Source of the DNA: a virus
Taxonomy: Duplodnaviria; Caudoviricetes
Virus record (IMG/VR): IMGVR_UViG_3300036982_000947
Coordinates: 1 to 28,528 of that record
Reading direction: 5' to 3' (one strand)
Length of the DNA: 28,528 bases
In this document: in pieces, positions 1-28,528 of the stretch
Layout: every line of letters begins with the position of its first letter
Position numbering within the stretch: position 1 is the stretch's first letter
Translations under genes and position numbers: made by a program
Notes under the pieces: model-generated
What the model was told of the DNA's origin: nothing
Databases searched by the model: none
Seen by the model: only the letters and a program-made list of their open reading frames with translations

Positions 1-127
1 TTAAGGAACTTAACTGATTGGCTTGGATTAACAAGTGAAGAAATGGAAGATGGTTCTATTGCATCTGATAAATATGCTAATGCTTTGAAAAGAGTAAATG
101 CTGAAGCTAAGAAGAATATAAGAGAAG
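1..127 (+). repeat. Terminal direct repeat, left copy (assembly overlap)
   Basis: 1-127 (ttaaggaacttaactg...aatataagagaag) is identical to 28402-28528. Confidence 0.97.
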
Positions 128-1650
128 CTGAGAGAAAAGTAGAAATGGCTAGAGCTGAAAAGAAAAGCATAGAAGAAATAGCCAAATTAGAGCAAGATGC
201 CTCAATAGAAAAGCAAGTTCAATATATTAAGCTTCGAGATGAAGCAAATAAATTAATAGTAGCTAAAAAGAGAGAATTAGCTACATTAACTATTGGAACC
301 GCAGAATATAAAGAGGTAGATAAGGAATTAACTGATGCAACTATTGCTAGGGATGAAGCTTTAACAGGTTTAGCTGATGCTGAGCAGGAATGGTTAATTA
401 TTGCAATGAAAGCTAAAGACGATGCTGTTAAAAGAGATGAGGAATATAATAGAAAATCAATTGAAGATGCCAAAAAAAGAGCACAAGCCGAATTAAAAGC
501 TTTAGAAGAAAGAGAAAAATTAAAAATTATATCAACTGATAAATTAACTCTGACTAGAATTCAAATTGAAATTGATGCAGAAGAAAATATATTTAATTTC
601 AAAAAATCTAAAGCTAAGGAATTAGAAATAACAGAGTCGGCTTTGGCTTTGATGGAAAAAGAAAAAATGATTCGCGTAGATGAATTAAAAGAAAAATTAA
701 AAGGAGCTAATAGTGAATTAAGAGTTATCTTTAATGAAACTACTCGTTTATTTGAAGTTGTTAGAAAGCAGGCTGATGAAATGATAACTAAAGTACCAGA
801 TAATGAAGAATATATAAAAATATCAAGACAAAGAATTTTAGCAAATAGACAATTTCAAATTGATTCGATTAAAGAAGTTTTGGATTTTGATAATTTAAGC
901 TATAATGAAAGAATTAATGGAATTAAAAGCTATTATGAGGCTAAAAACTCTTTATTAGAAGCTCAGCGCCAAATTGAATTAAGTGCTGTAGAAGAAGATT
1001 CTAAAGAAGCTGCTATAATAAATCAGAAATACGATGCTTTAATAAAAGCAAATAAAAATAGCACTGCTGCTGATATTAGAGAAATCAATAAAGAAGTTCT
1101 GGATGCTTCTTTTGCTCTGGCTAATGCTGGATTAACTGGTTTAGAAACTATGACTGATATATTCTTTCAAAATAAATTAAAAGCAGCTAAAGGAAATGCT
1201 GTAGAAGAAGAAAAAATTGCTAGACAACAATTTAAAGTGAATAAAGCTTTTCAAATAGGACAAGCAGTTATGAATGGATTGCAATCCGTTTTAGCGATAA
1301 CATCAACGGCAGTAGATCCGACTGGTGTAACAACGGCTTTAAGAGTAGCTGCTCAGATAGCTTTGAATGTTGGTACGATTGCTAAAATAGCAGCAACTCA
1401 ATTTCAAGGTGGAGGTTCAAATGCTGCGGGAACTCAAGGTGCTACTACTCCGGCAATATCTGTTCCAACTACTCCTTCTTTCAATTTATTCGGACAAGGA
1501 AATCAAATGAACGTGAGCTCAGCTCAACCGACTACAACGGTGAGTGACCCTCAAGGAAATATTTTGAGTGTTATAGCTCAAGTCAGCGAAACAGAGATAT
1601 CCGCAGTTCAGGCAAGGAATAGAAGATATAGCAATAGTGCCGAACTATAA
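1..1650 (+). CDS. Tail tape measure protein, C-terminal part (true start at 27931, wraps the junction; ~706 aa total)
   Basis: Frame is open from base 1 and in frame with the ORF from 27931; long E/K/A-rich coiled coil; C-terminus (KAFQIGQAVMNGLQSVLAI...IAKIAATQFQGGG...VSETEISAVQ) typical of Bacteroidota-phage tape measures. Confidence 0.88.
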   Translation, partial: LRNLTDWLGLTSEEMEDGSIASDKYANALKRVNAEAKKNIREAERKVEMARAEKKSIEEIAKLEQDASIEKQVQYIKLRDEANKLIVAKKRELATLTIGTAEYKEVDKELTDATIARDEALTGLADAEQEWLIIAMKAKDDAVKRDEEYNRKSIEDAKKRAQAELKALEEREKLKIISTDKLTLTRIQIEIDAEENIFNFKKSKAKELEITESALALMEKEKMIRVDELKEKLKGANSELRVIFNETTRLFEVVRKQADEMITKVPDNEEYIKISRQRILANRQFQIDSIKEVLDFDNLSYNERINGIKSYYEAKNSLLEAQRQIELSAVEEDSKEAAIINQKYDALIKANKNSTAADIREINKEVLDASFALANAGLTGLETMTDIFFQNKLKAAKGNAVEEEKIARQQFKVNKAFQIGQAVMNGLQSVLAITSTAVDPTGVTTALRVAAQIALNVGTIAKIAATQFQGGGSNAAGTQGATTPAISVPTTPSFNLFGQGNQMNVSSAQPTTTVSDPQGNILSVIAQVSETEISAVQARNRRYSNSAEL

Positions 1651-1665
1651 AAATAAATTAATTTA

Positions 1666-3300
1666 ATGAATACAACCTGGATTAGAACCCTTCAATTAAT
1701 AGAAAGTTTTGCATCAGCTCATATACAAATTAGAAGATTCAAAGCAGATTTTTTAGAGCAATTAGGTAACTTTGGAACTTTAACTGAAGAATATCCGATT
1801 TTGTATGCGGTTCCTCAAGCAGCTCTTTTTCAGAATTCTTTAGACACTCAGCTAAATAGATTTACAATAACTTTCTATGCTTTAGATGTTATTCAAAAAG
1901 ATAGAGCAAATATAAATAATATTCTGAATAATACGAGTTTAATTTTAAATGATTTATTCAAATATTTTAAAGAATCAGATATTCCAGGAATAGACACAAT
2001 AGAAAATAGCGGATTAACTCCTGTAAATAATTATTTATTAGATTATGTCGCTGGTTGGAGAATGACTTTGACTTTCGAAGTCGAAACTTATAGTTATTGT
2101 GAAATTCCTTTTTCTAGTCCTCCGACTTATTCGATTTACGATCCAGATATAGTTTATGCGCAATGGCAAGGTCCAGCTGGTCCTCAAGGTCCGACAGGTC
2201 CTCAAGGTGCGACAGGTGCTGATGGTGGAAATGGAGCAACAGGTCCTATAGGTCCTACTGGTCCTTATCCGTTTTATTATCAAGATTTATCGCCTACTGG
2301 TTCAATAACTGAAGGCTCTCTTTGGTTCGATTCAGATTTAGGACGACTTTATATTTTTGTAGATGATGGAAATACGACGCAGTGGGTTACTCCTGTTTTA
2401 TCAATTGGGCCTACTGGTCCTCAAGGACAAATAGGAGCAACTGGTGCGACAGGAAATACAGGTTTAATTGGTGCAACGGGTCCTCAAGGTGCTACAGGTC
2501 CTTATCCATTTTATTTTCAAGATTTAGCACCTACTGGTTCAATAACAGAAGGTAGCCTTTGGTACGATTCTGATTTGGGAAATCTTTATGTGTATATAGA
2601 CGATGGGACTACGACGCAGTGGGTTACTCCGACTTTATTAGCAGGTCCTACTGGTCCTGCCGGTCCTCAAGGAGTTCAAGGTGTTACTGGTTCCAATGGA
2701 GCAACAGGTCCTCAAGGTGCAACTGGTTTAGGAATAGCTTTTGACTATAATAGAGCACCAGCTACTGCTTCTAATACAACCTGGCATCCATTTATGAGAA
2801 CTTATAGTTTTTCTGCGCAATCAGTGGTTGGTACAAAAGCTTATGCTATTATGGTAGAAAGAACGGTTACAATAGATGCGGTTTTTGGTAGAGGGAATAG
2901 TTCAACAGCAACGAATATGTTATGTGGAATATATACAAATTTAGAAAATCAGTCAAAGCCTGGCACTTTAATAGCCGCAGGTACCGCTTCTTTCAATTGG
3001 GTTGCGACAGGAGTGCAAACGATAAATATTCCTCAAGTAACTTTACAACCTGGAGTTTATTGGGTAGGTTTTAGTTTTGCTAATGGAAATACAGGTGCGG
3101 TTATACAAGGTTTTACACAGCCAGTAGGTGGATACTATATGAATGGAATAAATGTAGGAAATGGTAACCCTCAATTGATTTGGGTAGAACCAGGAATTTA
3201 CACGACTAGCATGCCTGCAACGTGGAATGGTGCATCAAGCAGTTTTATTCCTACTACTGGTGGAAATATTCCTTATTTGTGTTGGAGAGTTATATCATAA
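1666..3300 (+). CDS. Tail terminator/completion-like domain fused to collagen-like fibre
   Basis: N-terminal ~160 aa (YPILYAVP, FTITFYALD, LILNDL, VAGWRMTLTFEV..YCEIP) resemble tail-terminator proteins; followed by G-X-Y repeats, two copies of a ~45-aa GSLWxDSD..LY module and a beta-rich C-terminal domain. Confidence 0.7.
   Translation: MNTTWIRTLQLIESFASAHIQIRRFKADFLEQLGNFGTLTEEYPILYAVPQAALFQNSLDTQLNRFTITFYALDVIQKDRANINNILNNTSLILNDLFKYFKESDIPGIDTIENSGLTPVNNYLLDYVAGWRMTLTFEVETYSYCEIPFSSPPTYSIYDPDIVYAQWQGPAGPQGPTGPQGATGADGGNGATGPIGPTGPYPFYYQDLSPTGSITEGSLWFDSDLGRLYIFVDDGNTTQWVTPVLSIGPTGPQGQIGATGATGNTGLIGATGPQGATGPYPFYFQDLAPTGSITEGSLWYDSDLGNLYVYIDDGTTTQWVTPTLLAGPTGPAGPQGVQGVTGSNGATGPQGATGLGIAFDYNRAPATASNTTWHPFMRTYSFSAQSVVGTKAYAIMVERTVTIDAVFGRGNSSTATNMLCGIYTNLENQSKPGTLIAAGTASFNWVATGVQTINIPQVTLQPGVYWVGFSFANGNTGAVIQGFTQPVGGYYMNGINVGNGNPQLIWVEPGIYTTSMPATWNGASSSFIPTTGGNIPYLCWRVIS
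2260..2630 (+). repeat. Intragenic duplication (2260-2393 and 2497-2630, period 237 bp) among collagen repeats
   Basis: GPYPFYYQDLSPTGSITEGSLWFDSDLGRLYIFVDDGNTTQWVTP versus GPYPFYFQDLAPTGSITEGSLWYDSDLGNLYVYIDDGTTTQWVTP. Confidence 0.95.
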
Positions 3301-3322
3301 AAATAAAAAATAAAATATAAAA

Positions 3323-3733
3323 ATGGTTACATATAAAATATCGAAAGAAAATTGGAGCACTTATCAGCTTTTCAATTCTTTAATAGAAGCAGAGCAATGG
3401 ACTTTAACTAATTTAGGAACAGGTTATACTGTTGAAATATCGCCTGATGTGCAACTCGAACCAAAAAGTCCTCAAGAAAAATTAGATGAAGATATTAACT
3501 TTGGTAAAATGCTAATAGAAATGTTTTTATTAGACAATAGATTAATAGTACCATCAGTTACACCTGTTGAGAGCTTAGAACTATTAAACAAATTTCAAAA
3601 TGTAGAAATATTAGCATCTTTAGGTGATATTAGATCAGTAAAAGCAATTTTATACAATATAAGTGTAGATAATAGGTTATTTACTCAAGAAAGAAAAGAT
3701 AAATATCTTTCATTAATAAATGGATATCAATAA
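3323..3733 (+). CDS. Hypothetical protein, possible fibre assembly chaperone
   Basis: 136-aa ORF with A-rich start region between two fibre genes; function inferred from position only. Confidence 0.6.
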   Translation: MVTYKISKENWSTYQLFNSLIEAEQWTLTNLGTGYTVEISPDVQLEPKSPQEKLDEDINFGKMLIEMFLLDNRLIVPSVTPVESLELLNKFQNVEILASLGDIRSVKAILYNISVDNRLFTQERKDKYLSLINGYQ

Positions 3734-3748
3734 AAATAAATTAATAAA

Positions 3749-5107
3749 ATGATAAATTGGCCGATTCCTTCATTTATAGGAGAATTATATACTTTTGGTG
3801 GTAGAACTTGGGAATGGAATGGAAAAGCATGGGTTGGATTAAATATTCCTATTGTTGGTCCTATTGGTGCTACTGGTGCGACAGGTCCTCAAGGAATTCA
3901 AGGAGTAACAGGTTCGACTGGTTCAACAGGTTCTCAAGGTTCTCAAGGTGCGACAGGAACTGGTGGTGTTGTTGCTTTATACTACTCTGGTTATGATACA
4001 ACTACACAAACTAATTTAGGTGCGACTTTTGCTAATGCAATGAGAATTAATAATACAGTAGCAGCAAATGGAATATTCGTAACACAAAGCTCACAGGTGG
4101 TTATTACAAATGGTGGAACATATAATATACAATTTTCAGCTCAGCTTGATAAAACAGATACTGGTAGAGATCAAATTGAAATATGGTTATCTAAAAATGG
4201 GACTAATGTACCGAACTCAAATACTACTTTAGAGCTTCAAGGAAATAATGTGGAATTAGTCGCTGCTTGGAACTTTGTAGAAACCTTTAATGCAAATGAC
4301 TATTTTGAATTATATTGGCACTCAAACGACACTAATATTAGGTTATTGAATAGAGCGACAGCATCTAATCCTGATAGACCCGCAATACCTTCTTTGATAT
4401 TAACTGTTACACAAGTAACTTATACACAGTTAGGACCAACAGGCTCTACTGGGGAAACAGGTGCTACAGGTCCTCAAGGAATACAAGGTACTACGGGTGT
4501 TACGGGTTCTACAGGTGCGACAGGTGCAAATGGAGCAACAGGCAACGGTGGATTATCTGTAAATACGGTACAATATAAATCAGGAACAATACAAGGTTTT
4601 TTAGAAAGTAAAGCCTACACAGGTGGTTCTGGTGTCGTAGCAGCAAATGGATTAAGAGGTTTTTGGATTCAGGTAGAAAAAGATTGCACAATAGATCAGA
4701 TATTAGTGAGAGCAACTACTACAAATGCTGCAGCTAGAGTAACTTTTGCAGTTTATGATGTAAATTCTACTACTGGCTACCCTTCGAATAAATTATTTAA
4801 TTCTACTGAATTTACAGGTGCGGTAAATACTCTACAAACTCAATTAATAACTTATACTTTCAGTGCTGGTGTATATTTCTTAGCTCATAATTCGATTAGT
4901 GCTTCAGGACAATATTTAGGTCCGAATAGGCAGAGTCAATTTAATTCAATAAAGGGTTTAGTTGATACGACAGCAGCTACACTTTTTCTACCAACAGGTT
5001 TATCAATAACACAAGCTTATTCTACGACTTTGCCGAATCCATTTCCTGCTGGTGCAGCAAACGCTGGAAATATTAATATGCCTGGATTATTCTTTAGAAT
5101 ATTATAA
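3749..5107 (+). CDS. Collagen-like fibre protein with C1q/BclA-like internal domain
   Basis: N-terminal MINWP..GELY...WEWNGKAW module, two G-X-Y stretches, GTYNIQFSAQL...IWLSKNG...DYFELYW C1q/TNF-like domain, C-terminal beta domain paralogous to that of 1666..3300. Confidence 0.8.
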   Translation: MINWPIPSFIGELYTFGGRTWEWNGKAWVGLNIPIVGPIGATGATGPQGIQGVTGSTGSTGSQGSQGATGTGGVVALYYSGYDTTTQTNLGATFANAMRINNTVAANGIFVTQSSQVVITNGGTYNIQFSAQLDKTDTGRDQIEIWLSKNGTNVPNSNTTLELQGNNVELVAAWNFVETFNANDYFELYWHSNDTNIRLLNRATASNPDRPAIPSLILTVTQVTYTQLGPTGSTGETGATGPQGIQGTTGVTGSTGATGANGATGNGGLSVNTVQYKSGTIQGFLESKAYTGGSGVVAANGLRGFWIQVEKDCTIDQILVRATTTNAAARVTFAVYDVNSTTGYPSNKLFNSTEFTGAVNTLQTQLITYTFSAGVYFLAHNSISASGQYLGPNRQSQFNSIKGLVDTTAATLFLPTGLSITQAYSTTLPNPFPAGAANAGNINMPGLFFRIL

Positions 5108-5125
5108 AAAATAAAATTTAATAAA

Positions 5126-6214
5126 ATGATAAATTGGCCCGTACCTACTTTTATAGGTGAATTATATACAAGTCCGAATGGTGACACCTGGGAATGGAAT
5201 GGAAAAGCCTGGCTAGGTAGCGATATTCCTGGTGCAGCAATAGGACCTACAGGTCCGAGTGGATTAACTGCCTGGGCGAATATTTTAGCAATTGGAAATA
5301 ATTCAGGACCGAATAATATAATTATGGAAGCCTCAATTATTAGTGGAACTAGTTTAGCTTTAAATCTTCAGTCAGATAATCAGATTAATTTACAAATTAA
5401 CGACGGAACTCAATTTGCTAATTTACTAATGAATTCTACTCCTGGTTTAATTGAATTAAATATGGTAGATGGGATAAATACATCTTTGATGGATATAGCA
5501 ACAAGTGGAATTAGTTTTGGATATGCTGATGGAAGCTTAACATATAACAACAATATTAGTATAGATAATTCTAATATTATTTTAGATGCTACAAATAACT
5601 TTGGTATAGAGCAAGCTAAGATTCTATTAAATCCATCTAATTTTTTATCTTTAAGTCATATACAAGGTGGAAATACGACAGATTTAATTTTACAAAATGG
5701 AGCATGGGCGGTTCAATGCACGAATAATTCTACCTATAATAATTATATTAGCAATGACCCGAACGGCGTTTATTTATCACACGCTGATTTTATAACAACA
5801 AAAACGACAGAGTTTAGAATTCAAGGCGACGGATTAAAACACTCAACCGGAACTGTAGGACAACCAGCTATTTATGATTTAGCCACAGTTGTTACTACTG
5901 ATAATCTTCCTGCTCGAATTTTTCAAATAGATTTAAGTGCGAATAGTCAAAATGTCGTTACTTTCGATGTTATCATAACTGCGCTAGATCAATTAGGAAC
6001 ACAAAGTTACGGTTCTAAATTATTTGGTACTTTTAGATATAATTCTAGTGTTTTAACGCAAATTGGAACAATTGATAAAACTGAAAAATCTGATTTTGCT
6101 ACGGCTTCGTCAAATTTAGTTATTTTAGGAACGGATATAATTATTGAAGTAACGGGTGAAATAGGAAAAACTATGTCATGGTACGCTAGATTTAATTATC
6201 AGTCAGCCATATAA
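5126..6214 (+). CDS. Fibre/spike-like virion protein
   Basis: Same MINWP...WEWNGKAW N-terminal module, short collagen remnant, N/S/T/I-rich beta-strand body. Confidence 0.7.
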   Translation: MINWPVPTFIGELYTSPNGDTWEWNGKAWLGSDIPGAAIGPTGPSGLTAWANILAIGNNSGPNNIIMEASIISGTSLALNLQSDNQINLQINDGTQFANLLMNSTPGLIELNMVDGINTSLMDIATSGISFGYADGSLTYNNNISIDNSNIILDATNNFGIEQAKILLNPSNFLSLSHIQGGNTTDLILQNGAWAVQCTNNSTYNNYISNDPNGVYLSHADFITTKTTEFRIQGDGLKHSTGTVGQPAIYDLATVVTTDNLPARIFQIDLSANSQNVVTFDVIITALDQLGTQSYGSKLFGTFRYNSSVLTQIGTIDKTEKSDFATASSNLVILGTDIIIEVTGEIGKTMSWYARFNYQSAI

Positions 6215-6229
6215 AAATAAATAATAAAA

Positions 6230-6382
6230 ATGGGATTTACATGGAACGCTGGTGAAAGCACTAGATTTATATCAAAAAAATTCAGAGAATTATTCGAAGA
6301 AATACAATATATTAAAGAGGAATTATCTTCTATTAAAGAGGAATTAAAAAAATTAAAAGATAAAGATGAAAAGATTGTTTAA
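6230..6382 (+). CDS. Small coiled-coil protein (50 aa, not in ORF track)
   Basis: MGFTWNAGESTRFISKKFRELFEEIQYIKEELSSIKEELKKLKDKDEKIV; typical A-rich start region; fills the gap between genes; heptad pattern. Confidence 0.7.
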   Translation: MGFTWNAGESTRFISKKFRELFEEIQYIKEELSSIKEELKKLKDKDEKIV

Positions 6383-6548
6383 GGAAGGCTTATTTACGAC
6401 TATATTAGGAATTTGTGTTTTAATATTTACAGGTGCTATGCTTTGGACTGGCAAGCACACGCCTACTGAATTATCAGGTTGGTTCGTTTTTGGATGTACC
6501 TTAATTAGAGCTAAGGACTCTCTTATAGGTTTAGAAGAAGTAAAATAA
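6366..6548 (+). CDS. Small two-TM membrane protein, holin-like
   Basis: 60 aa, basic N-terminus, TTILGICVLIFTGAML and a second hydrophobic segment followed by AKD, as in small phage holin-like proteins. Confidence 0.55.
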   Translation: MKRLFKEGLFTTILGICVLIFTGAMLWTGKHTPTELSGWFVFGCTLIRAKDSLIGLEEVK

Positions 6549-6567
6549 AAAAAAAATAATAAAAAAG

Positions 6568-7095
6568 ATGATTGAATTAAAAGGTTTTAAGTTTAAAACA
6601 AATATTAATGAATTTACTATTGAGGAATACGAAAAAATAACTCGAATAGTTGATAGACAACAAGAAAATTATATTCAGAAGTGGGTTGATATTTTTTCTG
6701 TGCTTTGTGAGAATGGCGAAATAATAAGTCAATTAACGGAAGAAGATTTATTTGCCTTTATGGATAAATTAAATGAAAAAAATCTACCAACTCCTGAGCT
6801 AAAAAAGATAATTGAGATAGATGGTAGAAAGTGGGTTGCTTATGAAGGTGAAAATTTTAAATTAAAATTAAAAGATTTATCAATAATAGAAAGTTTTTTT
6901 AAAGATGATGAAGATTTTTTTGCAAAGATTTTAGCAGTTGTTTTTAAAGATCCTTTATTAGATAATAACTCAAATATAGATGTTATTTTAGAAAGAGAAA
7001 AGATTTTTAAAAATCTTATAGCTGGTGACTATTTAATTTATATAACTACGATAGTTGAAAAGATAACAAAAAAATTCAGTAACTTAAATGCTTAA
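6568..7095 (+). CDS. Putative tail assembly chaperone (paralogue 1)
   Basis: Acidic helical 175-aa protein; NINEFTIEEYEKI resembles the N-terminus of the next ORF. Confidence 0.5.
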   Translation: MIELKGFKFKTNINEFTIEEYEKITRIVDRQQENYIQKWVDIFSVLCENGEIISQLTEEDLFAFMDKLNEKNLPTPELKKIIEIDGRKWVAYEGENFKLKLKDLSIIESFFKDDEDFFAKILAVVFKDPLLDNNSNIDVILEREKIFKNLIAGDYLIYITTIVEKITKKFSNLNA

Positions 7096-7837
7096 TTTAC
7101 CGAGGAATTGGAATGATATAACTTTTTATCAATATCAAGAATTAGTAGATATAGAATTAAATATAGAAGATAATAAAATGGTAGAACAACTAGCCGTTTT
7201 ATTAGATATTAGTCCTGATGATGAAATTATTGCAGATTTGGATGTAGATGAAGTTTTTGATATTTTTGCTAAATTAAAATGGCTAAAAAAACCTATTCCG
7301 AAAAAAATAGAAAAGGTTATTGATGATAAAAAACTCAAAGATTTTTCTGATATTCGATTAGGTGAATTTATAGATATTGAATATTATTTACAAGATGATT
7401 TTATTAAAGGTAAATTAATGATAGCTTCTATTTTATATCGTAGATTTAAAACCGATGAATGGGGAAATATTGTATATGAGCCTTATCTTTATGATCCAGT
7501 TGAAAGAAGTGAATTATATAAATCTATGTCGATTTGTAGCATCGATGGTTTATTAGATGGATATTTAAATTTTAGAGAAAATTTTTTGAAAAACTACCAA
7601 CAGTTATTCGAAGGTGAAGAATCTTTTGAGGAAGATTTTGATGATTTGCAAGGAAGAGAGATAGCCGAAATGAAAAAGGCTTTAGCAGAGAATAAAAAAA
7701 GAAAAAAGTGGGGTTTTGAAAATCTAATTTGGAATTTAAGTGGTGGCGATATAACAAAGTTCGAAGAATTATTCGAAATGAAATTAATTCTTGTTTTTAA
7801 TGTTTTATCTATGCGAAAAAGTTTAGGGGTTGAATAA
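7088..7837 (+). CDS. Putative tail assembly chaperone (paralogue 2)
   Basis: LPRNWNDITFYQYQEL, DIRLGEFIDIE and KWG...IWNLSGGDITKFEEL motifs, typical of tail-cluster proteins in Bacteroidota siphoviruses. Confidence 0.55.
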   Translation: MLNLPRNWNDITFYQYQELVDIELNIEDNKMVEQLAVLLDISPDDEIIADLDVDEVFDIFAKLKWLKKPIPKKIEKVIDDKKLKDFSDIRLGEFIDIEYYLQDDFIKGKLMIASILYRRFKTDEWGNIVYEPYLYDPVERSELYKSMSICSIDGLLDGYLNFRENFLKNYQQLFEGEESFEEDFDDLQGREIAEMKKALAENKKRKKWGFENLIWNLSGGDITKFEELFEMKLILVFNVLSMRKSLGVE

Positions 7838-8146
7838 TACGCTAATTTTTAAATTAGATAAATTATCAGAACCACGACCCTCAAATATATCGCGGATTCC
7901 ATTTTCGATCCATGGAAATATTATTATACCAAATTCTTCATCGCAACCAGGTTGATTTAAAAAAACATTAACAATATCTTTATCTTCGACATGAAATTTA
8001 ATATAATCCTCTGATTCTACGATAATAATTAATTCATTTTGATTTAATTGGGTTGTAACCTGAATAGAATTATATAAGGCACCCGTGTCGATTAAATCTA
8101 AATCTAAAATCGTTTTTTTCATTAATTCAGTCAATATAGCGCTCAT
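7823..8146 (-). CDS. HK97 gp10-like tail/neck component
   Basis: DTGALYNSI matches the DTGxLxxSI signature; exactly fills the gap between + strand genes; ACAATATA box 7 nt upstream of the ATG. Confidence 0.65.
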   Translation of the reverse strand: MSAILTELMKKTILDLDLIDTGALYNSIQVTTQLNQNELIIIVESEDYIKFHVEDKDIVNVFLNQPGCDEEFGIIIFPWIENGIRDIFEGRGSDNLSNLKISVLFNP

Positions 8147-8153
8147 ATAAAAA

Positions 8154-8197
8154 TATATTGTCGAAAGGTAAAAAAATATTCATAAAAATACAATATA
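8154..8197. promoter_or_regulatory. Divergent pair of ACAATATA promoter-like boxes
   Basis: ACAATATA on - (8161-8154) 7 nt before ATG 8146, and on + (8190-8197) 5 nt before ATG 8203. Confidence 0.55.
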
Positions 8198-8202
8198 ATA
8201 TT

Positions 8203-9531
8203 ATGGAAAAACTAGATATTTTCAAAATAACTATTGATGAAGAATATGCTGATGGTGAAGATTTAGGAATTCAGCAAATAGCCTTTACTAGCAACCCTGC
8301 TATTAAGATTAAAGGCATGGCTTTTTCTGAAATTAAGCCAAAAAGATATTCTTTCAAAGATGATGTAAAAATGAGGATTGCGGCGCCCGCCTTAATTCCT
8401 ATGACTATTTATAGGAACGATGAAATGGGTGAATATTATGTGCAATTTACACAAGAAGAAGTTGAAAAGATTTTTGTAAAATTCATGTCGAATCTAAATA
8501 ATAAAGGAAAGTTTAATTTAGAACATAATTCAGAAATGGAAGTTCCTGCGTTTATTTTAGAAGCATGGATGGTAGGCAGAGAACCGAAGTCGGATAGAAG
8601 TTATGCAGAGTTCGGAGTCGAAGTGCCATCAGGTACAATATTCGTCGTGAGCCAGGTTACAAATAGTGAATATTATCAAGAATTGGTAAATAACGAACAG
8701 GTAGGTTTTTCAATAGAAGGCTTTTTAGGAATGAAATTAAGAAAGCATGATGGACCTTATGAAAAAGAATTAGCAGTAGAAAGTTTTAATGATTATCCAG
8801 AAGCTGCTGTAAATAATGCTAAAAGAGCTCTTAAATATCAGGAAGAAAATAAAACCAGATGTGGTACAAGAGTTGGCTGGACTAGAGCTCGTCAATTAGC
8901 TAATAGAGAAGTTTTAAGTGAAGAAACAATAAATAGAATGGCGAGTTTTATTCGTCATAAGCAAAATTCAGGCACACCTTATGATGAAGGTTGTGGTGGA
9001 ATAATGTGGGACGCATGGGGCGGTGACGCTGGCGTCAATTGGGCTATTAAAAAAGCCGAACAATTAAAAAAATTGAAAGAATTAAAAATTAACTTATCCG
9101 AAATGAAAGAAAAGGAACAAAAAATGGGCGATTTATATTTGCCGGATGGCGAGTGGGAAATTGCTGGTAAAACTTATGTTATCGAAGGTGGAATGGTTAC
9201 TGAAATTATTGACTCAAAGGAAATGATGGAATGTGAATGTGGCACTGACGAATGTGACTGCGAAGGCAGTGAATTTACGGCTCTTCAGGAAGAAGTCGTA
9301 GAAGAGGTAAAAGAGGAAGTAATAGAAGAGAAAATCGAAGAAACATCAATTAAAGAAGAAGAAATCTTAAATCTTATTGAACCAAAATTAGAAGAAATCT
9401 ATAAAATGATTGCCGATTTGAATGTAAAACTCGAAGGTAAGCAAGATGCTATTATTGAGGAAAAAAAGATTGAAGAGGTGAAAATGACTAAGCAACAAGC
9501 TTATTCAGAAATTCTAAAAAAATTGAAATAA
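8203..9531 (+). CDS. Prohead protease (XkdF-like) with inserted domain and C-terminal scaffold region
   Basis: IAFTSNPAI, FNLEH, GTIFVVSQV, GFSIEG motifs; directly upstream of the capsid gene; acidic coiled-coil tail. ATG 8203 preferred over TTG 8158. Confidence 0.8.
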   Translation: MEKLDIFKITIDEEYADGEDLGIQQIAFTSNPAIKIKGMAFSEIKPKRYSFKDDVKMRIAAPALIPMTIYRNDEMGEYYVQFTQEEVEKIFVKFMSNLNNKGKFNLEHNSEMEVPAFILEAWMVGREPKSDRSYAEFGVEVPSGTIFVVSQVTNSEYYQELVNNEQVGFSIEGFLGMKLRKHDGPYEKELAVESFNDYPEAAVNNAKRALKYQEENKTRCGTRVGWTRARQLANREVLSEETINRMASFIRHKQNSGTPYDEGCGGIMWDAWGGDAGVNWAIKKAEQLKKLKELKINLSEMKEKEQKMGDLYLPDGEWEIAGKTYVIEGGMVTEIIDSKEMMECECGTDECDCEGSEFTALQEEVVEEVKEEVIEEKIEETSIKEEEILNLIEPKLEEIYKMIADLNVKLEGKQDAIIEEKKIEEVKMTKQQAYSEILKKLK

Positions 9532-9550
9532 AAAAAAATTAATTAAAAAA

Positions 9551-10471
9551 ATGAGAAAATTGCGTTTTACAACAACTATTGAACCAAATGCGTTGTTATG
9601 TCCGAACCCAACCGAGTTTTACTCAAAATGTTATATAACCGAAGATATCGTAAATAACTATAGAGCAATTCCTGGTGTAAAATCTTCTACTAAAGTAGCT
9701 AATGTTCTTTTTGAAGATTTATTGAGAGAATCTGCGTGTTCTTTTACAGATGCTACTACTACTTTAGATGCTAAAGAAATAACTGTATGTCCTATTAGTG
9801 CTATGGCTCAACTTTGTCGTTTCGATCTCGAAACATCTTATGTTGCTCTTCAAATGGCTAGAGGTTCAAATGGTAGCTTCGAAGTAGCTTCTTTTATGAA
9901 CTACTACTGGGATGAAATGTCTAAGCAAATTCAAGACGAACTAGCTCAATTAAGATGGAAAGGTGACTCTGCTGGTTCTACTGGTACTTTCCTTGATCTT
10001 TGTGATGGTTATGAAGTTCAACTAGGAGCTTCTGGTTCTGGCGTTGTACCTTTGACTTTAGGAACAGTAAGTTCTGCTAATGTTATCAGCAAATTTACTG
10101 ATGTATGGAATCTTATGACTCCTGCTTGTAAGTTTAAGAAATCTTCTTTAAGATTTTATGTAAGTGCTGATATTGCGGGTCTATATCAAATTGCGGCTGC
10201 TAGTGGTAACACACAAACTTTCGTAACTTTGCCTTTGGCTTTGACTTATTTAGGAATTCCTATTGTTATCTGTGAAGGAATGTCGGCTAAGAAAATAGTT
10301 TTGACTATTAAGGATAACCTTATCTACGCTTTTGATGGTGAAGATGATTCTAAAGCACTTAAAGCTGTAAATCTTGAGGACACAGTAGCAGAACCGCTAT
10401 TGAGAACAAGAGCAAACTTGAAAGTTGGATTCCACTTTGTAAATCCTAGTGAGATCGTTTACGCATCATAA
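9551..10471 (+). CDS. Major capsid protein
   Basis: 306 aa after protease/scaffold; IPGVKS, WKGD, CDG and YLGIPI motifs of HK97-fold capsids in this phage type; followed by a hairpin. Confidence 0.85.
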   Translation: MRKLRFTTTIEPNALLCPNPTEFYSKCYITEDIVNNYRAIPGVKSSTKVANVLFEDLLRESACSFTDATTTLDAKEITVCPISAMAQLCRFDLETSYVALQMARGSNGSFEVASFMNYYWDEMSKQIQDELAQLRWKGDSAGSTGTFLDLCDGYEVQLGASGSGVVPLTLGTVSSANVISKFTDVWNLMTPACKFKKSSLRFYVSADIAGLYQIAAASGNTQTFVTLPLALTYLGIPIVICEGMSAKKIVLTIKDNLIYAFDGEDDSKALKAVNLEDTVAEPLLRTRANLKVGFHFVNPSEIVYAS

Positions 10472-10474
10472 TAT

Positions 10475-10497
10475 AAGGGGAGCTAAAACTCCCCTTT
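10475..10497 (+). terminator. Stem-loop after capsid gene (weak intrinsic terminator or stabiliser)
   Basis: aaggggag-ctaaaa-ctcccctt with only a short T tail. Confidence 0.65.
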
Positions 10498-10520
10498 AAT
10501 AAAAAATTAAATTATTAAAA

Positions 10521-11072
10521 ATGGCTTTATGTAATTCATTAGAAACTATAGTAAAATCGTGCGATAACAACATGGGTGGTATCCAGGCGATTTGGCTATG
10601 GGACATGGAAGATAAATTAGGTGGAACCAGCTCGATTTTTGATAACAATACTTGGACTTGGACGGCTTATGATGTAACTGGAACTGGTGGTACTGCCACT
10701 CCGACTAGCTTTACTTTCATTAGAAATTCCAGTAACTATGTTGAGGACACAAATATCGATTTAGCAAATGGTTCTACTTTTGTTACTGCTACTCTGACTT
10801 TGATTTTTACAAGGAGAGAAGCACTTAAATCTAAAGCAATCAAAGTTCTTGGCGAGGGTCAAAGATATTTAGGTGCTTTGGTACTCGATTCGAATAACCT
10901 TTATTGGATTTTTGAAGATCTACAGGTTAGCGCAACTGGCGAAGGTTCAGGTACCGCTAAGGCTGATGGTTCAAAATATTCAGTAACTTTAATTGGTGAA
11001 AATTTAGATTTAGCTGGTGAAATTTCAGAAGCTGATGCTGCTGATCTTATCGCAAATGGCTTTTTCGTTTAA
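10521..11072 (+). CDS. Major tail tube protein
   Basis: 183 aa; C...SCDNNMGGI, NGSTFV, VLDSNNLYW, GSGTAKADGSKYSVTL motifs typical of Bacteroidota siphovirus tail tubes. Confidence 0.75.
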   Translation: MALCNSLETIVKSCDNNMGGIQAIWLWDMEDKLGGTSSIFDNNTWTWTAYDVTGTGGTATPTSFTFIRNSSNYVEDTNIDLANGSTFVTATLTLIFTRREALKSKAIKVLGEGQRYLGALVLDSNNLYWIFEDLQVSATGEGSGTAKADGSKYSVTLIGENLDLAGEISEADAADLIANGFFV

Positions 11073-11094
11073 ATCATTCTTTTTTATTATTCTG

Positions 11095-11120
11095 GGGGCA
11101 GGACTTTCTTGCCCCTTTTT
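11095..11120 (+). terminator. Intrinsic terminator after tail tube gene
   Basis: ggggcagg-acttt-cttgcccc-ttttt (one G:U pair). Confidence 0.75.
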
Positions 11121-11139
11121 AAAAAAATATTATTAAGAA

Positions 11140-11571
11140 ATGATTTATATTGAAAAAAACAAATTGAATAAAGTAGCTTTAGAATTATCTAATTTATTGC
11201 CTTCAACACCTTCGAATGTTTTTTTATTCGAGTTCGTATATGAAGCTAATCAAAATAGATATAGTAGATATTTTTATGCTCCTGATATTTCAGTTTATCA
11301 AAATAGATATAACCTTTTTGATATTGATGAAAATTATTTAGGTGCTACTGGAACTACTGCTACGAACCCTATTCAATTAGAACCAGGACAATATTATTAT
11401 AATATTTATAGTTCGACTTTTTCAGTAGATTTTTCTGATTTAAGTCCATTTACATCTTCAATTTTATCGACTGGTAGAATGGTTGTGAGCGGAACAATAT
11501 CAGGAACTTTTTCTAACCCTGTATATGATTATCAGATAATAGACCCTGCTACGCAGAGCGTTTATTTCTAA
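11140..11571 (+). CDS. Virion structural protein (possible head closure)
   Basis: 143-aa beta-rich ORF (FLFEF, RYNLF, GQYYYNIY, STGRMVV) between tail tube and portal. Confidence 0.5.
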   Translation: MIYIEKNKLNKVALELSNLLPSTPSNVFLFEFVYEANQNRYSRYFYAPDISVYQNRYNLFDIDENYLGATGTTATNPIQLEPGQYYYNIYSSTFSVDFSDLSPFTSSILSTGRMVVSGTISGTFSNPVYDYQIIDPATQSVYF

Positions 11572-11587
11572 AAAAATTAAATAAATT

Positions 11588-12793
11588 ATGAAATTATTCG
11601 GTTTTAATATTGGTTCGAAAAAAGTTGAGGCTCAGCCTATGACTCAATTGACGGAACACTCTTTCGGAACATATAAGAATTTTGCTTTTTCTACACCTTT
11701 CTATAGAATATCGAAAGATAATTTGAGCTTGCCTTATGTAGCCAGATATTATACCGTCAATAATATAGTCCGCTTCGGAGAGGACAACCTTTATCCACAA
11801 TTATTAAATCAATTATATTATACGAGTCCGCTACACGGTTCAATAATTGAGTTCATAACTAATGCTGTTATTGGAGGTGGATATTCATATAAAAATAGTA
11901 AATTAACATCTTCTGAAAAAATAGATTTATTAACTTTTGAAAAATTAAATGAATTTTCAAAATTAATTCGACTAATAACACGCGACTATTTAATTCATAG
12001 AAGAGTATGTGTAAAAGTTACAAAAAGAAAAGGAAGTTTTACAAAATTCCATAGGTTCGATCCATCTACTATTAGAAATGATGTTTTTTTAGAAAAGTTC
12101 ATATACTCTAATGACTGGAGTAGAGGTTATTTTGAATATAAGGAATATACACGCTGGGAGCCTACCGACGAAGAAGGTGAATATATTTACATATATCAAG
12201 ATAATACACCAGGACAAGATATTTATCCAATTCCACAATATAACTCTATTCTTAACTTTGCTGCTTTAGATGGTGAAATAGCCTACTTTCATAAGAATAA
12301 TATTATGAATTCAGTTTTTCCTTCTTTAGTTATTAAGCGTCCGAAAGAATTTAATTCAATTGAAGAAATACAAGCTTTCAAAGAAGAAATTAGTTCTAAA
12401 ACTGGTGCTCACAATGCAGGAAGAGTTTTAGTTCTGACTGGTAACGGAAGAGATGATGTACCTGAATTAGATTCTATTAACTTTTCAGAAAATGATAAGA
12501 TGTTCGAAACAATATCTAAAGAAATAAAAGATCAACTTTGTTTTGCATGGAGTTTAAATCCATCTATTATGGGAATAAAAGTGGCAGGAAGTTTAGGTAA
12601 TGCAGAAGAACTACAAATGAGCTATGCGATTTTTGAAAAGAATGTCGTTATGCCTTATAGAAATGTTATGACTGAAATCTTTAATGAATTGCTTTTTATA
12701 GCAGGACAGAAAAACGAAGTAGAAATTAATAATTATCAGATTTTAGATAAAACAATAGTACCGACTAAAGAAACTATTGAGAAAAAAATATAA
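11588..12793 (+). CDS. Portal protein
   Basis: 401 aa; FGEDNLYPQ.L..LYY.SPLH, YPIPQY, NSVFPS, GA.NAGR, P.IMGI...GSLG motifs. Confidence 0.85.
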   Translation: MKLFGFNIGSKKVEAQPMTQLTEHSFGTYKNFAFSTPFYRISKDNLSLPYVARYYTVNNIVRFGEDNLYPQLLNQLYYTSPLHGSIIEFITNAVIGGGYSYKNSKLTSSEKIDLLTFEKLNEFSKLIRLITRDYLIHRRVCVKVTKRKGSFTKFHRFDPSTIRNDVFLEKFIYSNDWSRGYFEYKEYTRWEPTDEEGEYIYIYQDNTPGQDIYPIPQYNSILNFAALDGEIAYFHKNNIMNSVFPSLVIKRPKEFNSIEEIQAFKEEISSKTGAHNAGRVLVLTGNGRDDVPELDSINFSENDKMFETISKEIKDQLCFAWSLNPSIMGIKVAGSLGNAEELQMSYAIFEKNVVMPYRNVMTEIFNELLFIAGQKNEVEINNYQILDKTIVPTKETIEKKI

Positions 12794-12799
12794 CTAGCC

Positions 12800-13318
12800 A
12801 TGATTTATTTTGTAACTGAGCAATATATTAAAACTTATACGACAATAACGCAGAATGTAGATGTAAATGATTTTCTACCTCTAATTAAATCTGCTGCTGA
12901 TGGTTATGTGCGTTCTTATTTAGGAACCTATTTCTATAACGATTTATTAATTAAATATAATGCGCAAACTTTAAATCCAGATGAAGTAAATCTGGTTCAA
13001 AATTATATCAAAGATGCTGTAGCATGGAGAGCTTGCTCTGAATCCGTTTTTACTTTATCTTATCAATTAAAGAATAAAGGAATTCAAAGTCAGTCAGGCG
13101 ATTTTAGTGCTAGTCCTGGCTTTCAAGGCGTGAGCTTTATGTCGCACCACTACCGCGATAAAGCAGATTTTTACGATGGTAGATTAAAGAAATATCTATT
13201 AGATAACAAAGATTTATATCCAGAATTTATATCTGATTTGAATAAGGACACGGTACTAAAGCCATTTCCTCTTTGCCATCCAGGTAACTTTTTTCAGTCA
13301 GGAATTAATTTCATATAA
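12800..13318 (+). CDS. Head-tail adaptor/connector protein
   Basis: 172-aa helical protein after portal; FVTEQYIK, YLGT..Y..L, NKGI, YL..N...YPEF motifs. Confidence 0.65.
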   Translation: MIYFVTEQYIKTYTTITQNVDVNDFLPLIKSAADGYVRSYLGTYFYNDLLIKYNAQTLNPDEVNLVQNYIKDAVAWRACSESVFTLSYQLKNKGIQSQSGDFSASPGFQGVSFMSHHYRDKADFYDGRLKKYLLDNKDLYPEFISDLNKDTVLKPFPLCHPGNFFQSGINFI

Positions 13319-13336
13319 AAATTAAAGATTTAAGAA

Positions 13337-13585
13337 ATGGAAATTTTAGGTTTTAATGTTATTTTTGGAATTTTATTAAGCGTTATAGCTTTTTTTCTAA
13401 AAGGTACTATGGATGATATAAAAAAGATGAAAGAATGTGTTTATTCTACTAAAACAAAGGTAGAAGTTATGGAATCTGACTATTTGAATAAGCATCATAA
13501 CTTAAATGAAAAGTTCGATATGCTAAATCAAAGCATGAGAGAATTAACTGCTGAAATAAAAGCCTTAAGAGGCAAAATAAATTAA
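13337..13585 (+). CDS. Single-TM coiled-coil protein, holin/lysis-accessory-like
   Basis: N-terminal hydrophobic helix (ILGFNVIFGILLSVIAFFL) plus coiled coil; last gene of the structural operon. Confidence 0.5.
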   Translation: MEILGFNVIFGILLSVIAFFLKGTMDDIKKMKECVYSTKTKVEVMESDYLNKHHNLNEKFDMLNQSMRELTAEIKALRGKIN

Positions 13586-13614
13586 AACTAAATAAATTTA
13601 TACAATATAAATTA
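13581..13614 (+). promoter_or_regulatory. Bipartite promoter-like motif ATTAAAACT-N12-ACAATATAAATTA, copy 1
   Basis: Shares both blocks with the copy at 13943-13977. Confidence 0.5.
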
Positions 13615-13636
13615 TGCTGGTTTTGTTATTATTATT

Positions 13637-13674
13637 AAATTGAAGTTATTTAAATATAGCTTCAATTTTTTTTT
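13637..13674 (+). terminator. Intrinsic terminator ending the structural operon
   Basis: aaattgaagttat-ttaaat-atagcttcaattt (13-bp stem, one G:U) running into a 9-T tract. Confidence 0.75.
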
Positions 13675-13682
13675 ATCTATTG

Positions 13683-13937
13683 AGAACGAGTTCGTGTTAG
13701 TCACGAACTCTCTATTTTTAACAAAAATTAAATCTTCTGTAAGTCAATGGTGGTAAGGCTTTCAGAGGAAAAAATGAAAAAAAGTGCAAACATATTACTT
13801 TATTAATTCAATTTATTATTAATAAATATTTATATTCGATTTTATCTTAACTTTATTTAATTTTACTTTAATATCTTAACTTGCTTGCTGCACGAAATTT
13901 TGAGTTAGAGAGTTCGTGCCCAACACGAACTCGTTCT
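13683..13937. repeat. Inverted pair of 32-bp self-palindromic elements flanking an AT-rich core; putative replication origin
   Basis: 13683-13714 agaacGAGTTCGTGttagtCACGAACTCtcta and 13906-13937 tagaGAGTTCGTGcccaaCACGAACTCgttct are reverse complements (30/32), separated by 191 bp. The repeat is certain; the origin role is inferred. Confidence 0.9.
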
Positions 13938-13942
13938 AAATT

Positions 13943-13977
13943 ATTAAAACTTTATTAAAGGATAACAATATAAATTA
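13943..13977 (+). promoter_or_regulatory. Bipartite promoter-like motif ATTAAAACT-N13-ACAATATAAATTA, copy 2
   Basis: ACAATATA at 13965-13972, 18 nt upstream of ATG 13991. Confidence 0.55.
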
Positions 13978-13990
13978 AAATAATAATTGT

Positions 13991-14143
13991 ATGGCTGATA
14001 TTAAAATTTGTGAATATAGGAATTGCAATGAAGAATTAATTGATAAAAGGAAGGATGCTAAGTTTTGTTGTAGAACTCATAAAGATTGCGAAAGAATTTA
14101 CAAAAAAAGAGAAAAAAACAAAAAAATTATTCAAAATAATTAA
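13991..14143 (+). CDS. Zinc-finger microprotein (50 aa, not in ORF track)
   Basis: MADIKICEYRNCNEELIDKRKDAKFCCRTHKDCERIYKKREKNKKIIQNN: Cx4C...KFCCxxH plus a basic helix. Confidence 0.75.
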   Translation: MADIKICEYRNCNEELIDKRKDAKFCCRTHKDCERIYKKREKNKKIIQNN

Positions 14144-14180
14144 AAGGGAGAACAGATAATAAGATATATATTGTATAAGA

Positions 14181-14269
14181 TTCATTTCATTTAAGAGCAC
14201 TGAAAACCGGAAAGTAAGTGCTCTTTTTCAAAAAATGATTGAATTAAAAAATATTTAAAATGAAATGAA
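14181..14269 (+). promoter_or_regulatory. Structured leader/attenuator of the polymerase-like gene
   Basis: ttcatttcattt (14181-14192) is the exact complement of aaatgaaATGaa (14258-14269); between them hairpin aagagcact/agtgctctt (14193-14225) with T tail. Confidence 0.6.
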
Positions 14270-15446
14270 GAAATATTTGATTCCCGTCAAATTGCTTGAT
14301 AGAATAAAATTTGGAATAGAAAGTTCTAGCGATTTTATTCGATTAAAAGAAAAGCAAAAATTAAAGCTAACACAAACTTTAATATCTTTATGGCTCTTTA
14401 TTTACAATGAGCAGAGAAAAGATGAAAGTATATCTACCTTAAAAGGTTATACTAATATTCATACACATAATCTTATACACTTTAGAATTAAATTAGACAA
14501 TAAGCTTTTTACTTATTCTAATATGATAGAGTTTTTAGAAAAATTCGATTTACTTGAAACGAACCATATATTCAGTTCAGGTTCATTTTCTAAAAGCTAT
14601 CGAGTTTTGACTGACTTTTTAGAATTAGATTTTATTGAATTTGAAATTGACTTTGAAAAGATTTTTACTAATATAAAAGATAAAAAATATTGGCTTAAAA
14701 AATATCCAGATTTACATAAGCAAATAAAAGAGACATATGAAGTAAAAATTAATTTGAGTGACTATATTAGGTGGATTAATAATAATATTGGCACAGAACT
14801 AAAACCTGTTATCAACGATGGTGTTTTAGAAACAAGATTTTTGACTAAAGAAAGAGCACTCGATTATATTAATGATGCTATTAAAGTAAATTTAGAAAAT
14901 ATTTGGTTTAAGTTATCAGATGAAGGTAGGTTCTATAATTCTACAACGAACCTCTCTTATACATCTTTGCCGTTTATGCAACTTAAAAGAAGAAATATTA
15001 AAGAAGTAGATGTGAAGAATTGCCAACCTTTATTATTATGTGCTTTGATAAAAAATGAATTATACAAAAAAGATGTTGAAGCAGGAATATTTTATGATAG
15101 AGTAGCTGAAAAATTAAATAAAACAAGAGATGAATTTAAAGTTTTATCATATAAATATATCTTCTTTAGTTCTAAAAATCTAAAATCAGGTGCTATTTAC
15201 GATGCTATTAATGAATTATATCCAGGTTTTATTGAAGAAATGAATGAATTGAGAAGCAAAATAAATGTTGCTAGAGAGTTACAAAAAGTAGAATCAAATA
15301 TATTCGTAAAAAATATAAGCAACTACGATTTTAAAATGGTTTTAAGACATGATGCAGTTTTTGTTTTTGAAGAAGATTTTGATTTAGTAAAGCAATTAGT
15401 TATTGACGAATTTAAAAAATTAGGTTTAAAAGCAACCATAAAATAA
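14265..15446 (+). CDS. Minimal family-A (PolA/T7-RNAP superfamily) polymerase-like replication protein, no exonuclease domain
   Basis: Ordered motifs DEGRFY, EVDVKNCQP (motif A), RDEFKVLSYKYIF (motif B, R-x3-K-x3-Y-x3-F), LQKVES, RHDAV (motif C). Confidence 0.7.
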   Translation: MKKYLIPVKLLDRIKFGIESSSDFIRLKEKQKLKLTQTLISLWLFIYNEQRKDESISTLKGYTNIHTHNLIHFRIKLDNKLFTYSNMIEFLEKFDLLETNHIFSSGSFSKSYRVLTDFLELDFIEFEIDFEKIFTNIKDKKYWLKKYPDLHKQIKETYEVKINLSDYIRWINNNIGTELKPVINDGVLETRFLTKERALDYINDAIKVNLENIWFKLSDEGRFYNSTTNLSYTSLPFMQLKRRNIKEVDVKNCQPLLLCALIKNELYKKDVEAGIFYDRVAEKLNKTRDEFKVLSYKYIFFSSKNLKSGAIYDAINELYPGFIEEMNELRSKINVARELQKVESNIFVKNISNYDFKMVLRHDAVFVFEEDFDLVKQLVIDEFKKLGLKATIK

Positions 15447-15458
15447 AAATATAAAATT

Positions 15459-15911
15459 ATGAAAAACTATAAAAAAAAAGACAATGGATTTATTTATTTA
15501 ATATTTGATGGTAAATATTTTAAGATAGGTAAAACCGATAACCTTGAAGCAAGATTTAAAACTATAAAATCATCGAATATAAATTCAAAATTGATTGCTT
15601 CCAGTTACAGAACAAGAAAAAGTTTTATTGAAAATTATCTACATGCAAAGTTTAGAATATTCAGAAAGCAAGGTGAATGGTTTTTAATAAATGACTATAA
15701 AGAACTTGTAAAACTTTGGTTATCTTTTTCTACCTTTAATTATGATTTTGATGAAATTGCATCAATTAACTTCAATTGTGATATTAGCATAATTAAATTA
15801 TTAAGAGAATATTCTATGAAAGAACTTGAAAAAGAAAGCGATGAATTTTTAAGAGAAATGAATGCAGCCGAATCGGATGATATTGGAATATTTGGAAAAA
15901 AACTTATATAA
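15459..15911 (+). CDS. T5orf172/MUG113-like GIY-YIG domain protein
   Basis: GFIYLI..YFKIGKT..LEARF....SSN...ENYLHAKF...GEWF. Confidence 0.85.
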   Translation: MKNYKKKDNGFIYLIFDGKYFKIGKTDNLEARFKTIKSSNINSKLIASSYRTRKSFIENYLHAKFRIFRKQGEWFLINDYKELVKLWLSFSTFNYDFDEIASINFNCDISIIKLLREYSMKELEKESDEFLREMNAAESDDIGIFGKKLI

Positions 15912-15926
15912 AAATAATAAAAAACT

Positions 15927-16109
15927 ATGAAAAAAGATAAAGAAACATCGAAACTAAAACTTTTGCGAATAAATCGTGAAATACAAAAAATCGAAGGTTT
16001 TATTAAATATAATAATATAATTGGTGAAGGACCTGGCTCTTATGATGAAATATTAGCCGACTTAAAAATGAAGGCTCGAGATTTAAAACTAGAACAAATA
16101 TTGCTATAA
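15927..16109 (+). CDS. Hypothetical protein
   Basis: 60 aa with A-rich start region, ending at a terminator; C-terminal RDLKLEQILL. Confidence 0.7.
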   Translation: MKKDKETSKLKLLRINREIQKIEGFIKYNNIIGEGPGSYDEILADLKMKARDLKLEQILL

Positions 16110-16141
16110 AAAAAAGTGGTTCAGAAATGAACCACTTTTTT
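16108..16141. terminator. Bidirectional intrinsic terminator
   Basis: A8-gtggttca-gaaa-tgaaccac-T6 between convergent genes. Confidence 0.9.
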
Positions 16142-16154
16142 AATAATTATAAAA

Positions 16155-16364
16155 CTAAGCGATTTGATTTGCAATTCTATATTGAAATATAGAATTATAG
16201 GCTATTAGAATATCAAATTCATCTGTTGTGAATAAAGATTTGCAATCGATTAAAAAATCGTGTAAATAGTCATCGTCGTTTAAAATCGATTCTGAATAGC
16301 CGTAGTTATTTACAATTAAGATTGCTCTTTCTAAAAGAATTTTGAAAATGTTGATTTGTTCCAT
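16155..16364 (-). CDS. Hypothetical acidic protein
   Basis: 69 aa; A-rich leader on - strand, upstream TATATA palindrome, downstream bidirectional terminator. Confidence 0.7.
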   Translation of the reverse strand: MEQINIFKILLERAILIVNNYGYSESILNDDDYLHDFLIDCKSLFTTDEFDILIAYNSIFQYRIANQIA

Positions 16365-16394
16365 GGTTGCTGTTTTTGTTTTTATATCTTTCGA

Positions 16395-16551
16395 TTAATA
16401 TATATATTAAGTTTAAAAAGTGGTTTTTTGATTTTTCTATATTTTATTAAAAAAAAATAAAAAAAAAATTATTTTTTTTAGCTACCCTCAAAATTTTCAA
16501 AAAAACGAAGATTTAGAAAAAAGATATATATTTTATCTAATATATATATTA
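16395..16551. promoter_or_regulatory. Divergent control region bracketed by two TAATATATATATTA palindromes
   Basis: Identical 14-bp palindromes at 16396-16409 and 16538-16551; AAGATATATATT at 16521 also occurs at 14161. Confidence 0.6.
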
Positions 16552-16606
16552 TAAGATTAAAAGTTTAAGATTAATGTCTGTTTATTTATTCTAATTTGTG
16601 TGACTC

Positions 16607-16627
16607 GAGCCGGTGAAATTCCGGCTC
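16607..16627 (+). other. GC-rich hairpin in leader of 16649 gene
   Basis: gagccgg-tgaaatt-ccggctc, followed by tt and an A-run. Confidence 0.65.
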
Positions 16628-16648
16628 TTAAAAAAATAAAAAAAGAAG

Positions 16649-17038
16649 ATGACTAAAAAAGAAATAATAGAAAAGATTGAAAGGCAAGCAGGCTATATTG
16701 ATGCAGTTGATGCACTTTGCCTTATATCCGTTTTTACAGATGAATTTGGAATCGTTATGACTAAAATGGATAAAGAAGATGAATTGACGTGGATGTATAT
16801 GAAATTAAAAGGCTATAAAGAAAAAGATAAAACAAAATCTGCTAATTTCTTCGAGAGGAATAAATCTAAAATTTGTCGAGGTTGCAAAATTGAAAAGAAG
16901 CACTACGAGTTTAAGTCCTACTACTACAAAGATGTAAAAACCAGAAAATCTACTTGCATGGATTGTGACGCTAAATATAAAGATTTTTCTGATAACTGGC
17001 AGAAGTCAATAGAAGAAAAAATAAAAAAGATGAAATAG
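16649..17038 (+). CDS. Zinc-binding protein (CxxC...CxxC)
   Basis: KICRGCKIEK...EF...STCMDC treble-clef-like motif. Confidence 0.7.
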   Translation: MTKKEIIEKIERQAGYIDAVDALCLISVFTDEFGIVMTKMDKEDELTWMYMKLKGYKEKDKTKSANFFERNKSKICRGCKIEKKHYEFKSYYYKDVKTRKSTCMDCDAKYKDFSDNWQKSIEEKIKKMK

Positions 17039-17040
17039 TT

Positions 17041-17514
17041 ATGAATGAATTAGAAAAATTTGAAAAGCTGAAAGAACTCGGTTATATCTACGATAGGCAC
17101 ACAGGAATAGTTACTAGTCCGAAAGGAAAAGAAGTAAAAGCAAATAAATTAGGTTGGATTTATTTCGCCACTAAAATTAATAAAATCTATTATCAGACAT
17201 ACGTTCATCGTTACGGATTTTGGTTCATAACAGGTTTAATTCCTACACATATAGATCATATCAATAGAGTTCGACATGATAACAGGTTCGAAAATATAAG
17301 AGCCTCTGACTATATTCTTAACGGACAGAATAAGCCATCTACCTATAAAGGTTATATTAAAACTATTAATATTCATGATGGCGATAGATTTATGATTATA
17401 ACTATTAGAAATAATAAATTTCAAGTTTTAGGTAAATTTGATAGTGAAGAAGAAGTCGTTGAATTTAGGCAATATCTTAAAGATAATAAAAAATCATTAA
17501 CTAAAAATGTTTAA
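17041..17514 (+). CDS. HNH homing-type endonuclease
   Basis: HRYGFWFITG..P..IDHINRVRHDNRFENIR; degenerate AP2-like C-terminus (LGKFDSEEE). Confidence 0.85.
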   Translation: MNELEKFEKLKELGYIYDRHTGIVTSPKGKEVKANKLGWIYFATKINKIYYQTYVHRYGFWFITGLIPTHIDHINRVRHDNRFENIRASDYILNGQNKPSTYKGYIKTINIHDGDRFMIITIRNNKFQVLGKFDSEEEVVEFRQYLKDNKKSLTKNV

Positions 17515-17776
17515 CTGGGAATTATTATTGAATATCTTTTTAATAACATGGCTTTTTACGCATCATGATAAAATATCAGAGATTTTAGATAAATCTTATA
17601 TCTGGATTAAATCAAAATTCAAAAATAAAGTTATAGGTTTTATATTAGAAAATATACACGAGGTTTTAACTTGTCAAAAATGTTTAGCCTTCTGGACTAC
17701 TTTGATAATAACACAAAATATATTTGCTGCTATATTGATATCTTTCGCAGCTTATACTTTAGAAAAAAATAATTAA
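17507..17776 (+). CDS. Small membrane protein with CxxC (DUF1360-like)
   Basis: Hydrophobic helices and LTCQKCLAFW motif. Confidence 0.6.
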   Translation: MFNWELLLNIFLITWLFTHHDKISEILDKSYIWIKSKFKNKVIGFILENIHEVLTCQKCLAFWTTLIITQNIFAAILISFAAYTLEKNN

Positions 17777-17783
17777 AAAGAAT

Positions 17784-18962
17784 ATGAAAAACAAAACAAA
17801 ATTAATGTTAGGCGACAATATTGAAAGCCTTAAAAAACTACCAGCAAACTCAATTGATAGTGTTGTAACGGATGGACCCTACGGCCTCACATTCATGAAT
17901 AAAAAGTGGGATTATGATGTACCATCTGTTGAGTTCTGGAAAGAAGTATATAGAGTTCTAAAGCCGGGCGGACATGTTTTAAGTTTCGGTGGAACAAGAA
18001 CATATCATCGTATGGTAGTGAATATAGAAGACGCAGGTTTTGAGATTAGAGACCAGATTATGTGGATATACGGAAGTGGCTTTCCGAAATCATATAATAT
18101 AGGTAAATCAATACAAAATATAAATGAAAAAGGTAGTGCTAGTAATAATGGGAGTGGTGATAGTAGTAAAGGAAGTTCAGGATATACAAAAATGATTGTT
18201 GAGCAAGGCGCTAGACAAAGTGAAGGTAATAAATATAATACAAAAATGATTATAGATAATGAGTGGGAAGGTTTTGGAACTGCTCTCAAGCCAGCCAACG
18301 AACCTATATGTTTAGCGAGAAAACCTTTATCAGAAAAATCTGTTGCTGAAAATGTTTTGAAATGGAGAACAGGCGGAATTAATGTTGATGGATGTAGAGT
18401 TGGATATACAAGTGAAGCTGATAAAGAAAGTGCTAAACCAGGTTCATTAAATGCTACTGGTGAGAATAGTATGTTTGGATTAAAAAGTGGTAATCAACAG
18501 AATAGTGAAGGCAGATTTCCAGCCAACATAATATTCGATGAAGAAGCAGCTGAATTATTGGATGAGCAGAGTGGTGGAGCCTCACGATTTTTTTATCAAG
18601 CGAAAGTATCAAAAGCCGAAAGGAATATGGGTTTAGAAGGGTTTGAGGAAAAAGGTAAAGGTTGGTCTAATTATCTACCATCAACGACAAATGGAACTTC
18701 GGATGTAATTTATGAAAGAAGTACTACAACAAAGAATACACATCCTACGGTCAAGCCGATTAACCTTATGGCTTACCTATGTCGTTTAATTACGCCACCT
18801 AATGGAATAGTTTTAGACACCTTTATGGGTTCTGGTTCAACAGGAATAGCAGCACAATTAGAAGGGTTTAGATTTGTAGGTATGGAAATGGATGAAGATT
18901 ACTTTAAGATAGCTGAGGCAAGAATAGAAAACTTTGAAAAATATAAAAAATTTACAAAATAA
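17784..18962 (+). CDS. Orphan DNA methyltransferase (N6A/N4C, beta class)
   Basis: GDNIESLKKL..NSIDSVVTDGPYGL, RVLKPGG, HPTVKP, VLDTFMGSGSTG; catalytic motif precedes the SAM-binding motif. Confidence 0.9.
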   Translation: MKNKTKLMLGDNIESLKKLPANSIDSVVTDGPYGLTFMNKKWDYDVPSVEFWKEVYRVLKPGGHVLSFGGTRTYHRMVVNIEDAGFEIRDQIMWIYGSGFPKSYNIGKSIQNINEKGSASNNGSGDSSKGSSGYTKMIVEQGARQSEGNKYNTKMIIDNEWEGFGTALKPANEPICLARKPLSEKSVAENVLKWRTGGINVDGCRVGYTSEADKESAKPGSLNATGENSMFGLKSGNQQNSEGRFPANIIFDEEAAELLDEQSGGASRFFYQAKVSKAERNMGLEGFEEKGKGWSNYLPSTTNGTSDVIYERSTTTKNTHPTVKPINLMAYLCRLITPPNGIVLDTFMGSGSTGIAAQLEGFRFVGMEMDEDYFKIAEARIENFEKYKKFTK

Positions 18963-18964
18963 AT

Positions 18965-19174
18965 ATGATAGAATTAACTGAAATTGAATTAAAGTTCATT
19001 GAGAAAATGGATAGAACTAAAGTTCCGAATAAAATTGAGGCTAAGGCTTTGCAAGAATTATACGATAAAATCAAAGGAACTAAAACACCCTACAATTGCT
19101 TTTGTAGCTCTTCATCGAGAGAGAATTTCAAAAGAATATTTTTTAAGGTATATGAAGAATATAAATCTAAATAA
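18965..19174 (+). CDS. Hypothetical protein with CxC motif
   Basis: 69 aa abutting both neighbours; LYDKI...NCFCSS. Confidence 0.7.
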   Translation: MIELTEIELKFIEKMDRTKVPNKIEAKALQELYDKIKGTKTPYNCFCSSSSRENFKRIFFKVYEEYKSK

Positions 19175-19178
19175 TAAA

Positions 19179-19715
19179 ATGATAATGACTAAAAACCAGC
19201 TAGACAAAGATTTCATTAAAATTTATAGTTCAATAGATGAATATGCTACCAAAGCTATAAAATTTTTTAGAAGCAATATAGAAAAAGAATATCTTTTGAG
19301 TGAAGCCTATATTTATGTAGAAGAAAGAAAGATGTTGATAAGCAATATAAATATACTCGAGAGTTTTTGTAAAAACTTTATTAAAAAATCTATTATATGG
19401 AAGAATAGCAAAATAAATCGTGAATTAAAAAAGCAAATTCCATTTTCAGATTTAGAATCCATATCTTATCGATATACTACTACGAACGATCCGAACTATG
19501 ATGAATATTTAGATTTATTAACGGAGTTCAATAAAAATTTAAGTCCTTATGATAAAAGGTTATTTAATATTTGGTTCAATTTAGAATTAAAAACTGGCAA
19601 GAAAATTTCTGAATATTTAAAAATATCTTTAAGTTTAAGTTATCGAACTATTAAAGAGTGCAAAGAAATTGAAGAAAGATTTAAGAATTATATTCTGATA
19701 AAATCTATTCTATAA
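19179..19715 (+). CDS. Sigma-70/ECF-like transcription factor
   Basis: Start moved to ATG 19179 (or 19185); LLSEAYIY region-2-like segment and LSPYDKRLF...GKKISEYLKISLSLSYRTIK region-4 HTH; lies upstream of the terminase/late genes. Confidence 0.6.
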   Translation: MIMTKNQLDKDFIKIYSSIDEYATKAIKFFRSNIEKEYLLSEAYIYVEERKMLISNINILESFCKNFIKKSIIWKNSKINRELKKQIPFSDLESISYRYTTTNDPNYDEYLDLLTEFNKNLSPYDKRLFNIWFNLELKTGKKISEYLKISLSLSYRTIKECKEIEERFKNYILIKSIL

Positions 19716-19731
19716 AAATAATAATAAAACT

Positions 19732-20451
19732 ATGATTAATTGGCCCGCACCTACCTATGTTGGTGAAAAATATAGTTACAATAATAAAAGTTGGGAATGG
19801 AATGGCAAAGCTTGGGTAGCAATTTCATTTCAGCCGAACTTTATTCAGGAATTAGAAAGGTTGAATCAATTAATAGAAGAGCAAAATCAAAAAAATAATT
19901 TTAATTTTAATTTGATAGCTGGACTATATGATAAGATATTGGACTTAAATGAAGTTATTAACTTTTTAGTGAATAAGCACAAAAAACCTGATTATAGTTT
20001 ATGTGCTAAGCCTACGACAGAAGTAGCTATTGTTATTAAGCCGAGAATTAGAAGAAGCCATACAATATTCAAAGCAAAAAATATTTGTGAGCCTCAATTA
20101 GCAAATAAAAGCAACATGATTTGGCGAGATCATTGGAATACAAATAAAAATCAAATTCCTATTTTAGGCGTTGGTTCTTTCTATTCTAAAGTCGATAGAT
20201 TAGTAGATAATAACGGAAAAGATTTATGTGAATATCTACCAATACACTTTAATAAGAAAATAGACAATATAGTTTATGTAGGAATAGTCGGCTATGAATA
20301 TATTGGTTCTGGTTATGGAAAAGATGCAACTGCTTATCGATATATTTTAAAATATCAAATATACGATATATCGACTACTACTACGACAATATTTGACGGT
20401 TCTGTTTTTCTTTGGAAGAATATAGCCGATAATAAATTAACTACTATCTAA
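19732..20451 (+). CDS. Protein with fibre-type N-terminal module, coiled coil and unknown C-terminal domain
   Basis: MINWPAPTYVGEKYSYNNKSWEWNGKAW, shared with the 3749 and 5126 ORFs. Confidence 0.7.
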   Translation: MINWPAPTYVGEKYSYNNKSWEWNGKAWVAISFQPNFIQELERLNQLIEEQNQKNNFNFNLIAGLYDKILDLNEVINFLVNKHKKPDYSLCAKPTTEVAIVIKPRIRRSHTIFKAKNICEPQLANKSNMIWRDHWNTNKNQIPILGVGSFYSKVDRLVDNNGKDLCEYLPIHFNKKIDNIVYVGIVGYEYIGSGYGKDATAYRYILKYQIYDISTTTTTIFDGSVFLWKNIADNKLTTI

Positions 20452-20813
20452 TGGAAAATTTTTTAATAAGAGAATTAGATTTTTGCTTAATGCGACTTCC
20501 GAGTTGGCTCGACGCAAAGGACTACGATCAATATGCTTTATGGAAAAAGATTTACAAATGTAACCGTATATTAAAAAGATTGCTAGTAAATAACGTTTTG
20601 AATAAATTCGAAATAGATGATTTGGCTTTCGACTTTGATATTAACTATAAGAAGATAACCGATAGAAATTATGAATTCGACATAGCTGTATATTATGCCG
20701 GTTTATTTAATGAAATTATGGAAATAGTTTTAATAGAAGAGGAATATGCTATAGCAGCTAATATTAAAAATATTATCGATAGATATTTCAAAAATATAAT
20801 ATTTGATTTATGA
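20451..20813 (+). CDS. Hypothetical protein, UVR-like C-terminal helix pair
   Basis: Translationally coupled on both sides; EEEYAIAANIKN resembles the UvrB/C motif. Confidence 0.6.
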   Translation: MENFLIRELDFCLMRLPSWLDAKDYDQYALWKKIYKCNRILKRLLVNNVLNKFEIDDLAFDFDINYKKITDRNYEFDIAVYYAGLFNEIMEIVLIEEEYAIAANIKNIIDRYFKNIIFDL

Positions 20814-21181
20814 AAAAAAGATATAACCCCGAATTAAATAAAAAGAAGCTATTAGAAGCTTTAGAAAGAAATTTAGGAATAGTTACTGCTGCTTGTAAAG
20901 AAGTAGGATTATCAAGAAGTCAATTCTACGAATATTATAGAACTGATGAAGATTTTGCCAAAAAAAGCGATGATATAAGTGAAATAACTTTAGATTTTGC
21001 AGAAAGTCAGTTATTAAAAAAGATTAGTGAAGGCTCAGAACGTTCTATTTTATTTTATATGAAATACAAAGCAAGAAAAAGAGGTTATACAGAGAATATC
21101 GATATAACTACTAATGGCGAAAATATTAATAATATTCAAATTGAAATTATTAAGAAAAAAGATAACGATATAAATGAATAG
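20810..21181 (+). CDS. terS: Terminase small subunit
   Basis: HTH LGIVTAACKEVGLSRSQFY, DFAESQL, ILFYMK..KRGY, DITTNGE; overlaps the TerL start. Confidence 0.85.
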   Translation: MKKRYNPELNKKKLLEALERNLGIVTAACKEVGLSRSQFYEYYRTDEDFAKKSDDISEITLDFAESQLLKKISEGSERSILFYMKYKARKRGYTENIDITTNGENINNIQIEIIKKKDNDINE

Positions 21182-22358
21182 CACTTTAAATATCAAAGGC
21201 ACAATAGTTTTTGAAAAAAATTGGGAAGGACTAAATTCTGAAAAACGATTTATTAGAAATCAAGGAGGTAGCCGTTCTTCAAAAACCTATTCGATAATTC
21301 AGTGTTTAGTTTTATATTGTTTAAAAAACAAAAAGAAATTAGTCAGTGTGGTTCGAAAAACTGGACCTGCTTTAACTGCAACCTGTTATCGTGACTTTAT
21401 TGAAATATTAAAAGATTGGAACCTTTATTCAGAAGCTCAACACAATAAAAGTGAAAAGATATACACCTTTCCGAATAAAAGTCAAATTGAGTTCTTTAGC
21501 GTAGATAACGAACAAAAATTACGTGGTAGAAAAAGGGACTTATGTTGGTGCAATGAAGCTAATGAATTATTATACGATGATTTTCAACAGCTCAATTTAA
21601 GAACGTCAGAAAAATTAATAATTGACTATAACCCGTCAGATTCTGATAACTATGTATATCATCTACCTATTGAAAATGTTTATGATATACACTCGACATA
21701 TAAAGATAACCCGTTTTTAGAAGAAGCTATTATCGAACAAATAGAAGCCTATAAAACCACAGATGAAAGTTATTATCAAATATTTGCTTTAGGACAAAGA
21801 GCCTTTTCTAAAGAAAATGTATATAATAAGTGGGAAATAACAAAGAAGCCAGAATATCTGAATAGCTTTATTTATGGACTGGACTTTGGTTATTCGCATC
21901 CGACAGCTTTAATAAAGATTTGGTTCAACCCGAAAATGAAAGAATTATTTTTAGAAGAAGTTATTTACGAAAGCCACTTAACGTCACAAGATATTATATC
22001 GAAGATGAATGAAAGAGCAGTAGATAAATCGGCTACTATAATTAGTGAAACGGCTAGACCCGAAATTATAGCAGATTTAAGAAGAAGTGGATATAAAGTT
22101 ATTGAGGCAAATAAAAATGTAAAAGATGGATTAAATTGTGTAAAAACTTTCTTAATAAAAATATCAGAAAGTTCCTACAATATAATAAAAGAAAATGAGA
22201 ACTATAAATATAAAAAAATGAATGGCGTCGTAACTGAAGATATAGTGAAATTATACGACGATGCTATGGATGCAATTCGTTACGGTTCGATGTATATAAA
22301 GAAGTTTTTACTAAAAGAAGAAAGTTCTTCTTCAAAAATCTATAAATTTGATATTTAA
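21174..22358 (+). CDS. terL: Terminase large subunit, PBSX/SPP1-type
   Basis: QGGSRSSKT (Walker A), CNEANE (Walker B), DYNP, STYKDNPFL, GLDFG..HPTA, DDAMDAIRY. Confidence 0.95.
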   Translation: MNSTLNIKGTIVFEKNWEGLNSEKRFIRNQGGSRSSKTYSIIQCLVLYCLKNKKKLVSVVRKTGPALTATCYRDFIEILKDWNLYSEAQHNKSEKIYTFPNKSQIEFFSVDNEQKLRGRKRDLCWCNEANELLYDDFQQLNLRTSEKLIIDYNPSDSDNYVYHLPIENVYDIHSTYKDNPFLEEAIIEQIEAYKTTDESYYQIFALGQRAFSKENVYNKWEITKKPEYLNSFIYGLDFGYSHPTALIKIWFNPKMKELFLEEVIYESHLTSQDIISKMNERAVDKSATIISETARPEIIADLRRSGYKVIEANKNVKDGLNCVKTFLIKISESSYNIIKENENYKYKKMNGVVTEDIVKLYDDAMDAIRYGSMYIKKFLLKEESSSSKIYKFDI

Positions 22359-22360
22359 TT

Positions 22361-24184
22361 ATGGCAATAACTATTTTAGCAACTCCAGATAGAGTTCATC
22401 CAGGCTATAACCCAATTTACTATTATGTAGATTCGACAAATAAAAATCTACCTGGTTTTAGATATATTTTTCAGATAAAGTTATGTAACCCTCCTTATAC
22501 GATTTTGAGAGAGTTGAAAATTGCACCTAGACCTGGCGATGGTTATGGATATGCCGATTTATCAAAAATTATTCAAGATTATTTGACTAATGCTTTCGAT
22601 ATAGCTAACAACAGTTATATTGATGCGGATCAGAATTCAGCTTTTGAATATCAAGTCGATTTTGGTGAAGAATATATTGAAAGTTATGAATTATATACAG
22701 CTTTCAATACAGGCTTAACTGCTGCTCCTGGTGCTCCAGCTAATTCTACTTTAATAACTGGTACTAATTCGATGCCTTTCATAGTAGGTGATCAGGTTTA
22801 TGTAGATATAGATTCTGGTTATATTGATTGCCGTGCAGGAATAGAAGGATTTTGGACGGTTACAGGTGCTGCACCTGGTTTTGGTTTAATAGTTATCAAC
22901 TATAATACTTTTTGTGTAGGCTCTCAAAATATAACTAACTCTCTTATTAGATATGCTGATAATAGAAAGATAAGAGTTACAGGTTTATCGTCTTCTACCT
23001 GTGGCGTTGCTTTCAATAGAGCTTATAGCTTTTTACAATTTGTAGAATACGTCGAAACTGATATTATTTGTGTTGATACTAATTCGCAAATATTGACTAA
23101 TGCGCCATATGATAATTTCTATATTTATCCGTGGCAAAATCTTTGGTGGAATTTTTTTGATGATATAACTAATAATGTAGGAACTATACTATTCGAAAAT
23201 CCAGATGGTACAAGATTTATATTAGACACCTGTGCTTTAGGCACTATTCCTTATATAAAGCAAGTTGATGTGTCGCCAAATGCCGACGCTATATTTTATT
23301 CAGGTACTACTGGTAGCTCTATTGGTGACGGTGGTTCTTATACGGTTACGGCTGTAAATAATTGCTTATGTGGATTTCCTGAAAGCTTAACTATAATTTA
23401 TGATGAAGGAAGTGGAACTGTAGTTCAAGATTTAATTCCGAGTGGAATATATGATGGATTTTATTTTTATATTTTCTTTGGTTCTACTACTATATGGTGT
23501 TTATGGTACGATTCTGGTTCGACTGCTTATGTCGTAACAGATTCTTTAGGTTCTACTGCTGTCCTTGCAGTTCAAGGAAATATCGCACCAGCCTTTCCGC
23601 CTTATGTGCCTGTAGGTACAACGACAGGCGGTGAATGGATTCCACAAGCACCTTGGACTAATTTTGAAACTAGTGTGTGCGTACCTGATTTAACAGTTCC
23701 AAATTTTACATCTGAAACAAGAACGATTTATATTCAAGATAGATGTCCGATAAATGAGACACAAATAGTTTTTATGGACCGTGCTGGTTCCTGGAGTTCT
23801 TTTGCTTTTTCTTTAAGAGAGAAAAAAAACATAACCTCTGAAAAGAAAAATTATAGAAAGGAATTTGGAAATTTAGATCAAAGTTTAACTCCTGATAAAT
23901 GGACTTATCAAAAAACAGAAGCTGGTGAAGTAACTTATGCTGTGACTACTGAAAAAACTTTGAGCCTGCAAACGGATTGGATGAGCGGTGAAATGTCGCA
24001 ATATTTTCAGGAATTAATAACTAGTCCTGAAGTTTATCTTCAGTCGCCAGATGAGACATCGAATAAATATGTGCGAGTTATCGTTTTAAATAATTCGATG
24101 GAAATTCAAAGAAGTAAAAATAAAAAACTAATTAACTACACAATTCAAGTGAAATTCGCAGTAAATGAAAATATAAATATTTAA
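22361..24184 (+). CDS. Tail-tip (distal tail-like) structural protein
   Basis: 607 aa beta-rich; P.YNPI.Y, FRYIF and C-terminal FMDRAGSWSSF, LQTDW..ELITSPEVYL motifs. Confidence 0.6.
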   Translation: MAITILATPDRVHPGYNPIYYYVDSTNKNLPGFRYIFQIKLCNPPYTILRELKIAPRPGDGYGYADLSKIIQDYLTNAFDIANNSYIDADQNSAFEYQVDFGEEYIESYELYTAFNTGLTAAPGAPANSTLITGTNSMPFIVGDQVYVDIDSGYIDCRAGIEGFWTVTGAAPGFGLIVINYNTFCVGSQNITNSLIRYADNRKIRVTGLSSSTCGVAFNRAYSFLQFVEYVETDIICVDTNSQILTNAPYDNFYIYPWQNLWWNFFDDITNNVGTILFENPDGTRFILDTCALGTIPYIKQVDVSPNADAIFYSGTTGSSIGDGGSYTVTAVNNCLCGFPESLTIIYDEGSGTVVQDLIPSGIYDGFYFYIFFGSTTIWCLWYDSGSTAYVVTDSLGSTAVLAVQGNIAPAFPPYVPVGTTTGGEWIPQAPWTNFETSVCVPDLTVPNFTSETRTIYIQDRCPINETQIVFMDRAGSWSSFAFSLREKKNITSEKKNYRKEFGNLDQSLTPDKWTYQKTEAGEVTYAVTTEKTLSLQTDWMSGEMSQYFQELITSPEVYLQSPDETSNKYVRVIVLNNSMEIQRSKNKKLINYTIQVKFAVNENINI

Positions 24185-24185
24185 G

Positions 24186-27100
24186 ATGATTAAAATACAA
24201 TTAATAGGAACAAATGAAGGTTATTTAGATGTTTTAGAAAATTCAATTATTGCTTTGAATATTTCTTTAGCTGATATTAAAGATGTAACTAAAAGAACTG
24301 GTTCATTTTCAAAAACTATTGTTTTGCCTGGTACTAAAAATAATAATACTTTATTAAATGATTATTTCGAGGTAAATGTTATTGATGGTAGCTTCTCGAT
24401 TAATAAAATTCAGAAGTGCTTAATTTTAGATGATAATATTCCTTTATTTAATAACACTATTCTTCAATTAATTAATGTGAAGAAAAGGCAAGCAACAAAT
24501 ATGGAAGATGATATTGTCGAATATGAAATATCAATTAAGGACACTACTGCTGACTTTTTTACTATAATAAATAACCGTTATCTAAATCAATTAGATTTTT
24601 CAGATTTTAGTCACACCTATTCAGCTGCAGAAATAGCTGATAGTTTTAGCCACTCGTGGGTAGATGGATATAAATATGTTATTCCTTTTGGTGACGATAA
24701 TTTTTATCCGATAACTGAATTAAAGCCTGCTATTTATGCTAAGCAATATTGGAATAGAATTCATGCTGACGCTGGTTTTTCTTATACGTGGGCTAACGAG
24801 TTCGGATTAAATGTGCGTTTTGATAAGTTATTAATTCCATTTAGTAGCGGCGAAATTAAATTAGGTGAAGATGCAATAAATGCTTCTCGTGTTATTGCTA
24901 CAGGTCCAGATCAGAATTTAATTTTTCCTTCTGGTTCGGTTCTTTCAAGTGGTTATTATTTTTGGTTCGGTTCTTTATTTCCTGCTACAATAGACACAGA
25001 AATTCAAGATCCTCTTAATGCGTTCAACCCTGCTACTAGCTTATATACGGCACCTTTCGATATGACGCAACCAGGTTGTTATGAATTTCTTATCGAGTTC
25101 GATTATGAAATAGTTATCAATAATTTACAGGCTTTCAGCGGTGGTGTTTTGAATAGCACAAATGCTTTATACGGACAATTTAATATTGAGGCTTCTGTAT
25201 ATAACCAAAGAACTACAGCTTTTGATGCTGTATATGTAAATTCTAGTCCTACTCCTACTATTGTTGGTTCGACTTTCTCTCCTGGTTTAACATCAATTTA
25301 TACAGGAAGAGCTAAAGCTAAAATTAATACATCTAATCATCAAATAGGCGATAATTTAGAAATATTTTTAGGAGTTCGTCACGCAGCTCAAGGTCCTTTA
25401 TTATTTCAAAGAATATCTGAAGTTATATTAGATGTATCTAATTTAGATGTGACGATTCAAATTAATTCGACGCAGTTATACAATACTCTTGTAAATCTGA
25501 ATCAATATGTACCTCTTCAGATAAAGCAAAGCGATTTTGTAAAATCAATTATGACGATGTTTAATTTATTTGTCGAGGTGGATCCTATTGACCCGAATAA
25601 ATTAATTTACACTAGCCGTGACGAGTTTTATGATAACGGCGATTTAGTAGATTGGACTGATAAGCTTGCTCGTGAAGATGAGCAAGAAATTAGATTTTTG
25701 CCTGAATTAAGTGCTAAATCTTATATCTTTTCATATAAAGAAGATTCAGATCCAGCTAATCAAGGTTACAAAGAAATTATTAATGAAATATACGGACAGC
25801 ATCAGGTTATCTTTTCGAATAATTATGTAAAAGGAATTGAAAGAAAAGAAATTATATTTAGTCCTACTCCGATGCAGGAATCTAATTGGAATTCTATTCT
25901 ACCTTTAGTTCCGAGTGGAAATCAAAAATATAATATTAGAATATTATTAGATAACGGGAATCAACCTTGCCAGAAATGGTTTTTGATAAATTATATCGAT
26001 CCGAATATAAGCTTTTTTCCACCTTCAGTAACTTTAGGTTCGTGGCTCGAATTAGATTATTATCCGTTCGTGTCGCATCTAGATAGTGAAGTAAATCCGA
26101 CTTTCGATTTGAATTTTGGTGTATGCGATTTTTATTTTTATGATATTAGAAATATAACGAATAATAATTTGTTTAATAATTTTTGGCGTAGAACCTGCGC
26201 ACAAATTAATAACGGTAAATTAATGACTGCCTATTTTCATCTAAAAGGTGTAGATATAGCTAATTTAAGATTAAATGCTAAAATTAGAATTGATAATAGT
26301 TATTGGAATATTAATAAAATTATTGACTTTGATGCTAATAAGCAAGAACTGACTAAAGTAGAATTAATATCTATTGATGATGAATTGCCATTGCCTAGTT
26401 TTGGAGCTGATAGTGAATTTCTAAATCCAGGACAGCAATTGGTTACTCAATTCGACCCTGTGTTTTTATCTAATAATGATATTATATCAAAATCGGTTAC
26501 ACAAAAATATAACGATTTAAATCATATAAATAGAACGACTAATAATTCTAATAACGGAGTTATATCTTTAGGAAGTTTTAATAGCATCAATGGTGGTGTA
26601 AAAGCAGTTATTGTAGGTGACTTTATTAGTGCTTCTCAAAGTGGAATCTATGTCGGAAATAATACTTTCATCGGTGAAAATTTAGGAAATTTAGGTGGAT
26701 TGCCTTCGACTTTATTAGTAGATAACACAACTGCCGGTACTGATATTATAGTTGATGGTGGTTCAAAAATAGTCAGTGGTGCTACTGATATTTTAGAATT
26801 AAATTCTGTAAATGAAATATATTCAGAGGTAGATGATTCTACTGATGTATATTCTGTGCAATTAACTAATCCATCTTTGAATATATCGGTTCGTGACTCT
26901 GCTTCATCTTTATATAACAATAATATTTTTTTAAATAATAATTCAGTAAATGGAGTTTTTATTGAGAGTATAGATCAGGTTACTACGAATACATCAGTGG
27001 TTCAAATAACTCAAGATTTTTCTAATTTAGGACATGCTGACTCTTCTGGCGACACCTCAAATTGTGAAGTAGGTTATGCTGGTGGTACTCCTTATGTAAA

Positions 27101-27449
27101 AAATGAAATTTTAAATACTACTACTGGTGATTTAAATAAAATAGAAATAGATAACAACGGAATAGATATTTTAGCAAACACATCTTTAGTTGGTGTTTTT
27201 GGTAGAGCTCTTGTGTCTAATACACTTTTAAGTTTAGAAATAACTGATAGTGTTACTACATCAGAAATACAGCTCGATCCGACTGCAATACTTATTTCTA
27301 CACCTCGATTAAATATAACGACTATTCCAGCTTTTGCTGACGATGCTGCAGCAACAACCGCAGGTTTATTAATTGGTGATATTTATCAAACTGACGGTAC
27401 TGGTGCAGCACCTTTGAATGTTGCCGGAATACTTATGATAAAACAATAA
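24186..27449 (+). CDS. Tail hub/central spike-like protein
   Basis: 1087 aa; ADIKD..KR.GSFSKTI.LPGTKNN, KQSDF...MFNL, DWTDK conserved blocks; C-terminal beta-rich extension. Confidence 0.65.
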   Translation: MIKIQLIGTNEGYLDVLENSIIALNISLADIKDVTKRTGSFSKTIVLPGTKNNNTLLNDYFEVNVIDGSFSINKIQKCLILDDNIPLFNNTILQLINVKKRQATNMEDDIVEYEISIKDTTADFFTIINNRYLNQLDFSDFSHTYSAAEIADSFSHSWVDGYKYVIPFGDDNFYPITELKPAIYAKQYWNRIHADAGFSYTWANEFGLNVRFDKLLIPFSSGEIKLGEDAINASRVIATGPDQNLIFPSGSVLSSGYYFWFGSLFPATIDTEIQDPLNAFNPATSLYTAPFDMTQPGCYEFLIEFDYEIVINNLQAFSGGVLNSTNALYGQFNIEASVYNQRTTAFDAVYVNSSPTPTIVGSTFSPGLTSIYTGRAKAKINTSNHQIGDNLEIFLGVRHAAQGPLLFQRISEVILDVSNLDVTIQINSTQLYNTLVNLNQYVPLQIKQSDFVKSIMTMFNLFVEVDPIDPNKLIYTSRDEFYDNGDLVDWTDKLAREDEQEIRFLPELSAKSYIFSYKEDSDPANQGYKEIINEIYGQHQVIFSNNYVKGIERKEIIFSPTPMQESNWNSILPLVPSGNQKYNIRILLDNGNQPCQKWFLINYIDPNISFFPPSVTLGSWLELDYYPFVSHLDSEVNPTFDLNFGVCDFYFYDIRNITNNNLFNNFWRRTCAQINNGKLMTAYFHLKGVDIANLRLNAKIRIDNSYWNINKIIDFDANKQELTKVELISIDDELPLPSFGADSEFLNPGQQLVTQFDPVFLSNNDIISKSVTQKYNDLNHINRTTNNSNNGVISLGSFNSINGGVKAVIVGDFISASQSGIYVGNNTFIGENLGNLGGLPSTLLVDNTTAGTDIIVDGGSKIVSGATDILELNSVNEIYSEVDDSTDVYSVQLTNPSLNISVRDSASSLYNNNIFLNNNSVNGVFIESIDQVTTNTSVVQITQDFSNLGHADSSGDTSNCEVGYAGGTPYVKNEILNTTTGDLNKIEIDNNGIDILANTSLVGVFGRALVSNTLLSLEITDSVTTSEIQLDPTAILISTPRLNITTIPAFADDAAATTAGLLIGDIYQTDGTGAAPLNVAGILMIKQ

Positions 27450-27472
27450 AACATAAAAAATAAATTAAAATT

Positions 27473-27928
27473 ATGCCAGTAAATTTAGGACAAGATAAAG
27501 ATGGATGTTTTGCTAGATGGGGCAAGGCAGGTGCCAAATATCGTTATGAATGTGGAAATGAAAGTGAAAGATTAGCCGCTAGAAAAAAAGCAATAGCTCA
27601 AGGAGTAGCTATAGGTGAAATTGGTAAATATGCGGGTGAAAAAATTAGTTTTGATTTTGATGGAGTTTTATCAACTAAAAAAGGAAAAGATTTGGCAAAA
27701 AAAGAATTAGAAAAAGACAATATAATTTATATCATTTCAGCAAGAAATAGTCCTGATGAATTATATAAAGTAGCAGATGATTTAGAAATATTAAGAAGTC
27801 GAGTTTTTGCGACTGGTTCGAACCAGAAAAAAATAGAAAAGGTAAAAGAGTTGAGTATATCTAAGCACTATGATAACAATATTGATGTTGTAAAAGAGTT
27901 GGGTAAAAACGCAGAATTATTTAATTAA
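27473..27928 (+). CDS. Two-domain protein: small basic N-terminal domain plus HAD-superfamily domain
   Basis: ISFDFDGVL (motif I), IISAR (II), K (III), HYDNN (IV-like). Confidence 0.75.
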   Translation: MPVNLGQDKDGCFARWGKAGAKYRYECGNESERLAARKKAIAQGVAIGEIGKYAGEKISFDFDGVLSTKKGKDLAKKELEKDNIIYIISARNSPDELYKVADDLEILRSRVFATGSNQKKIEKVKELSISKHYDNNIDVVKELGKNAELFN

Positions 27929-27930
27929 AA

Positions 27931-28528
27931 ATGGATATAAATATAAATCTTAATGTAAATAGTGAGCCTTTAGTCGAAATGGCTCAAAGAGCTAATGAAG
28001 CTAATTCAAATGCTCAAAATCTAAATAATACACTTAAAGATAAAACACCTGAAAGCCAAATAACAAAAAATGGCACATCACTTAGAAGCACAGGTGTAGC
28101 AATGAAAGGATTAAGTCAAGCAGTAGGTGGATTTGATAAATTAGCTGGTACCGCTTTTAGTGGAGCAAATGATGGTGTAAAAGCTTTAGCTTCTAGTTTT
28201 TTAGGATTAGGTAGGGTTTTGCCTTTAGTAAGAACTGCTTTTGCTGCCTTTAATGCTGTTTTAGCCACCAACCCTTTTGTAGGAATTGCGATTGCTATAA
28301 GTGCTGTTGTTGTAGGAATTGGATTTTTATTAAATGGTATAGGACTATTACAACCTATTTTTGATGCCATTGGAATTGTTGTAGAAGCCTTAATTAGGAA
28401 TTTAAGGAACTTAACTGATTGGCTTGGATTAACAAGTGAAGAAATGGAAGATGGTTCTATTGCATCTGATAAATATGCTAATGCTTTGAAAAGAGTAAAT
28501 GCTGAAGCTAAGAAGAATATAAGAGAAG
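27931..28528 (+). CDS. Tail tape measure protein, N-terminal part (not in ORF track; continues across junction to 1650)
   Basis: Open frame MDININLNVNSEPLVEMAQ...FNAVLATNPFVGIAIAISAVVVGI...LRNLTDWLG; 28402-27931=471, so in frame with base 1. Confidence 0.9.
   Translation, partial: MDININLNVNSEPLVEMAQRANEANSNAQNLNNTLKDKTPESQITKNGTSLRSTGVAMKGLSQAVGGFDKLAGTAFSGANDGVKALASSFLGLGRVLPLVRTAFAAFNAVLATNPFVGIAIAISAVVVGIGFLLNGIGLLQPIFDAIGIVVEALIRNLRNLTDWLGLTSEEMEDGSIASDKYANALKRVNAEAKKNIRE
28402..28528 (+). repeat. Terminal direct repeat, right copy (assembly overlap)
   Basis: Identical to 1-127. Confidence 0.97.

Follow-up and report, generated by a model that had tools for sequence, protein, structure and literature searches.

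A Candidate Replication Initiator with a Minimal PolA Fold in a Small Tailed Phage

The Phage Genome and the Locus of the Polymerase-Like Gene

The window, that is, the whole stretch of 28,528 nucleotides that was analysed, is a complete 28.4-kb tailed phage, whose genome is a closed circle of 28,401 bp with a 127-nt terminal repeat at the window ends. Pfam and PHROG scans identified genes for the portal, terminase, prohead protease, tail fibres and a methyltransferase. Since homologues of the gene considered here, encoding a protein of 393 aa, are found in records of Psychroflexus, Flavobacterium and other Bacteroidota, the host of the phage is probably a member of the Bacteroidota. The features of the locus are collected in Table 1. 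The gene is flanked by a 50-aa Cys/His ORF and by the gene for a T5orf172/MUG113 protein, and the largest inter-ORF gap in the window (13586-13990, 405 bp) holds two palindromes around an AT-rich core.

Table 1. Features of the polymerase-like locus, in window coordinates.
Feature	Position	Strand	Remarks
Palindrome 1	13688..13710	+	9-bp arms, 5-nt loop, then T-run; inverted copy of palindrome 2
AT-rich non-coding core	13728..13896	.	Candidate origin region
Palindrome 2	13910..13932	+	Oriented with the early/middle operon in L081 and L001
50-aa Cys/His microprotein	13991..14143	+	Putative zinc finger
ATATATA-containing promoter-like motif	14164..14178	+	About 100 nt upstream of the gene; putative promoter
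Leader B	14193..14230	+	9-bp stem, conserved 15-nt loop, then T-run
393-aa protein	14265..15446	+	N-terminal winged helix (about 1-134) and minimal family-A/T7-RNAP-type core (about 136-393), predicted; no exonuclease

None of the 34 window proteins scanned matched a helicase, primase, polymerase, initiator or integrase family in Pfam or PHROGs; the 393-aa ORF was identified through its motifs and fold. This bears out the initial annotation, where no other replication gene had been recognised, and the 393-aa ORF is the sole candidate replication gene of the window. The cumulative GC skew has no switch at the polymerase locus, the skew analysis being indecisive on the origin, and the minimum of the detrended AT skew, at 13956, is confounded by gene content. 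A sigma-like ORF (19152-19715) was left unconfirmed, with a single-sequence model of pLDDT 38.6 and a homologue (L326) reaching only E 0.08 to a sigma PHROG; a sigma-70 promoter scan gave 21 sites against 24.5, which is the chance level.

The 50-aa ORF had been annotated as a zinc-finger microprotein. The ORF itself has homologues in L098 and G009, plus L667, L690 and L696 (three of the nine distinct polymerase-bearing rows among those listed), and was not found between core and gene in L081 or G002; it is a recurrent, non-obligatory neighbour of the polymerase gene. The zinc-finger label rests on the residue pattern, because the ORF has no Pfam match and matches PHROGs only at E values of at least 0.05.

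Sequence and Predicted Fold of the 393-aa Protein

The family-A polymerase motifs reported earlier in this ORF were found, and the AlphaFold model (pLDDT 93.2) has the palm fold that the same annotation had proposed to look for by structure prediction. In the VIA comparison, the core (residues 136-393) is about as close to family-A DNA polymerases as to single-subunit RNA polymerases, with mitochondrial RNAP as the best match (Z 13.8; rmsd 3.8, 241 aligned), then Pol theta (Z 12.5; rmsd 3.6, 233 aligned), T7 RNAP (Z 12.2; rmsd 7.0, 274 aligned), Klenow (Z 12.1; rmsd 4.1, 240 aligned) and the N4 enzymes (Z 8.4). The matches listed by Foldseek against the PDB are all family-A DNA polymerases. 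For residues 1-134 the matches are winged-helix proteins, at Z 5-6.3, scores that could reflect no more than a common arrangement.

In 92 sequences at 19-46% identity, R222, D249, K292, E343 and D363 are invariant (92/92), and from these five catalytic residues the enzyme is very probably active. The RxxxK of the fingers has R288 in 80/92 and K292 in 92/92 sequences. The predicted model places R222 between strands 215-217 and 223-225, and has helices at 140-173 and 195-209. Motif C carries a single acid, mostly as HDS or HDA across the family. By motif spacing, Q254 presumably occupies the column of the steric-gate Glu of DNA polymerases, and F300 (F or L in the family) stands at what we take to be the column of the ribonucleotide-selecting Tyr of T7 RNAP. 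As both usual selector residues are thus replaced and motif C has one acid, the sequence does not separate a DNA from an RNA product.

The family is large. A word-based search retrieved 69 homologues among 5,224 candidates, and when a profile was run against 1.84 billion representatives, 3,637 clusters (at the 50% identity level) reached E<=0.001 and 1,263 reached E<=1e-10. The best 150 homologues of the profile search are at most 595 aa long, and winged helix and core together account for the predicted model. The protein had no meaningful match in Pfam or PHROGs, nor did it or alignments A1 and A2 find one among PDB sequences; a single-sequence viral scan with the protein found nothing, tblastn of the distant homologue P0069 against phages gave no match, and the ESM Atlas returned unnamed clusters only. 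Profile A1 missed a paralogue in G002 that profile A2 detected, so that absence calls can overlook more distant members. Four bacterial copies lie near tyrosine integrases (L162, L164, L165 and L167), and serine recombinases are found in G006.

Gene Exchange in the Slot of the Polymerase-Like Gene

Seven near-complete phages of 30-34 kb with related head genes carry one polymerase copy each. Their proteins form 165 clusters, from which 112 representatives (75-900 aa, without a match to the window or the polymerase) were scanned, and none of the 112 matched a helicase, primase or initiator family. One of them matched an exonuclease, and in G010 a stand-alone 3'-5' exonuclease is encoded two genes from the polymerase; the 1166-aa SNF2/methyltransferase protein of G007 lies beyond the size range of the scan.

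A portal-anchored survey covered 42 loci, near-identical phages included, each with at least 6 kb downstream. The polymerase-like gene was found in 10, a primase-helicase in 13, and an initiator and/or DnaB-like gene in 12, while 2 had an SF2 helicase only and 5 no recognised module (3 of these 5 with a different gene order). A primase-helicase, initiator or DnaB-like gene was present in 0/10 polymerase-bearing loci vs 25/32 others, counts to which many near-copies contribute. On a quick tree with long branches, built from 40 portals after merging identical sequences and excluding L597, L598 and L601, 7 label changes suffice, the minimum being 4. Furthermore, the polymerase profile had no match in five records from the other classes, of which four have a completeness of at least 90%; the same profile detected G002.

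The most telling rows are those nearest to the window. In the quick tree the portal of the window falls in a clade of 4 rows (SH-aLRT 99), whose other members have different genes in the slot. In G002 it holds a 20%-identical paralogue. In L327, an 8.3-kb fragment, it holds a 108-aa protein with a match to a "replication initiation protein" (phrog_4707, E 7e-9), a putative winged-helix initiator. In G016 (98% complete, no polymerase match) a 456-aa protein resembles the BT4734-type primase cluster (E 5e-12). The slot of the 393-aa gene is thus exchanged with initiators and primases in near relatives. In-place exchange of non-homologous genes is the ground on which functional equivalence is argued by Iyer et al. 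in the part of their article used here (PMC2579912), and by the same argument the exchange points to a role in starting replication.

Structured Leaders Upstream of the Gene

The ATATATA motif also precedes many homologues as well as the L327 initiator gene, the latter at a locus without the enzyme. Leader B is common to the window, L081 and L001, with a changed stem. A second type, leader A, was not found in the window itself, where leader B stands instead. In the close strain X3, positions 14171-14263 are swapped for 90 other nucleotides, the first 30 of which resemble leader A; this near-identical strain apparently carries leader A.

Leader A, a structured element that covaries, combines an outer stem with an inner hairpin whose loop is self-complementary. 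It also contains a bulge with complementarity to 7-13 nt next to the start codon; a shorter second copy of the pairing site lies directly past the stem. As the MAFFT alignments of the leaders were not good enough to build a covariance model, the element was sought with a script descriptor. With it, leader A was found before 16/153 distinct homologues vs 4/1,668 other ORFs, an enrichment that is partly circular for the training loci, the descriptor having been designed after the leaders had been seen; the leaders of L192, L676 and L690 were found later. One of the four other ORFs is the L327 initiator, and the remaining three look like chance matches. The 18 copies have 17 different pairing strands, and pairing with the own site averages 8.0 bp vs 3.3 for cross-pairs (0/1,800 shuffles matched), the own-site figure being inflated since the descriptor was written after the element had been seen.

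The copies of leader A from Bacteroidota have no match in Rfam. The int-alpA family (RF02996) scored at best 33.8 bits against a gathering threshold of 35.8, and this only in proteobacterial look-alikes, which have only the inner hairpin in common with leader A; L327, L082, L093 and a set of 11 sources gave no score. The same type of RNA before the polymerase-like gene and before a classical initiator ties the gene to replication control.

The Function of the 393-aa Protein

The 393-aa protein is best read as a relative of TV-Pol and divPolA2. It is rather probably a one-protein replication initiator of the phage, an initiator-primase like ColE2 Rep on a PolA fold, because of its fold, its invariant residues, its position as sole candidate, the exchange in its slot and the shared leader; the primase activity of CcPol, a TV-Pol member, also speaks for it, although CcPol needs a partner protein. 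Of the initiator/primase-polymerase module of the initial annotation, the initiating role is the part toward which synteny points, whereas paired hairpins as the priming sites of the family are not supported. Several observations speak against the initiator reading: no SSB partner is evident in the window, the top structural match is an RNA polymerase, motif C has one acid, and distant homologues occur in records of 200-735 kb. Against it, too, are the PolB beside divPolA2 in barbaviruses, the absence of leader A from the window, the lack of a GC-skew switch at the locus, the near-identical phages within the exclusivity counts, the 7 of 42 loci with an SF2 helicase only or no module, and the fragmentary state of L327.

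It is unlikely that the protein is not a starter and acts instead as a primer-dependent or self-priming replicative DNA polymerase, or as a repair or gap-filling polymerase. It is the sole polymerase of the genome, the Foldseek matches listed are DNA polymerases, and the relative G010 has its stand-alone exonuclease close by; moreover, Yutin et al. propose repair for divPolA2 in the section considered here (PMC11348598). Yet the protein has no proofreading domain, no clear full thumb and no helicase partner, and since the gene is swapped for non-catalytic initiators, elongation would be the work of the host replisome.

A miniature single-subunit RNA polymerase that transcribes the phage genes, with the winged helix reading the promoters, is a still more doubtful explanation. 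It would agree with the single acid of motif C and with mitochondrial RNAP as best structural match, T7 RNAP following about 1.6 Z units below, and it is an option raised by the authors of divPolA2 in the portion of the article drawn on (PMC11348598). The slot, however, is swapped with initiators and primases and not with transcription genes, the ATATATA motif precedes the L327 initiator gene where the enzyme is missing, and position 300, presumably the column of the ribonucleotide-selecting Tyr of T7 RNAP, is F or L instead.

The Palindromes and the AT-Rich Core

Both palindromes, described earlier as an inverted 9-5-9 pair in the largest non-coding region, are real, and have the form GAGTTCGTG-N5-CACGAACTC. 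With flanks included, the minus strand of copy 1 agrees with the plus strand of copy 2 at 30/32 positions, so the description as inverted is correct. Among 1000 dinucleotide shuffles of 13586-14264, a 9-bp hairpin with at least 5 G/C occurred in 0 and two same-arm hairpins in 1. The pair is no assembly artefact, as it recurs in an independent assembly, contig X2 from a second study, which covers 13590-14025 with 1 difference. The AT-rich core is 96% identical in L081 and 74% identical over 82 nt in L001; in these close relatives it adjoins the polymerase gene, but is inverted relative to it.

The expectation that homologues would keep an inverted pair with covarying arms was not borne out. Of the homologous loci, 134 distinct ones have 600 nt or more of upstream sequence; a GC-containing hairpin is present in 38 of these, and a same-arm pair in 2, the window and the GC-rich L201. 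The lone palindrome of L081 (95% aa identity) shows one compensatory pair change and lies about 290 bp off, past a small ORF; contig X4, whose enzyme is about 95% identical, has the layout of L081 with one hairpin; L001 (70% identity) has a single 12-bp hairpin with a different stem, a similar loop and the same closing GTG/CAC; and G002 has no palindrome pair in the 157 bp of upstream sequence present. In L081 and L001 the hairpin that is kept stands at the far side of the inverted AT-rich core. Palindrome 1 is missing at the corresponding place in L081, L001 and X4. A single hairpin kept with a changed stem in L081 and L001 indicates that one hairpin is under selection in close relatives. Palindrome 1 comes after the last late gene and is the sole terminator-like site in 13500-16700 (1 found, 0.4 expected); it is likely the intrinsic terminator of the late operon, a lineage-specific inverted duplicate of palindrome 2.

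It is thus improbable that the twin palindromes extrude as hairpins at each of which the enzyme primes one strand, like RepB' at ssiA/ssiB of RSF1010: in favour of this, the inverted pair is not explained by chance, recurs in a second assembly, has a conserved AT-rich core between its copies and includes one hairpin that covaries in L081 and L001, and the AT-skew minimum, though confounded, is at 13956; but the pair is confined to 2/134 loci, relatives with an enzyme about 95% identical (L081 and X4) have one hairpin, hairpin 1 fits a terminator, and the window is without a helicase or iteron-binding partner like RepA and RepC of RSF1010.

Two further readings of the palindromes were rejected. 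As a polymerase-linked site, the palindrome core was sought across the collection and found at 120 loci, 0/120 near a polymerase (40 had short flanks only); most are a coding motif in unrelated genes. As recombination sites of an invertible switch, the palindromes have differing loops, the window has no recombinase match, and the strand-changing joint between them is absent from contigs X1 and X2, contigs being apt to drop rare variants.

Proposed Mechanism and Significance

If the 393-aa protein is the initiator, binding of the AT-rich non-coding DNA next to the gene would fall to its winged helix and de novo synthesis of a short primer to its palm. Helicase and polymerases of the host would then continue, as they do for ColE2 Rep and in origin priming by T7 and mitochondrial RNAP. 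The structured 5' leader would dose the enzyme, perhaps with the leader RNA working as a translational switch or dimer sensor, and the single conserved hairpin may be part of the origin. A more far-reaching proposal, which we put forward only tentatively, is that of a third stand-alone initiator-primase fold beside AEP and DnaG: a large winged-helix/PolA family combining origin binding with priming, without helicase or SSB, and freely exchanged with classical phage initiators, in which mRNAs would pair with one another through the self-complementary leader loop, switch a pseudoknot onto the start codon and so give copy-number control without a separate antisense RNA.

Minimal PolA-type phage polymerases have been described computationally since 2008, with repair, transcription and priming as the proposed roles; among the enzymes of this type in the cited papers, in the parts used, CcPol alone has been assayed. 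The standing of the 393-aa gene as sole candidate replication gene, and its replacement in near relatives by initiators or primases that follow the same leader RNA, provide direct comparative evidence that it has a role in the start of replication. The 1.9-kb fragment and the 393-aa protein offer a tractable system in which the role of minimal PolA enzymes can be tested, and one that bears on the divergence of DNA and RNA polymerase activities within family A.

Comparison with Known Systems

The term "undescribed" in the initial annotation was an overstatement, since the fold class had been published as TV-Pol in 2008 and as divPolA2 in 2024. For this branch, its displacement pattern and leader A, no description was found in the literature searched, subscription journals being largely outside the search. 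TV-Pol is described, in the sections consulted, as a minimal superfamily-A core with a conserved Arg hairpin, two palm Asp, RxxxK and no nuclease, and is proposed to be a primase-polymerase; a subset has an N-terminal globular domain, predicted to be all-helical, and integrase neighbours (Iyer, Abhiman and Aravind 2008, PMC2579912). Judged by these described motifs, the 393-aa protein can be likened to TV-Pol: it has the Arg hairpin (R222), the palm Asp (D249/D363), RxxxK (R288/K292) and, in the predicted model, no nuclease. The TV-Pol thumb consists of two antiparallel helices, and the candidates for comparison with it in the predicted model are the helices at 140-173 and 195-209. The copies near tyrosine integrases may be likened to the subset with integrase neighbours, and the taxonomic range is similar (Bacteroidetes, Planctomycetes, Verrucomicrobia). 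In contrast to TV-Pol as there described, neither the window nor 7 relatives have a D5 helicase as fusion or neighbour, the predicted N-terminal domain takes the form of a winged helix with beta strands, and the gene is the sole candidate replication gene of small tailed phages.

In the passages used, divPolA2 is a protein of about 400-430 aa with an active-looking palm, no exonuclease, an N-terminal domain and mitochondrial RNAP as top structural match; it adjoins PolB in barbaviruses, and repair or RNA polymerase roles are suggested (Yutin et al. 2024, PMC11348598). The palm, the N-terminal globular domain and the absence of an exonuclease are all found in the predicted model of the 393-aa protein, and a barbavirus divPolA2 protein is a fold match to it (E 3e-5). 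Moreover, phrog_4756 is matched by 30/92 family members and, at E 1.8e-91, by the divPolA2 example AUR84708; the window's protein has no match to phrog_4756, the profile comparison (hhalign) is weak (P 28%, 79 columns), and an HMM search of MG592441 gave no match. By the links through phrog_4756 and the predicted fold, the 393-aa protein is placed as a distant sister of divPolA2 as so far described. In contrast to divPolA2, which in that account accompanies PolB in larger phages, no other polymerase was recognised among the 34 proteins of the window.

CcPol, a TV-Pol member, has been shown by experiment, in the part of the report used, to be a primase only with a partner protein and to be unable to prime alone (PMC7581432). 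More generally, the CcPol-MP and PolA-SSB primases, as portrayed in the excerpts considered, belong to mobile elements and prime de novo by means of a family-A domain, need an OB-fold partner and a helicase, keep E710 and are dNTP-specific (PMC7581432, PMC10061031). Unlike CcPol-MP as portrayed there, the 393-aa protein has Q at the E710 column and a predicted fused winged helix, and no helicase gene is adjacent in the window or 7 relatives.

Compared with single-subunit RNA polymerases of the T7/N4 type, the predicted model has the core fold in common, but it falls short of their full size with an N-terminal promoter-binding domain: the protein has 393 aa vs 830-1095 aa for the targets, and F or L instead of Tyr in motif B, in a column that we presume to be equivalent. 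RSF1010-type origins have a conserved pair of opposed priming hairpins, and the 393-aa family does not (2/134 loci). The ColE2-P9 Rep protein binds and opens the origin and makes the primer for host polymerases, its dose being set by the leader of its mRNA. It differs in having an AEP primase fold and in belonging to a plasmid under antisense-RNA control. It offers an analogy for how the 393-aa protein may work and is not its homologue. The rep leader of IncI/IncB plasmids forms a pseudoknot and likewise precedes a replication gene as a structured RNA with long-range pairing; leader A differs from it in its self-complementary loop and its two alternative pairing sites, the distal one next to the AUG.

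The variable slot and its surroundings

The slot in which relatives carry the polymerase-like gene, an initiator or a primase is flanked in the window by two endonuclease genes of different types, which may drive the exchange of modules at this site. In the non-coding core beside the polymerase-like gene, two TATCTTAA repeats are found (13843-13882); a single one abuts the hairpin of L001, a locus with a homologue of this gene, and several are arranged in tandem 5' of the homologue in L098. These repeats may serve as binding boxes.

Features of the window and loci carrying leader A or its inner-hairpin motif
Feature	Location	Remark
T5orf172/MUG113-type endonuclease gene	window 15459-15911	flanks variable slot
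HNH endonuclease gene	window 17041-17514	flanks variable slot
Terminator-like hairpin, bidirectional	window 16110-16141	between convergent genes
Second AT-rich gap	window 16398-16550	several ATATATA motifs
Leader A	L327:3408-3486; L330:10208-10295	
Leader A	L002, L003, L004, L005, L006, L007, L010, L082, L093, L094, L099, L101, L107, L192, L676, L690	
Inner-hairpin motif	L333, L336, L344, L352, L416, L466, L470, L473, L486, L567	unrelated phages

A terminal repeat of 127 nt closes the window into a circle of 28,401 bp, and a single tape-measure-like gene spans both ends (27931-28528 and 1-1650). A sigma-factor-like ORF (19152-19715), with homologues in close relatives, lies 5' of the terminase genes; neither profile search nor predicted fold confirmed this identity. 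Elsewhere, the polymerase-like gene occurs twice within one locus (L130), and in a relative phage (G010) a stand-alone 3'-5' exonuclease gene is located two genes from it (L581:6465-6950).

Leader A and similar structures

The 18 copies of the leader A RNA share an outer stem, an inner hairpin whose loop is self-complementary, and a bulge complementary to 7-13 nt adjoining the start codon; a second, proximal copy of the pairing is shorter (3-8 nt). The pairing strands comprise 17 distinct sequences among the 18 copies. A search of Rfam found no match for leader A.

A leader-A-like structure also lies directly past the polymerase-like gene of L081, a locus with a close homologue, with no gene behind it (5205-5260, minus strand); it is possibly the relic of a displaced replication gene. 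In unrelated phages, the inner-hairpin motif precedes genes matching replication, primosomal or helicase PHROGs in 10 of the 14 cases tested, these 10 loci falling short of the full leader A description. Some of the inner-hairpin loci of unrelated phages are near-threshold matches to the Rfam family int-alpA.
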